Assembly (NCBI GenBank): GCA_019057815.1
Contig: JAHLWR010000004.1
Location: forward strand, 154,617 to 218,616
Length of the DNA: 64,000 nucleotides
Origin: Candidatus Heimdallarchaeota archaeon
Lineage (GTDB): Archaea; Asgardarchaeota; Heimdallarchaeia; Heimdallarchaeales; Heimdallarchaeaceae
Direction of reading: 5' to 3'
Each line of letters opens with the position of its first letter. The first letter of the stretch is position 1. The position numbers and the translations under genes are program-made. Below are positions 1 through 64,000 of the stretch, one piece after another. The notes beneath the pieces were generated by a model that saw only the letters and a list, made by a program, of their open reading frames with translations, ran no database searches and was not told the DNA's origin.

Positions 1-606
1 GCTGATGAGTTTATCGATGCTCTACCTAATGGGTATGACACTTTAGTAGTTGAAGGCGGTAAAAAACTATCTTCAGGACAACGTCAAATTATTACAATTG
101 CTAGAACAATGTTAGCTGACCCAAGAATCTTAGTTCTTGATGAAGCTACGAGCAGGTTAGATGCTTACACAGAGTCTTTAGTACAAGCTGCTCAAAGAGA
201 ACTTTTCAAAGAGCGCACAACTTTTGTAATAGCACACAGATTATCAACAATAAGTGATGCGGAGAAAATAGTTGTTCTTGACCATGGAGAATTAGTTGAA
301 ATAGGTTCTCATAGAGAGTTAATGGACTTAAATGGTATCTATGCTGATCTTTACAAAACTTACTATGTGCATCAAGGGTTAGCTGAAATAGATGTAGATA
401 TAGCAGATTTAGAACCGGAAGAACTAGAAGAACCGGCTAAAGCTGTTTCACCTCAAATGATGGGTATGACAAAGGGAGACCATATGGGAAGTAAAAATGA
501 ATCTACTCTAAATAAAAAAGAGATGAGGAAACAACTAGAAAAAATGTCTCCTGAAGACAAACAGAAATTTATGCAAAGAATGAAAGAGCAGAAGAAGTTC
601 AAGTAA
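1..606 (+). CDS. ABC exporter (MsbA/MdlB-like) ATP-binding domain, 5'-partial
   Basis: Frame is open from base 1: ADEFIDALPNGYDT...LSSGQRQ (signature), ILVLDEATS (Walker B), VIAHRLSTI (H-loop). Charged C-terminal tail. Confidence 0.93.
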   Translation, partial: ADEFIDALPNGYDTLVVEGGKKLSSGQRQIITIARTMLADPRILVLDEATSRLDAYTESLVQAAQRELFKERTTFVIAHRLSTISDAEKIVVLDHGELVEIGSHRELMDLNGIYADLYKTYYVHQGLAEIDVDIADLEPEELEEPAKAVSPQMMGMTKGDHMGSKNESTLNKKEMRKQLEKMSPEDKQKFMQRMKEQKKFK

Positions 607-712
607 TTCTTATATATTTTTTATTTAGCTAATTTAAAATACTCAAAGAGTCTATGTATTTCTGTAAAGATAATATTTAGGATTATCAATAGAATGAGAT
701 GAGGATACAGTA

Positions 713-1444
713 ATGAGGAAAAAAAATAGTTTATTATTTTTATTAATTTTCATTGTACAATTATGCGTTCTAGGAGTAAATGCAGATCCAACAACAACAA
801 TTTCTGAAAATGAAACTTTAACAACAACAATAGTTGAAAGTGAAACTATTGATCTAGATTGGTATTATTTATATCAAGTAAATGAAGAAACACCAGTAAA
901 AGATACTCAAGTAGTAGTCAATATCCTTTCTTCTGCTTCTATCGATTTCTTTGTAGCGGATGAGGGAGACACGGATGATTATTTAGACGGTGAATCAATT
1001 TACGTTTATATTGATGTGAGGAATATAACAGACGATACTCTTTCTTTTACTCTGGAAAGTAAACAGATGTACGAATTCGTTTTTGAGAACTCTGGAGATC
1101 ATGGATTAGATGCTACTGTAACATTTTCTATAACCTTCATTTATGAATCAAGTTCTCTAGGGGATAAATATACCTGGATTATATGGGTGATTATCGGTAT
1201 TGCTGTAATAGGAATGATAGTCTTTTTCTCTAATAGAAGAAAAAGACAACAAATTTACAAACCTGCTTATCAACCCTATCAACCATATGCTCCAACTCAA
1301 CAAACTGTGGAGAGTAGTGGTTACAAACCAGCGCAAACACAAATTACCCAAGACACTCTGATGGCTAAATATTGCACGAATTGTGGAGCACAAAACGACG
1401 ATAATGCAAGCTATTGCACGAGTTGTGGGTCAAGTATAAATTAA
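713..1444 (+). CDS. Type I membrane protein: signal peptide, beta-sandwich (GOLD-like?) ectodomain, TM, Y/P/Q-rich tail, C-terminal zinc ribbon
   Basis: Hydrophobic N-terminus, YEFVFEN, TM WIIWVIIGIAVIGMIVFF followed by RRKR, CTNC...CTSC. Confidence 0.8.
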   Translation: MRKKNSLLFLLIFIVQLCVLGVNADPTTTISENETLTTTIVESETIDLDWYYLYQVNEETPVKDTQVVVNILSSASIDFFVADEGDTDDYLDGESIYVYIDVRNITDDTLSFTLESKQMYEFVFENSGDHGLDATVTFSITFIYESSSLGDKYTWIIWVIIGIAVIGMIVFFSNRRKRQQIYKPAYQPYQPYAPTQQTVESSGYKPAQTQITQDTLMAKYCTNCGAQNDDNASYCTSCGSSIN

Positions 1445-1574
1445 AGCTAGGAAGCATTCAACAAATAATACTATTTTCTTGTTTTCTTTTTCTTATTAGC
1501 TTCCAGAGCTCTTTTTTTTGAAATAATAATTGTTATATAAAAAAATTTAATATCATAATTTTCTTTCCTAAAAC

Positions 1575-1793
1575 ATGGATATTGTTTTAGAAAGTACTAT
1601 TAAGTGCCCTTTTTGCGGATTTGAGGAAAAAATAAAAATGCCTGAAGATAAATGTATGAGAACAATCATTTGTAACAATTGTAAGAGAGCAATTACTCCA
1701 AAAGAAGGAGATTGTTGCGTTTTTTGTAGTTATGCAGATGTTCCATGCCCTGCAATTCAACAAGAAAAAGATGATAGTAAGTTGTTTGTTTAA
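1575..1793 (+). CDS. GDCCVxC domain small Cys-rich metal-binding protein
   Basis: STIKCPFCG...MP..C....CNNC...PKEGDCCVFCSYADVPCP. No in-frame TGA. Confidence 0.88.
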   Translation: MDIVLESTIKCPFCGFEEKIKMPEDKCMRTIICNNCKRAITPKEGDCCVFCSYADVPCPAIQQEKDDSKLFV

Positions 1794-1827
1794 ATCGGAG
1801 TACTTAAGGTTTCATTTTATATTAAAT

Positions 1828-2322
1828 TCAAGAAAACTCTTTCTTTTTTTTCACGATTTTCTTCCACCACGATTTATATCGTGTCTTCAGTGGAATATCT
1901 TTCATTGCGCGTTTAGGAACCACACCTAACTCTAAGAGTGTATCTTCGAAGTTGTCAAAATCACTAACATTGATGTATCCTCTACCAATTTTATCTCCAT
2001 ATAAATCAATAAACTTCTCAAGTGTCATATCTAATTGCTTTTCAACTTTTTCACTATCTTCAGATAATGGCGAAGTGAATACAATAATCAATTCTTTCTC
2101 TTTGTCAATTCTAAAATGAAGCCTTAAATTACTAAAAACCACTGTTTGGATATCTTGTTGCCCAAAAGATTCTTTCGAAAAAGCGTACATCGCTGCAAAG
2201 AAACCTGTTTGGAGTGTATGATCAGGTTGCATTTTGCATGTTTCTCCTCCAAAGCATTTGCTATAATAAGGTAAACCAGAAGTATCCATAACAAAAACAT
2301 CATCAGCCACTGAAATCACCAA
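1828..2322 (-). CDS. Stand-alone longin/roadblock-like protein
   Basis: VFVMDTSGLPYYS...LQTGFFAAMYAFSKE...IQTVVF...F.D.Y pattern, shared with the C-terminal domains of the 49900 and 52056 ORFs. Confidence 0.75.
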   Translation of the reverse strand: MVISVADDVFVMDTSGLPYYSKCFGGETCKMQPDHTLQTGFFAAMYAFSKESFGQQDIQTVVFSNLRLHFRIDKEKELIIVFTSPLSEDSEKVEKQLDMTLEKFIDLYGDKIGRGYINVSDFDNFEDTLLELGVVPKRAMKDIPLKTRYKSWWKKIVKKKKEFS

Positions 2323-2444
2323 GATAATGTAATCGACTACTTGTTCTAAAACTTTTGGAAATTTAAAAAATAAATAAGTGATTTTTTGAAACTCTATGTT
2401 GTTTTTTCGATAAGTTTATTACAATCTCGCATAAAGCATGAGTA

Positions 2445-2756
2445 ATGACAGATAAACTCGAAAATGATGATACTGAACAGATAAGAAAAGCTCTTAAAAC
2501 TCAAAATAGCCTATGGATAAAAAACAAATGGCTTTTTTGGACATGTATCATACTTTCTCCAGCAGCTTTTGTTTGGGGTTTCTTCATCCCTTTAGATAGT
2601 ACATGGCAGCATTGGGTTCAGTCAATGATTTTCATAGTATCTGTTGGTTTCTTCATTGTTCCAATGTCATATCTGTTTAATCTCTTGTGGATGGCGTTTT
2701 TAGGGAAAAAATCTGCTGATATCGATGTCGATGAATCATCTGTTGATAGTAATTGA
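2445..2756 (+). CDS. Small 2-TM membrane protein, function unknown
   Basis: ATG start, two hydrophobic segments, occupies a clean intergenic slot. Confidence 0.7.
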   Translation: MTDKLENDDTEQIRKALKTQNSLWIKNKWLFWTCIILSPAAFVWGFFIPLDSTWQHWVQSMIFIVSVGFFIVPMSYLFNLLWMAFLGKKSADIDVDESSVDSN

Positions 2757-2914
2757 TTACTCCTTTAACAACTCAAAAAATGTGAAGATTAAGAAGTAGG
2801 GTAAAAAGCAATAAATTATGTTTATCTAATTTTTCCATCAGTTTTTCTTTGAACATTCATGAGTGTGGACATTTAAACAAAATAGCTTATAAATAACTTA
2901 ATCTATCCCTTCGT

Positions 2915-5900
2915 ATGCGTAATGGAATGAAGAAACAGATAGTATTATTTTCTTTTCTCTTAATATTCATGTTCTCAAGCCTTACAACAGCTACAAATAA
3001 AGCTCTGATAACAGAAAATGATGATATCCCACTATTGCTTACCCCACAAAAAGATATCAATTATGTGAGAAGTAACATCCAAATAGATGATCATAATAGG
3101 ATTCATACAATTTATTATATTAGTTATGAGAATGGTACAAGTGTTATTCTGCATCAAGTAGGTAGCAATCTTACTGAAATATATGTTTTGTTTTATGAGT
3201 ATCTCACAATTGATGAATTAATAGCCATACCTGATGGTATTGCATTAGCTTTTACTTCTCAAGAAGGTTTTAAGAATCAAAATATATTCCTTTACACATG
3301 GCAAGGAGGTCTGTTTAACACTGAATTAGTTGAAACAGTTTCAATGTATTACGTTGATATTCGCGTGTTTTCAGATGAAGAAGCGATTCATATCTTACAC
3401 TCAAATAGAGCAAGATACGGGGAAGATCTCTACATAAACCATTTTCAATATTTTTATGTGAATGGATCCTCAAGTTCAGAGATTTATGATACTTCTTTCC
3501 AAACGTCTTATCTGCGAGATTTCTATTGGAACAATAGCAGTTTATATCTCTTTTTTCAATATTGGCAGTGGTTTGATAACGGGACAGATAAAAGTTACTT
3601 AATTTTAAATAGAGTAAGTAAAAATAGTTATGAAAATATCACAAATATTGTTTCTAGCAACTATTGGTATCAGGATTGGTTAACCTTCTCTGGAGATGGA
3701 ATGTTTGAACTTGTTATATTCTACGATGGAGATCTCTATAGCAAGAGATATACTACAGATGGAGAAACTACTGAAACACTTGATTTAGGAACCTTTACAC
3801 TTATACCTCTTGACATATATTATTTAGATTATCTTTATGTTATTAGTTACGAGAGTGTTTCATATTATGTTTACAAACAAAGTTATTATTATTTTGAAGA
3901 ATTGACATCTATAGATTCAGAGTATAGTCAGAAAGCTGTTGTAACAGCTATAACACTGGAAAATGGTACAGTCATAAAAGAATCAATTGAAATAGGCAGT
4001 TCAACGGATGATTATAGATACTTTTCATATTATCCTTACTATTTTGAAAATGGTTCGTATATACTTTCTTATACTACAAGAGCTGATTCTAATAATCTTG
4101 AAAATTTGATATTAAACGAAGATGAGATTATCTCATTCAGTCTCTATTCAAATTGTGTTATTAGTCCATTAGAAACACCTATTCTCTACGGTCTAAAAAG
4201 TTTAACACCTTTCCAATATTTCATTAAAAAGTACTGGGCTGCATTTGTTGTCCCCCTAGCTGTTTTAGCTATATTGTATGGAATATTCTACAAGAAGGTT
4301 AACAAATCATTAAGAAAATTAAAGAATTATCTGATTCGCCCTATTAAAGCTGACAAAAACAAAATACAACTGATTTTAATAAATCTCAGTTTGTTCTTTA
4401 TAAACTCATCTCAGATTATCTTTATATTGTGGAAAGCAAATAAAAAGAGATTAATAATTAGTATATTAGGATTAACAATTTTAGCAACAATAATCATTTC
4501 GAGTACAACACTTTACGATTCTAAACGCTCTGGCATGATTCTACAATTCGTCGATGGTTTGGATTTACAAAACAATGGTGACCCATCTATAGAATACAAC
4601 ATCTTTTTTGATTCTTCAGGAGTTGAAGGTCCAGTATTAAATGAAAACTTGAGTAGATATGCAGTTAACGAAATCATGTATAGAATTAACTCTAACACAA
4701 CATACTTATCAAAAATAATCTCCAGCTATTTTCATTCACTATCAGCAGATGTTGTACTCTCAAACATTATAGAAGATGGTATTGCTTACTATAGCACATA
4801 CATGGGTTTACAATCAAATTATAGTTACTTAATGTCTTCTCTACTTGATGAAGGTAGGCTTCCAAACAGAAAAAATGAAATCATTGCAACTCAATACACT
4901 CTAGATATTTTCAACATTGGAATTGATGATTATGTGAAAATCAATGGTTCAATAGATTCATCTCTCAATACATCTGAGCATGTTGTACTCAAAGTAGTTG
5001 GAGTTTATACAACTCCAAGCTATACAAAATTAATGACTTTGTGTCAAGAATTGAATGTTTCATATGATATTATAAACAATCTTATCTGGAAATTGAATTC
5101 ACCAATTATCACTTTCGATGATTATTTTTATGATAACTTAGAGAATTTAACCAATTATAGATTTTATCTCAATGGGTTTATGCAATTTGTTTATGATTTT
5201 TCGGATCAAACAGGCGATTTTATAGAAAATGTTGTTGACGAATGCAAGCAGCTTTCAAAGAGTAGTCCATACCACTTAACATTTGCTTCTAATTCGCAAT
5301 GGTCTTTTGGTACAGAGTTGAATTATGTGTTTAACTATCTTGATGATATTATGATGCAGACGCAGTTTATGATGGTACTTATAGCTATACCTATTATCTA
5401 TCTTGCTTGGTTTTTGCTTTTTGAAGTAAATGAGCTTTTTGGATCTAGTTTTAAGCAAGAAATACGAATTCTTCGTTCAAAAGGATCTTCAACAGGGAAT
5501 ATAGCTTTTATTTACACAACTATGAAAATTGTCGAATCCATCATAGCCATCTTTGCAAGCTTCGGAATTATGGTTTTGATATTACCTGTAATTCTTAAAA
5601 TAGACAAGGTTCTAAGTTTTAATGCTAAATTTTCTAGTATGAATTTTCAAACATTACCAGCTTCTATGGGAATTTCTTTCACATTCTTAATTTTGTTATC
5701 AATACCAAAAGTAATACAACTCTCAAAACAGAAGAAAACAATAGTCAAACCACCTAGAAAGTTTATACAAGTTGCTAAAAACTTCAAGTTACACCATCTA
5801 TTCTTAATTATCATTGGAGCAGGATTATTCTTTGGGTCCTTTTATCTAATCCAATATCTTGTCTTCATGATACCTGATCAAGAACAAGCTATGGCAACAT

Positions 5901-7243
5901 TTATGATTTTTGTCTACTTGATGGGAATAGGTGTGATGATAGCTTTACTTGGCTTAGGTTTAATTCTAAAGGAGATTCATAAAGTTATTGTGTTATATTC
6001 TAGCAAGATAGCTTGGAAAACTAAAAAATCAGTCTTCTCTTTCTCATTAGTTGATGTAAGATCTGATATTAATCTCTTCAATAATACATTCTTAACTTAT
6101 ATAATACTCATCTGGATTTTGGTTCCTTCAATCGTTATACCTCTAACTATCCAAAACAGAGTCTTAACTGATGCACGTTTTTACAGCGGGAGTGACATTC
6201 ATATAAGAGGTTGGGAAAACATTAATTCATCAATAATTAACAATATTACATCATATTCTGAGGTAGAGAGTGTAACAAATATATCGGTATACAACTGTTT
6301 ATATGGCAATCGAGAACTAAATATTTTAGTAATTAATGACACAAGTGATTTTCTTGAAACTGTGTTTAAACCGTCAAAAGAACATTTCACGGAGTGGGAA
6401 GAAAGTGTCCAACAAATAGAACAAAATAAAACAATGATGGTCTCTGATGCATTCAGCGAGGTTATAGCTCGTGGAAGTCAAGAATACACTTTTGTTTACA
6501 CTGTAAATTATACACTAATCAGTTTAAAATACAATATATCAAAAATCTTTGATTATTTCCCTATCTTCTACGATTTAGGTGAATATAGCAGAGAAATAAG
6601 TTATAGGGGTGGAATATACGCTCTTGTTATGACACAAGATAACTTTATTCAAATATATGATTCGCTTACTTCACCATCTAAATATATTGATAGATTGTTA
6701 ATAAACATTGGACAAAATGTTGATCAAACAGAATTCGCGAACACAATTCAAAAAGAATTAGGAATAGGCGTTATAACTGTAGATGAAATGGAAGAAACGC
6801 TACTTGAATATCAGTTTCCATTTTATACAGTTCTTGTAGCTGAATTTATTTTTGCTATTATAGTTTGCATAGCAGCAATTGCTTTCACGAGTTTTAGCAA
6901 TCCTCTAAAAATTCTACAAAATCGAATCACTAAACATGATGTACTAAAAAAGATAGGTGTACCAACACTATATATCATAGGCGTCGCTGCTTTAGAAATA
7001 CTCTTAGCTTGTATAATTCCGGGATTGGTTTTAGGAGGAGCTGCGGGTTATGGATTTGTCAAGTTATTAGATTTATTGCTTATTAGAGCTTTTACCCCTC
7101 GAGTTGGACTTTCATACATTATGCAATATCCGCCTATAGCCATGATTTTGATATTTGTAGGAATACCTCTACTATTCTACATATTATTTTACATATCAAT
7201 GAAAGTGAACTTCATCAAGTATAGACCTAGAAATCTGGAGTGA
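2915..7243 (+). CDS. Giant FtsX/MacB-type (type VII) ABC permease with ~430-aa N-terminal ectodomain and two fused permease units
   Basis: EGRLPNRKNEII, LKVVGVY, EIRILRSKGSS, GSDIHI, HDVLKKIGV motifs; many TMs; stop overlaps the ATPase start (GTGA). Confidence 0.88.
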   Translation: MRNGMKKQIVLFSFLLIFMFSSLTTATNKALITENDDIPLLLTPQKDINYVRSNIQIDDHNRIHTIYYISYENGTSVILHQVGSNLTEIYVLFYEYLTIDELIAIPDGIALAFTSQEGFKNQNIFLYTWQGGLFNTELVETVSMYYVDIRVFSDEEAIHILHSNRARYGEDLYINHFQYFYVNGSSSSEIYDTSFQTSYLRDFYWNNSSLYLFFQYWQWFDNGTDKSYLILNRVSKNSYENITNIVSSNYWYQDWLTFSGDGMFELVIFYDGDLYSKRYTTDGETTETLDLGTFTLIPLDIYYLDYLYVISYESVSYYVYKQSYYYFEELTSIDSEYSQKAVVTAITLENGTVIKESIEIGSSTDDYRYFSYYPYYFENGSYILSYTTRADSNNLENLILNEDEIISFSLYSNCVISPLETPILYGLKSLTPFQYFIKKYWAAFVVPLAVLAILYGIFYKKVNKSLRKLKNYLIRPIKADKNKIQLILINLSLFFINSSQIIFILWKANKKRLIISILGLTILATIIISSTTLYDSKRSGMILQFVDGLDLQNNGDPSIEYNIFFDSSGVEGPVLNENLSRYAVNEIMYRINSNTTYLSKIISSYFHSLSADVVLSNIIEDGIAYYSTYMGLQSNYSYLMSSLLDEGRLPNRKNEIIATQYTLDIFNIGIDDYVKINGSIDSSLNTSEHVVLKVVGVYTTPSYTKLMTLCQELNVSYDIINNLIWKLNSPIITFDDYFYDNLENLTNYRFYLNGFMQFVYDFSDQTGDFIENVVDECKQLSKSSPYHLTFASNSQWSFGTELNYVFNYLDDIMMQTQFMMVLIAIPIIYLAWFLLFEVNELFGSSFKQEIRILRSKGSSTGNIAFIYTTMKIVESIIAIFASFGIMVLILPVILKIDKVLSFNAKFSSMNFQTLPASMGISFTFLILLSIPKVIQLSKQKKTIVKPPRKFIQVAKNFKLHHLFLIIIGAGLFFGSFYLIQYLVFMIPDQEQAMATFMIFVYLMGIGVMIALLGLGLILKEIHKVIVLYSSKIAWKTKKSVFSFSLVDVRSDINLFNNTFLTYIILIWILVPSIVIPLTIQNRVLTDARFYSGSDIHIRGWENINSSIINNITSYSEVESVTNISVYNCLYGNRELNILVINDTSDFLETVFKPSKEHFTEWEESVQQIEQNKTMMVSDAFSEVIARGSQEYTFVYTVNYTLISLKYNISKIFDYFPIFYDLGEYSREISYRGGIYALVMTQDNFIQIYDSLTSPSKYIDRLLINIGQNVDQTEFANTIQKELGIGVITVDEMEETLLEYQFPFYTVLVAEFIFAIIVCIAAIAFTSFSNPLKILQNRITKHDVLKKIGVPTLYIIGVAALEILLACIIPGLVLGGAAGYGFVKLLDLLLIRAFTPRVGLSYIMQYPPIAMILIFVGIPLLFYILFYISMKVNFIKYRPRNLE

Positions 7244-8982
7244 TAAAAATGATTACATGTAAAGATCTAATAAAAATTTTTCATGATCCTGTTACTGACT
7301 ATAAAGTTCCAGCCTTAAGAGGGCTGGATTTACATATCAAAGAAGGAGAACTAGTCTCTATCATTGGTCCTTCAGGTGCTGGAAAAACAACATTAGTCAA
7401 CATCCTATCTGGGTTAGACTTACCCACAAGTGGGTCAATTGAAGTAATGGGTAGCAGAATAGACCATCTAACAGAAGCTGAAAGAAGAGAATTCAGATTA
7501 TATAATTTAGGGATGATAAACCAATTCATCAGCGAGAATCTGTTTTCTAATTTAACTGTTAAACAAAATTTAGCTATTCCGAAAAAAATGCAATATCTTC
7601 CAACAGAGCATACAAAGAAGGAAGTTAGTGAGCTTTTAGAGATGCTAAATCTTAATCATGTGAAAGATAATATCGTAGCTAAATTGTCAGGTGGTGAAGC
7701 AATGAGATTAAGTCTGGGAACAGCTTTATCAAAAAACCCCAAGATTCTATTATTAGACGAACCTACGGGTCAGTTAGACACAAAACACACCCAAGAAATG
7801 ATTGAAACAATCAAACAAGTAAATATTGCTATGGGAAAAACTGTAATTGTAGTCACCCATGATATTAGGTTCAGAAATGTCTTCGAGAAAAGTTTCATTA
7901 TAAGAGATGGCAGATTAGTAGGTATTAGTCGCGATACTGATCGAAGTGAGTTAGATTTTCTTATGCATTCATCAGCAATAAACAGAGCTTACATTGATGC
8001 ATCTAATTTTGTCAGAATCCCTGATTCTGTAAAAACTTCTACTGCTTTGAGTGATACTGTAGAATTTGACACTCATCCTAGTAAGAAACTAGGTATTTTC
8101 TGGAATCCCGACATTCTAGCTAGAGACCAAGTTTTCGAATTAATAAATAATCCAATAAAAGGTAAAGAAGAAGATATTGATGCAATTAGCTATGAAGATG
8201 TAGAACCATTGTTGAGTAGATCATTTATTGCACCTGAAAAACAGCATCCAATTGTAGAGATAAGTAATTTGATGAAAGGATATGATTCCCCATCAGGTTT
8301 CAATGAGATACTTTCAGATTTGTCTCTTAGTATAAATCAAGGAGATTTCGTCTTTATTTCTGGACCTTCTGGAGTAGGAAAAACAACTCTTCTTAACCTA
8401 ATTTCTGGTCTAGATAAACCAAATGAAGGTGAAGTCAAAGTAATGGATTTCAATATTGTTGCTGAAAAAGAGAGAGATGTTTCCCTCTTTAGGTTACAAA
8501 ACATTGCTTTCATCACTCAACATAATAATCTTTTCGAACCCTTGCAAGTAAAAGATAATTTGGATATTCCCTATTTATTCCATAGAGGAAAGATTGACCA
8601 AGAATACTGTAAATCGATACTAAAAGAATGTCATATAGAACACAAATTAGAGTCTTACCCATTAGAATTGTCAGCAGGAGAAAAGCAAAGAGCAGCGTTA
8701 GCAACAGCTTTAACTCGCAAAACTAACATAATCCTAGCAGATGAACCCAGTGCAAATTTAGACAGCGAATTAGCAAGAACTATCATGGATTTGTTAATGG
8801 ACATAGCTAGAATAAATAACGTAACTATCATAATGTGTTCACATGATTTGACTTTGCTTCGTCCTGGTTTTCGACATATACAGTTGGATAATAGAGAAAT
8901 AGCTAGTGATGAGCGAGTAACAAAAGATATGCTAAGAAAAATTGTAACGGATTATCTTCAAATTAAGAATAAGACTAAGTAA
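7240..8982 (+). CDS. LolD/MacB-type ABC ATPase with two NBDs and a central AbrB-like domain
   Basis: GPSGAGKTT/LSGGE/LLDEPT/VTHD and GPSGVGKTT/LSAGE/LADEPS/CSHD; linker AYIDASNFVRIPDSVK. Confidence 0.93.
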   Translation: MIKMITCKDLIKIFHDPVTDYKVPALRGLDLHIKEGELVSIIGPSGAGKTTLVNILSGLDLPTSGSIEVMGSRIDHLTEAERREFRLYNLGMINQFISENLFSNLTVKQNLAIPKKMQYLPTEHTKKEVSELLEMLNLNHVKDNIVAKLSGGEAMRLSLGTALSKNPKILLLDEPTGQLDTKHTQEMIETIKQVNIAMGKTVIVVTHDIRFRNVFEKSFIIRDGRLVGISRDTDRSELDFLMHSSAINRAYIDASNFVRIPDSVKTSTALSDTVEFDTHPSKKLGIFWNPDILARDQVFELINNPIKGKEEDIDAISYEDVEPLLSRSFIAPEKQHPIVEISNLMKGYDSPSGFNEILSDLSLSINQGDFVFISGPSGVGKTTLLNLISGLDKPNEGEVKVMDFNIVAEKERDVSLFRLQNIAFITQHNNLFEPLQVKDNLDIPYLFHRGKIDQEYCKSILKECHIEHKLESYPLELSAGEKQRAALATALTRKTNIILADEPSANLDSELARTIMDLLMDIARINNVTIIMCSHDLTLLRPGFRHIQLDNREIASDERVTKDMLRKIVTDYLQIKNKTK

Positions 8983-9117
8983 GAAAATACAAACTAGAAA
9001 AAGAAAATAAAAACCTTTTCTATTTATTAATAACTGCATAATTTTTATATATCTGGCTGAACATCTATAGAATTAGTTGTTATCATAATAAAAATGTGAT
9101 ACAGCGAGGTAATTAAT

Positions 9118-9948
9118 ATGAAAAAGAAAGCATTATTAATTTTATCTATTTTGGTTCTTTCAGTTACTGCTTTTACATTTAGCACAGTAAATGCGCAATT
9201 AGCAGATGGTTTTTACTACTCAGGTGAACTAGTAGCTGGAAAGGAATTAGAATGGGAATTGAAAGAACTTATAGCTGAAGGTTCTACTGAACCTGAAATT
9301 CATATATTTTATGGATATCCAATGGCTAAAGGGGATGTTTTTAAGATTAAACTACTTGAAGACCTTAATAGCTTAACTCTAGCTAATTATGGAGCACTCT
9401 TTACAACAACAACACCATGGGCAAACTTCTACATAAATGATGTGCTGATAACTAACAATGCCAGTGAAATCTCATTCATAGGAGAAGATATGGCAAATAT
9501 TACGGATTCTCCACTTGCAGCATTACCACTAATTATACCTACTACACTAGTTGTTGGTGGTGAAAATCAGAGTTTCTTTGATGATTTGCTTACAGATGCT
9601 GCATATACTGACACTACTATGGAAGTTGAAGGTTTTACAGTAGCATTGTCTATTTACACGAAAGGATCTCTTTTCATCACAGAGATGTCAATGAAAGGTG
9701 ATTTAGATTTCTTTGGTATGGAAATGACGGTGGACATGACATTCGAACTTTCCTTCAACATGGATTTAGGAATTCTCCATAAAATATACGTAGATAGTTA
9801 TACCAAGATGGGAACTGAAGAAGTATCGTCCACAGTGTTATTCCAAAGTACAGAAAATGTTGGTGTAGGAATTCCATTCCACTGGGTTTATGGTCTTATG
9901 GGTCTTTTCATCTTAGGACTAGCTTATACAACCTTCAAAAGAAAATAA
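9118..9948 (+). CDS. Secreted, C-terminally anchored cell-surface protein
   Basis: Signal peptide; C-terminal IPF + TM + KRK anchor. Confidence 0.78.
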   Translation: MKKKALLILSILVLSVTAFTFSTVNAQLADGFYYSGELVAGKELEWELKELIAEGSTEPEIHIFYGYPMAKGDVFKIKLLEDLNSLTLANYGALFTTTTPWANFYINDVLITNNASEISFIGEDMANITDSPLAALPLIIPTTLVVGGENQSFFDDLLTDAAYTDTTMEVEGFTVALSIYTKGSLFITEMSMKGDLDFFGMEMTVDMTFELSFNMDLGILHKIYVDSYTKMGTEEVSSTVLFQSTENVGVGIPFHWVYGLMGLFILGLAYTTFKRK

Positions 9949-9959
9949 AAACCTATTCA

Positions 9960-9988
9960 ACTTTTTTTTTCTTTTTTCTTTAATTTTT
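9960..9988 (+). terminator. Oligo-T tract, probable archaeal terminator
   Basis: cttttttttt cttttttctt immediately after the stop at 9948. Confidence 0.5.
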
Positions 9989-10045
9989 AAATATTATTAT
10001 ATTTTTATGAGTAACATTTTTTTGTGATAGTAATATCTTATCTCT

Positions 10046-10309
10046 ATGCAGAAAAAAATAAAGATTATGAGTTTGTTCTTACTATTGCTATTCTGCAACT
10101 TATCTCTGGTTAAATCCACAACCATACCCAGTAGCTATTCGACAATTGAAAAAGATTATCTGAGTATGCAAGTAGTGGATACAGAATCTCCTGCGACTAT
10201 GAAAAGAAAATACAGTGTCTGTAGATATTGCGGAGAAATACTTCATCGCGAGAAATATGATATTGCTAAAGAAAAAACACGTCCAAAGCAGATGGAGATG
10301 GAGAATTAG
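10046..10309 (+). pseudogene. Probable internally deleted gene: signal peptide fused to half a zinc ribbon
   Basis: Signal peptide, then a single CRYCG; the TM and second CxxC are missing. Confidence 0.4.
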
Positions 10310-10323
10310 TTTTATTTCTTCAT

Positions 10324-11640
10324 CTATTCTTCTATTTTTTTAATAAAAGTTGTAATTTCTTTTCTGCAAGAAGCTGGAAAGATAAGCAAATTATTGTACT
10401 TGGGTTTGGAAAGACTTGAAACAACATCTGAAACCTCAGACAACTGCTTTAATTGTCCATCTTTCATTTTAATTGTGATAGCATCTTTATTTGCTTCGTC
10501 ATAGGGTGTATAGTACCTGGAAACAAATCTATCAATATCCCAAAAAGTTTCAGGATAACCATATTTTGTTATGATAGCATTAACTTGAGATCTTTCATTG
10601 TCGATGATAGAAGCCATATTCTCTGTTAGTGGAATACTCTTGAAAAGAGATCTTCGCAGAAAATCTTTTGCTAGATGCTTGATATGATCTCCGTTCGTTT
10701 CTTTATCAGCAGAAAGTTGGAGTTGAGTGTAAAAAACATCATCTGTAAGAGGGATAAGAGTCTTCCAACTTGGTTCATCTGCAAAATCTTGAATGAAGGG
10801 AAGAATAGTAAGATTTTTTCCTAGTTCAATATTTTCCAATAACTGAGAGATGTAAAGCTTAAGCATGAATTCCCAGCATCGAACAGTCTTATGGAAATAA
10901 ACCCTTGTAAATTGCATATAACGTGCAATAATGACTTGCTCTGTTGACTGAATACCTTTTTCTTTAATAATAAGCATACCTTCGGGAGAAATATCCATCA
11001 TAGCAAAAAGTCTTTCGAGATTATACAATCCAAAAGATACACCAGTAGCTACAGAATCTCTCAATAAGTAGTCCAAAGAGTCAGCATCTAACTGTGAAGC
11101 GATTATTTGGTTTAAGAATGGTTTATCAACCCCACTCCTACCAATAATAAGATCAGAAATTCTTTTTTTATCATATCCCTCATAATGTAAAATCCGACTA
11201 ATCTCTGACTCCTCTGATAAAACAAATTGTTCAGTGATATTTTCATGTCTTCTAAAAGCAGAATATTTGTCTTCACAACTTTGAAGTTCAGATTTACTAC
11301 AAAGCATTTTAATAGCGTCTTCAAACATATGAGAAAACGGTCCATGACCAATGTCATGAATAAGTGCAGATATGAGGATACGTTCTTCAACGTCTTTTGA
11401 GACCAGCTCTGGTCGTTTCTTTTTCAGACTTGTAACAATTCTATTAGCAATATGAAAAGCTCCTAGACTGTGGATAAATCTGCTGTGAGTAGCTGAAGGG
11501 TAAGATATATGAACTCCCCCTAATTGTCCTAACCTTCTAAGTCTTTGGAAAGGAGCAGTATCAATAAGATCAACATATATTTTCTTAGGAATCTCTATGT
11601 ATTTATGAATCGAGTCTGCAATCGACTTGTAGACAGGCAT
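10324..11640 (-). CDS. HD-domain dNTP triphosphohydrolase-like protein (SAMHD1/YdhJ-like family)
   Basis: DSIHKYI, FQRLRRLGQLG, HSRFIHSLG, LIHDIGHGPFSH, LDADSLDYLLRD, VYFHKT. Confidence 0.92.
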   Translation of the reverse strand: MPVYKSIADSIHKYIEIPKKIYVDLIDTAPFQRLRRLGQLGGVHISYPSATHSRFIHSLGAFHIANRIVTSLKKKRPELVSKDVEERILISALIHDIGHGPFSHMFEDAIKMLCSKSELQSCEDKYSAFRRHENITEQFVLSEESEISRILHYEGYDKKRISDLIIGRSGVDKPFLNQIIASQLDADSLDYLLRDSVATGVSFGLYNLERLFAMMDISPEGMLIIKEKGIQSTEQVIIARYMQFTRVYFHKTVRCWEFMLKLYISQLLENIELGKNLTILPFIQDFADEPSWKTLIPLTDDVFYTQLQLSADKETNGDHIKHLAKDFLRRSLFKSIPLTENMASIIDNERSQVNAIITKYGYPETFWDIDRFVSRYYTPYDEANKDAITIKMKDGQLKQLSEVSDVVSSLSKPKYNNLLIFPASCRKEITTFIKKIEE

Positions 11641-11689
11641 AATCCTACATATAATAAGTCAATCATAATCTTTTTGACTCTTTTACTCA

Positions 11690-12253
11690 TTATTCAGAAG
11701 ATGATTCAGCTGTTAATGGATAAAGAGTTGAAAATTTGGTTCTTTTAACATCTTTTACTTCCTTCTTGCAGATAGGACACATTCCTTTAAGTTTAATCCA
11801 AGTCATGTAGTGATTATAATGGAAAATATTTCCACAATCCAAACAAACTGTGATTACATCTTTCCTTTCTATTGAGATTCCACAAATGTAGCATTTAGTA
11901 AGCTCTTTTCCACATTGGGAACACTCATTTGTGCCATGAGGATTTTGGTGAGTATAGTAAGGGTACTTAGGAAGCCATCTAATAACCTTTTTAGGTAATC
12001 TGGAGGTTTTATAAACATATAATCTCGCGCTTGAGACTTTATCCCCGATTTGTTCTCTATAATCGATTAGAGGTTTGATTAAAGCAATACAGCAAACAAG
12101 AGCTGATAGAGCTATTCGTATTTCGATGTCCAGGTCTTGTGTTAAAAAGAACAGTGCGATTCCCACATAAAAAAGGAGAAGGTAATTTTTGACAACTATA
12201 AATTTCAGAACATCCCATATAGTTTCAGCAATCCTTATTGTTATGTTTTTCAA
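11690..12253 (-). CDS. Membrane-anchored ZnF-RING protein (putative E3 ligase)
   Basis: Two N-terminal TMs; CSQC-x6-CYIC-x12-CLDC-x4-H-x2-H-x3-W-x6-CPIC. Start is uncertain: TTG at 12253 chosen, ORF is open to 12295. Confidence 0.8.
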   Translation of the reverse strand: MKNITIRIAETIWDVLKFIVVKNYLLLFYVGIALFFLTQDLDIEIRIALSALVCCIALIKPLIDYREQIGDKVSSARLYVYKTSRLPKKVIRWLPKYPYYTHQNPHGTNECSQCGKELTKCYICGISIERKDVITVCLDCGNIFHYNHYMTWIKLKGMCPICKKEVKDVKRTKFSTLYPLTAESSSE

Positions 12254-12730
12254 CCAATTAATTTTGAAAAAACTATATTGAAGACAGAAACCCATGTTAA
12301 AGAGTTATATCCTAAAAAGAAAATCGAAATTAAGAGATTAAATTTTAATCAAAATTTTATGTTAAAGGCTGATCTACTATTCGAACAACTGATGATAAAT
12401 CTTTTAACAAATGCTGTAAAGAGCGATGCTCGTGAAATCGTACGAATAGAAATTCAACTAGAGGAATGTGCAGAAGGAGAATGCATCATCTCTATTTCCG
12501 ATTATGGTTGTGGAATACCAGAAGAAGAGCGAGAAAGCATATTTGCTAGATACTCAGAATTCAGAAAAAGAGGGAAGGGATCAGGATTAGGATTGTTCAT
12601 TGTGAAAAATATAATAGACAGATATAACGGCAAAATCTGGGTAGAAAACAGGGTAAAAGAAGATTTCACTCAAGGTACTGTTTTCAAAATAAAATTAAAT
12701 GAATGGAAAAAAAAAGAACAGAAAAAATGA
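12251..12730 (+). pseudogene. 5'-truncated sensor histidine kinase (HATPase_c only)
   Basis: N box NLLTNAVK, G1 DYGCGIP, G2 GSGLGL, ENRV...GTVF. No HisKA H-box or sensor domain; the upstream space is taken by the divergent RING gene. Confidence 0.75.
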
Positions 12731-12787
12731 ATATCTGAACAAAATTGCTTAAATTATTAACCAAATATTCTTATTTTACTATTCATG

Positions 12788-14152
12788 TTATTTAGGAACT
12801 GTAAAACCAATAATTCTATAATCTATTTTTTTATCAAATTCCGTTGGATTATATATCCTTCTACCATCTACTACGCAAGGCTTTTTCATGTGTTTCTCAA
12901 AGAATTCAGGCTGTAAAGACTTGAATTCATCCCATTCAGCACATATTATCGCACAATCTGAGTCCTTGAGAACATCTTCAACTGATTCAACGAGTGTGAT
13001 ATTTGTTCCATCATCTTTAAAAGCTATTTCAGCTGATTCCTTGGATTTTGGGTCGTAACCTTTGACAATAGCTCCTTCTTTAGTAGCTTCTGATGCTATC
13101 CTTCTACTTGGAGCATAACGCATGTCATCTGTTCCAGGTTTGAATGCAAGTCCCAACAATGATAATGTTTTACCTTCTAGTGAACCTATCATCTCTTTAG
13201 CCAGAGTTATAGCGTGTAAAGCTGCTCTATCATTGACATCAACTATACCTTGGAGTATTTGAGGTTCAAGCCCTCTTTGACGAGCAAACGCCATAATGGC
13301 ATTAACGTCCTTAGGGAAACAGCTTCCTCCCCAACCTAGACCAGATCCTAGGAATCTGTGATTTATTCTATAATCCAGACCAACTCCTTTAGCTACCAAC
13401 CCTATATCAACACCAGGTACAAGTTCAGCTATTTTAGCTAATTCGTTAATAAAAGAGATTTTAGCAGCTAAGAAACAGTTATTACCATATTTCACTAATT
13501 CTGCACTTTCTATGTTCATTCTTAAAATTGGACATTTTTCTCCAATATGTTCACCATAGAAATCCTCATACAGTTCTTGTAAGACTGTTCCGCTCTGTTC
13601 ATCGTATTCTCCAATAATAATCCTATCGGGCCAAAAAGTATCTTCAATGGATCTTCCTTCAGCGAGAAATTCAGGTTGCATGCAAAGTCCTATATTCTTT
13701 CCAATTTCCTTCCCTGAGTTTTCAGTTAGAGCTTTTCCTACCATGTTCCTTGATGTTCCAGGAACAACTGTAGATCTAACTACAACAAGATGATAATTAT
13801 CTTTCTTTGTTAAAGCTTTACCAATATCCTCTCCAGCTTGTCGCATATAATCCAAATTGATCGATTTGTCAACATGATTGAAAGGTGTGCCAACTATTAT
13901 TAAACTGATATCAGATTTCATTACAGCTTCTTCTCTGCTAGTTGTGCAAACCAAATTACCAGCTTTTACAACTTTCTCAAGTAGTTCGTTTAAACCTTGT
14001 TCATAGAATGGTGCAATACCTTTGTTAATTAATTCAGCATTCTTGACGTTTCGAGTGCTGCAGATGGTCTTTATACCTCTATCAGCGAAACAAACAGCAG
14101 TCACCAAACCTACAAAACCTGTTCCAATAATAGAAACTCTAGCTTCTTCCAT
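12788..14152 (-). CDS. ugd: UDP-glucose/GDP-mannose dehydrogenase family protein
   Basis: GTGFVG Rossmann motif, RSTVVPG, PEFLAEG, GWGGSCFPKD catalytic Cys, GLAFKPGTDD. Confidence 0.95.
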   Translation of the reverse strand: MEEARVSIIGTGFVGLVTAVCFADRGIKTICSTRNVKNAELINKGIAPFYEQGLNELLEKVVKAGNLVCTTSREEAVMKSDISLIIVGTPFNHVDKSINLDYMRQAGEDIGKALTKKDNYHLVVVRSTVVPGTSRNMVGKALTENSGKEIGKNIGLCMQPEFLAEGRSIEDTFWPDRIIIGEYDEQSGTVLQELYEDFYGEHIGEKCPILRMNIESAELVKYGNNCFLAAKISFINELAKIAELVPGVDIGLVAKGVGLDYRINHRFLGSGLGWGGSCFPKDVNAIMAFARQRGLEPQILQGIVDVNDRAALHAITLAKEMIGSLEGKTLSLLGLAFKPGTDDMRYAPSRRIASEATKEGAIVKGYDPKSKESAEIAFKDDGTNITLVESVEDVLKDSDCAIICAEWDEFKSLQPEFFEKHMKKPCVVDGRRIYNPTEFDKKIDYRIIGFTVPK

Positions 14153-14205
14153 AGCTTCAATATTTTTATAAGTGTTTAAAAATTAATCTATCGGCATTTA
14201 TGTTT

Positions 14206-16356
14206 CTAGTATTTGAGTGTAATAGTCTGGAAATAACTGGGGATTGAGATATCTTGGTGTTCTTTCCTAACCACTGTATCCTTGGGAGTATGTACCATTA
14301 TCTTCTTTCCGCTTAAATTTTCAATATATTCATCTAAAAGAGGAGCTGAAGTATGACCACTTATTTGAGCAGTGTAGATGTTTTGCTGATAAAGTTGCGA
14401 TGAGATTGGGTTAGATGTTCTTAGGGCATATCCTAAAGTATTTGGAGCTTGATACCCACAGAGCAAAACACCTGTTTCAGAATCTTCTCTTGTTGCTTCC
14501 AATAAACGACGGGCTGTACCACCTTGTAACATTCCATTGCCTGCAATTATGATATCTCCTTCTTCAAAATCTTCAGGGTGTAATGTTTTTGCAGTTGAAT
14601 AATCAGCTTTGACTCCCATTAGTTTAGTGATATCAGCAGACATACCTACAACTTTTACTTTATGTTTTTTTGTAACTCGCAATCTTTCTAATCTCTTTAA
14701 CATTTCTTGTGATCTACCAATAGAAAAAGCTGGAATAATCAATCTCTTCGATTCTTCAACAGCTTGAAGGATAGAAACATTAGGATCTTGAGCGTTAATC
14801 TCTCTATTGTAGTAAGTACCGTCGAAAATGGTCAGATCACAATCACTTGGAAATCTTGCTCCTTGGAAAAGCTCATTTCCATCTAGAGAGAAATCTCCGG
14901 TAAAGAAGATTCTTTTACCAAAAATATCTATATCAAAACCAAAACTGCCAAAAATGTGAGCTGCAGGATAAGGTGTGATTTCAAATCCTGGGCTAATTTC
15001 AATTGATTCTTTAGCTTTAATTTGATGAAAGACGTTAAACAAATTAACTAAATTTGATTCTTGCAAAAATGAACGATTGAGAGCGGTTAATTGGTTATCA
15101 GGTATATTGCTACCTTTGATTATCGAGGTAGTATTATAGAGAAGTTTACTCGTAAGAAGCTTTGTTGACTCACTAGCATACCAGTTTTTACCATTTTCAG
15201 AAGAAATAAAATAAGGTAAACAACCTGTGTGGTCCAAATGAGCGTGCGAAACTAGAACTGTTGAAACAAATCTCAAAGCGGGATGCCATCGAGGAATAGA
15301 ATAATTAGCTACACTAAAACCGCAATCAAGTAAAATAGCGTTGTTATTATGCTGGATTACAATACCCATATTACCTATCCCACCACCACCTAGAAAAGTT
15401 ATTTTTATTTTCTGAGCTTGTTTAGGTGAAGAATAAGCAAGTATAACAGCAAATTTTTGTACCATTTCTTTAGGATATTTCATCATTTCTTCTATATTTA
15501 CAGATTTAGCTTCGATTTTACTTAAATGAGGTTGAAAAACAGGATCTACTTGCATAGGAACAGGAGGATGACCTTCAGATTCAAACAGTAATTCGATTTC
15601 TTTTTCCAATTGTGCAATAGTTGTTTTTTCTTCCTGTACATGTTTTTTTGCGATGGTTTTTGCAGTGTTGTAAGATAAATCTGAAAGAGTATTGAAATCT
15701 ACAAAGAAGTCCAAATAGTTCAATACTGTGGAAGAAACGCTATCAGCAAGCTCTTCAATGTATTGATGTCTAGTGAGAAGATTTTTACTTGTTCTTTCAA
15801 TATTTATACATAATTCCTCCTCACTTCTATCCAAAATGGTATTGAATTTTAATTCAGAACAATATTCACTAAAATCGCTGTAAAAGATCGGTTTGAAACC
15901 TATTTCTCTAGAGAAATGCAGATAGCTGAGATAACTGATTTTTTGGGGCTTTTTACCAGAATTTACCAGAATTTCATTTATCCAAAAGAATACTATCAAA
16001 TCTTTGTGAGAGATTTTCTCTTCCTTAAACAAATTCTGCAAAACAGCACGATAAGTCTCAAAATTGAGTAAGTCTTTAAAATGCAAACCTGCGAGATAAG
16101 CAGGAATTAAATCCGAATATTCACTGTCTTTTTCGTTCCAAGAGAGTTTGAAAGTATTAATAATATCTTGATTATCACATAAGTAATAACTATCGGAGCT
16201 CTTTGTTTTGTAGTTATTTATCTCATTGATTATGTCTAAATAAATAACGTCAGTTTTTTTGCTGTCTATTCGAATATTCTCCTTTTCTTGTAATAATATA
16301 TCTGTAAAATCTAAGATGTTTGTCATGATTATCCACATTAAATGATATTGGAACAA
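14206..16356 (-). CDS. Metallo-beta-lactamase/beta-CASP ribonuclease with ~310-aa N-terminal extension
   Basis: LLDCG, SHAHLDH, AHIFG, FTGDF, DGTY, IPAFSIGRSQE, GYQA, SGH, VH. Probable start is near 16326. Confidence 0.9.
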   Translation of the reverse strand: MFQYHLMWIIMTNILDFTDILLQEKENIRIDSKKTDVIYLDIINEINNYKTKSSDSYYLCDNQDIINTFKLSWNEKDSEYSDLIPAYLAGLHFKDLLNFETYRAVLQNLFKEEKISHKDLIVFFWINEILVNSGKKPQKISYLSYLHFSREIGFKPIFYSDFSEYCSELKFNTILDRSEEELCINIERTSKNLLTRHQYIEELADSVSSTVLNYLDFFVDFNTLSDLSYNTAKTIAKKHVQEEKTTIAQLEKEIELLFESEGHPPVPMQVDPVFQPHLSKIEAKSVNIEEMMKYPKEMVQKFAVILAYSSPKQAQKIKITFLGGGGIGNMGIVIQHNNNAILLDCGFSVANYSIPRWHPALRFVSTVLVSHAHLDHTGCLPYFISSENGKNWYASESTKLLTSKLLYNTTSIIKGSNIPDNQLTALNRSFLQESNLVNLFNVFHQIKAKESIEISPGFEITPYPAAHIFGSFGFDIDIFGKRIFFTGDFSLDGNELFQGARFPSDCDLTIFDGTYYNREINAQDPNVSILQAVEESKRLIIPAFSIGRSQEMLKRLERLRVTKKHKVKVVGMSADITKLMGVKADYSTAKTLHPEDFEEGDIIIAGNGMLQGGTARRLLEATREDSETGVLLCGYQAPNTLGYALRTSNPISSQLYQQNIYTAQISGHTSAPLLDEYIENLSGKKIMVHTPKDTVVRKEHQDISIPSYFQTITLKY

Positions 16357-16365
16357 TGTTAATTT

Positions 16366-16400
16366 GATGAACTACTCCCAACTAAAGGAAGGATACTTCT
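16366..16400 (-). mobile_element. Degenerate IS200/IS605 right-end relic
   Basis: Minus strand reads agaagtatccttcctttagttgggagtagttcatc, resembling the GAAGCCCC..TTTAG..GGGGTAGTTCAC IS605 ends. Confidence 0.55.
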
Positions 16401-16457
16401 GTGATGTTCAGCTAAATCTAGTGCTTGTAATTGAAAAAAGTGAGGAGAAAATTCAAT

Positions 16458-17327
16458 TTATTCCTCTTCGTCTTCTCTTGTATCGCTTTCTAATAATCCA
16501 CTGAAAGCATCACGAAGTTCGCTTTGAAGAGCTTCTTTCATTTGTGTTGTAGATCTTTGAGGAGCTGTGGGAGCGACAGGTGCAGGTTCAAATGGAGAAT
16601 CATCATCCATTTTATCAGACCTTGCTTGTAATTTCTGTTTTAATTCAGATTGGTAACCAAAAGGTGAAGCACCTGCACCACTTTCTAAAGCTTCCTTGTT
16701 TTGCGCTGCTTGTCGTTCTTTTTTATGTTCTTCAGGATCAATTTTAGTAAGACCCTCTATTGCGCCAGTAATCATGGAAGATGATGGACCACCCATTGGG
16801 TCTGTAGGAGCTGGACCTGCTGATTCACCCGGACCTCCTGGACCTGCTGATTCACCCGGACCTCCTGGACCTGCTGATTCACCCGGACCTCCTGGACCTG
16901 CTGGTCTTTCTGAAGGAGGAGCTTTTGATAAGGAACCTGCCATATTAGCTATCTCACTTGCAAATCCTGATCCAGCTAAAGGATTTCCACCTTGCGGAGG
17001 ATCACTTGAGGGACTTGGAGTTGAGGGTGCGGCAGATAAATTTGGTGCTCCGATGGAATCACCAGGAGGAGCTGCAGCAGATAAATTTGGTGCTGCTGCT
17101 GAAGGAGGAGCACCACTTGAAACAGAAGGACTTGCCATTGGTCTTCCACCTTCAAGAGCTAAAATTCTATTCTCTAATGAAGCTAAAGCATCTTCCATTC
17201 TTTCAGTAGACTTAACCATAATGGAACCTATGCTTTCAATTAACTTTGTAACTTTCAAGATAGCTTTTTTTGAGGATGCAGAACTTCCAGATGAAAGTAA
17301 GCCATCTAGATAATCATCAAGTGACAT
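16458..17327 (-). CDS. Pro/Gly-rich protein with N-terminal coiled coil, WH2-like motifs and acidic tail (candidate actin regulator)
   Basis: ATG start; coiled coil at aa22-60; motifs GFASEIANMAGSLSKA, SMITGAIEGLTKI, YQSELKQKLQAR; tail EDEEE. The CDS is confident, the function is inferred. Confidence 0.8.
   Translation of the reverse strand: MSLDDYLDGLLSSGSSASSKKAILKVTKLIESIGSIMVKSTERMEDALASLENRILALEGGRPMASPSVSSGAPPSAAAPNLSAAAPPGDSIGAPNLSAAPSTPSPSSDPPQGGNPLAGSGFASEIANMAGSLSKAPPSERPAGPGGPGESAGPGGPGESAGPGGPGESAGPAPTDPMGGPSSSMITGAIEGLTKIDPEEHKKERQAAQNKEALESGAGASPFGYQSELKQKLQARSDKMDDDSPFEPAPVAPTAPQRSTTQMKEALQSELRDAFSGLLESDTREDEEE
16811..16903. repeat. Perfect 27-bp tandem repeat, ~3.4 copies (encodes AGPGGPGES)
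   Basis: ctggacctgctgattcacccggacctc at 16811, 16838 and 16865, plus a partial copy at 16892. Confidence 0.97.
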
Positions 17328-17442
17328 TATATCAAGATAACTCTAGAAAGGAAATATAAAAAGTCTATGATTATGTTAGACTTCTACCAAAGGTTTAGTT
17401 AAAAGACTAAAGCAAGTTTTAACAAAAAGTTTCGATGGATAT

Positions 17443-18465
17443 TCAACCAAAAATTTCTGATAATATTTCAATCACTCTTCCTATGTCCTCTATTGTGATT
17501 CCATAATAAGTAACAAACCTTAGAAGATTATCACCCATTAAAGTTGCTAAAGCACCCTTATTTGATAGTTTTTTAATTGCTGTGTTAGCATTGAAGGAGG
17601 AATTGGAAGTATCAACGATTACAATATTTGTATCAGTGGGTTTAATTTTGAGTTCTGGAAATTGTAGTAAACATTTTTCTAACATCTTAGCAAGTTTATG
17701 ATCCTCAGAAAGACGGTCAATCATATTGTTAAGGGCATAAATTCCAGGAGCAGCAATGATACCAGCTTGTCTCATTCCCCCGCCTAGAACTTTTCTGTTC
17801 TTTCTAGCTTTGTGAATGAATTCTTCCGTTCCAACAACTACAGAACCAACAGGGCACCCCAGTCCTTTACTCAAACAGATTTGAACACTATCAACGTTTT
17901 CAACTATTTTTGATGCAGGAAGACCAGTAGCTACTGAAGCATTAAAAATTCGTGCACCATCCATATGAACAGATGCACCATTATCATGAGCTATCTGAGA
18001 TAAAGTATCAATATTCTGCTTAGGGATAATCTTCCCTCCTCCCCTGTTGTGAGTGTTCTCTAGACATAATAGCTTTGGTTCTACCCAGTGAACATTGTAA
18101 TCTCTCGTGAATAAAGATTCTACGTCTTGTGGGTCCATTAATCCATCTTCCCCTTCAATAAGATAAGGATAAGCTCCGACTATTTGACCTATCCCCCCAA
18201 CTTCGTACATGTAGATGTGACACTCAGATTCCAGTACTAATCCCTCTCCTCTATTGAGATGAGTCATTTCAGAAACAAGATTTCCTTGAGTTCCACTCGA
18301 AACAAGCAATCCTGCTTCTTTTCCTAAAATCTTAGCTGTTAAAGCTTCTAACTCAATAACAGTAGGGTCTTCCCCCCAAACGTCATCTCCTAATTTTGCA
18401 CTAATTATTGTATCCATCATTTCTTTTGAAGGTAATGAAAAGGTATCAGAACGAAGATCAATCAT
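17443..18465 (-). CDS. ltaE: Low-specificity L-threonine aldolase
   Basis: IDLRSDT, GDDVWGEDPT, SGTQGN, LENTHN, HMDGARIFNA, CLSKGLG (PLP Lys), GGGMRQAG. Confidence 0.96.
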   Translation of the reverse strand: MIDLRSDTFSLPSKEMMDTIISAKLGDDVWGEDPTVIELEALTAKILGKEAGLLVSSGTQGNLVSEMTHLNRGEGLVLESECHIYMYEVGGIGQIVGAYPYLIEGEDGLMDPQDVESLFTRDYNVHWVEPKLLCLENTHNRGGGKIIPKQNIDTLSQIAHDNGASVHMDGARIFNASVATGLPASKIVENVDSVQICLSKGLGCPVGSVVVGTEEFIHKARKNRKVLGGGMRQAGIIAAPGIYALNNMIDRLSEDHKLAKMLEKCLLQFPELKIKPTDTNIVIVDTSNSSFNANTAIKKLSNKGALATLMGDNLLRFVTYYGITIEDIGRVIEILSEIFG

Positions 18466-18546
18466 AAGAGAGAGAGAAATAAAAATGTTTTAAGTTTAAC
18501 TGATGCCAACTATATTATTTGGAAAATAGTTATTATTGAGAAAATC

Positions 18547-19320
18547 TTGTTGTGGTTAATGACTAAACTGTATACAAAATATGCCAAAATCTATCATGAG
18601 ATGTATCAATCTATTTTTGATTATGAAGAAGATTTCAAGTTGTTTCATAAGATATTAGAGAAATCAAACTGTAAGAAAATACTGGAATTGGGGTGTGGGA
18701 GTGGTAATTTAGCTCCTTATTTCACAAAGGCTGGTTATGATTATACTGGTTTAGATATTGCAGAGGAAATGTTGGACATTGCCAAAAAACTAAATCCTAA
18801 AACCTCTTTCGTCTATGGAGATATGAGAAATTTAGATCTAAGAGAATCCTATGAAGCGATTATTATAACAGGACGATCTTTTTGTTACATGACAACAAAT
18901 GATGATGTTATGAGAGCTCTATCGTCAATTAATCAAGCTTTAGCTGAAAATGGATGGCTAATTTTCGATAACTTTAATGCTAATATTATTTTTTTAGATT
19001 TCCAAGAAAAAATGTTCCACGAAAGTAGATATGGAAATCGCTACTACAAAAGAACGAGCAATACAAGAATGACATTAGAGCATGGTTGGACATGGGATTG
19101 GCATGCCATTTATGAAGTAGAGGAAGATGGAAAAAAGGAAACTTTTGAGGATAATACAATTCTAAGAGCCTTTACTGAGGATGAGTTGGGATTATATCTT
19201 AAAATGAATGGTTTCAAAATTGGAGAAGTAATACGAGAGGATCCAGGAATAGTGATTGTTGCTCAAAAATCAGAAATAAAGCAAACAGTAGCAAGAAAAC
19301 AATATTTTCGCTTACGTTGA
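18547..19320 (+). CDS. Class I SAM-dependent methyltransferase
   Basis: ILELGCGSG, GLD, GDMR. Likely start is the ATG at 18559. Confidence 0.92.
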   Translation: MLWLMTKLYTKYAKIYHEMYQSIFDYEEDFKLFHKILEKSNCKKILELGCGSGNLAPYFTKAGYDYTGLDIAEEMLDIAKKLNPKTSFVYGDMRNLDLRESYEAIIITGRSFCYMTTNDDVMRALSSINQALAENGWLIFDNFNANIIFLDFQEKMFHESRYGNRYYKRTSNTRMTLEHGWTWDWHAIYEVEEDGKKETFEDNTILRAFTEDELGLYLKMNGFKIGEVIREDPGIVIVAQKSEIKQTVARKQYFRLR

Positions 19321-19347
19321 AATAAGTAGATAAAAAGAAGTAAAAAG

Positions 19348-20898
19348 TTAAAGAAACTTAATCGGTTCTGGTATCTCATCCACATATTTAAGGAAACTTT
19401 CAGGCCAATTTTTCCTATCTAGTCCTTTTTGAGCAATAAATGCTGTAAGGATTCTCTCGAAAGATCCTCCACCACATCCAGACCACAATTCTATGTTTCC
19501 TTCAGCTTTTACTGTGAATCCTTTAGGATATTTATGACCAATGATAGAGATGTTTTGTATCTCTAACCATTCACTATCTTCTCTTGAACCTCTGTAAGGC
19601 ATATAGGTTTCGTAGTCAATTGTTCCTACAATCAATTCATCTTCAACACTTGTTTCACCTTGAGAAGCTTGTTCAAGCCACCAAGGCATAACTCTTGCTT
19701 CTCGAACTTCAAGTTCCAGAACTTTTTCAAACACTTCTCTTATTTTATATCTGGTTTCAACACCTATTTTCTTGACTTGTTCGGGAGATCCAATAAACAA
19801 TGTCTCAATTCTATGTAGTTCATCTACTCTTTCAAAACCAAAAGCTGAACCTGATTCGTAACGATATGTGGGACCACTCCAATCATAAATTTTGATTGGG
19901 AGGCTTTCTTTTGCTAAAGTCTTACCTTGTAACCAAGGCCAGAAAGGTGGACATTGGGCATAGGAGAGACCACCAATAGGAGCTGTGATTTTATCGGACA
20001 GCTTCTCTGCTGGTATCGTCTTAGTTATCTTTATGAAATCAGCTATTTCTTCAAATAACTCAGGATTTGCTTCCTTAGGTTGAACAACAAAATATGGTTC
20101 GAATCCTCCTTGATAAAGCCCCTCTGCATGGCCTGATCTCAACCAGACAGACCAATCAACAAGTTTAGGAATCATCATCTGATGAAAGCATAGCGGCTGA
20201 TAAACTACATCTACCATTATTTTCTTTACAGCTTCTGCAAGAGTTGTGATAGAAGGTGAAAGAATCCATTGATTACGATAATTTGTACGATGAATCCAGT
20301 TAGCTTTTTGGAGTAGTGTTGTAGGGTTATCATCTGTATAAAGTTCTCTTTCACCGGAATACCAGACTATTTCATGATGTTCTTTTTTTGCACCATGCAT
20401 TTGTTTAGAGATTTTTTCACTTACAAGTTTTATTATTCTTTCAACTGCTCCTTTTTCAATGAAATCTTCCTCCATCTTAGGATCAATTGTAATTAAAGCT
20501 ATTTTTTTACCTTTAACCTCTTTGAACTCTATTGACTCGGTTAGAGGAAGAGAGAAAGCGCTTTCAGGTATAGTTTCAATTTCAGTTTCAATAACATATT
20601 TAATGAATTCAAAACCTCTTACTCCAACTCGAAATTTCTTACCTATAGCTGGACCAAGTTGTTTACGGATTCTCAAAATAGCTACATGAGGAGAAATAGA
20701 GTTGTCTGAAGAAATATCTATTTTTAATTTCATATCTCCAATTTTCCATTTTTCGATTTTGAACTTGCCTTCTTCTTTAGTTTGATTGATTTTTGATGTA
20801 AAATCATTAAAGAATTTAGTGAGTTCTTCTTCACTTTCAGAAGGTAAAGTTCCACTAAGGATAAAGGATGCTTCTAGATATTGTTTCATTATTGTCAT
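19348..20898 (-). CDS. serS: Seryl-tRNA synthetase, methanogen (type-2) form
   Basis: Alpha/beta N-domain HVAILRIRKQL..GKKFRVGVRG; YAQCPPF, YRYESG, ERVDELHRIE, WSGC (Cys/Glu/Cys Zn ligands). Confidence 0.92.
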   Translation of the reverse strand: MTIMKQYLEASFILSGTLPSESEEELTKFFNDFTSKINQTKEEGKFKIEKWKIGDMKLKIDISSDNSISPHVAILRIRKQLGPAIGKKFRVGVRGFEFIKYVIETEIETIPESAFSLPLTESIEFKEVKGKKIALITIDPKMEEDFIEKGAVERIIKLVSEKISKQMHGAKKEHHEIVWYSGERELYTDDNPTTLLQKANWIHRTNYRNQWILSPSITTLAEAVKKIMVDVVYQPLCFHQMMIPKLVDWSVWLRSGHAEGLYQGGFEPYFVVQPKEANPELFEEIADFIKITKTIPAEKLSDKITAPIGGLSYAQCPPFWPWLQGKTLAKESLPIKIYDWSGPTYRYESGSAFGFERVDELHRIETLFIGSPEQVKKIGVETRYKIREVFEKVLELEVREARVMPWWLEQASQGETSVEDELIVGTIDYETYMPYRGSREDSEWLEIQNISIIGHKYPKGFTVKAEGNIELWSGCGGGSFERILTAFIAQKGLDRKNWPESFLKYVDEIPEPIKFL

Positions 20899-20931
20899 TC
20901 TAGAATAATTTATAGCTATTTTAACTGTTAT

Positions 20932-21297
20932 GGCAGAAGTCCCATTACTTTAGGTGGGGGATGAATGCTAGATGGTTTACTTTAGTATAGAATCAGCTTT
21001 TTATACTGAAAAAAGAACTAAGAGGATGAACTTATGCTAACCTACAAAGTGCAACTGTACCCTAGTAAACAGCAACAAGCAAAATTCATTGAACAGTTGG
21101 ATATTTGTAGAAAACTCTATAATAAACTATTAGAAGAGTACAAGAAAGCGCGAGAGAAGGGAGAAAAAATCACACAGATCAAAACTCAATTTTTTATAGT
21201 TTCACTAAAAAACAACTCTATGCCTGAATTGAAGGAGCGTTTCAATGGTTATTGCTCTTTTTTTTGTCTTTTTCAGTTCTTAAATAGTCCATTATAA
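20932..21297 (+). mobile_element. tnpB: IS200/IS605 relic: left-end hairpin plus truncated tnpB (HTH only)
   Basis: ggcagaagtcccattactttaggtgggggatgaatgc end motif; ORF 21034 MLTYKVQLYPSKQQ...ICRKLYN (HTH_OrfB_IS605), broken at the 3' end of the convergent ABC gene. Confidence 0.85.
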
Positions 21298-23002
21298 CAT
21301 CCTTGAGATAATCTTCTGTTACTCTAACATCACTTACGAACTTTCCATCATCCATCATTAAATGACGAAAACCTGGTCGAAGTAGAGTCAAGTCATGAGA
21401 GCATATTATCATTGTTGTTTTATGAAGTTTAACTGTGTTTATTAGAAGATCAACAATTATCCTAGCTAATTCGCTATCAACGTTGGCTGTGGGTTCATCT
21501 GCTAGAAGTATAGGAGTATATCTATTCAAAGCGACTGCAAGGCTTACTCTTTGCATTTCACCTGAAGAAAGTTCATCAGGGTAGTATTGAAACTTATGGT
21601 CAATCATACATTGTTTAGCTGTTTCTATAGCGATATCTTTATTGAATCTAGATTTCAAGAAGAGAAATGGAATAATCATATTATCTCTAACAGATATAGG
21701 ACTGAATAGATTGGATAATTGTGTGATAAAAGCAATGTTCTTTAATCTGAAATCTGCTCTAGCATCGTCATCTTCCTCTCCTAGCTCAAAACCATTTATT
21801 TTGATAGTTCCTTCATTTTGCTTTAAGAGTCCGGCTAGAAGATTCATGAAAGTAGTTTTACCTACTCCTGAAGGTCCAGAAATAAAGATGAAATCACCTT
21901 GGTTAACAGTTAGATTCATCTCTTTCAAGACAAGATGAAATCCTGCTTCTGATTGATAACCTTTCGTTAACTCTCTTATTTCTATAATTGGTTTTGTATC
22001 TTTAGTTGGTTCAAATATTCTGCTGAACAAGTGTTTAACATCGTCATATTGAGTACCTTTTTCTTCTAGTATTTGTTCATCTTCTGACGTGACCAAAGAT
22101 TCAAAGATTTCTTCTCTATTATAGTTTTCAGGATTCCACATAATAGCTAGCTTTCTAGAAGGGTGGACTTCAAATTCAGCAGTAGATCTTATAGCAATAG
22201 CTGCTCTAACTGTATCAGGAATACGAACAAGATTTGAGCTGTCAACATGGACTTTCTTTAAACTAGAAGCACCATGTAAAAAGTCAAGTTCTTTTTTGCT
22301 AGAATCTTTTTGGATACCAACAAGGCGACCGTCCTGAATTAGGTAGCTTTTCTCAAAAACGTTTCGGAACCTAATGTCATGGGTGACTACAAGAACTGTT
22401 TTTCCTGTTTCTCTATTGATATTTCTCATGCTTTCAATAACGTCCAGAGTATTTTTTGTATCTAGCTGACCTGTGGGTTCGTCCGCCAGAAGTAATGGAT
22501 TATCATGTTTAGCTAATGCTGTACCTATGCTTAGTCTTATAGCTTCCCCTCCTGAGATTTTAGTTACTTTATTATCTTTTACATGCGAAAGATTGAGGAT
22601 TTCTAGTATCTCTTTTACTTCTTTTTTTGCTTCCTCTCTAGGTTGGTAAAACATCTTCTTTAACATTAGCAGATTCTCCTCTACAGTTAATCTAGCAAAG
22701 ATATTTCTACCTACGAATTGGTTGACCATACCGATATTCTCGAATCTGAATTGTCTTCTTTCTTTATCTGTCATCAAATCTAGTCTTTGATTGTTTACAG
22801 TTATCATACCACCTGATGGAGTGTCATTTCCTGATAGTAAGTTAGTTAAAGTGGTTTTTCCAGCACCTGAAGGACCAATGATGGAGACTAACTCTCCTTC
22901 ATTTATGGTCATATTTATTCCTCTTAGAGCAGGTACTCTATACTCTGTGACCGGATCATAATATATCTTCATTACATCAACACATTCTAACATTTTTTTC
23001 AC
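21242..23002 (-). CDS. Double-NBD ABC ATPase with central AbrB-like domain (paralog of 7240-8982)
   Basis: DPVTEYRVPALRG, two Walker A/B sets, VHVDSSNLVRIPDTVR, CSHDLTLLRPGFRH. Confidence 0.93.
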   Translation of the reverse strand: MKKMLECVDVMKIYYDPVTEYRVPALRGINMTINEGELVSIIGPSGAGKTTLTNLLSGNDTPSGGMITVNNQRLDLMTDKERRQFRFENIGMVNQFVGRNIFARLTVEENLLMLKKMFYQPREEAKKEVKEILEILNLSHVKDNKVTKISGGEAIRLSIGTALAKHDNPLLLADEPTGQLDTKNTLDVIESMRNINRETGKTVLVVTHDIRFRNVFEKSYLIQDGRLVGIQKDSSKKELDFLHGASSLKKVHVDSSNLVRIPDTVRAAIAIRSTAEFEVHPSRKLAIMWNPENYNREEIFESLVTSEDEQILEEKGTQYDDVKHLFSRIFEPTKDTKPIIEIRELTKGYQSEAGFHLVLKEMNLTVNQGDFIFISGPSGVGKTTFMNLLAGLLKQNEGTIKINGFELGEEDDDARADFRLKNIAFITQLSNLFSPISVRDNMIIPFLFLKSRFNKDIAIETAKQCMIDHKFQYYPDELSSGEMQRVSLAVALNRYTPILLADEPTANVDSELARIIVDLLINTVKLHKTTMIICSHDLTLLRPGFRHLMMDDGKFVSDVRVTEDYLKDVIMDYLRTEKDKKKSNNH

Positions 23003-26000
23003 TCCAAATTCTGTGGTTGATATCTTGCGAAATTAGTTTTAAATGTCGTATAATACAATGTGTAAAACAACACAGGCGCTATAACGAAACACATTATTAT
23101 TCCTATGAGTGGTACCTTTATGACGTAATTTATTCCTTCATAGAAATATACATTTATCATATAGAGAAAGATTTGCATTAGACCAAAACCAGCTGCTGTT
23201 CCAATAGCTAATCCTGGCAATAGTCCTGCAATAAAAATCTCTAAAGCTGTCATCCTTATTATTCGCTTTTTTGATATTCCCATTTTCATTAATTTGTCAT
23301 ATTTAGCAGCTCTTCTTCCAAGAAGCTTAATTGGGTTCGTGACACTTATGAAAACTATTGCAGCTATACAAACTAATAGAGCAAAAACGAACTCTGCGAC
23401 TATTACTGAATAAAATGGGAATGTGTTAAATCGCATATCTTCTGCTTCTTCTTTAGCTGAAACGACTTTAATATCCCATCTTTCAGCGATTTCTTCTGCT
23501 AATTCCTTATGATTCTCAAATTCATCCTTTAGATTGATTAAAAGTCTGTCTCTATATGTACCTTTAATAGAATCGAAAGTTTCTTCCATTAAAACAAAAT
23601 TTTCTTGAGTCGTAACTAATGCATTTTTTCTTGAAATAACAGTTTCATCATAAGGACCATATGCGTGGAAAACTGGGAAGTAATCAAATTCACCAATTAT
23701 GTTGAATTCTACTCCTTCAGTAACAGAACCATCGTAGATGAATTTGAACTCATCGATGTCACCTTCTTTGTTCACAAATATTTGGAAAGGTTCTGAAACA
23801 AGCATTGATGTATTTTGTTTAAGAGTTGGTAGATCCGTCTCCCAATTCCGATACATCTTTTTCGGTATCCGATACGCTGTTTGTATGAAGTCGTCTATAT
23901 CGTCAATTGCGTAAATGTCAACACTTTTACCTTTGTATATAGTATCAATTAAGGAGACATTAGCAACACTTTCTACTTCAGGAAGAGATTTTATATAATT
24001 TAGAATCGTAATATTCTGGTCGTCCCAATACTTAACATAAAGATCGCTTCCTGCAGCGAAATAAGCATCTTTTTCATAATTATATTGGATTGTTATTGGG
24101 ACAACAAATGATGGGATTAGAATAGCAAAGATTGTTATGTAAGATAGGAAAATGTTATTGAAGAGTTCAACATCTGACCTTATTTCTACAAGTGAGAACG
24201 TTTTAATCGTCTTCCTTATTGCCCATAAAACCTTACTTAAAACAATCATGAAAATGTTGTGAATATCCTTTATTAGTAATCCAACTCCCAATAACAGGAT
24301 TAATATCCCTATTCCAGCCATATAGATAAATGACATCAGAATCGTTACTCCTTGAACAGGATCAAGTCTACCTTCAAGGAAGCTTCTTAGAAAAATAGCT
24401 CCAGCTACTATACCTCCACCGATTAGAATTAGTAAGAGTCTATTGCGTTTGATTTTCGTTAATAAACTTGAAAGTCTTCTTGGTACCTTTCTATCTTTAG
24501 TTTTTTTCCCTTTAGAAAGCTGTATAACTTTTGGCAGAGAAACTAAAACTAAAGAAAAGAAAGAAAATACCATAGCTAATTTTGCATAAGAAAAACTTAT
24601 TGAGTAAAATGTAGCTTTGAAGCTGAGTAAATTATCTATTTTTAGTAGTAATGGGACTAATATCATCGCCCCCCCTATTCCAATGAATGTTGCTATTAAT
24701 GATTCTGCGAATTTAAAAGATGTGTATTTTATTCCAATCTTGAAGATTGATTCACCTTTTGATTGTAAAATGTCAATCTCTTGCTCAAAGCTAGTAGTAA
24801 AAAGTTCGTTTGTTTCAAAAACAAGAAATATGGCCAGGAAAAGTACAGGTACAGCTAATATGTAAAATAAGAATTGTGAAGATGCTAGGTTAGGCTCGAA
24901 AATGTTAATTATCATTATGAATTCATTTTCTTGTGTCCACCATCCAGAAGGAGCAAATTTTAAAGAATGATAGTTTTCTAAAACTAAATTATTGACTTCA
25001 TTCTTCAAATAGGATATCTCATTTAGTTCTATAAGATTAAAATCGTAAATGAATTGAATATCAAGGGTTATCAATGTATTTAATGGTTCAATTTCAGAAA
25101 TACTATCGAAATATAAGTCATGGAAAGTGAAAGCACAAAACATTTTCTGAAGATCCTTTGAAATATCAAAGGGAACGTTGTTTTCAATACACAACTCCTT
25201 CAAGTCTACTGAATAAGTGTCAAATAGGCCTACTACAGTGAAGTTGGCATAAGTACTTCCTAAATGATAAATATAGTTGGTTCCCCAGCACGTGATATTT
25301 TCACCAACTCCTGTTTCCATGGAGATTGCGGTAGCATATGATAAGATAATTTCTCCTTTTTCTTCAGGAACTCTACCTTCGATAAGTAGACTCTCTATAA
25401 TTGGAAGATAATTGTCTGAAAGTCCAATGTAACTGCTTGTTTGAATAGTACTATAGAGAATGTCGCCAGTTAAAGTCATTGTTATTGACATTGAATATTC
25501 AAAACCTACAATCATCTTATCTAAGGTAACAGATTGTCTTGATATAGTCTCAAATACTTCGTTAAAAACCAATCCAGGAAAATCAGAAATAAAAGTTCCT
25601 TCTTGAGGGTGATATCTATTTTCATAAGGATAAAATACGCTTAATGAAGGCAAATTGTTACTAGTCAGATCTATTTGTTCAGTATATTCTATTAAGATAT
25701 TTTGTTGTTTTGAATCAAATAGAATCACGCTGGTAATTATAATAATTGACAAAACTGATAAACCTAATATACTAACCAAATAACGTCTTTTATTAGCTTT
25801 AAAAAGTATAAAAAGCGTTGTAAAGAAATTAAAAATAAAAAGCCAAAAGTTTAACGCAACAAGTTTTGCTTTTTTTGTATTTTGGTAAACTGGTCTAGTT
25901 AAGAATTTCTTTATATTTGCATATATTTTGTTTATCCACTTGAAAAAGATCAAGTAAATCAAACCTAAGCTTACAATAACTATTGTCAAAGGCATTCCAG

Positions 26001-27318
26001 CTTTTTGCCAGAATAATGAAAAAGCAGTCAATTTCTCAATGTAGTAGTAAATTGCTTTTTCTGGCAAATCTAAAGGTAAATTGCTAGTGATAAGAAATGA
26101 AATATAACTGGTATTATAGAATAAAGGTTCATCTAAATATGACTTGGATAATAGAGTTGTTCTACAAAAGACATAAGATTCTTGATTCCTCCAATCCATT
26201 GAAAAAGAACTAAAAATATCTCCTGGGACAGCGTGGGAGAGAGAAATTAACTCTTTCGAAATGTCTGTTTGATTAGCTTTTACGATTACTATGTCAGCAC
26301 TATATTCCTTATTTGAAAAGAAGTTTTCATAACTCATATACGGACCAGAGCTTATTCCTACGTATGTGTTGTTACCTAAAGTTTGTAGTTGTATGTCTAG
26401 ATATTTATAAACCCCTATATCGATTTCTTTAAACATAGCAAAACTGACATCTGATTCAATAGGAAACACACATGAATAGAGTTTCCCATTTCTCAAAAGA
26501 ACATAATGACCCATTTCTTTGTCATCAATATCTAACAAAGTGTCGAATTCTCCTTCAGTGGAAAACCATTGACTCACTATGGTATTCTCTTCTTGCGATG
26601 TTCTGATGATTGTGTGATTCCTAAATCCTTCTCCTCCCCCTGTCAATAGAAAGAATGCATAGACCGTTCCATTTACCCAGAAGATTTTTTGGAGATTGGG
26701 ATAATCTATAAGGATTTTCCAACTATCCTCTTCGATGTTTGAAGGACCTTTTATTGAGAAATGCCATACCCGCACATAAGTCCGCTCTGAAAGCATGCTG
26801 TAAGGTACACTCTCCCCAATTATTAGATGAAAATCTTCTGCATTTTTATACATCCAAAAATTAAGTGTTTGCCATCGGGGATTAGTAGCGAAAATAGGCG
26901 TGACTTCTCCTCCAGAACTGTAAGTCCAAGTGTAAATTTTGAAGTCATAATATGCTGTGCTTCCTCTATAAGCAAAAATCAGTTGAACTCCATCATCGAC
27001 ATCTGAAACTTCGAAGATTTCTTCAACATATTCTTCTTTAACAACTAAGTGTGTCTGGTTACCATGAACATGATAAATAACAAAAGTACCATTTTCATAC
27101 CTAACTTGAACAAAAAGGTGAAGAGCATTTCTGTCATCAAGAATTGTCTTGGTCTGAATTTTTGTAATAGTTAGTTCTTGCTCAAGGAGAAAATAAACTT
27201 GTTCGTTTTCAGCATAATCCTCTTGTATTGATGAATGAACGATAAAATCATTTGTAGCAACTATAGAAAAAGTGAACAATAGTAGAATGCTTAAGACTAG
27301 TAACTTTCGCTTTATCAC
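22999..27318 (-). CDS. Giant FtsX/MacB-type permease (paralog of 2915-7243)
   Basis: Same architecture and length; EGRVP, KANKRR, GSDLYV, FPFYSVIVAEF; C-terminus YQPQNLE with GTGA overlap. Confidence 0.88.
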   Translation of the reverse strand: MIKRKLLVLSILLLFTFSIVATNDFIVHSSIQEDYAENEQVYFLLEQELTITKIQTKTILDDRNALHLFVQVRYENGTFVIYHVHGNQTHLVVKEEYVEEIFEVSDVDDGVQLIFAYRGSTAYYDFKIYTWTYSSGGEVTPIFATNPRWQTLNFWMYKNAEDFHLIIGESVPYSMLSERTYVRVWHFSIKGPSNIEEDSWKILIDYPNLQKIFWVNGTVYAFFLLTGGGEGFRNHTIIRTSQEENTIVSQWFSTEGEFDTLLDIDDKEMGHYVLLRNGKLYSCVFPIESDVSFAMFKEIDIGVYKYLDIQLQTLGNNTYVGISSGPYMSYENFFSNKEYSADIVIVKANQTDISKELISLSHAVPGDIFSSFSMDWRNQESYVFCRTTLLSKSYLDEPLFYNTSYISFLITSNLPLDLPEKAIYYYIEKLTAFSLFWQKAGMPLTIVIVSLGLIYLIFFKWINKIYANIKKFLTRPVYQNTKKAKLVALNFWLFIFNFFTTLFILFKANKRRYLVSILGLSVLSIIIITSVILFDSKQQNILIEYTEQIDLTSNNLPSLSVFYPYENRYHPQEGTFISDFPGLVFNEVFETISRQSVTLDKMIVGFEYSMSITMTLTGDILYSTIQTSSYIGLSDNYLPIIESLLIEGRVPEEKGEIILSYATAISMETGVGENITCWGTNYIYHLGSTYANFTVVGLFDTYSVDLKELCIENNVPFDISKDLQKMFCAFTFHDLYFDSISEIEPLNTLITLDIQFIYDFNLIELNEISYLKNEVNNLVLENYHSLKFAPSGWWTQENEFIMIINIFEPNLASSQFLFYILAVPVLFLAIFLVFETNELFTTSFEQEIDILQSKGESIFKIGIKYTSFKFAESLIATFIGIGGAMILVPLLLKIDNLLSFKATFYSISFSYAKLAMVFSFFSLVLVSLPKVIQLSKGKKTKDRKVPRRLSSLLTKIKRNRLLLILIGGGIVAGAIFLRSFLEGRLDPVQGVTILMSFIYMAGIGILILLLGVGLLIKDIHNIFMIVLSKVLWAIRKTIKTFSLVEIRSDVELFNNIFLSYITIFAILIPSFVVPITIQYNYEKDAYFAAGSDLYVKYWDDQNITILNYIKSLPEVESVANVSLIDTIYKGKSVDIYAIDDIDDFIQTAYRIPKKMYRNWETDLPTLKQNTSMLVSEPFQIFVNKEGDIDEFKFIYDGSVTEGVEFNIIGEFDYFPVFHAYGPYDETVISRKNALVTTQENFVLMEETFDSIKGTYRDRLLINLKDEFENHKELAEEIAERWDIKVVSAKEEAEDMRFNTFPFYSVIVAEFVFALLVCIAAIVFISVTNPIKLLGRRAAKYDKLMKMGISKKRIIRMTALEIFIAGLLPGLAIGTAAGFGLMQIFLYMINVYFYEGINYVIKVPLIGIIMCFVIAPVLFYTLYYTTFKTNFARYQPQNLE

Positions 27319-27368
27319 GTTTTTATGATTATTGAACTACTTATATATTTATCGTGCCTTGATGTTTA

Positions 27369-27470
27369 AAGTTTTGAGAATAGGTATTCTGAAATATTGA
27401 TGCTTCAGTCGTTAAAACTTGATTTTTAACCGAAAATGCTTGTTAAACACTTCAAGTTTTGAGAATAGGT
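27369..27470. promoter_or_regulatory. 17-bp direct repeat upstream of the ABC operon
   Basis: aagttttgagaataggt at 27369-27385 and 27454-27470. Confidence 0.55.
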
Positions 27471-27566
27471 TCATAATTTTTTTGTTGAAAAAAGTTCCGA
27501 AGTGATGATTGTAAGAAATTAAAATTAAAATAGAAGAGCTAAAATTTGTTGATCAACAAACTGATA

Positions 27567-28406
27567 TTAGCTTTCCTTTTCTTGTATTTTGTCTTTTTCA
27601 GACTCTTTCGTCATCCTTTTTGAAAGAAAACTGGCTAGTGCTAACATTATGATTAAAACCCCAAATATAATGTAAAATATGAGGTTAAACTGCCCAGCAG
27701 CAGCTTCAAATTGTTCTGGACTCAAACTAGCTATATAATCCGGAGAATGACCATCCAATAATTGGACACCAAAGAATGAATAAAATATTGCACGGGGAAT
27801 AGATCCAATAAATGTTGCAAGCGTGTATTGTTTCCATTTTAGATTCGATATGCCTGCAGCGTAAGATACTGGATCAAACATGATTATGGGAACAGCTCTT
27901 CCTACAATTATAGCCCATATCCCCCATTTTTCAATCCATATATCCATAAACAAAATGAAACGATCAGCAAAACCAACATATTCACCAGTAGCTTCTAAAA
28001 TAGGTCTTCCACCTTTATTGGAAAGGTAGTATGTGACTAATCCACTTAATAAGGAACCAACTGTTCCTATTATCACACCAGGCCATAATCCAAAAATCAT
28101 TCCTCCAGACAACAATATCAACTCTGAAGGGATAGGAACTATTAAACTTTGTAAAATCATTATACCTAAAAATACGATATAAGCCCAAAACCCAATCTCT
28201 AGTAAAGGAAGAATGAAGTAATCTTTAACTATTGTAAATAAAAATGTTTTATCTATAAATGTTAAAACTAAAACTGCTATAGAAATAATGACTATTAATA
28301 CAAAAGCACTTACAGCAATAATCTTTTTTTTCGTCCAAGAAACTTTCTTTCGACCTGCAGAAGTTCTTTTTTCTTCAACTATAGAATCTGTTTGTGATTC
28401 AGGCAT
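27567..28406 (-). CDS. TVP38/TMEM64 (DedA/VTT) family membrane protein
   Basis: PIPSELILLSGGMIFG, GRAVPIIMFDPVSYAAG, ATFIGSIP. Confidence 0.93.
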   Translation of the reverse strand: MPESQTDSIVEEKRTSAGRKKVSWTKKKIIAVSAFVLIVIISIAVLVLTFIDKTFLFTIVKDYFILPLLEIGFWAYIVFLGIMILQSLIVPIPSELILLSGGMIFGLWPGVIIGTVGSLLSGLVTYYLSNKGGRPILEATGEYVGFADRFILFMDIWIEKWGIWAIIVGRAVPIIMFDPVSYAAGISNLKWKQYTLATFIGSIPRAIFYSFFGVQLLDGHSPDYIASLSPEQFEAAAGQFNLIFYIIFGVLIIMLALASFLSKRMTKESEKDKIQEKES

Positions 28407-28524
28407 CGACTTGATTTTTGCACAATACTACAAAAATCTTGCTCTTTGGGTCAACACTCGCAGATTAAGCGCTAAAGAACAATCATTAAGTTTCTTGGAG
28501 AAATAAACAAAAGTTCATATATGT

Positions 28525-30180
28525 TTGAAACATTTTATTAAATGTTCCATGAATGAATCAACAGAAGACTCTGAAATTGATAGTTTAATCAAGCAGCTAA
28601 AATATAGCTCTATACCTCTACAAAGAGAAAGAGCTGCGTACATACTATCCAATGTTAGAGATTCTAAAGTTTTAGAGGCTCTGTTAAGTGCTCAATTAAA
28701 TGATCCAAGCCCTCGAGTAAGAGATGCTGCTTCTCAAGCGCTTGCATCTCTAATAACCGATGATGAATTAGATGAAGAAGAGCAAGGGATTGATCGGCTT
28801 TTACTAGAAAACAAAGATAAAGTAAAACAATTATTCAATATTACTAAAGATTTTGAAATAATAAGAAAAGGGATGAAAAAAGTCAGATCTAGTGGGAAAG
28901 ATTCACTGGAACTTCGTCAACTTTTCAAAGCAGTAAAACAAGATAGGTTTCTTCAAAGCCAACCAAATATTAATAGTGTTATTAACGCTATACTTCTGCT
29001 CCCAATTGAAGATTCTGATTTAGGGAGAGATGTAGCTATAGCTCTTACAGAAATATTGAGAGTTACATCGAATGAATCTGAAAGAATGAACGCAATGGGA
29101 TGTTTGAACAATATCATAACAAACATTGATAAGTACACTCCTTTATTCGGTATAGCTGAATCATACATAATGATTTTCAAAGCTACAGATGAATCTGAGA
29201 TGCGAATAACTGCTTTCAAATGCTTAGAAGAGATAATTTTCAAGCGGAAATCATTAGCTAAATTAAGTCAATACACAAGTGATATCATAAAATTGCTAAC
29301 TTTTTCATATGAAAAACAGTTAAGAGAAATAACTCTTTTTGCTTACCCTGATTTAATTCTAGCAACAAAAGAAAAGATAAGCTATCTAGTGGATATAATG
29401 ATAGGGATAGCTAGAGCAACATATGAGGATAACTTAAGAGAGATGGGATTAAAGGCTCTGGAAGCATTATTGAAAAAGGAACAGCTAACGGAATTAAACG
29501 TTGAAAGAATTATTAAAATATTAAAATCTCATCACGATAAAAACATACGAACGAGAGGAATAGAACTGTTTATGCAGTTGGTCTTTCAGTTCAATTCTGA
29601 AACAATAGAATATCCTTTAAGTGCGCTTTTCAACATTATGATGAAAATAAAACAAGAAGATATTTGTTATACTTCTTTACAAACAATTAGCAATTTTGCA
29701 TTTAAACATGATTTGTCAAAAAATGTTAAAATAATTTTCCAGTTTGTGGAAAAAATAGCTTTAAGCGCAAGTCATCCGTTAATTGTAAATCGCGCTTTCC
29801 AGATTGTTGATAGTATTGTACTAAATTTTCCTGAGAAGGTTACTGAAGATTTTTCGACCAGTTTTGTTGAATGTTTAAAGATTCACATTGATTTGGGGGT
29901 TATGGATCAAGTAATAACTACTTTTACAAAATTATTTACGGTGAGAGATATAATTCCATCAGATTTGAAACAATATATCAAAACCCTTCTTTACCTATCA
30001 AATGATACAGAAATCCTTGAAAGTTTACTAAGCTTCTTTACTGAATCAATGATAACTAACGATAAAGTATTAGCTGAAAAAGTAATTAATAGATTAATGG
30101 AAATTATGAGTTTGAATAAGGATAAGGAAAGTGTCTTCTACGAATTGTCAAATCTTGATATCAGTGAGTTTCTGTATTAG
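28525..30180 (+). CDS. HEAT/ARM alpha-solenoid protein
   Basis: QRERAAYIL, DPSPRVRDAASQAL, then ~38-aa repeats of the ExxLRxxA/G type. Start is probably the ATG at 28549. Confidence 0.85.
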   Translation: MKHFIKCSMNESTEDSEIDSLIKQLKYSSIPLQRERAAYILSNVRDSKVLEALLSAQLNDPSPRVRDAASQALASLITDDELDEEEQGIDRLLLENKDKVKQLFNITKDFEIIRKGMKKVRSSGKDSLELRQLFKAVKQDRFLQSQPNINSVINAILLLPIEDSDLGRDVAIALTEILRVTSNESERMNAMGCLNNIITNIDKYTPLFGIAESYIMIFKATDESEMRITAFKCLEEIIFKRKSLAKLSQYTSDIIKLLTFSYEKQLREITLFAYPDLILATKEKISYLVDIMIGIARATYEDNLREMGLKALEALLKKEQLTELNVERIIKILKSHHDKNIRTRGIELFMQLVFQFNSETIEYPLSALFNIMMKIKQEDICYTSLQTISNFAFKHDLSKNVKIIFQFVEKIALSASHPLIVNRAFQIVDSIVLNFPEKVTEDFSTSFVECLKIHIDLGVMDQVITTFTKLFTVRDIIPSDLKQYIKTLLYLSNDTEILESLLSFFTESMITNDKVLAEKVINRLMEIMSLNKDKESVFYELSNLDISEFLY

Positions 30181-30194
30181 AAAAAAAGAAGTTA

Positions 30195-30977
30195 TTAGAA
30201 AATCGCTAACCAAAAGAGAAATTGAGAGAAAATAAACAGACTAACAATAATTACAATATCTCTTGTTTTAAATTTGAAATCATTAATAACTTCTCTAAAT
30301 AAAAAGGGAGAAAATACTGAAATGAGCAAGAAGAAGACTCCAGGTTTGTATAAGTTGATTACAAATTGATTATAATCTACTGGACTAGTAAATGCATTGA
30401 ACATAAAAAAGGTTATTACTGCAAAATCAGCTAAAATATAGATTAAGAAGGGAATTCGAATTATTTTATGTAAATTTTTCTTGAAAGCTATAAATAGAAT
30501 TGGAATATAGAAGAAGAAAATATCTGTGTAGAAATCTGTTACTTGTAATAATCTAAGCTGTATTTCTGAAAAGGCAGCAACAGGAACAATGACAAAGCTA
30601 ATCTCTTGAGCAGAAAAAGGCCAAAATAATAGTACGTATGACAAATACAATGTATCTAACATAACATGTACAAACATTCCTATACCGAAACCAATGGCAA
30701 AATGGAGTAAATTGAAATTCTCAATTTGTTTAATTTTTGGGATAAAATAAACTCCTATAAGTATTGCTGTAAAAAGAAACACCATAAACAAACTGTGTGT
30801 AAAACTTCTATGAATCTCCATAGCAGCTGTTTCACCAGCTATGAGATATACAAGACCTGTAATAAAAATGTCAATATCAGGGAAGATAGCTCCAGAAACA
30901 GCGCCCAATTTGTAGTCTTTCTTCTTATTTAGACTAGCAAGTACTAACCCTGATAGAAGATGAACTCCACCTTGCAT
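30195..30977 (-). CDS. Membrane-bound metal-dependent hydrolase (YdjM-like)
   Basis: H near the N-terminus, PDID, HRSFTHS, HVMLD, LFWPF. Confidence 0.9.
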   Translation of the reverse strand: MQGGVHLLSGLVLASLNKKKDYKLGAVSGAIFPDIDIFITGLVYLIAGETAAMEIHRSFTHSLFMVFLFTAILIGVYFIPKIKQIENFNLLHFAIGFGIGMFVHVMLDTLYLSYVLLFWPFSAQEISFVIVPVAAFSEIQLRLLQVTDFYTDIFFFYIPILFIAFKKNLHKIIRIPFLIYILADFAVITFFMFNAFTSPVDYNQFVINLYKPGVFFLLISVFSPFLFREVINDFKFKTRDIVIIVSLFIFSQFLFWLAIF

Positions 30978-31144
30978 ACACTGGTTAGAATATTTTTCTT
31001 TTATAACAGTTTTGTATATCTAACCTTTTGCAAATTCTATGAATTACGGATTAGTGAGCAATTTAAGAAATTTCTTCCCTTTTTGTAAGTTTTTTATAGT
31101 GTAAACTTTGAAAATGTTGAAGTAATAGTAACATTGATATCTTA

Positions 31145-32485
31145 GTGCTTTTTTTCTCTCCTATGTATAAAAAAAGTGCAAGTGAGATAAATATTGATCT
31201 TCTAAAGAAGCATGAATTGGATGACTATCTAACATCTCTTTCAATAGATGATAAGGAATTAAAATACCTAGACGAGCAAAGATTGCTTCTAAAGATTCTT
31301 GGTAGTAAACCTCATTTAGCAGTACAACTCTTAATCCATTTAGATTGGTATCAACCTCAATCTGCTTTCCAGCTTGCGCAGAAAATAAGTGAAGAATATG
31401 GTCGTGATCTAACATCGGGTAATAATCTCTTATTTATTACCTCATTCCTACGAAGGTTAACAAAACTCAACTATCTAACAAAAGAAACAATTAAGGATAG
31501 CTTAAATCGAAAAATAGAGGGATATACTTTAAAAAAGGAGAAACAATTACTCTCTTTTCTTACAGTGAAAAACTTGATAGAACATCAAAAGAAACCTCTA
31601 ATCGATTTCTTCGCAGTAATTATCTACTTTAATGAAAAAATAGGAACTATAATGGATAAGAATAATAGACCTATATCTTTTGATATTTCTATTATAATTA
31701 CACAGCTAGTACAAACAGGACTGCAACTAGATACGAGTATGGACGTTATAAACATCTGTTTCCCCCAATTCTATCGCGATATGCCAACAAATGAGATTCT
31801 GGACATAGTATGTCAAGCATTAAACCATATTGATCCTACAGGAATACTTTCACAAACCTTTCGAAGAATAAACTCAGGTGTTGTTTGGGTAAGAGAAATG
31901 CAGAGAGAAATAAAATACTCTGATATAAGTGCGCTAATTAGTGAAATTAATCCAGATTCTTCAAGTTCAATCGCTAATAAAATGGCAGATGGAGTATTGA
32001 GCAAACTCCGTATTCTAGGTTTTCGTAGTCTGAGTTTTGAAACTATTAGAGCTATTGTTACAGAAGAAATAGCCTCTTTCCAGACTGAAAATGATTACGC
32101 TGTGTGTAAATCTTTATTCAAACAAGTTGATCACGAAATGATTAAATCTGATATTAAAACAGCTGCTTTAAAATTGCAGAGAACAGGTTATCATCTCTTC
32201 AAATCGCTCTTTCATCAAGTAGCTGTAATTCCACCTGAAACAGCTCAGGGTGTTTTTTCAAATAGTACAAAAGTTGTTCAGAGTTATATTCAAGAATCAT
32301 TTAAACAAAGTGATCCAGGAAGGAAAAGTTTTGAGTTCATAGCTCTAAGAACAGCAAAGAATCTTTTTAAGATGAGTTCTAGAGTAGAATATATTACAGA
32401 TGATAATTATTACATGGTTGAAGAAATATATGAAGGGATGGAAGCTATGCTAGAATATTTGGATTTGATTATTGATAATATGTAA
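31145..32485 (+). CDS. Putative regulator: winged HTH, ATP-cone-like domain(s), HEPN-like C-terminus
   Basis: SAFQLAQKI...FLRRLTKLNYL...YTL (wHTH); MDKNNRPISFD..II..LVQTG...TNEILDIV..AL (ATP cone); AALKLQ...FKSLF....IPPET (HEPN-like). Confidence 0.65.
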   Translation: MLFFSPMYKKSASEINIDLLKKHELDDYLTSLSIDDKELKYLDEQRLLLKILGSKPHLAVQLLIHLDWYQPQSAFQLAQKISEEYGRDLTSGNNLLFITSFLRRLTKLNYLTKETIKDSLNRKIEGYTLKKEKQLLSFLTVKNLIEHQKKPLIDFFAVIIYFNEKIGTIMDKNNRPISFDISIIITQLVQTGLQLDTSMDVINICFPQFYRDMPTNEILDIVCQALNHIDPTGILSQTFRRINSGVVWVREMQREIKYSDISALISEINPDSSSSIANKMADGVLSKLRILGFRSLSFETIRAIVTEEIASFQTENDYAVCKSLFKQVDHEMIKSDIKTAALKLQRTGYHLFKSLFHQVAVIPPETAQGVFSNSTKVVQSYIQESFKQSDPGRKSFEFIALRTAKNLFKMSSRVEYITDDNYYMVEEIYEGMEAMLEYLDLIIDNM

Positions 32486-32487
32486 AA

Positions 32488-32781
32488 CTAGTTGATTGCT
32501 TTTTCAATCACTGTGCTAAGTCTGTTGATAAATTCTTCCGCAAGCTTTTTGTTTTCAACACCATAAACTAGAATTTTACCTGTCGGAAAAAGAGATATTT
32601 TGTATTGTTTATCTTCAGATTGGAAAATAAGAACAACGCTTGTAGCTCTTAAGAGAGTAAAATGTTCTAAAGATCTTTCGAAATCTTGTTTTAAAGCAAT
32701 AATAGGGATTTTAAGATTTTTATCAGGAATAGCTTGGAAACCTACTTTGTTTTTGCATGGTGTAATAGTTGTGTAAAACAT
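32488..32781 (-). CDS. Small TBP-like fold protein
   Basis: TPC...FQAIP...ISLFPTGKILVYGV...AEEFI. ATG at 32781 preferred over the ORF start at 32856. Confidence 0.65.
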   Translation of the reverse strand: MFYTTITPCKNKVGFQAIPDKNLKIPIIALKQDFERSLEHFTLLRATSVVLIFQSEDKQYKISLFPTGKILVYGVENKKLAEEFINRLSTVIEKAIN

Positions 32782-32879
32782 AGCGTCACTAATGCTCTGG
32801 TAAATGCTTAGCTTTTTCAACTTTCGTATAAATGATTTGAGGAGAAAAATATACAATTAAATATCTTTAAAAAACTAAA

Positions 32880-34709
32880 ATGAAAAATGAGCATATGAAT
32901 AATGTTCTTCTACGAATAAATTTAACAACAAAAGAAATAACAAAGGAAACCATCCCTGATGCGGTTGTTTATAGTTACATGGGGGGAACGGGATATATTA
33001 CTTATTTTCTCTACAAAGAATTGCTACCTAAAATAGATCCCCTTTCATCAGAGAACAAAATCATTATAGCTCCAGGACCTATACAAGGGACCAAGATTCC
33101 TATTTCAGGAAGATATGCGATGGGGACAAAGAGTCCTTTGACAGGTTTATACCTAGACAGTAATGTTGGTGGATTTCTGGGTCCTGAAATAAGATTTGCT
33201 GGTTACGATCTAATTATAATTGAAGGAAAATCTGAATCTCCAGTCTACCTTTCTGTTAGAAATGATAAAGTAGAGATAAAAGATGCAAAGCATCTATGGG
33301 GAAAGTTTGTTCGTGAAACAGAGAGAATAATAAGAAACATAGAAGAAGAACCTAAAATGAGAGTTCTAACTATTGGTCCAGCAGGAGAAAATCTGGTTAA
33401 ATTCGCTTGCACAACATCTGATAGTTATCGAAACGCGGGAAGAGGTGGTCTAGGAGCTGTTTTTGGTTCGAAAAACCTCAAAGCTGTAGCTATTAAAGGT
33501 TCTACTCGACCATCAAATGGTAATCAAGAACAGATAGAGGAAGTAAAGAAAGATTTAATCCAAAGAGCAAGAACAGCAAAAGAATCAGGAAATCTGATAT
33601 ATAAACATGGAACAAGTTGGTTTGTAGGCATTTCCAACCAGTTCTCTCAATTTCCAACCAAAAATTTTCAGTCAGGAGAGTTTGAAGACTATGAGAAAAT
33701 CAATCATGAAACGATAGCTGAAAAATATAAAAGGTTTAGAAGACCTTGTTTTCAATGTCCTATAGGTTGTTCAGAAACTCTGGACGCTTCAGCTTTTGAA
33801 TGGACAGATGAAAAAGAAATAGCTAAACCTGAGTATGAAACTCTAGCAATGTTAGGTGGAAATTGTGGAATTAATAATGTTGAAACAATTATCCATGCGA
33901 ATTATTTGTGTAATCAAATGGGCATAGATACTATAAGTATAGGTAGTATTATAGCTATGACAATGGAAGCAAAAGAAAAAGGTTTTGTAGAAGGAGAAGA
34001 GTTTAACGATGTTGAATTCGGCAATTCAGATAAGTTGCTCGAACTAATAAAGAAGATAGCTTATCGAGAAGGCTTGGGAGACTTTCTAGCTGAAGGGGTT
34101 TCTACAGTTGCTAAAGAATGGGGAACAGAACATTTTGCTATTCATTCAAAGGGTTTGCCATTCGCAGCATGGGATCCTAGAGGAAAACTAGGACTTGGAT
34201 TAAGTTATGCTACAGCGGCTGTTGGTGCGAGTCATCTAAGAGGATGGCCATCAACTGCTGATGTACCAAACAAAAGCGCAGAACCTGTGATTAAATCACT
34301 GATTGAACAACAAGATTTGAAAACAATAAAGGATTGTTTGTCAATATGCCACTTTACGCACAGTATAACGCCTTCGTTAAGTTTAGACGATTGTCGGAAA
34401 ATAACCTCAGCTGTATGGGACAAAGGAGTTTCCATAGAAGAATTAAGAGATATAGCTCAAAAAGTGTGGATTCTTAAAAGACTGTTTAATAGTAGAGAGT
34501 TTGAACCGAAAAAACCCAGAGAATTCGATAAACTACCACCTAGATTCATGAAAGAACCATTACCTTCAGGAAAAGCAAAAGGATGTAAAGCTTTCATTGA
34601 TGAAGAAGATTTTGAGAGATCTCTAGATTACTTCTATGAACAGAGGGGAATAGAGAAAGATGGGTATCCTAAAAAAGAGGAAATAGAAAAGTTGGGCATC
34701 TCAATCTAA
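32880..34709 (+). CDS. aor: Tungsten-containing aldehyde:ferredoxin oxidoreductase
   Basis: KSPLTG, IGPAGENLV, AGRGGLGAVFGSKNLKA, CFQCPIGC, PEYET, GIDTIS, DPRG. Confidence 0.96.
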   Translation: MKNEHMNNVLLRINLTTKEITKETIPDAVVYSYMGGTGYITYFLYKELLPKIDPLSSENKIIIAPGPIQGTKIPISGRYAMGTKSPLTGLYLDSNVGGFLGPEIRFAGYDLIIIEGKSESPVYLSVRNDKVEIKDAKHLWGKFVRETERIIRNIEEEPKMRVLTIGPAGENLVKFACTTSDSYRNAGRGGLGAVFGSKNLKAVAIKGSTRPSNGNQEQIEEVKKDLIQRARTAKESGNLIYKHGTSWFVGISNQFSQFPTKNFQSGEFEDYEKINHETIAEKYKRFRRPCFQCPIGCSETLDASAFEWTDEKEIAKPEYETLAMLGGNCGINNVETIIHANYLCNQMGIDTISIGSIIAMTMEAKEKGFVEGEEFNDVEFGNSDKLLELIKKIAYREGLGDFLAEGVSTVAKEWGTEHFAIHSKGLPFAAWDPRGKLGLGLSYATAAVGASHLRGWPSTADVPNKSAEPVIKSLIEQQDLKTIKDCLSICHFTHSITPSLSLDDCRKITSAVWDKGVSIEELRDIAQKVWILKRLFNSREFEPKKPREFDKLPPRFMKEPLPSGKAKGCKAFIDEEDFERSLDYFYEQRGIEKDGYPKKEEIEKLGISI

Positions 34710-34879
34710 TAGAATTTCATTTATTTAATTATTGGGTTAAGAGTAAAAGAAAAGTAATAGACTTTAGGTTTAGAGCACTTTTATTTTTAATGTCTAATAT
34801 AAAAAGGATGCAAAAAAGGAAGTGTTGAAGATTTGGTTCCTTTTATTACTTCAATTCTATGCAGTTTCTAACAGCTGTT

Positions 34880-35002
34880 CTATTTTATCTTTACCTTCTT
34901 TGAGATTGTCTTAATAAGGAGGAAAGGAACAATGGAAAGTAGTAGAGTTAATAAAACGATTTGTGGATATTCTATTATTACAGGTTCTCCAAGAGGATGA
35001 TA
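34880..35002 (-). pseudogene. C-terminal relic of a NosD-family surface protein
   Basis: Translates YHPLGEPVIIEYPQIVLLTLLLSIVPFLLIKTISKKVKIK*, compared with YPLDEPVEYS...QIFFTFTLLLVLVPLLLTKLFSRKRR in the 42231 ORF. Confidence 0.7.
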
Positions 35003-35153
35003 TTTGAGTTTCAATATTTTTTTGTACAGATTTGCTAATTGAATATTGGTAATTACTCAGCTATTATTCATTTTAAAATCCTTTTTTGAATAGGTTTCAA
35101 GATATTCTTACTTTCATTATATTTATCAATCTTCGTGTTATAGTTATGGTGTA

Positions 35154-36878
35154 ATGAGTAAGGAATACGAATCTATGCATAGAGAGTTTCTCAATCTTTC
35201 ACCAAAAGAGAAAATTGACTATGTTGAAAAAATGGCTACAGAGATTGTTCTTTTGCTAAATCAGAAAAATATTGAAGTTAAAGGGTACATCGATAAAATC
35301 GGATTTTTCAAAGCTTTTGTTTCATTACTTTATCGTCTTTCAGGAGTCTATAAAAAAGAATTCTTTGACTTCTTAGTCAATGCAATCAGAAATTTCTGGG
35401 AATCATTAGAGAGATGCTCTTCACAGAAGCTACTTTATCCTGCTCTTTCTGCATTCATGGAACTTTTTTCGCAATTAAAGGGTTTAAGTCCTTTTTACAC
35501 TCTCCATGGTGTTTTGAATAATACTATAACTTATGGAGCAATCCCTTCGAAAGATGAAGTAAAAGAATTATTAGCACAAGAAATGCAACAACTAAGTTTT
35601 CTGTTAGATTATATGCAACTTGGCTCAGTTCTACGTTTTATTGATTCGGAAGAAGATAAAGTCAATATTATCAAATCTGCTACTAACTTCTCACAAATTC
35701 TAGTATTAACATTATATAATTTCCTTGTTAACATACCTGTCCTTTCTATCGAACAATTCACAGTTTGGTGCAAGTTGTTCGAAGAATCGTTAGAAAAAGC
35801 ATTTGTGATGCATGGTCACCTCAAAGAAATAAAAGAAACAGGTATAGGGCTTCTTCGTGTGAAAATCTCTGAATCCTCAATGATAGCTCTAAAAACTCAA
35901 TCTTACCTTCTAAGAGCAAGATATACTAACGAAAATGTTGATGAATTGCTTAATTATGCATATATAGAAGCATCAAAAGCTCTACAAGAATTGGAACCAT
36001 ATTATAATCATATGCAATTCAGTGAAATATCTAATAGATATTACTATCAGCAGAAATCGTTACTGCTTGAAACTCGATTTTACCAGTTACTGCAAGGAGT
36101 AGTGTCTACACAATATAAGAACTCTAAATACATTGGAGACATAAAAGACGATAAAAGTGAAATAACCAAGCAAGCTGTTAGGCTTCAAGTTCAAGAGATT
36201 TTGAGGGAAATACACAATTATATAACGCTCCTTTTAGCTGAAAAAGAAATGTCAGATATAGGCATTTCAACCCATTTAATAAGCGTTTATTCAAAAATTG
36301 TTTATGGTTCATACATCTACGATTTAGCAAATGAGATAGAGATGATGGAAAATTTATCAAAAACAAGACACATAGATATAAGCGATGCAGATCAATCTCT
36401 TTTGTTAGCGCATTACTGGTTATATCGGTGGGCTGAGACTGAAGATAATGAAATGTTGAAAACAGCTTGTAATTATTTTGAAAGAGCAACAGAGATTTTC
36501 AGTGTGATATACAACAACTCATATGTACCAATTTATGGTTACTCAATGATAACAGTGATTCATCTTATTCTAGATAACATTCCAAGGGCTGAAATGTTCA
36601 TAATGAAAGCGGATGATGAGTTCAACTCAGCGAAGAATTTAATGATCATTAATGAATCAGAGAGACACTATTACGAACAATTCAGATTTCAAATAGATAC
36701 AATTTTATCAGGAGAAATAGTTGAAAAACCTTTAAGATTTGAAAAAAAATTCAACCCCTTGGATATTAACACTTGGAACACAGAAAAGAAAGATTGGAGA
36801 AAGAAAATACCCGATTTTCCAGAACCTTTTCCTTTCCATCTTGAACAGTTAAAGATATTAGAATTCGAGTTTCAATAA
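35154..36878 (+). CDS. All-alpha hypothetical protein with TPR-like C-terminal region
   Basis: 574-aa ORF; ACNYFERATEIF and RAEMFIMKA helices. Confidence 0.75.
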   Translation: MSKEYESMHREFLNLSPKEKIDYVEKMATEIVLLLNQKNIEVKGYIDKIGFFKAFVSLLYRLSGVYKKEFFDFLVNAIRNFWESLERCSSQKLLYPALSAFMELFSQLKGLSPFYTLHGVLNNTITYGAIPSKDEVKELLAQEMQQLSFLLDYMQLGSVLRFIDSEEDKVNIIKSATNFSQILVLTLYNFLVNIPVLSIEQFTVWCKLFEESLEKAFVMHGHLKEIKETGIGLLRVKISESSMIALKTQSYLLRARYTNENVDELLNYAYIEASKALQELEPYYNHMQFSEISNRYYYQQKSLLLETRFYQLLQGVVSTQYKNSKYIGDIKDDKSEITKQAVRLQVQEILREIHNYITLLLAEKEMSDIGISTHLISVYSKIVYGSYIYDLANEIEMMENLSKTRHIDISDADQSLLLAHYWLYRWAETEDNEMLKTACNYFERATEIFSVIYNNSYVPIYGYSMITVIHLILDNIPRAEMFIMKADDEFNSAKNLMIINESERHYYEQFRFQIDTILSGEIVEKPLRFEKKFNPLDINTWNTEKKDWRKKIPDFPEPFPFHLEQLKILEFEFQ

Positions 36879-36898
36879 ACTAAGTTAATCGAAAGAGC

Positions 36899-37270
36899 AT
36901 GAAACCTATGAAACCTTCAGAAGAAAAAAAACCTTTAATGGAGGTTTTAAACTTACGATTTATCATTGTTTTTCTGATATTAATAATGGCTACTATCTTT
37001 CTTTTTATGTATGGAGATTACGAATACTATGCAATTATTACCATTATTTTTGCAGTTATTTATGTTTTTTATACCTACTTCAGCTCATCAAAGAAAAACA
37101 AAACTAGATATAGATCTCTAGAAGTTGAAGAAAAAGACGAGTTGAAGACTTTAGCAAAAGCCTATGGAGAAATTGTTAATGCACAAGAGCAGACACATTA
37201 TTGCAAATATTGTGGTACAAAATTGGAAGAGAAGAATAGATGTCCAGAATGTGGACAGATCACTCTGTAA
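36899..37270 (+). CDS. 2-TM membrane protein with C-terminal zinc ribbon
   Basis: Two TMs; CKYCG...CPECG. Confidence 0.8.
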   Translation: MKPMKPSEEKKPLMEVLNLRFIIVFLILIMATIFLFMYGDYEYYAIITIIFAVIYVFYTYFSSSKKNKTRYRSLEVEEKDELKTLAKAYGEIVNAQEQTHYCKYCGTKLEEKNRCPECGQITL

Positions 37271-37829
37271 TCTCTGATTCTTTGATTTCTTTACCATATT
37301 TTGGGTTGAATGTCCAAATCTCATTAAGGATGTAGTTCGTTATGACAGAAACAATGAATCCAATCGCACTAGCTAGAAGGTCAGGTGTTGATAACAAAGT
37401 AGCGAAAATATAGACCAAAGCTAAATTAACAACAGTTCCTGAAGCTCCTACTAATGCAAACTTAAAAAATTGGATAGTAGTATTGAAATCTGTCCGAGTC
37501 TCTTGTTCCTTAAATGTCCATAATTTGTTCAAAATGTAATTATAGACCATAACAATTATTATGGCTACAAATTGTTGTAAAATTATCTTTTCTATATCAA
37601 ATGTCCATTTGAAAAAAGGTATTGAAAAAAGAATATCTGAAAGTGGTGTAGCATCAAGAATCACTCCCATTAATGCGACAATACCTAAAGTGAGTCCCAA
37701 TCCTCCAATGCTTACTATTGCAAATTTAATGAATCTTTCTTTCTTGGTTTTTGACTCCTTGATAAAAAATTGAAAGATACTCGAATCTTTTATAGAAGTT
37801 CTTTTGTTATCGTTATTTTGGTCATTCAT
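37260..37829 (-). CDS. GtrA family protein (lipid-linked glycan translocation)
   Basis: RFIKFAIVS, NYILNKLWTF, QFFKFALVGASGTVVN, NYILNEIWTF. Confidence 0.92.
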   Translation of the reverse strand: MNDQNNDNKRTSIKDSSIFQFFIKESKTKKERFIKFAIVSIGGLGLTLGIVALMGVILDATPLSDILFSIPFFKWTFDIEKIILQQFVAIIIVMVYNYILNKLWTFKEQETRTDFNTTIQFFKFALVGASGTVVNLALVYIFATLLSTPDLLASAIGFIVSVITNYILNEIWTFNPKYGKEIKESEITE

Positions 37830-37924
37830 CTATATCTCTTCAAACGGAAGTATTTCCTTCTTTTTAAGTATTTTATGGAAGAAACACCTTAGAGAAAATG
37901 ATGATGAAAGCAAATCGTTTTTAA

Positions 37925-38368
37925 ATGTCTAGACGAAGATATTCTATAGTTAATATTAAAGGGATTATGATGACTATTCATGTAAGATATTTATCACAAG
38001 TGATTGTAAGAGTAAATCTTGAAGGAACTTATGACAATAAGATGGAGGAAGAATTAACTAGAGTTTTGGATGAACAGATTCAAAATGCTAAAAAACCCTT
38101 ATTTTATTTGATTGATATATCAAGCTATGAGCCAAAAGAAGCAGAAGAACAAGCGAATATTATCGCAAATAAATTAGCAGAAAAAGGAGATATAATTCAA
38201 AAAATAGCTTTCTACTTCACTAAAAAGAAGAAAATCAAGAATAAGGAAATTAAAAATAAACTCAAAATTTATGATAACGATTTTCAAGCGCAATCATGGT
38301 TAAGTGATGAATCAAGATTTGGGTTCTTAGATGAAATAACAATAGAAAAATTGGTAGAAGGTAAGTAA
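37925..38368 (+). CDS. STAS/SEC14 (SpoIIAA-like) domain protein
   Basis: IVRVNLEG...YLIDIS...KIAF...KIY.ND..AQSWL pattern. Start is probably the ATG at 37967 or 37970. Confidence 0.65.
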   Translation: MSRRRYSIVNIKGIMMTIHVRYLSQVIVRVNLEGTYDNKMEEELTRVLDEQIQNAKKPLFYLIDISSYEPKEAEEQANIIANKLAEKGDIIQKIAFYFTKKKKIKNKEIKNKLKIYDNDFQAQSWLSDESRFGFLDEITIEKLVEGK

Positions 38369-38403
38369 GAGAATTACTCAGTTTTTATTCTATCACTACA
38401 ATA

Positions 38404-39390
38404 ATGCAAAAAAAAGGGTTAAATCAACGAATGTCAGGAGAAAAAAGCACTATCCCTTTGCAAGTAAAGGAGAAATTAGAGAAACAGCAGTACAGGATAG
38501 CTGGAAAACATTCTGCTGTTAAGACTTGTGCTTGGTTGAAACATTCGCTGAAAGGGGAAGGAGTTTGTTATAAACAGAAATTCTACGGGATAAAATCTCA
38601 TCAGTGTCTACAATGTACTCCAGCAACAATTTGGTGTAACCTCAAATGTATTTTCTGCTGGAGAAGTGCTTCTTGGTATAATAAAACAAGAATGGGAAAT
38701 GATGTAGATGAACCTTCAGTAATCGTTGATGAGATGATTAAACAACAGCGAAAACTTCTTGCAGGATATAATGCTCATCCCAAAGTACCACATGAACTTT
38801 ATAAGGAAGCTATGAACCCCAGACATGCAGCAATATCGTTAAGTGGCGAACCAACCTTTTATCCTAAAATAAACGAGTTAATAGAAGAATTTCATTCAAG
38901 AAAAATGACAACTTTTCTTGTAACAAATGGTACAACTCCTGAGGTACTAGCAAATCTGGATTCTTTACCAACACAACTGTATGTTACACTAATTGCTCCT
39001 AACGAAGAATTGTTCAAGAAAACAGCTAGACCTTCAGAAAAGGGAGCTTGGGAAAAAGTAATGGAAACAATAGATTTACTACCATCGATAAAAACACGTA
39101 AAGTATTAAGGTTAACACTAGTTCCAGGATATAACATGTTAGAACCAGCAGAATATGCAAAACTGTTTTTACGATCAGAAGCGCATTTTCTAGAACCGAA
39201 AGGTTTCATGAGTGTAGGTGATGCAAGAAAGAGAATTCCTTATGACAAAATGCCTAGATATCCAAAAATACTCCAGTTTTCAGAGGAAATAATAAAGGGT
39301 ACAGAACTAAAAATTATAGATGAAAAGGAAGATTCAGCTGTAACTCTAATAGCTAAGAAAGATTACGATTGGAGAATAATGAAATTCTGA
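38404..39390 (+). CDS. taw1: 4-demethylwyosine synthase TYW1 (radical SAM)
   Basis: HSAVKTCAW, CYKQKFYGI.SHQC, CNLKCIFCWR, HAAISLSGEPT, FLVTNGT. Confidence 0.96.
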   Translation: MQKKGLNQRMSGEKSTIPLQVKEKLEKQQYRIAGKHSAVKTCAWLKHSLKGEGVCYKQKFYGIKSHQCLQCTPATIWCNLKCIFCWRSASWYNKTRMGNDVDEPSVIVDEMIKQQRKLLAGYNAHPKVPHELYKEAMNPRHAAISLSGEPTFYPKINELIEEFHSRKMTTFLVTNGTTPEVLANLDSLPTQLYVTLIAPNEELFKKTARPSEKGAWEKVMETIDLLPSIKTRKVLRLTLVPGYNMLEPAEYAKLFLRSEAHFLEPKGFMSVGDARKRIPYDKMPRYPKILQFSEEIIKGTELKIIDEKEDSAVTLIAKKDYDWRIMKF

Positions 39391-39520
39391 AGAAATCAAT
39401 AATATAACAAAGACATCTAAAAAAATAATTAAAGGAAGAAACTGAGTATACCATTTTCAACATTTTCTTCAGACTTAGTATTTGGAGAAGTAAGGTTTGA
39501 CATTTCTTATAGTAATTTCA

Positions 39521-39592
39521 ATCACTTTGAAGCGATACCGTTTTTTACGAGATTCCTTTACTCCTACGAAAGATTTAAATTTCCTAAAGCAA
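39521..39592 (+). promoter_or_regulatory. Upstream element shared with 42122-42193 (duplicated promoter of the NosD paralogs)
   Basis: atcactt..aagc...gattccttt...tacgaaa...taaatt(t)cctaaagcaa precedes both genes. Confidence 0.6.
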
Positions 39593-39628
39593 ACAATAGG
39601 TGAATCAATCATTTTTGAAGGTTAAATT

Positions 39629-42055
39629 ATGAAAAAGCGATCAAAACAATCTAAAGTTTCAAGATTTTTATTTGTTTCAATTTTAATTGTTGGAATAAGT
39701 ATGTTCACTAGTATGAGAGTAAACGCTACAACTGTTTCTTACGACCCACCCTTTCTCTCCTCATTAACCCCACATGATCCAATATCCATTACTTCTGATA
39801 GCAATTTCACATATTATAGTTTTCTTGGTTCAGGAACTGTTGATTACCCTTATCTTATTGATGGTTACAATATAACAACAACAGATTTTAGAGGTATTTC
39901 TATCACTGATACAACAAAACATTTTGTTATTAGTAACTGCTATGTTGACGCAACATATTATGGCATTTATATCGTTGATGTAGCATATGGTACAGCATCT
40001 GTCATTAATAACACTTGCAGCAACAATAACGATTATGGCATCTTACTTTGGTCTTCTGATAGTTCTACTGTTGCAAACAACACTTGTAGCAACAATGGCA
40101 TTGACGGCATCTATCTTTTGTCTTCTGATAGTTCGACGGTTTCAAACAACACGTGCAGCAACAATAACGATTACGGCATCGAGCTTTCTGGTTCTGGGAG
40201 TTCGACGGTTTCAAACAACACGTGTAGCAACAATGGCTATAATGGCATCTATATAGACTCTTCTGGGAGCTCGACGGTTTCAAACAACACGTGCAACTAT
40301 AACTCGAAAGGCATCGATTTTATGAGTTCTGATAGTTCGACGGTTTCAAACAACACATGCAATAATAACTGGGTCGGTATCTGGTTTGTCTACTCTGATT
40401 TTTGTAATATTACTTACAATCTTTTACAAGAAAATGAAATCTATGGAGTATACTTAGTAGACAATTCTTATAATAATAACATTCACCATAATACCTTTGT
40501 AGACAATCATGTAGAAGTACTTTCACAAGCAAAAGATGGTGGAGCTAACAACTATTGGTATGATACTGAAACACTTGAAGGAAACTATTGGGACGATTGG
40601 TCAGGAACAGGCTCTTATTCTATTGATGGTACTGCTGGGGCAATCGATCTTTACCCTCTTGATGAACCAACTGTTTACCTTGGTCCTCCTGTTATTACAA
40701 ACATCATCCACTCTCCCTCTTCTCCAACAGAACTCGATGCTATTATTATTAATGCTATTGTCACTAACCCTCATGGTGTGCAATCAGTTACTCTTCACTA
40801 TAGAGTCAATAGTGGAACATGGATAGAAGTTAGTTTGACTCTTGTGAGTGGTGATCTCTATTCTGTAACAATCGGTCCTTTTGCAGTTAGCGACACTATT
40901 GAATATTATATCACTGCAGTAGACGACTCTATCCACCACAATGAAGTTACAGATGATAACTCTGGCTTATATTATTCTTTTACAATCGATTCTTCTGACA
41001 ATACTGGTCCTGTAATTAACGATATCGTACACTCTCCCTCTTCTCCAACAGAACTCGATACTATTACTATTAATGCTACTGTCACTGATACTTCAGGCGT
41101 GCAAAGTATTACTCTCCATTACAGGGTTAATGGTGGAACATGGATAGAAGTTAGTATGACACTTGTGAGTGGTGATATTTATACTGTCACTCTTGGTTCT
41201 TTTACAATTGGTGTTAATATTGAATATTATATCACTGCCGTAGACGACTCTATCCACCACAATGAAGTTACAGAGGATAATAGCGGACAATACTATGACA
41301 TATTGGTAGGTTCTTCGGATGTTACTGGTCCTATAATTAACGATATTGTATACTCTCCTTCTTTACCAACAGAACTCGATACTGTTACTATTAATGCTAC
41401 TGTCACTGATGATTCAGGTGTGCAAAGTGTTACTCTCTATTACAAGATCAATGATGGATCATGGCAGACAATCAGTATGACACTTGTGAGTGGTGATATT
41501 TATTCTGTAACTATCGGTCCTTTTGCAGTTAGTAACAATGTTGAATATTATATTACTGCTGTAGACAACTCCATTAATCACAATGAAGTTACAGAGGATA
41601 ATGGAGGGTTCTATTATGTTTTAACAATAGGTTCTTCTGATGTTATTGGTCCTATTATTACAGATATTATTCATTCTCCCTCTACTCCTAAAGAACTAGA
41701 TACTATTAGTATCAATGCTACTGTCACCGATGATTCAGGTATTTATAATGTTACACTCCATTACAGGATTAATGATGGAAATTGGATAGAAGTTAGTATG
41801 ACTCTTAAAAGTGGTGATCTTTATAATGTAACAATAGGTCCTTTTGCAGTTGGTGACATTATAGAATATTACGTTAGTGCTATAGATAATTCTGCTAGTC
41901 ACAATGAAACTACAGAGGATAACGCTGGTCTATATTACTCATTTACTGTTGCTGAGGTTATACCAGAGTTTCAAATGTTCTCTCTTCTCCTCCCTGTGAT
42001 AGTTTTTCTATTTTTAGGCTTTGGTTTAGTAGTACTGCATCGAAGAAAGAAATAA
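39629..42055 (+). CDS. NosD/right-handed beta-helix surface glycoprotein with 4 Ig-like repeats and PEF-CTERM anchor
   Basis: GSGT..PY.I, repeated GIxLxxSxSSTVxNNTC, EGNYWDDW, four ~107-aa repeats, IPEF-TM-RRKK. Confidence 0.92.
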   Translation: MKKRSKQSKVSRFLFVSILIVGISMFTSMRVNATTVSYDPPFLSSLTPHDPISITSDSNFTYYSFLGSGTVDYPYLIDGYNITTTDFRGISITDTTKHFVISNCYVDATYYGIYIVDVAYGTASVINNTCSNNNDYGILLWSSDSSTVANNTCSNNGIDGIYLLSSDSSTVSNNTCSNNNDYGIELSGSGSSTVSNNTCSNNGYNGIYIDSSGSSTVSNNTCNYNSKGIDFMSSDSSTVSNNTCNNNWVGIWFVYSDFCNITYNLLQENEIYGVYLVDNSYNNNIHHNTFVDNHVEVLSQAKDGGANNYWYDTETLEGNYWDDWSGTGSYSIDGTAGAIDLYPLDEPTVYLGPPVITNIIHSPSSPTELDAIIINAIVTNPHGVQSVTLHYRVNSGTWIEVSLTLVSGDLYSVTIGPFAVSDTIEYYITAVDDSIHHNEVTDDNSGLYYSFTIDSSDNTGPVINDIVHSPSSPTELDTITINATVTDTSGVQSITLHYRVNGGTWIEVSMTLVSGDIYTVTLGSFTIGVNIEYYITAVDDSIHHNEVTEDNSGQYYDILVGSSDVTGPIINDIVYSPSLPTELDTVTINATVTDDSGVQSVTLYYKINDGSWQTISMTLVSGDIYSVTIGPFAVSNNVEYYITAVDNSINHNEVTEDNGGFYYVLTIGSSDVIGPIITDIIHSPSTPKELDTISINATVTDDSGIYNVTLHYRINDGNWIEVSMTLKSGDLYNVTIGPFAVGDIIEYYVSAIDNSASHNETTEDNAGLYYSFTVAEVIPEFQMFSLLLPVIVFLFLGFGLVVLHRRKK
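40000..40380 (+). repeat. 66/69-bp beta-helix coil repeats
   Basis: tcgacggtttcaaacaacac recurs near 40133, 40202, 40271 and 40337. Confidence 0.9.
40682..41950 (+). repeat. Four ~321-bp intragenic repeats (Ig-like domains)
   Basis: GP.I..I.(H/Y)SPS..PTELD units near 40682, 41006, 41327 and 41648. Confidence 0.92.
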
Positions 42056-42230
42056 TTTCTTCCTTCTTTCCTTCCTTCCTTTTTTTCTTTCCTTTTCTTT
42101 AGCATATTTATAAAAATTTCAAATCACTTCAAAGCTGTAACATCTTTTATGGGATTCCTTTTCGCTTACGAAAAAGTTAAATTCCTAAAGCAATAAAGGG
42201 TACCAATATAACGTTCTTATAAGTGAAATT

Positions 42231-43805
42231 ATGCAAAAGCACTCAAAACAATCTAATGTTTCAATTCGAAGATTTTTATGTGTTTCAATGTTAATTGTTG
42301 GTATAAGTATTTTCTCTAGTATAAGCTTAAATGCTACAACTATCCCTTCCAACCCACTCTCTTACTCATCATTAACCTCACATGATCCTATATTCATTAC
42401 TTCTGACAGTGGACTGGAGGTTTTTCTAGGCTCTGGAACGGAAGAAGATCCTTATGTTATTGAAGGATATAGCATTACAACAACAAATTATGCAGGTATT
42501 TACATTAGTGGTACAACAAAATACTTTGTTATTCGTAACAGCTATGTTGACGCAGAATATGTTGGCATTGATATCAGTGATGTGACTGATGAAACAGCAA
42601 CTGTCATTAACAACACGTGCAAAAATAACAACTCTGGCATTTGGCTTCAATATTCTGTTGGTTCTACTGTTGTCAACAACACTTGTAACAGTGGTTACTA
42701 TGGCATCAAGCTTTCCTCTTCTAGTAGTTCTACAGTGGCAAACAACACTTGTAACAGTAATTACTATGGCATCAAGCTTTCCAATTCTGGCAGTTCTACC
42801 GTTGCTAACAACAAGTGCAACAACAATAACTGGGACTGTATCTACCTTCAACATTCTGGGAGTTCTACTGTTGCCAACAATACTTCTAGTAATTGTGGTT
42901 TAGGGATAATAGAAAATACCGTTGATGCTTATCTCTCGTATACCTTAGAGAATAATTGGGTGAATGGGAAAAAACTAGGTTTTTACACTAACCTTGACTC
43001 TACAACGATTGATGAACAAGTTTATGGGCAGATGATATTAGTCAATTGTACTAATGTTACAGTACGTGACCAAATATTAAATAGCGCTACAACTGGTCTA
43101 TTTCTCTACTCCTGCACATGTTTAGTTGTTATTAACAACACGTGCAACAATAACAACAGAGGTATCTTTCTTTTGGGTTCTGGTAGTTCGACTGTCGCAA
43201 ACAACACGTGCAACAACAACCGGGAAGGCATCGGGCTTTGGTCTTCTGGTAGTTCGACTGTCGCAAACAGCACATGCAACAACAACCGGGAAGGCATCTA
43301 TCTTTCATCTTCAGGTAGTTCAGATGTCATTAACAATATATGCAACAACAACTGGCATGGCATCGCTCTTTGGTCTTCTGATTTTTGTGTCATAACTTAC
43401 AATCTTCTACAAGGAAATGAAAAATATGGAGTATACTTAAATGAAGGCGATGGAGGTTACTACTTAGGATTCGATTCTGATAATAATCTTATTCACCATA
43501 ATACCTTTGTAGACAATAATCTAGGAGGAACTTCCCAGGGGTATGATGGTGGTACTAACAACTTTTGGTATGATACTGCAACACTTGAAGGTAATTTTTG
43601 GTCCGATTGGTCAGGAACAGGTTCTTATTATATTCAAGGTTCTGCAAGTTCAATCCAAGGTTCTACAATTTCAATCGATCCTTACCCTCTTGACGAACCT
43701 GTTGAATATTCTACAGACGAAACTCAAATATTTTTCACTTTTACTCTACTATTAGTATTAGTTCCTTTGTTACTCACAAAATTATTCTCTCGAAAAAGAC
43801 GATAA
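42231..43805 (+). CDS. NosD/beta-helix surface glycoprotein
   Basis: Paralog of 39629; NNTC repeats, NWVNGKKLG insert, EGNFWSDW, TM-RKRR. Confidence 0.92.
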   Translation: MQKHSKQSNVSIRRFLCVSMLIVGISIFSSISLNATTIPSNPLSYSSLTSHDPIFITSDSGLEVFLGSGTEEDPYVIEGYSITTTNYAGIYISGTTKYFVIRNSYVDAEYVGIDISDVTDETATVINNTCKNNNSGIWLQYSVGSTVVNNTCNSGYYGIKLSSSSSSTVANNTCNSNYYGIKLSNSGSSTVANNKCNNNNWDCIYLQHSGSSTVANNTSSNCGLGIIENTVDAYLSYTLENNWVNGKKLGFYTNLDSTTIDEQVYGQMILVNCTNVTVRDQILNSATTGLFLYSCTCLVVINNTCNNNNRGIFLLGSGSSTVANNTCNNNREGIGLWSSGSSTVANSTCNNNREGIYLSSSGSSDVINNICNNNWHGIALWSSDFCVITYNLLQGNEKYGVYLNEGDGGYYLGFDSDNNLIHHNTFVDNNLGGTSQGYDGGTNNFWYDTATLEGNFWSDWSGTGSYYIQGSASSIQGSTISIDPYPLDEPVEYSTDETQIFFTFTLLLVLVPLLLTKLFSRKRR

Positions 43806-43986
43806 GAAGATTAAATGATAGTTTTTTCTTCTTCTTTTTCAACTTTTTTTCCTTTTTAATCCTCTTTAAACGTGCAGAATAGCGATTAAGCAGAAATCCT
43901 TCCTTTGATTATCTTTTGATAAGGATTTAATAACTACAATTATAAATATTTAAGAAAGATTATTTCTTCCATTGTTTTGATACTTA

Positions 43987-44378
43987 TGGTTGATGAAGAG
44001 AATAAAACAAACATCGAGCTCACTGGTCTTCCTAAGACTATCTTTGATGAAGTAATGGACGAAATTGAAGAAGAATTTGAAGAAAGTTTGGGCGAGATAA
44101 TCGCTATGGAGAAACTTGAAGAGATTATTGGAAAAATAAAAAGAAACGTTAAAGAAAAGGTTGTAGAAACGATTAAAAAGAATTTCTCAGAAGAAATGAA
44201 TGATGTTAAAAAAATGATTCTAGGTGAAAAATTAGCTAGAATTGTAACATCAGAATCAAAGAAAAGGTTACAAGATCTCGTTTCCCAAGTGATAAGAAAT
44301 ACACTAGATGTTATTGATGAGTTAAGAAACGAAATTATTGGAGAAGTTTTTGAAGAAACTGAGAAAAAAGAAGAATAA
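43987..44378 (+). CDS. Acidic helical hypothetical protein
   Basis: E/K-rich amphipathic helices; ATG at 43987 (ORF open from 43977). Confidence 0.7.
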
Positions 44379-44598
44379 TGCTCTGTTAAAGAAGAATTGA
44401 TTATTTTGGAATGATTTGTAAAAGATGTCAAAACATTCAACGTTCTTTCCTTTCTTTCATAATTTTCCTTCATCTAATTTCACTTTCAATCTAAACATTT
44501 TTTCATCTTAAAATCTTGATGAAATTATACTTTTTTTCACTTTTTAATAAATTAAAGCAAAAAACATTAATATATTTCAAAGCTCTAGTTTCTTTAGA

Positions 44599-45714
44599 AT
44601 GGGCAAAATTGGAAAATTAATAAAACAACTTGAAGATGATGACCCTTCAGTACGCGAATATGCTATTCTAGAACTTGGAGAGTTAAGAGACACTCAAGCT
44701 GTAAATCCATTAATTAAGATTATACAACAGGACACCATCGAAAATAGGGGATATGCTATCGTAGCACTGTCTGAAATTGGTGATCATAGCGCAATAGAGA
44801 TACTCATTTTTTGTCTTATGGATAATGAAGTGAGTGTGAGATTAGCAGCATCAAGATCGTTAGGTAAATTCTCTTCGCCTCAAGCAATATCAGCTTTATT
44901 GGTCTCTTTAAAGAAAGATCCTTCAGAACAAGTAAGAAGTAGATCAGCTTTATCTTTAGGGGGGATAGGGTCAGAAATCTCTGTTCCTGATCTTCTAAAA
45001 GAGAGTAAAGTAGAACATGCTCCTACTCTACTTTATTCGATAGATACTGCTCTAAAAATGATAGCTAAGAAAAATGGCTATGAAAGTATGGATGAACTAG
45101 TTCAGAGTGTTAAAGTACAAGTGACTAAACATTTGGAAAAACCTGAAACTGAACAATTAAGTGAGAAAGAAATAATAGAAATGATTCCTAATCTTTGGGC
45201 ATATATTCGTAAGTTTGTGATTCAACAACTAGAAGGGATTCAAACAATGTTGAGTGTTGAATCAAATGAAAAATCAGCAGAAACGAAAATAGCAGAAATA
45301 CTGGGAGAAAAATTCTGGCAATTCTCTAACTTTCTCGAAAGGCATAACAATTTGACGTTCTCTGATTTCCAGACCGATATGCTATGGCAGATGTGCTGGG
45401 ACACTTCTAGACCTATAAGGGTAGAAATATTCCAGATGATTAAAGACCATAGGACAGAAATACACGAATTAGACAGATACAGAAAATGGCTTGATACTAT
45501 AGAAGACGAAAAAGAAAAAACCGAAACAATTTATGGAGAACCAATCTTGCCCAAGCCTGTTCCAATAACAACAGTAAAAGATGAAGCAAAAGAAACAGCT
45601 GCTAATTTGGTAAGGTCAATTTCAGGAGAAATAGAAGAAATAATGGACAAGTATTCTGCATGGAAAGGAAAAATAGCAGAAGATGAAGATAAAGATAGCT
45701 TTGAAATAGAATAG
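44599..45714 (+). CDS. HEAT (PBS-lyase-like) repeat protein with helical C-domain
   Basis: DDDPSVREYAILELG, DNEVSVRLAASRSLG, DPSEQVRSRSALSLG. Confidence 0.9.
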   Translation: MGKIGKLIKQLEDDDPSVREYAILELGELRDTQAVNPLIKIIQQDTIENRGYAIVALSEIGDHSAIEILIFCLMDNEVSVRLAASRSLGKFSSPQAISALLVSLKKDPSEQVRSRSALSLGGIGSEISVPDLLKESKVEHAPTLLYSIDTALKMIAKKNGYESMDELVQSVKVQVTKHLEKPETEQLSEKEIIEMIPNLWAYIRKFVIQQLEGIQTMLSVESNEKSAETKIAEILGEKFWQFSNFLERHNNLTFSDFQTDMLWQMCWDTSRPIRVEIFQMIKDHRTEIHELDRYRKWLDTIEDEKEKTETIYGEPILPKPVPITTVKDEAKETAANLVRSISGEIEEIMDKYSAWKGKIAEDEDKDSFEIE

Positions 45715-45760
45715 AGATCTTTTGTAAATTTCGTTGTTATATGGTTTACGAGGGAAGGAC

Positions 45761-46696
45761 ATGACAAAACGTATATTTAAAATGTTGATGTATGATCAAC
45801 TTAAGATACTAGAGAAGACAAAATATGATACATTAATGGATGGGTATCTCTCTCGTTCGCATTTCAACTCAATTGGTGTTTCATTTCTTGTGTGGTCTGA
45901 AAAAACAAGTCAAAATGATGAAAATCTTTTACAGATATGGAATATTAACCAAAATCCAAGGTTCGCAAATATACATGAAATACATGCTAGAGGAAGTATA
46001 GGGATAATTATAACTTTTGACGCATCAGAATATGGCTTTGCAGAGAAACTAGAAGAGCAAATTAATGACTATATGTTAAGTAGTAAAATTGAACCTCTGA
46101 TTATTGGTTTGTATGGCTGGGTTCCCTATAATACACAAGATCAAATCGATGCAGAATATATAGATGAAGCTAAAATTTATTTAAAATCGACCATTGAAGA
46201 AGAATGGGATGTTTATGTAAAAATTTATATGCATTCAGGTGAGGAAAACCTGTTTTTCAAACTCCTTCAGGAGATGAGCAGAATTGCAGTTAATGAATCC
46301 ATAACCTTTTACAAAAAACAATCTGTTAAAAAACATAATTCTCTTATTGCAGTAATAAACAAAATGGTAGAACTGTTTCCACAGCTGGAAAATAGACTGG
46401 AACTGGTCGAAGAGGGAGTTAGAATAACAGGAAAGATCAAGACATATTTGATTGATACAAAAGGTAGTTCATACATATATGATGGTAAAAAAATGACCAG
46501 TCTATGTCTTGAAGATTCTAACTCTCAATCAAAGCAAAGGTACAGAATAGCTCTTGCATCATTAAAAAAACTCTTAGATGATGATAATCAATTCATCAAC
46601 CCCTCGATAATTAAAATACTTTCAAAAACATTTTATCTATTAAATGATGATTACTTTATGCAAATAGATGATATTTTTAAAAAGCAAATATTTTAG
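45761..46696 (+). CDS. Degenerate Rab-like small GTPase fused to a DUF4132-C-terminal-like domain
   Basis: FKMLMY (no P-loop), SIGVSF, LQIWN...RF, RGSIGIIITFD; C-terminal VRITGKIKTYLI...LCL...KILSK..LL.DD...KQI. ORF is open from 45734. Confidence 0.7.
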   Translation: MTKRIFKMLMYDQLKILEKTKYDTLMDGYLSRSHFNSIGVSFLVWSEKTSQNDENLLQIWNINQNPRFANIHEIHARGSIGIIITFDASEYGFAEKLEEQINDYMLSSKIEPLIIGLYGWVPYNTQDQIDAEYIDEAKIYLKSTIEEEWDVYVKIYMHSGEENLFFKLLQEMSRIAVNESITFYKKQSVKKHNSLIAVINKMVELFPQLENRLELVEEGVRITGKIKTYLIDTKGSSYIYDGKKMTSLCLEDSNSQSKQRYRIALASLKKLLDDDNQFINPSIIKILSKTFYLLNDDYFMQIDDIFKKQIF

Positions 46697-46749
46697 TTGT
46701 AATACCTCGATAGTACTTATTAAGGTATTCCGACATAAAGTATATATGC

Positions 46750-46986
46750 ATGGAGCGGTGCGTACTAAATACTGATTCGATGGGGTTCAAATTGACTAAT
46801 AAATTAATCACTTTTAAGGTTACAGACAACATGGTCAAAGAAATGGACAAAATGTTGAGAGAAGGTAACTATCGATCAAGATCAGAGATGGTAAGGGAAA
46901 CACTGGCAGAGTTCATTGGAAAAGAATATTATGAAGGAGAGATACCAGAAAATTCAGTCATTAAGCTAAAAAGGATAATTTCATAA
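46750..46986 (+). CDS. Ribbon-helix-helix (CopG/NikR-like) protein
   Basis: LITFKVTDNMVKEMDKML.EG.YRSRSEMVRE. Confidence 0.85.
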   Translation: MERCVLNTDSMGFKLTNKLITFKVTDNMVKEMDKMLREGNYRSRSEMVRETLAEFIGKEYYEGEIPENSVIKLKRIIS

Positions 46987-47162
46987 TATAAACCTTAGTG
47001 AGAGGGTAAAAGCGATTTAGGCGATGACACTGTGCCTTATATAACTAGGTAATCAGTTAAACAATAATTCAATTATCTATTCTGTTTGTAATGAAATGTA
47101 TATATTGTGCATTACAAAAAAATGTGAATTCGTGAGTGTGAAAACTCCTGTCAGCTCCTCTA

Positions 47163-47720
47163 TTAAAAGAATCCTTCAATGTCGATGTTTTTTTTGTTGA
47201 GATAGAAAACAAGTTGTAGTTTGATCTTATTGATTAGTGATCTAATTATTTGCTTGCTAGGGATTTTGGGTAATCCTTTTCTAAAATTCCTGTAGAAGTA
47301 ATCTTCAAGTTCTCTTGAGATCATAGCGTAGAATGGCATATAAGTTTCAGGAAATATAAGGAAAACAACTAATGGAACTTTCAGGATTTCATTGTCAATG
47401 GGGTTCTTTTTGTTAACCAACAAATCAATTGCAAGAGCATAATTGGAAGTTTTGGGTATTTGAACTATCCCTCTGATTTTTGCTGTATTTTCAGGCCCAT
47501 AATCGACTCCTCCCATGAGAAAACTGAACATTTTTAGATTAAGGTGTAATAAAGCTTGATGATCAAGAAGAGAGTCATTATACAATATTTCAGGACCTGT
47601 TGTTTCATCAAAAATAGAAAATACAAAGTGTGTTTTGTCAATTAACATTTTTTCTTGGTTAGATAAGACTTCATTTAGGTAAGCTTCAAATCTAGAAGAT
47701 GTAATACTCATAGTTCTCAC
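47163..47720 (-). CDS. uDENN/NPRL2-like longin domain protein
   Basis: FVFSIFDETTGPEILY (hhxxFDxxxGP motif), followed by an alpha/beta longin-like pattern. Confidence 0.62.
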   Translation of the reverse strand: MRTMSITSSRFEAYLNEVLSNQEKMLIDKTHFVFSIFDETTGPEILYNDSLLDHQALLHLNLKMFSFLMGGVDYGPENTAKIRGIVQIPKTSNYALAIDLLVNKKNPIDNEILKVPLVVFLIFPETYMPFYAMISRELEDYFYRNFRKGLPKIPSKQIIRSLINKIKLQLVFYLNKKNIDIEGFF

Positions 47721-47782
47721 AATATAATAATGAGATTAGTATAAAAACCAGCTAAAGAAGTGTAAGACATTAAACGATGAGA

Positions 47783-49828
47783 TTAACCAAACCAATTCAA
47801 TGACAATTTATGTCGGATAAATTGAAGAGTTTTGTCTGAGAGTTTGAGTGTCCTGAATATGATTTTGTCGACCCTTTCTCTCAAACATTCCGTTTTTTCT
47901 AGTGTTTTCTCTGATTTAGACCATTCGTCTATTAAACTATCTAGACATTCAGAATCACTTCTATCTAGTTCAGGAACAGGAAGTAACCGAACAAAATTAG
48001 AAGTAATATCTCTCTGAAGAATGTTTTCTAAAAAGAACTGTGCAAAAGATGACAATAAGTAAGCAAAAAGTGTGTTCAAGGAAATCTCGTTATAGTTGGG
48101 GACAATAATATCAAAAATGTCATTTACATAGAACTTGCCATTTCTATCCAAGGCTAAGATCCACTTTCTTCCCCTGTTTCTTCTGATTATTTTTGGTTGC
48201 TCAAAGAGTGAAGAAGTCCCAGGTGCTCCAAGTAATTGTTTATCATATACAAAAGTTTGGCTAGAATGGAATATTTGATAATTAACAATACCTTGTTTGG
48301 ATGAAGGGTCAGATTTATTGTGTTGAATTATAGGTTTGATTAAATCAGCTCTTTGAATATAGCTCCTACTCTCTTCGTAAGTATTTTGGTAGTTTTTTGT
48401 TAGTGTTAATCCTCTTCTTATAAAACAAAGATCCTCAAGTTTTCTACATCTCAGAAAAAGTTGTAGGATATCGAAGAGTATATTTTTAGGGATTAAAGGG
48501 AACCTGTAATCATACTTCTGTATGCTTTTTATAGGGATTTCATACTTTTCTAGACCTTCTTCTTGTTCTATTAGCAAGGTTTTGTGCATATTCCTATCCC
48601 AGAACACTAAACAGAACTCGTTTGTAACATTCTTAAACCATGATTTTTGCAACAAAATTATACGGAATAGGTTTCCATTATCAATAACCTTTTTTCTCCA
48701 TTTCTTAGCATAACTTTCTGTCATAACGCCTAAAGGTGCAACTAAGCAACCTTTGTGCTTTGAAAGCTTAAGACTTAATATCAAGAAAAGTAAAGCTAAG
48801 TTAAATTTACCGTAGACTTGTTCAGTAAATATTTTGTTTGAAACAGCTTCTTTATATTTGTCTTTGTCGAAGTTTTTACTCTGAATCCAGGGAGGATTAC
48901 CAATAACTATATCGAATCCTCCTTTTTTTAATCTGTTAAGTTCAACATCAAGAAATCTTTCAGGAAAATCTATGAACCAATTAAATTGCTTAAAGTCTGA
49001 AGAAAGCTGTGAAATTTGTTTTCTTATCTTGAAACACTCGATTACAGTTTCAAGCCTGATATCATGAGTATTTTCAACAATCGTTTTTCTGTGTTGTAAA
49101 TATTTTTTTAATAATTTTGAACCAGTTTCCTTGCTTGTAAGTTCATCTAGTAACTTGTCATCATATCCTAATATAGCATCTCCGTGTTTTATGTTGAGTA
49201 AGTTTAGAAGTTTCAAATTGATTGGAAAAGAATCATCAAACAGAATCTGGAAAATTTGAAACTCTACATAAATTGGATCTAATTCTACAGAATAAATGAT
49301 TAAATTAGCTTTTCCAACCAAGGGAATTAGAAAATCTCCTTTTCCAGCTGATGCATCAATAACAGTTCTAGTTGTCGTAGTAGTGTCATTTAAATCGAAA
49401 ATATTTTCTGAAACTAAAGAAACAATTTTCTTTGCAGTAAAAAATTGACCTTTTGCTTTGACGTTGTTAGCATGATTTATCAAATTAACAAATTGCTCAA
49501 AAGAAAGTTGAACTAACAAATCGATTAAAGATGACCATACATGTCTTTCTAGTCTCAAATTAAAGCAACTGAATTTTTCAAGGTTTTCTACAAGGGAGAT
49601 CAATTCGAATTCAGCTGATTCTAGAAAGTTATTCAAACTAAAGATTTTATTTGAAATTTTATCTAATGAAAAATTCAACTTGTTAATCATCAGAAAAAGC
49701 TTAACTAGCATAGAAGTGAATTCTTGATTTGTTAAGTCAACAGAATTATGAATCTTTACAAGTGAAAGCCACATCTGTTCTAACTGGTCATTAGTCATTG
49801 AAATCTTCCTTTGTTTTAATGCAGACAT
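47783..49828 (-). CDS. Orphan N6-adenine DNA methyltransferase (Eco57I/TaqI-like, with TRD)
   Basis: GQFFT, IDASAGKGDF, IKHGDAI, FNWFIDFPE, GGFDIVIGNPPW, FEQPKII. Confidence 0.9.
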   Translation of the reverse strand: MSALKQRKISMTNDQLEQMWLSLVKIHNSVDLTNQEFTSMLVKLFLMINKLNFSLDKISNKIFSLNNFLESAEFELISLVENLEKFSCFNLRLERHVWSSLIDLLVQLSFEQFVNLINHANNVKAKGQFFTAKKIVSLVSENIFDLNDTTTTTRTVIDASAGKGDFLIPLVGKANLIIYSVELDPIYVEFQIFQILFDDSFPINLKLLNLLNIKHGDAILGYDDKLLDELTSKETGSKLLKKYLQHRKTIVENTHDIRLETVIECFKIRKQISQLSSDFKQFNWFIDFPERFLDVELNRLKKGGFDIVIGNPPWIQSKNFDKDKYKEAVSNKIFTEQVYGKFNLALLFLILSLKLSKHKGCLVAPLGVMTESYAKKWRKKVIDNGNLFRIILLQKSWFKNVTNEFCLVFWDRNMHKTLLIEQEEGLEKYEIPIKSIQKYDYRFPLIPKNILFDILQLFLRCRKLEDLCFIRRGLTLTKNYQNTYEESRSYIQRADLIKPIIQHNKSDPSSKQGIVNYQIFHSSQTFVYDKQLLGAPGTSSLFEQPKIIRRNRGRKWILALDRNGKFYVNDIFDIIVPNYNEISLNTLFAYLLSSFAQFFLENILQRDITSNFVRLLPVPELDRSDSECLDSLIDEWSKSEKTLEKTECLRERVDKIIFRTLKLSDKTLQFIRHKLSLNWFG

Positions 49829-49899
49829 TTCATATGATTACTTGATGTTAACAAGATACTCCGTCAACCTTTTTAATATAACATCATATATAAGAATTA

Positions 49900-51945
49900 A
49901 TGAAATTTGATTTACTCCCTCCTTTTAAAACAGTAATTTTCCCCCATTTAAATGAAGAAGAAAAAGAGTATATCAGATATTTAGAGTGGAATAGAAAAGT
50001 GGATAATCTAGAAGATTTAAAAGATCTACTTCTGAATGTTTTAGAAAATACTGTTGATCATTCTCAGATGCTCTTCTTCTCTCTAGGTAGGACATTATAT
50101 GATGGAGGAGAAATCAGTATTTTAAAGGATTCTTACAAAAAAAACAAATCACCTGGAATGGGGATATGGTATGGAAATTGGTTACTAAACGAAGGTGAGA
50201 TGGCGCAATTTGAAGAATTAACACGAAACCTTAAACAAGAACTCGAAAACTCTATTTTAATCCTTTTTCTTTACAATATAGAAGCAAGATATTTTCTTGT
50301 CACTCATCAACATGAAAAATTCAAGGAAAAAAGAGAAAAATGTTATAACTTTCAGCTTTATACTAAGGATAACAACTTCCTACTTACAGAGTTTTACAAA
50401 TTTGTTATAAACTACATGTTTATCTTAGATTCACATTTTTTGCGTTTTACTGAAGTTCTAGTTGTAGCTAGAGACAAAACGAAACAAGCTGTAGATATGA
50501 CACAGACAATAAAAGATCAAAGCCTTTATGCCATGTGTTATAATTCTATGGGTCAAATAGAACTTGATAGAGGAAATTTCCAGCTAGCTCATCAATTTTT
50601 ACTGAAAGCTGAAGCTATTTCTAAAAAACTTAAATATTTCAGAGTTCTCTGGATGGTTTCTTATCAAATAGGTATCGTATACTCTAATATGGGTCATTTC
50701 GAAGAAGCCATGTTCTGGTTTGATAAGAGTCAAAAGATAATGAACAGATGGCAGAATGACAATAGGGGTTTGTATATGCATCATTTCAATAGAGCTGAAG
50801 TTTTTTTCGCTAAAGAAGAAATCACCCAAGCAATTGAGGAAATTGAAATAGCAATATCTATTGCTGAATCGAAAAATTTCGTTGTACAAGAGTTATATAT
50901 GAAATACGCTGAAATTCTTCTTCATGATAATCAAACAACGAAAGCAGGTAAATTACTTGAGGAATTTGAAAACAATAAAAAAGAAACAATTACACAATCT
51001 GAAAAAGTATTGATATGGTTCCTTAAAGGTTTTTATGAGGTTAGAAAGAGCAATTATGGACATGCTCAGGAATTATTGCAGCAAGCTATGCTTTTGGCAG
51101 ATTATCTAGGAAATGAGGTATATAGCTCGAAAACTTTGGTTCTTTTATTGATAGTTTTTCTACAGAAATACAATATTACACTGAATCTTGAGGAGCTGAT
51201 AGACGCAGATAAGTGCTTAGAAGATATTATCACTTATCTTGAAGAAACAGCTAAATATGAATCAGTTTCACACATATACTTCATAAGAGCAAAAATTAAG
51301 ATGGCTTTATTAGATTTTGAAACAGCTTTGTTTTTACTTAAAAACGGTGAAGAGTATGCTCGCGTTTATACACCACAACTAGCAAAGGAATACGCTACAA
51401 AGATTCTTTATGTGAAACACGCAATAGAAAAAGAATTAGAGGATGAAGAAGAACTAGAAACTGTAGATTTCCAGGAAGATCCTAAAGTAATATTAACAAT
51501 CTTAAGAAAAGAGTCTAAAAAATTAGCAGCGCCAAGAGTGGAGAAGCCGATAGCTGTACTGATATTTCATTCAAGTGGAATTCCAATCCGAACTTATACA
51601 TCAGAAGAAGTGACTGTAAGCGATGATTTACTCTTTGGAGGATTCGTCTCTGCAATTCGTCATCTCATGGATGAACTTTTTATTGACCAAAAACATGGTG
51701 TTCTTTCGATAGATCATGGTCAATACAAGCTCTTGATAGAATTCTCTGGTAGTGATTTTTCTGTTGTTGTGATTGCTTTAAGGGATAGTTTTATGCTAAG
51801 AAGAAAGATGCATAGACTAGTTGAACATCTTGCACTGAAAGATATTTTTAGTCGGAAATACCTAGGAGGTTTGAACGAAACAATTGCTTACGAACTTGAC
51901 ACATTCATATTCAACCTTTTTAGTGTTAAAGGACACAAAACATGA
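49900..51945 (+). CDS. TPR protein with C-terminal longin/roadblock-like domain
   Basis: MalT-type TPRs (YNSMGQIEL..GNF..A, IGIVYSNMGHFEEA); C-terminal LIFHSSGIPI...LLFGGFVSAI..LMDELF. Confidence 0.85.
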   Translation: MKFDLLPPFKTVIFPHLNEEEKEYIRYLEWNRKVDNLEDLKDLLLNVLENTVDHSQMLFFSLGRTLYDGGEISILKDSYKKNKSPGMGIWYGNWLLNEGEMAQFEELTRNLKQELENSILILFLYNIEARYFLVTHQHEKFKEKREKCYNFQLYTKDNNFLLTEFYKFVINYMFILDSHFLRFTEVLVVARDKTKQAVDMTQTIKDQSLYAMCYNSMGQIELDRGNFQLAHQFLLKAEAISKKLKYFRVLWMVSYQIGIVYSNMGHFEEAMFWFDKSQKIMNRWQNDNRGLYMHHFNRAEVFFAKEEITQAIEEIEIAISIAESKNFVVQELYMKYAEILLHDNQTTKAGKLLEEFENNKKETITQSEKVLIWFLKGFYEVRKSNYGHAQELLQQAMLLADYLGNEVYSSKTLVLLLIVFLQKYNITLNLEELIDADKCLEDIITYLEETAKYESVSHIYFIRAKIKMALLDFETALFLLKNGEEYARVYTPQLAKEYATKILYVKHAIEKELEDEEELETVDFQEDPKVILTILRKESKKLAAPRVEKPIAVLIFHSSGIPIRTYTSEEVTVSDDLLFGGFVSAIRHLMDELFIDQKHGVLSIDHGQYKLLIEFSGSDFSVVVIALRDSFMLRRKMHRLVEHLALKDIFSRKYLGGLNETIAYELDTFIFNLFSVKGHKT

Positions 51946-52055
51946 ACTACACCTACTTATGAGGAAGGAACATTTGCTAGTTCAATTAAATCCTGGAATT
52001 TTAATTTTTTTAGAGATGTTAGCTAAACTTTTTATTAGATATCGGAATAAAAAGC

Positions 52056-54140
52056 ATGAAAGAGATGAAACAGAAAGACCAGAAGATGGGGTTTCCAAAG
52101 GAATTTAGTATTTACATTCCTCTATTTTCAGAGAATGAACAAGAAATTCTGAAAAATGAAACAAAAGCATTTCACACTAAAGATTCTTTAATAAAAGTAA
52201 GAGATTATTTAGTGGATTTTGTGCCAGAGCAAACTGATCCTTCTGATTTTCTACTTTTTGCTTTTGGAAAAATACTATTTTCTGTAGGAGATTTTGAAAC
52301 TTTAGAATCCCTAGCAAATCAATACGAATCAAAATCTTTTGAACTTTGGAGAGCTAGAATGTTACTCCGAAAAAGTGAAAATGAAGAAGCTTTAAGAATC
52401 GGATCTAAACATCGGGAAAACATGGAGAATCATCAAATATTCAGATTGCATGCCACAAGAACCTTAGCTGAGGGATATTTTAACTTAGGAAACTATGAGC
52501 AGAGTCAAAATCTTGTCGAACAACTCTTAGCAGAACCGATGTCATTCCCAGCTATGCCCCCAGAGGAAAAACCTGTAGTTAATGATATTCTACTAGATGG
52601 ACATAGAGATGGTATAGTATTGTCAAGATATGAAGTAGAAACAGTTAAACTTGAAAATAAAATTAATTTAGCTCTACATATGGCAAAAGAGTTAGAAGAG
52701 AGAAATCATATAGGGGTATTCTACCATTTAATGGGCTTAGTTCAGAGAGATGCTGGAAAAACAGATGAAGCAATCAATTATTCCAAAATAGCTTTAGAAA
52801 TTTTTCAAGAAACGGGGAATAAAAGGATGTATTCTATGACAAAAGGCAATTTGGGGAAACATTACATCTCTATTGGACAATTAGATGTGGCAGAATTACT
52901 TCTGAATGAAGCAATAGATGAACTACAGACACTGGAAGAAAATAGAAATATAGCTTTTTGCATACTTTTTTTGGGTGATATTAAGATTGCAAGAGGAAAG
53001 TACGATGACGCTATCTTAAATTATAAAGAAGCACTTAGGATAATTGAAAAACTTAATCTTAAAGAGTCATACCAATATTGCGTTTTAGCAGAGTTATACC
53101 TTCAAGTGAATAGAATCAACGATATGAATGTAATCATGAAATATCTAGATGAAGATGTGAGAACTAATCCATTACCTGTCATTGAAGCGTATCTAATTTT
53201 TCTTCAAGGCTTGATACATAAGAAGAATCTAAATTACGGTGAATCAGTCAAATCTCTTGAAAAGGCATTAAATCTCTCAGATAATATTGGAAGAGGAGAG
53301 TTGTCAGCTAAAATTATCATGAATTTAGCATTAGTTAATCTGAATAAATATGATGCTAATAAGGACGAAGAACAATTAACAGTAGCTCTTTCGAATTTTG
53401 ATCAAGTGATTCCATTTTTTACTGAAAATAAATTGACAAAAGAGCTAAGTGCTTTCTTGCTACTACAAGGAAAAATTTTCGCAATTTTTAAAGATTATTC
53501 ACAATCATATAACTATTTACAAGAAGCTAAGGATTTAGCTGTCGGAAAAAAGAACAAGGTAATACACAAGTTCATTGAACAGAAAATATCCCAAATTAAC
53601 TTACACATGCGAGAAGGTAAGGAGATAGAATGGATAAAGGAACCATTTAGTAAAGATATAGCAATTTTAGAAGAGATGGGATTAAAATACATATACCAAT
53701 CTCACCAAGAAGTGCCGAGTGCTCCGCTTGCATTACTCGTTCTTCACAAATCAGGAATACCTTTAAGGTCATTTATAATTAGAAAAAGAGCTGTTAGAGA
53801 TCAATTATTATTTGGTGGTTTCATTATAGCCATAAAAGACATGTTATCTGAGCTTTTCAGCGAACAGAAAAGTCATATGATGGCTATTTCATACGGAAAT
53901 TACAAAATTCTTATAGAAGCAGACCCTAATGGTGTAAGTTCTGTACTTGTAAGTATAAGGGACTCTTTTGTATTAAGAAGGAAAATTAGACAGTTAACCA
54001 TGACTCTTTCAAAAATAGAGTTTCCAAGTCAATTTGTGGGAGAGTTAGATAAAGAAGTCCAAGATAAAATTGATGAAGAAGTACAGAAATTGTTTGGTCA
54101 CTCACTAACAATCAGTGATGATCTATGTGTAGATAGTTAA
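52056..54140 (+). CDS. TPR protein with C-terminal longin/roadblock-like domain (tandem paralog)
   Basis: TPRs (NLGKHYISIGQ, LGDIKIARGKYDDA); LVLHKSGIPL...LLFGGFIIAI..MLSELF...RDSFVLRRK. Confidence 0.85.
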   Translation: MKEMKQKDQKMGFPKEFSIYIPLFSENEQEILKNETKAFHTKDSLIKVRDYLVDFVPEQTDPSDFLLFAFGKILFSVGDFETLESLANQYESKSFELWRARMLLRKSENEEALRIGSKHRENMENHQIFRLHATRTLAEGYFNLGNYEQSQNLVEQLLAEPMSFPAMPPEEKPVVNDILLDGHRDGIVLSRYEVETVKLENKINLALHMAKELEERNHIGVFYHLMGLVQRDAGKTDEAINYSKIALEIFQETGNKRMYSMTKGNLGKHYISIGQLDVAELLLNEAIDELQTLEENRNIAFCILFLGDIKIARGKYDDAILNYKEALRIIEKLNLKESYQYCVLAELYLQVNRINDMNVIMKYLDEDVRTNPLPVIEAYLIFLQGLIHKKNLNYGESVKSLEKALNLSDNIGRGELSAKIIMNLALVNLNKYDANKDEEQLTVALSNFDQVIPFFTENKLTKELSAFLLLQGKIFAIFKDYSQSYNYLQEAKDLAVGKKNKVIHKFIEQKISQINLHMREGKEIEWIKEPFSKDIAILEEMGLKYIYQSHQEVPSAPLALLVLHKSGIPLRSFIIRKRAVRDQLLFGGFIIAIKDMLSELFSEQKSHMMAISYGNYKILIEADPNGVSSVLVSIRDSFVLRRKIRQLTMTLSKIEFPSQFVGELDKEVQDKIDEEVQKLFGHSLTISDDLCVDS

Positions 54141-54283
54141 AAAGGGAAAGATCAGTTCTTCAATCTCTTTTTATTGTTTCTTTTTTCTTTCTTCCTTTAT
54201 GAGAAACAATTAGTATATCACCGCTTTCATCAAATTTTTATTCGATTATTAAGATGCTATTTTGGGGATATAGACATCAGTCA

Positions 54284-54401
54284 GGTCAGGAACATCCCTA
54301 TTACACCAACCAGTATAACTACTATTAGCATATATTGATAACGTTAATATTGAAGGGATGGTCAGGAACATCCCTATTACACCAACCAGTATAACTACTA
54401 T
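54284..54401. repeat. Perfect 42-bp direct repeat (2 copies) separated by 34 bp
   Basis: ggtcaggaacatccctattacaccaaccagtataactactat at 54284-54325 and 54360-54401. Confidence 0.95.
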
Positions 54402-54432
54402 CTACATCTACAAAGATTCGTGTAGTATAGTA

Positions 54433-54450
54433 GATTATCAGTTGATAATC
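54433..54450. promoter_or_regulatory. Perfect 8-2-8 palindrome, candidate operator
   Basis: gattatca-gt-tgataatc. Confidence 0.45.
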
Positions 54451-54508
54451 ATATTAGTGAATTGTAATCTTACTTACGATATTAGGAAATACACTCTTCA
54501 CTCTTTCT

Positions 54509-54907
54509 TCACGTTTCTAAGCTTTCTTCATGACAGTTTTTTATAGTCCAATCAATTAATGGTGTTATAACTTCAGATAGCATTTCACCTTTTTGTGATA
54601 AGTAATATTCAACCTTTGGAGGAATCTCTGCAAATACTTCTCTATTAACAATTCCTTCTTCCATTAATTCAGCTAATCTTGAAGATAATGTGGCATCACT
54701 GATTTTACCTTTTCTCCAACCACGATGAAGCTGTTCCTTCAAATTTTTGTATCTAACTCTTTTACTATCTTTTAAGATGTAAATTAATTGAATGCTCCAT
54801 TTTCTACTAATCAGATTTAAGACTCTTATAGCAGGGATAAAACAGGGAAAATGATTATTCTCTTTTTCACAGCTGTTATCCTTTCCTTTTGAAGTTCTAC
54901 TTGTCAT
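54509..54907 (-). CDS. HxlR-family winged-helix regulator
   Basis: C...LNLISRKWS..I, ISDATLSSRL.EL...GIV.R.VFAEIPPKVEYYLS..G. Confidence 0.93.
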   Translation of the reverse strand: MTSRTSKGKDNSCEKENNHFPCFIPAIRVLNLISRKWSIQLIYILKDSKRVRYKNLKEQLHRGWRKGKISDATLSSRLAELMEEGIVNREVFAEIPPKVEYYLSQKGEMLSEVITPLIDWTIKNCHEESLET

Positions 54908-55005
54908 TAATCTTCACTTTATCTTAGTAACTAAATAGAACATTAGAAAGTACTTAAATATAAATACTTTCATAATTGAAGTAATTAACTTTGAAAACTA
55001 AAGTG

Positions 55006-55161
55006 ATGACAATGAAAGATAAAAAGTTTAAAGAACATGAATGTGGGAAATTTACAGGTGGAGAAGATAAGGAAACTAAACTTAAACACCTAAAGGAATG
55101 TAAAGCGGATTTGTTGAAGAAAATTGAAGAAATAGATGCAGTAGTTAGAGAATTAGAATAA
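55006..55161 (+). CDS. 51-aa coiled-coil protein (DUF5320-like), divergent from HxlR; missed by the ORF track
   Basis: MTMKDKKFKEHECGKFTGGEDKETKLKHLKECKADLLKKIEEIDAVVRELE*; gtga-type RBS upstream. Confidence 0.7.
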   Translation: MTMKDKKFKEHECGKFTGGEDKETKLKHLKECKADLLKKIEEIDAVVRELE

Positions 55162-55261
55162 ATACTAAGTATTGGATTTAAGATAAAAAATATATAAGAA
55201 CTCTAATGTTCCAGGAATCTGCTATCATCGTTAAGAAATTGAAATACATGAAATTACTTAT

Positions 55262-55504
55262 TTGATGTTTTTTCTCTTCCTCAATTTTATAAGTATCATA
55301 GGAATTGTAATAATTGACACTACTGAAAGAATTGGGAAAGAAGCTTCTATCGTAGTTATGGTGATTTTTAGTATTTCTAGATTATCCTATCTATCGACGA
55401 CATCAGAAATTTCTGGATTTGAATTACTTATAATTATATTAGGAATGATTGGGTTCTCTATATTTACTTATTTTAGTAGAAGAAAATGGATGAAGAAGAA
55501 ATAA
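55262..55504 (+). pseudogene. Short hydrophobic ORF, probably a C-terminal anchor remnant (ISGFE-TM-RRK)
   Basis: Ends SEISGFELLIIILGMIGFSIFTYFSRRKWMKKK, resembling a sorting signal. Confidence 0.35.
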
Positions 55505-55525
55505 TTATAGAAGGAAAAAGGAAAA

Positions 55526-57487
55526 TTAATTGCTCTTTTTCCTTTTAATTGAAGGAATGATTACGATAGCAAATGTAAGCACAATAGCTATGAAACCAAG
55601 GGTAATATCGGTTGTTTCAGATACACTCGGGGTTTCTGTCTCAGTAGATGAAGTTGTGACTGTAGTCGGTATTTCTTCAGGGTTGTCAAGATAGTATCTG
55701 AAAAGTTCAGTCAATGTGGATGCTTCTACGGCAAAAGTAGTTGCATAAGCATAATTCATCATTGCATAATTACTTTCACTTAAAGTTAAAGCTTCAACAA
55801 TTGAAAGTCTCAGATCTAGCAACTCGTCCGGAGAGCCTGAAGCAACATAAATACTCACTGCTAATTCATACTCATAGAGTGTTTCAGTATAGAAATAGTT
55901 GGTGTGTGCTCTCCCTACAGCGTCTTTAAAGAAAATACTGAAACTATTTTCACCAATTGAAAAATAATTCATTACTTCTTTGATAAAGGAAGAACCCCAG
56001 CCATAATAAGAATCGTGTGGGTGAGGTAAGCCTAAACTGTGTCCTAACTCATGAATCAAAACACCAGACATTCCACGTCGAGGTTGAGAAACATCTCCAT
56101 CTTTAAATAGTGAATATTGGTCAGCTAACAAGATTTCCCAACCCATTCCTCCTAGTCCAGCGAAAGAGATACCATACCATTTGAAGTTGACTTCATCTGT
56201 AAGAAACGCATAGCATGGAAGTACAGTATCAGCTGCACTGTAATTAAAATGCATATCTAGTTGACTTGAGAGCAACGTGAAAAGACCTTCTTCAACATTG
56301 ATGTATGGGCCGTCCTGGTCGTAGTGAATATTTTCTTTGATATATAGGTCAATATTAGGATAATCAGCTAGATTGACGTATTCCACATCTATTATCCAAT
56401 CCAACCACGGGAAATCATGGTCGAGTTGGTCAAAGATTCTTTTTTCAGAGAGACACCAGTTAACATCATCGAGAGTATATCCTGCATCAGACATATTGAA
56501 AAAAACTTTTGTTTGAAGTGAATAGGATTTTCCAATAGGATCAGCTGCATAATAAGTAGCAAAAACATTTCCAAGATAACTTTGAATCCATTCTGCAAGA
56601 TAAGTAGAAAGCATGGTTTTACCGCTAGGAGTGTGAGGATCGAAGGTTTGAGTAAAATCATCCATGTCCGGATAGTAATAGTGAAGGAAATCGCCATAAT
56701 TGAAACCTTGCCATGCATTAAGGAACCAATCAAAGTACCAAGTTCTGGCAGACAAATCCAAGAAACAGAATCGGTGATCTCCTCCCCAGCCCAGAGTGGG
56801 TTTGTAGGGTATATCATTATAGCCTGAATACCAGTGAGTTATAGTGGTGTTTGAATCATAACCAATTGTATCAGCGTAGTACCAATGTTCTAGACTGTGA
56901 TTTACAGTATCAAAAATGGAGTAATTAAGAAGATAAATGGTATAACCAATATCATCTTCGTGTGCCATGAAGAAGTTAGTATATATGAAATCTTCAACAA
57001 GTTCAGCGTCGATAACCATTCCATCTCTTGGAATAAAAATATCCGAACGAACACCTGTTGCCAGATCGTTAGCGAGAATATCTAAATCTATATCATAACC
57101 AACATCTGACCCGATAGTAGCAATACTCAGAATATAATCAGCAAGAGCTTGAGTATCATCAAGAGAAGCGTAAGAAAAAATGAAATCGTAATACAAATTA
57201 ACTGTACCAATAGAAGAATATCCAGCGGAATAGGATGGATCTAACATGCTCTCTATTTCCACTTCATCAACAACATCAGCATCAAAACCGAAGAATTCGA
57301 TGTTCAAGGTATAATTATTGAAAAGTTCACTATCAAGATTATAAACATCCTTGTAGAAATCGTTATTTTCAGAAAAAATACTTTCAGTAGTGATCTCATC
57401 ATCACTATTACTGTTACTAACATTAACTTGAAAGGTAATCATAAAGAAAATTGCAAAAGTTAAACCAAAGTACTTTTTTTTATGCAT
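55526..57487 (-). CDS. Cell-surface zinc metalloprotease (metzincin-like)
   Basis: Signal peptide, HELGHSLGLPHPH, VMNY Met-turn, S/T-rich linker, TM-KRKK. Confidence 0.88.
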   Translation of the reverse strand: MHKKKYFGLTFAIFFMITFQVNVSNSNSDDEITTESIFSENNDFYKDVYNLDSELFNNYTLNIEFFGFDADVVDEVEIESMLDPSYSAGYSSIGTVNLYYDFIFSYASLDDTQALADYILSIATIGSDVGYDIDLDILANDLATGVRSDIFIPRDGMVIDAELVEDFIYTNFFMAHEDDIGYTIYLLNYSIFDTVNHSLEHWYYADTIGYDSNTTITHWYSGYNDIPYKPTLGWGGDHRFCFLDLSARTWYFDWFLNAWQGFNYGDFLHYYYPDMDDFTQTFDPHTPSGKTMLSTYLAEWIQSYLGNVFATYYAADPIGKSYSLQTKVFFNMSDAGYTLDDVNWCLSEKRIFDQLDHDFPWLDWIIDVEYVNLADYPNIDLYIKENIHYDQDGPYINVEEGLFTLLSSQLDMHFNYSAADTVLPCYAFLTDEVNFKWYGISFAGLGGMGWEILLADQYSLFKDGDVSQPRRGMSGVLIHELGHSLGLPHPHDSYYGWGSSFIKEVMNYFSIGENSFSIFFKDAVGRAHTNYFYTETLYEYELAVSIYVASGSPDELLDLRLSIVEALTLSESNYAMMNYAYATTFAVEASTLTELFRYYLDNPEEIPTTVTTSSTETETPSVSETTDITLGFIAIVLTFAIVIIPSIKRKKSN

Positions 57488-57537
57488 GTAATTGTTATTC
57501 CGTTAAACATTTTTATTAGTTTGGGAGACGCAAAAAA

Positions 57538-59535
57538 TCAGATAACTAAAGGACTGACTTGGTGCTTTAAACCAACAATCTTCATCACATCTACAGCATC
57601 TTCAATCAAGTTAGAAGCTATTTCAAGAGATTCTATTATTTGAAAAACAAACAATGATTGAACAGAGCTAAGTTTTGATTTTTCATCTGTAACAATCTCT
57701 TTGAGAGCTTTCTGATTGTTCTTATCAAGGGCATGTTCGAGCTTATGAACTTCATCGAAAATGGGGTGAGAAGCTAGAGGTTGGATACAAACCACTTCCA
57801 AAGCACCAGCTGCACTCTTAATAAGATCTGTCAATAAATCGATCTCAAGCTTAAGATACTCGTTGAACTTAGAACTAAGTTTATCACGGGGAAGTAGGAT
57901 AAGCTTTCGTAAAGATTTGAGACTATGCCCTATAGAAGAATCTAAGATGTCTGTAATTTTGTAAAAATGATAATCATCAGGAGCAGGTCTGACATTACCA
58001 TACAAAGCTTGTGTTACTTTCATTACTAGAACATCAGCTTCTCGTTCGAGTTCTTTTGCTTCTTTCATCGTTCGAGAACAGCAATCTAAATCATCATTTT
58101 CTAAATAAGCTTTGAAAGCTTCATTCAATTTATTATATACTTCTAGAACCTTGTTAGCATGTTTCATAGAATAGCTAGCTTGAACCCATCCAGGACGGGT
58201 TTCTATTGCTAGAAAAGCGAAACCTAATCCAATTAAAGCTAAGCATATACCGATTACTAGAAAAGGAAATTTGAGCATATTAGCTTGGTGAGAAGAGCCT
58301 AAGAAATTAACATTGAAAGCTGCATAAACTAAACCTATGGAAATTAAAGGACCAGTGAAATACCCCGTATCTAGTAACATACGATAGATTCCTAGACTTT
58401 TTTCTTTCTTAATTAATGGAACAACATCTTTTGTTATTGAAGGTAGAACAGGATAATAAGTAGCTGTACCTAAACCAGCAGTAAGAGCAAGCAAAATAAC
58501 CATTGTAAAGCTCTCAGCATATATCATCAAAATGAAACTAGCTCCTTCAACAATCAATCCTGTAACAACAGAAATCTTCCTACCAAAACGATCGCTTATA
58601 CGTCCTGTGATGGGCATAGCGACAGCCCACGAAAGGGTGAAAACTGAAGCTACAGCACCAATTTGTAAAACGCTAAAACCGTAAGTTGTAGCAAGGAGAA
58701 TGGGAAGAAGTAAGACTATGATGCTATCCATAATACGGGAAAAATGACCTCCAATGTAAGAGAGAACTAAAGTTGGAGTCTTGAAAATGTTTCTAAAACT
58801 CCATCTAGTTTCGACTTTAGTTGAATCTAATAAGATTTCTTGTTTTGTTCCTTTAACCAAATCAACAGTTTCAACTTTACGAAGAAGAAGAATTCCAACA
58901 ATTAATGCAACACCAGCAACAGCGAGAGCGAAAATAAAACTACCAGCGAAGTTCTGATCACTTTTACCTGCAATCAAACCTGCTAGAAATGAACCAAAAC
59001 TGGAACCGAAATAAACAGAAAATTCCATTGAACCAACAGAAAAAGCGCTACTTTTAGTTCCTGCAATATCAGTAAGAGCAGACATTGAAGAGGTGAAGAA
59101 GAAACCTAATCCTCCACCAATAAAAATGTTACCAAGGATTAAAGCCCAAAGATGTCCTCCAAAAGCTATCGTAATTGAACCTACAATAAGAAGAGACAAT
59201 CCTGTGATCAAGGTTTTTTTACGAGAAAACCTAACACTTATACTACTACTGAAAAAACCACTTATACCTTTAGATAATCCATAAGCTATAATTGTTGAAG
59301 CAACAGAAATGAAAACGAGAAAATTGGGGAAATTCGCACCTAAAGGAAAGATTTCACCTGGATATAATTGTTCAGCGTATAAAGCAAGAGCAGTTCGTTG
59401 AACACCATAAGTTATACCAATTAATGAAAGAACAGCAATGATAGGACCCCATTTAGAAAAAGATGAACGTAAAGTGAACTCTTCTTCAATATTGTCCTCT
59501 TCCTTAATTTCTTCAATTTCAGTCGTTAGATTCAT
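57538..59535 (-). CDS. MFS transporter fused to a C-terminal DUF47/PhoU-like domain
   Basis: 12 TMs, GRISDRFGRK motif A; C-terminal ELEREAD...D.LD, HKLEH.LD, ESLE..SNLIEDAVD. Start ATG at 59535 (ORF open to 59757). Confidence 0.88.
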   Translation of the reverse strand: MNLTTEIEEIKEEDNIEEEFTLRSSFSKWGPIIAVLSLIGITYGVQRTALALYAEQLYPGEIFPLGANFPNFLVFISVASTIIAYGLSKGISGFFSSSISVRFSRKKTLITGLSLLIVGSITIAFGGHLWALILGNIFIGGGLGFFFTSSMSALTDIAGTKSSAFSVGSMEFSVYFGSSFGSFLAGLIAGKSDQNFAGSFIFALAVAGVALIVGILLLRKVETVDLVKGTKQEILLDSTKVETRWSFRNIFKTPTLVLSYIGGHFSRIMDSIIVLLLPILLATTYGFSVLQIGAVASVFTLSWAVAMPITGRISDRFGRKISVVTGLIVEGASFILMIYAESFTMVILLALTAGLGTATYYPVLPSITKDVVPLIKKEKSLGIYRMLLDTGYFTGPLISIGLVYAAFNVNFLGSSHQANMLKFPFLVIGICLALIGLGFAFLAIETRPGWVQASYSMKHANKVLEVYNKLNEAFKAYLENDDLDCCSRTMKEAKELEREADVLVMKVTQALYGNVRPAPDDYHFYKITDILDSSIGHSLKSLRKLILLPRDKLSSKFNEYLKLEIDLLTDLIKSAAGALEVVCIQPLASHPIFDEVHKLEHALDKNNQKALKEIVTDEKSKLSSVQSLFVFQIIESLEIASNLIEDAVDVMKIVGLKHQVSPLVI

Positions 59536-59670
59536 TAATATCAATAGTAGAATGAAATATACCAATATTAGTCTTTCCAAACAATAGCTAAAAGAGAGAG
59601 GAAAAGGTAAAAAACATTTAAAATAAACGATTTTAGAACTACCAATATACGATTCTAGACAGGGGATAAA

Positions 59671-60906
59671 GTGAAAATAAGTAAGAAAGCAAAATTGCTG
59701 TTGATACTTGTTGTAGTTTACATAATCACTTTGATAGTACATTATGTATATACTCATTATATTGACCTAGAAATGAGGGTGATAATTTCAGATCAGATTG
59801 TCATTTTTACAAGAGGAAGGGATGTATTATTCGGAAGGCTACCCTATAGAGATTTCTATACAAACGCTGCAGCTTTAAGTCCTTATGTTTGGGCTCCAAT
59901 GGCCATGTTAGCAATGTTTTCTACAAAAGATTTTTCCTTAGAAACAGTTTGGTGGACAAATTACGAGAGTCTAGAAGGGATGATGGCTTTCACTTATATT
60001 ATCAGGGGATTTTTCGTAATATGTATAATCCTAGCAACCTTTCTATTATACAAGATAGAGTATCAAAAGAAGAACAAACGAGCTTTTCTGATTGCACTAC
60101 TTTTTGGAATAAACCCTTTCTTTCTAAATCTTGTTAGTTTCTGGGGATCAGATGAGAGTGTGTTACCATTACTAATTTTATTACCTATATATTTCTTTGA
60201 AAGAGGAAATAGTACTATTGCCTCCTTTCTTATAGGTTTGGGAGCAACAATAAAGTATTTCCCGATATTGTTAGCACCTTTAATATGGATATATGGCAAA
60301 AAATGGAAAGAGAGAATATATAATTCAGTAATTTTCATAGCTGTCGTTGTTGCTGCAAATTTGCCTTTTTATTATATATCCAAAGATAGGTATATGATGC
60401 AATTTGAAGACATAATAGGGGAAGGAGGGAACCATGGAATAGCTACAGTAGTTCAAGCATATTTTGGAGTGAATCTTGAAGAAAGCAATTTTGTTTTCTT
60501 AGGAATAGAGTTAATTCTACTAGCTATAGTAGGGGGGTATTTATTTGTAAGGAGGAAAAAATGGACATATTATCAAACATCAGCCCTTTTACTGGTTCAC
60601 TTAATAACATATCAAAAAATGCATAGTTCTTACATCGTGATGGTTTTTCCTTTTCTTTTTGTGGCACTATTTCAAAAAGGGATTGTAAGATGGTTGAGTG
60701 GTCTTATGTATATAACAGGGTTTTTTTTGGGATCAGCAGCTGTAGCAATAGTTAATGAAACAGTAAAAAATCGATTCTTAGAGTTCCTATGCTGGGATTT
60801 GGTATTACTATTTTATGTGTGTATGATAGCACTAATTGTTATGTACATGAAAAGTGATAATATATTATCAGTTAGCAGTTTTTCAGCTAAAGAACATTTA
60901 TCATAA
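59671..60906 (+). CDS. GT-C glycosyltransferase (GT87/PIG-M-like)
   Basis: LPYRDF, INPF, WGSDE, GATIKYFP; about 11 TMs. Confidence 0.82.
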   Translation: MKISKKAKLLLILVVVYIITLIVHYVYTHYIDLEMRVIISDQIVIFTRGRDVLFGRLPYRDFYTNAAALSPYVWAPMAMLAMFSTKDFSLETVWWTNYESLEGMMAFTYIIRGFFVICIILATFLLYKIEYQKKNKRAFLIALLFGINPFFLNLVSFWGSDESVLPLLILLPIYFFERGNSTIASFLIGLGATIKYFPILLAPLIWIYGKKWKERIYNSVIFIAVVVAANLPFYYISKDRYMMQFEDIIGEGGNHGIATVVQAYFGVNLEESNFVFLGIELILLAIVGGYLFVRRKKWTYYQTSALLLVHLITYQKMHSSYIVMVFPFLFVALFQKGIVRWLSGLMYITGFFLGSAAVAIVNETVKNRFLEFLCWDLVLLFYVCMIALIVMYMKSDNILSVSSFSAKEHLS

Positions 60907-61707
60907 AGAAGGATTATTAACGATAAAACTGTACCTAGAACGAGTACCTGCTTTAATTTTAACAACTTCATAAGAAATAATTTCAGGAAAGTTTGTCAGA
61001 ATTAGTTCAATTTGAACTATACTATATAATAGCAAAGTAATCTTTTCAATAAAAACTTCCGCAGAATGTAAAGCTTCATCAATTAATTGTAAAGAGAACT
61101 CCATACCACTGGTTTTTCCACCAAAAAGCTCGCTCTTCGTTCCTTTCCACCCTCGTTTCTTTTCGAGAACAGTAATATCTCTTTGGGAGTAAATAGGAGG
61201 ATAACAAAAGAGGGCACCGTAACGACCAGATGGAACACATCCTTGAATGATCTCACCAGAAGATTTCATAAGATGAATTTTATCTTGTAAATTATTAACT
61301 CGTACATTTGTTAAAGCTGATTCATAGGAAGAAGGAGCAATTTCAGTTCCAAGAACACTTCTGTTATATTTTTTAGCTAGTATAAGAGAAATAGCAGCAC
61401 TAGAACCGACTCCAATCTCTAGAAGAGTATTTTTGGAAAGATTGGTTGAAAGGACACTAGAACAATATGCATGACGTAAACCTATAGTTGGAATAAGATT
61501 ATTGGGAGGAACGACTATTTCTAAACCTAATAAGGCGTGAAAAAGGTGCTTATTAACAAAAGATAACACAGAAGTGTCACCCAAATCGAATTTGGGAGGG
61601 TTAAAACTGACTAAAAAAGCATTTAAAGAGGGGTATTTCTTAATTAACTCTTTGAAAGGAATAGTAAATGGTTTGGCATCGATAGTTCTAGAAATGGTCA
61701 CAGTCAT
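60901..61707 (-). CDS. RlmF/METTL16-related RNA methyltransferase
   Basis: F.EL..KYP.L, LIPT...R..Y, LLEIGVGSSAAI, GTEI, CYPPIY, ELFGG. ORF is open to 61734. Confidence 0.85.
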   Translation of the reverse strand: MTVTISRTIDAKPFTIPFKELIKKYPSLNAFLVSFNPPKFDLGDTSVLSFVNKHLFHALLGLEIVVPPNNLIPTIGLRHAYCSSVLSTNLSKNTLLEIGVGSSAAISLILAKKYNRSVLGTEIAPSSYESALTNVRVNNLQDKIHLMKSSGEIIQGCVPSGRYGALFCYPPIYSQRDITVLEKKRGWKGTKSELFGGKTSGMEFSLQLIDEALHSAEVFIEKITLLLYSIVQIELILTNFPEIISYEVVKIKAGTRSRYSFIVNNPSL

Positions 61708-61925
61708 AAGATAACAGAAGTAAGGAAGATACAAACTAAAATATTTCCCTTAGTGATACCAAAGATTAGATTTAAAAATCTGGTGTAAATAGTACATCGT
61801 TGAGAAAAATGATTTGGTTACCCCTCTCGGAGAAATGAAGAAAATTGTATATGATGATTTCTCAACTCTATATTGGAATGATGATGATTTTTATAAGAAA
61901 GGAAAAAAATAAGGAAAGTTGTTAC

Positions 61926-63281
61926 TTAATAGATTTTTAGTCTTTTTCGAGAGAATAATTTTGTGAGTAGCAAAGGAACTACTGCTATTAGTAGAGAAAA
62001 TGTGAAAAATACTTGAATTTCATATGTAGAAGATACAATTGTGGAATATTCAGCAGGTTCATCAAGGGGGTAAAGATCAATTGAATTCTCAGAACCGTCA
62101 ATAGAATAAGAACCTTCTCCTGACCAATCAGACCAATAGTTACCTTCAAGTGTTTTAGTATCATACCATGTATTATTAGTACCACCATCAAAAGCTTGAG
62201 AAGTTCCTCCTAGATTATTATCTACAAAGTTATTATGGTGAATAAGATTATTATCAGAACTGGATACAAATATTCTATTAAGATTATTATCAGAATTGGA
62301 TACAAATATTCCATTTTCTAATGCTAAGTATACACTATATTTTTCATTATCTTGCAGAAGATTGTAAGTAACGACACAAGAATCAGAAGAGGAAAGATAG
62401 ATGCCATGATTGTTATTGTTGCACGTGTTGTTGGTAACAGTAGAACTACCAGAAGAGAAAAGATAGATGCCATGGTAGTCATTGTTGCATGTGTTGTCTG
62501 CAACCGTCGAACTCCCAGAAGTGACCAGCATGATGCCATACTGGTTGTAGTTACACGTGTTGTTAATGACAGTAGAATTATTAGAAGAGGAAAGCTTGAT
62601 ACCACTGTTGTTATTGCTGCATGTGTTGTTTACAACAATAGAACTACTAGAATAGGAAAGCATGATGCCCTCAAAGTTGTTATTGTTGCACGTGTTGTTA
62701 ATGACAGTCGAACTCCCAGAATCCCAAAGCAAGATACCTTCATCACCATTGTTGCTGCACGTGTTGTTTACGACAGTAGAACTGCCAGAATACCAAAGCC
62801 TGATACCGTCCCCGTTGTTATTGTTGCACGTGTTGTTTACGACAGTCGAACTCCCAAAATAGTTAAGAGAGATGCCAAAGTTGTTATTGCTGCACGTGTT
62901 GTTGATGATAGTTGCTGTTCCATCAGCTACATTATCGATATAAATTCCATAATCATCTACGTCAACATAGCAGTTACGAACAATGAAATATTTCGTTGTA
63001 TCAGTGATAGAAATACCTCTATTGCTCGTTGTTGTAATGTTATATCCTTCAATAAGATAAGGATCTTCTTCAGTTCCAGATCCAGGAAAAACAGCAAAGC
63101 CACTGTCAGAGGTAATAGATATTGAATCATGTGGGGTAAGAGAGGAGTAAGATTGTGGGTCATATGAGACAGTTGTAGAACTTATTCTCATACTAGAGAA
63201 AATACTTAGTCCAACAATTACTAGTGAAACAAATAAAACTCTTCTAAGTGATATTCTAGATCGTTTTGACAGCTTTTCCAT
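61926..63281 (-). CDS. NosD/beta-helix surface glycoprotein (third paralog)
   Basis: GSGTEEDPYLIEG, about 9 NNTC coils, EGNYWSDW, VPLLLTKLFSRKR. Confidence 0.92.
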   Translation of the reverse strand: MEKLSKRSRISLRRVLFVSLVIVGLSIFSSMRISSTTVSYDPQSYSSLTPHDSISITSDSGFAVFPGSGTEEDPYLIEGYNITTTSNRGISITDTTKYFIVRNCYVDVDDYGIYIDNVADGTATIINNTCSNNNFGISLNYFGSSTVVNNTCNNNNGDGIRLWYSGSSTVVNNTCSNNGDEGILLWDSGSSTVINNTCNNNNFEGIMLSYSSSSIVVNNTCSNNNSGIKLSSSNNSTVINNTCNYNQYGIMLVTSGSSTVADNTCNNDYHGIYLFSSGSSTVTNNTCNNNNHGIYLSSSDSCVVTYNLLQDNEKYSVYLALENGIFVSNSDNNLNRIFVSSSDNNLIHHNNFVDNNLGGTSQAFDGGTNNTWYDTKTLEGNYWSDWSGEGSYSIDGSENSIDLYPLDEPAEYSTIVSSTYEIQVFFTFSLLIAVVPLLLTKLFSRKRLKIY

Positions 63282-63504
63282 AGTTTACCCTACAAAGATA
63301 TCAATTCAATATCTAGAATGTTTTGACACTTATATATCTTATCGACTTGATTTAAGTAAAAAGAAAGATAAGACATAATTCTATTCATATCGAAAAACAT
63401 AGTAGACAAAAGATTTAAACATTTTTATTTTATTAAATCTTCTCCTTTTTCTCCTCTCTCTTTTCTGTTAATATCGTCTAAAAGAGAACTATGGATAATT
63501 ACTA

Positions 63505-63930
63505 TTATTTCTTTGTAGAACTTTTTTCCACTTTTGTTACTAAAGCATCTGGTGATAAAACATTTTCTTTCCCCATCCAATCAAAATGTCTATTATTTGA
63601 TGTGATAAGGATTGCCTTATCTATTAATGCTTGTGTTCCAATGATAAAATCCCTAGCATGATGTTTAAACCTAAGATTAGATTTTTTGGCAAGAGCACTT
63701 ATTTTGTAGATTTCTTCAGATGTCAAATCTTGTAATATTGCATTTAACCCTTGAATATCTTTATTAAAAAGCTCTTTTGAAATACCACGAAGATTGTACC
63801 AATGATAGGTCTCTAAAGCACTTATGACTAATATGAATACTTCAAAATCTTTGCTACAATCTTGTAACCAATCGATAAAATCTTGATCCGCAAATACATT
63901 ACTATCAAGACTAATTCTCAGTAACTTCAC
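63505..63930 (-). CDS. vapC: PIN-domain (VapC-like) ribonuclease
   Basis: LDSNVF, ALE, RDFIIGTQA, LITSNNRHF. Confidence 0.88.
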   Translation of the reverse strand: MKLLRISLDSNVFADQDFIDWLQDCSKDFEVFILVISALETYHWYNLRGISKELFNKDIQGLNAILQDLTSEEIYKISALAKKSNLRFKHHARDFIIGTQALIDKAILITSNNRHFDWMGKENVLSPDALVTKVEKSSTKK

Positions 63931-64000
63931 CGTGATTTTAAATCTCAGCTAATCTAGAAAAATCTAGACAGAGGGATTAGACAGGGGGACTGAGGAATCA

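Follow-up and report, generated by a model that had tools for sequence, protein, structure and literature searches.

The gene studied here lies at positions 16458–17327 on the minus strand of the window, which is the whole 64,000-nucleotide stretch of Heimdallarchaeota DNA that was analysed. The open-reading-frame list and the translation give a stop-free frame of 289 codons plus a stop, encoding a protein of 289 residues (P0001), for which about 60 homologues, mostly full length, were found. Gaps of ~100–115 nt separate the gene from its same-strand neighbours on both sides, and a TATA-like A/T-rich octamer can be read from the sequence at 17353–17360 on the minus strand, 26–33 nt 5′ of the ATG. 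The sequence suggests that the gene has its own promoter and that its mRNA is leaderless or has a short leader. Ser, Ala, Gly and Pro together account for ~52% of the residues of P0001, and the net charge of the protein is −17. A composition scan of all ORFs revealed that no other frame of the 3.7-Mb genome, the antisense frame of the gene itself excepted, contains a Pro/Gly/Ala/Ser-rich stretch comparable to that of P0001. When all genome ORFs were scanned by regular expression and composition for paralogues of the basic helix of P0001 and for other Pro-rich scaffolds, only the P0001 gene was returned.

An alignment of 33 sequences (A1; P0001 and 32 homologues) was used for AlphaFold2 (AF2) prediction and for column statistics. 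AF2 predicted helices at residues 3–12, 17–59, 122–133, 183–192, 198–216, 222–240 and 259–287, and the chain outside these helices has pLDDT values below 50 and is predicted to be disordered. The N-terminal module (residues 1–60, 17148–17327; all positions given for parts of the gene lie on the minus strand) is composed of a short helix (residues 3–12) and a long heptad helix (residues 17–59) with pLDDT of 86–92. A hydrophobic residue occupies nine of the 12 a/d positions of the heptad helix, and the module is probably a coiled coil for oligomerisation or partner binding. The following Ala/Pro/Ser linker (residues 61–118, 16974–17147; pLDDT below 50) is predicted to be disordered and contains two A-P-N-L-S mini-repeats (residues 79–83 and 94–98); P95, N96 and L97 are invariant in A1. 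Two short helical motifs are then separated by a second linker. The first is an amphipathic helix ending in L-S-K-A-P (residues 119–137, 16917–16973; AF2 helix 122–133), in which L133, K135, A136 and P137 are invariant. The second (residues 179–206, 16710–16793; AF2 helices 183–192 and 198–216) has a helix that terminates in L-T-K-I and, after it, a conserved tail of the form D-P-x-E-H-K/R-K-E-R; G192, L193, K195, H201 and R205 of this motif are invariant.

The C-terminal part of P0001 begins with a basic amphipathic helix (residues 222–238, 16614–16664; AF2 helix 222–240). E228, K230, L233 and R236 of this helix are invariant in A1, and the glutamate and the arginine are invariant across the order, as seen in a profile of the basic helix and the acidic patch that includes a sister-family copy (A5). 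The adjoining acidic patch (residues 239–248, 16584–16613) carries Phe246 followed by a proline; this position is Phe in 31 of the 33 sequences and Leu in the other two, and A5 and the divergent relatives show that the Phe is restricted to close genera and lost in more distant ones. The C-terminal amphipathic helix (residues 259–283, 16479–16553; AF2 helix 259–287, pLDDT ~82) is nearly invariant and is recognisable in all divergent relatives. The protein ends in an acidic tail devoid of aromatic residues (residues 284–289, 16461–16478), whose length and sequence differ between the homologues in A1.

The mean majority fraction per alignment column is 0.85 for the N-terminal helix, 0.80 for the basic helix and 0.98 for the C-terminal helix, 0.81 and 0.82 for motifs 1 and 2, and 0.38 and 0.33 for linkers 1 and 2. 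The conserved blocks indicate that the elements of P0001 are not chance features of one sequence, and the combination of conserved blocks with variable linkers is, at the sequence level, the pattern of a disordered protein with short functional motifs. The original prediction had listed, in this ORF, a coil at residues 22–60, motifs at residues 121–136 and 181–197, a basic helix at residues 224–238, a late helix at residues 262–279 and an acidic end, and each of these was recovered at its place by translation and AF2. It had also proposed examining homologues for conserved motifs in variable linkers, which is what A1 displays (0.80–0.98 for motifs and helices vs 0.33–0.38 for linkers). Its caveats were well founded: there are no true polyproline runs, the acidic tail has no Trp (none occurs anywhere in P0001), and the L-x-K motifs are degenerate (L-S-K-A and L-T-K-I). 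Beyond that prediction, the analysis revealed that a single repeat unit underlies both motifs, that the linker contains a conserved P-N-L mini-repeat, and that the acidic patch bears the conserved F246.

Two properties of the DNA would fit a non-functional, chance open frame in repetitive, GC-richer sequence. Within the region, Tandem Repeats Finder reports a perfect 27-bp tandem repeat of 3.4 copies (16811–16903) with 100% matches; the repeat encodes three identical 9-residue Gly/Pro units (residues 144–170). It is missing in all other homologues in A1, suggesting that it represents a very recent, in-frame and lineage-specific expansion of the linker. The opposite strand is also open, over 205 codons at 16696–17313 (plus strand); this antisense frame is most simply a by-product of the Pro/Gly/Ala-rich codon composition and not a second gene. 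These properties are countered by the ~60 homologues, with 36–47% identity and sharply block-wise conservation in the frame of P0001, by the near-universal presence of the gene in its own family, and by the confident helices predicted by AF2. The block-wise conservation pattern refutes the chance-frame or artefact explanation, the probability of which is negligible.

Regarding the distribution of the family, a word-index search returned 46 homologues with 36–76% identity, nearly all full length, and their database names are exclusively hypothetical proteins of Heimdallarchaeota/Heimdallarchaeaceae. The profile search of a 5.8-billion-sequence set that yielded the ~60 homologues showed a gap without matches between E values of 1e-57 and 0.1. 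An exhaustive phmmer search of 1.8 billion representatives found the P0001 family only. P0001 has no match among the Pfam and NCBIfam families, the top entries being a haemagglutinin (E 0.1) and a ribosomal tail (E 0.66), and a protein atlas gave only unnamed Asgard clusters at 0.80–0.81, below the useful range. Longer or fused forms of the family were searched for and none was found, which is weak evidence. Profile searching across 201 Asgard genomes located the gene in 20 of the 21 genomes of Heimdallarchaeaceae, the family to which the window belongs, and divergent homologues were present in two of seven genomes of one sister family and in the single genome of another, both of the same order. 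None was found in more than 170 searched genomes of other Asgard families. Among the genomes searched, the P0001 family is restricted to the order containing Heimdallarchaeaceae. Actin is present almost everywhere in the Asgard phylum according to the genome survey. Confinement to one order and the lack of the family in these >170 actin-bearing genomes argue against a core actin function and against an ancestral relationship to eukaryotic factors.

Comparison among relatives, by means of a profile of 29 instances of the helix and L-x-K unit (A3), revealed that the two motifs are copies of one repeat that occurs two to three times per protein in the family. One genus with closed genomes has three copies, of which the last two are nearly identical and are preceded by identical linkers, implying that they arose by tandem duplication in recent times. 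The D-P-E acidic/basic tail is borne by each of the two copies in a different genus. The repeat ends in LKKV in six members of A1, and the sister-family relatives have three tandem copies, two of which end in LKKV. Each copy in the relatives is preceded by Pro/Gly-rich sequence. Changes in the copy number of helix and LKKV units after Pro/Gly-rich lead-ins are what tandem-WH2 proteins display. An amphipathic helix that ends in L-K-K is similar to further motif classes too, MIT-interacting motifs among them.

The P-N-L mini-repeat varies in number as well, with two copies in P0001, one to five in the family and ~12 copies of an 11-residue unit in the sister family. The latter are tandem Gly/Pro units containing P-N-L in two sister-family homologues (L054:441-1625, plus strand, and L053; genomes G026 and G003). 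One TAA lies in the wider six-frame matched stretch of this divergent homologue, which makes its upstream gene boundary uncertain. An assignment of these repeats as PSAP-type or N-glycosylation signals was not retained, since conservation is limited to P-N-L itself. A match of one sister-family copy to EAD11 (23.9 bits, below the cut-off) lies over Lys/Glu-rich sequence and is probably compositional.

The likeness of the repeat to WH2 motifs was examined at the level of profiles. The Pfam WH2 family (PF02205; curated cut-off, 23.1 bits) gave no match at E ≤ 10 on P0001, on the 33 members of A1 or on five divergent relatives. When PF02205 was searched in six frames against the own genome and those of five relatives, including the ones bearing LKKV, the weak matches were all located at other loci. 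Searching all PDB chains with A3 at E ≤ 10 returned five unrelated sequences, and no WH2, thymosin, WASP, WAVE, VASP or Spire chain was among them. In the A3 alignment, the last hydrophobic turn of the helix lies ~3 residues nearer to the L of L-x-K than in what we take to be the canonical WH2 consensus.

In the original prediction, P0001 was described as a candidate WAVE/WASH/VASP-like actin regulator with a BRK1-like coil. That P0001 is a true homologue of WAVE/WASH-complex parts or of Ena/VASP, with a BRK1/CCDC53-like coil and a V-C-A or EVH2 module of common descent, is very improbable. In favour of such homology is CCDC53 (PF10152; Pfam cut-off, 24.6 bits), which matches five of the 33 members of A1 below threshold (best E 0.0076, 17.1 bits), in register at the N-terminal helix over profile positions 5–50. 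Two relatives score 21 and 25.5 bits, again in register and in the helix only. In addition, the elements follow one another as they do in the eukaryotic proteins, and one member of A1 has a match to the Myo1 central-acidic family at E = 1. On the other side, CCDC53 does not match P0001 itself, and nothing in the family matches the C-terminal half of the CCDC53 profile. Six-frame genome searches with CCDC53 scored the family helices at ~16 bits and unrelated ORFs at up to 18.9 bits. In the PDB, a profile of the N-terminal coil of the family (A4) retrieved a fly coiled coil, an adhesin stalk (E 1e-4) and influenza HA2 (E 7e-4 and weaker). The adhesin-stalk and HA2 matches span E values of 1e-4 to 0.1, and the matches listed are all coiled coils. 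No BRK1 chain was found among the best 60 of the 189 PDB matches of A4, or in the full PDB sequence-search lists at E ≤ 10. The matches to influenza HA2 and adhesin stalks cannot be homology and can only be analogy, and the likeness to CCDC53, which is no better, is at the level of generic coiled coils. After these controls, in which unrelated ORFs scored as high or higher, homology to CCDC53 was rejected. On its sequence, the N-terminal coil of P0001 is assignable as a coiled coil and as nothing more specific.

The C-terminal elements lead to the same assessment. The basic helix of P0001 presumably resembles the F-actin-binding block of VASP and the C helix of WASP. A search of the PDB with A5 at E ≤ 10 gave no WH2, thymosin, WASP, WAVE, N-WASP or VASP chain, and the Pfam families WH1 (EVH1) and VASP_tetra matched none of the 33 members at E ≤ 10. 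No acidic patch in the family contains the conserved Trp of the WASP-type acidic region, and the Phe is not kept beyond close genera. The absence of the family from every Asgard genome searched outside its order, among the 201, also speaks against common descent. Homology of P0001 to WAVE, WASH or VASP is thus not supported at the level of profiles. What stands of the regulator proposal is the layout, which is strengthened by the LKKV endings and by the two to three copies in relatives; membership of the named families has no statistical support in the profile searches.

Within its own family, the P0001 gene is found in the order threonine aldolase, P0001 gene and a beta-CASP metallo-beta-lactamase of ~700 residues. 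In sister families, the gene is flanked by others, among them those for a tRNA-intron endonuclease, BacA and a KaiC-like ATPase. As the neighbours change outside the family, the synteny reflects relatedness and not function; the neighbourhood was therefore rejected as a functional clue, one set of housekeeping genes being replaced by another. The downstream neighbour (14206–16356, minus strand) encodes a 716-residue beta-CASP metallo-beta-lactamase, the first ~300 residues of which have no Pfam match, with the catalytic domains starting from about residue 325. This long form also follows P0001 homologues in other genomes of the family. Elsewhere in the window, the gene at 11690–12295 (minus strand) encodes a 201-residue protein that is possibly a membrane-anchored, eukaryote-like E3 ligase: its N-terminal part has hydrophobic segments, and a zinc finger of the RING-H2 type (zf-RING_2, 26.9 bits vs a cut-off of 27.3) lies at the C terminus.

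The own genome contains a eukaryote-like actin (446 bits), two Arp-like paralogues (on C35 and C27, the frame on C27 having 490 residues) and two two-domain gelsolins (C30 and C16). An ARPC4-like gene lies on the same contig as P0001, outside the window (C1:24094-24405, plus strand), with a Pfam ARPC4 score of 41 bits, which is over the cut-off. The Pfam profilin family gave no match in this genome or in any control genome, which makes the result uninformative. A 176-residue ORF (C48:136893-137420, minus strand) that is rich in Glu, Lys and Pro, with short runs of proline and a basic helix at the C terminus, may encode another small disordered protein.

In the literature found, profilins and gelsolins are the only known Asgard actin regulators, and no nucleator or elongator is named. 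Full-text searches returned no paper that connects Asgard archaea to BRK1, to CCDC53 or to any nucleation-promoting factor. WH2-like LKDV motifs have been reported between the two gelsolin domains of Asgard gelsolins (PMC9433394; bioRxiv 10.1101/2025.11.30.690169). A study on Heimdall profilin worked with a peptide from VASP for want of a known native proline-rich partner.

P0001 is a conserved, order-restricted, disordered scaffold with a coiled-coil anchor and repeated short helical motifs. Its ligand can be considered from two sides. It is slightly more likely than not that P0001 is a lineage-specific scaffold or adaptor that docks partners other than actin, such as the MIT domains of ESCRT/Vps4 proteins, proteins of the ubiquitin system or of trafficking, or another complex, and that its likeness to actin factors is a coincidence of a common layout. 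The uniformly negative tests against actin-binder families, the narrow distribution and a gene context that holds nothing related to actin are consistent with such a role. Invariant surface residues of the N- and C-terminal helices also suggest specific partners, and a sister-family helix fits what we take to be the consensus of MIT-interacting motifs at four of six positions. Against it, there is no positive evidence for any particular partner and no Pfam, NCBIfam or PDB relative, and LKKV endings combined with tandem copies and Pro/Gly-rich lead-ins are more specific to WH2-type arrays. Non-actin partners are therefore collectively likelier than actin, with none of them individually supported.

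Actin is the single most likely ligand because of the endings in LKKV, the repeat units arranged in tandem after Pro/Gly lead-ins, the basic helix that follows them, and the occurrence of the family in an actin-bearing lineage with no known nucleator. In the AF2 model, the predicted short helices fall exactly at the motifs within the disordered chain, which is consistent with an actin ligand, as is the presence of actin, Arp-like, gelsolin and ARPC4-like genes in the same genome. P0001 is also the only strongly Pro/Gly/Ala/Ser-rich ORF of that genome. Weighing against actin, no statistical link to any actin-binding family is apparent from the profiles, the gene neighbourhood consists of housekeeping genes and differs outside the family, and the endings in P0001 itself are L-S-K-A and L-T-K-I instead of LKKV. 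That P0001 is an oligomeric, multivalent actin-binding scaffold is consequently a tentative proposal. Equally tentatively, Heimdallarchaeales may possess a native actin-assembly factor, in which a coiled coil is combined with P-N-L repeats and with WH2-like helices in tandem, that would gather monomers, perhaps as profilin–actin through the repeats, to nucleate or elongate filaments. Oligomerisation, binding to actin and any effect on polymerisation are putative properties of the P0001 family.

If actin is indeed the ligand, the following mechanism can be envisaged. P0001 would be a cytosolic, mostly disordered, modular scaffold. Its heptad helix at the N terminus, ~45 residues long, would most likely serve to assemble oligomers or to engage a helical partner. 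Short conserved docking motifs would sit on flexible arms rich in Pro, Gly and Ala, namely P-N-L, two to three helix and L-x-K-(A/V/I) units, the basic helix with the acidic patch, and the terminal helix. Each helix and L-x-K unit would hold one actin monomer, like a WH2 or VASP G-actin-binding motif, and the basic helix would contact a further monomer or a filament. Oligomerisation would bring the bound monomers together and might thereby seed or feed filaments.

Asgard archaea have eukaryote-like actin, and the P0001 family provides a concrete candidate for starting or elongating its filaments, with motifs that are amenable to point mutation. Should the proposal be correct, P0001 would be the first known non-eukaryotic nucleator or elongator, either convergent with or a very divergent relative of WH2-based factors. 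It would imply that multivalent actin assembly through helix and LKK(V) units exists in archaea, and would help to decide whether WH2-type logic is older than eukaryotes or readily arises by convergence. If actin is not the ligand, the family would represent a previously undescribed scaffold that is specific to one order and has short motifs of unusually high conservation.

Within the proposed mechanism, P0001 would be a functional analogue of tandem-WH2 nucleators and of the EVH2 module of Ena/VASP, and not a demonstrable homologue of either. Compared with the V-C-A module of the WASP family combined with a BRK1/CCDC53-type helix, P0001 shares an N-terminal helix, a disordered Pro-rich linker, helix and LKK motifs, a basic amphipathic helix and an acidic patch with an aromatic residue, and its genome has Arp-like actins and an ARPC4-like gene. 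It differs in lacking the Trp, in having a Phe only in close genera, and in having a coil with no BRK1 match and only generic likeness to CCDC53. The EVH2 module of Ena/VASP is similar to P0001 in the order of a monomer-binding-like helix, a basic helix ending in an Arg/Lys cluster and a terminal helix, with Pro-rich sequence upstream, and in multivalency through a coil, which is predicted in P0001. Unlike Ena/VASP, P0001 has neither EVH1 nor a VASP_tetra match, its long coil is N-terminal instead of C-terminal, and true polyproline runs are replaced by P-N-L and Gly/Pro units. The WH2-like motifs of Asgard gelsolins belong to the same phylum and are of a short L-K-x-V type proposed to touch actin, whereas they lie inside folded gelsolin-domain proteins with demonstrated actin activity and the motifs of P0001 lie in a disordered scaffold with no gelsolin domain. 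With respect to WH2/beta-thymosin proteins (PF02205; Spire, Cordon-bleu, N-WASP and VopL/VopF), the P0001 family stands apart by the lack of any HMM match, by the missing V in P0001 itself and by the presumably shorter spacing from the helix to LKK. It resembles them in the short amphipathic helix followed by L-x-K-(V/A/I), with LKKV in relatives of P0001, and it resembles tandem-WH2 proteins in units that follow Pro/Gly-rich disorder, occur in two to three tandem copies of changing number and are joined to a helix predicted to oligomerise.
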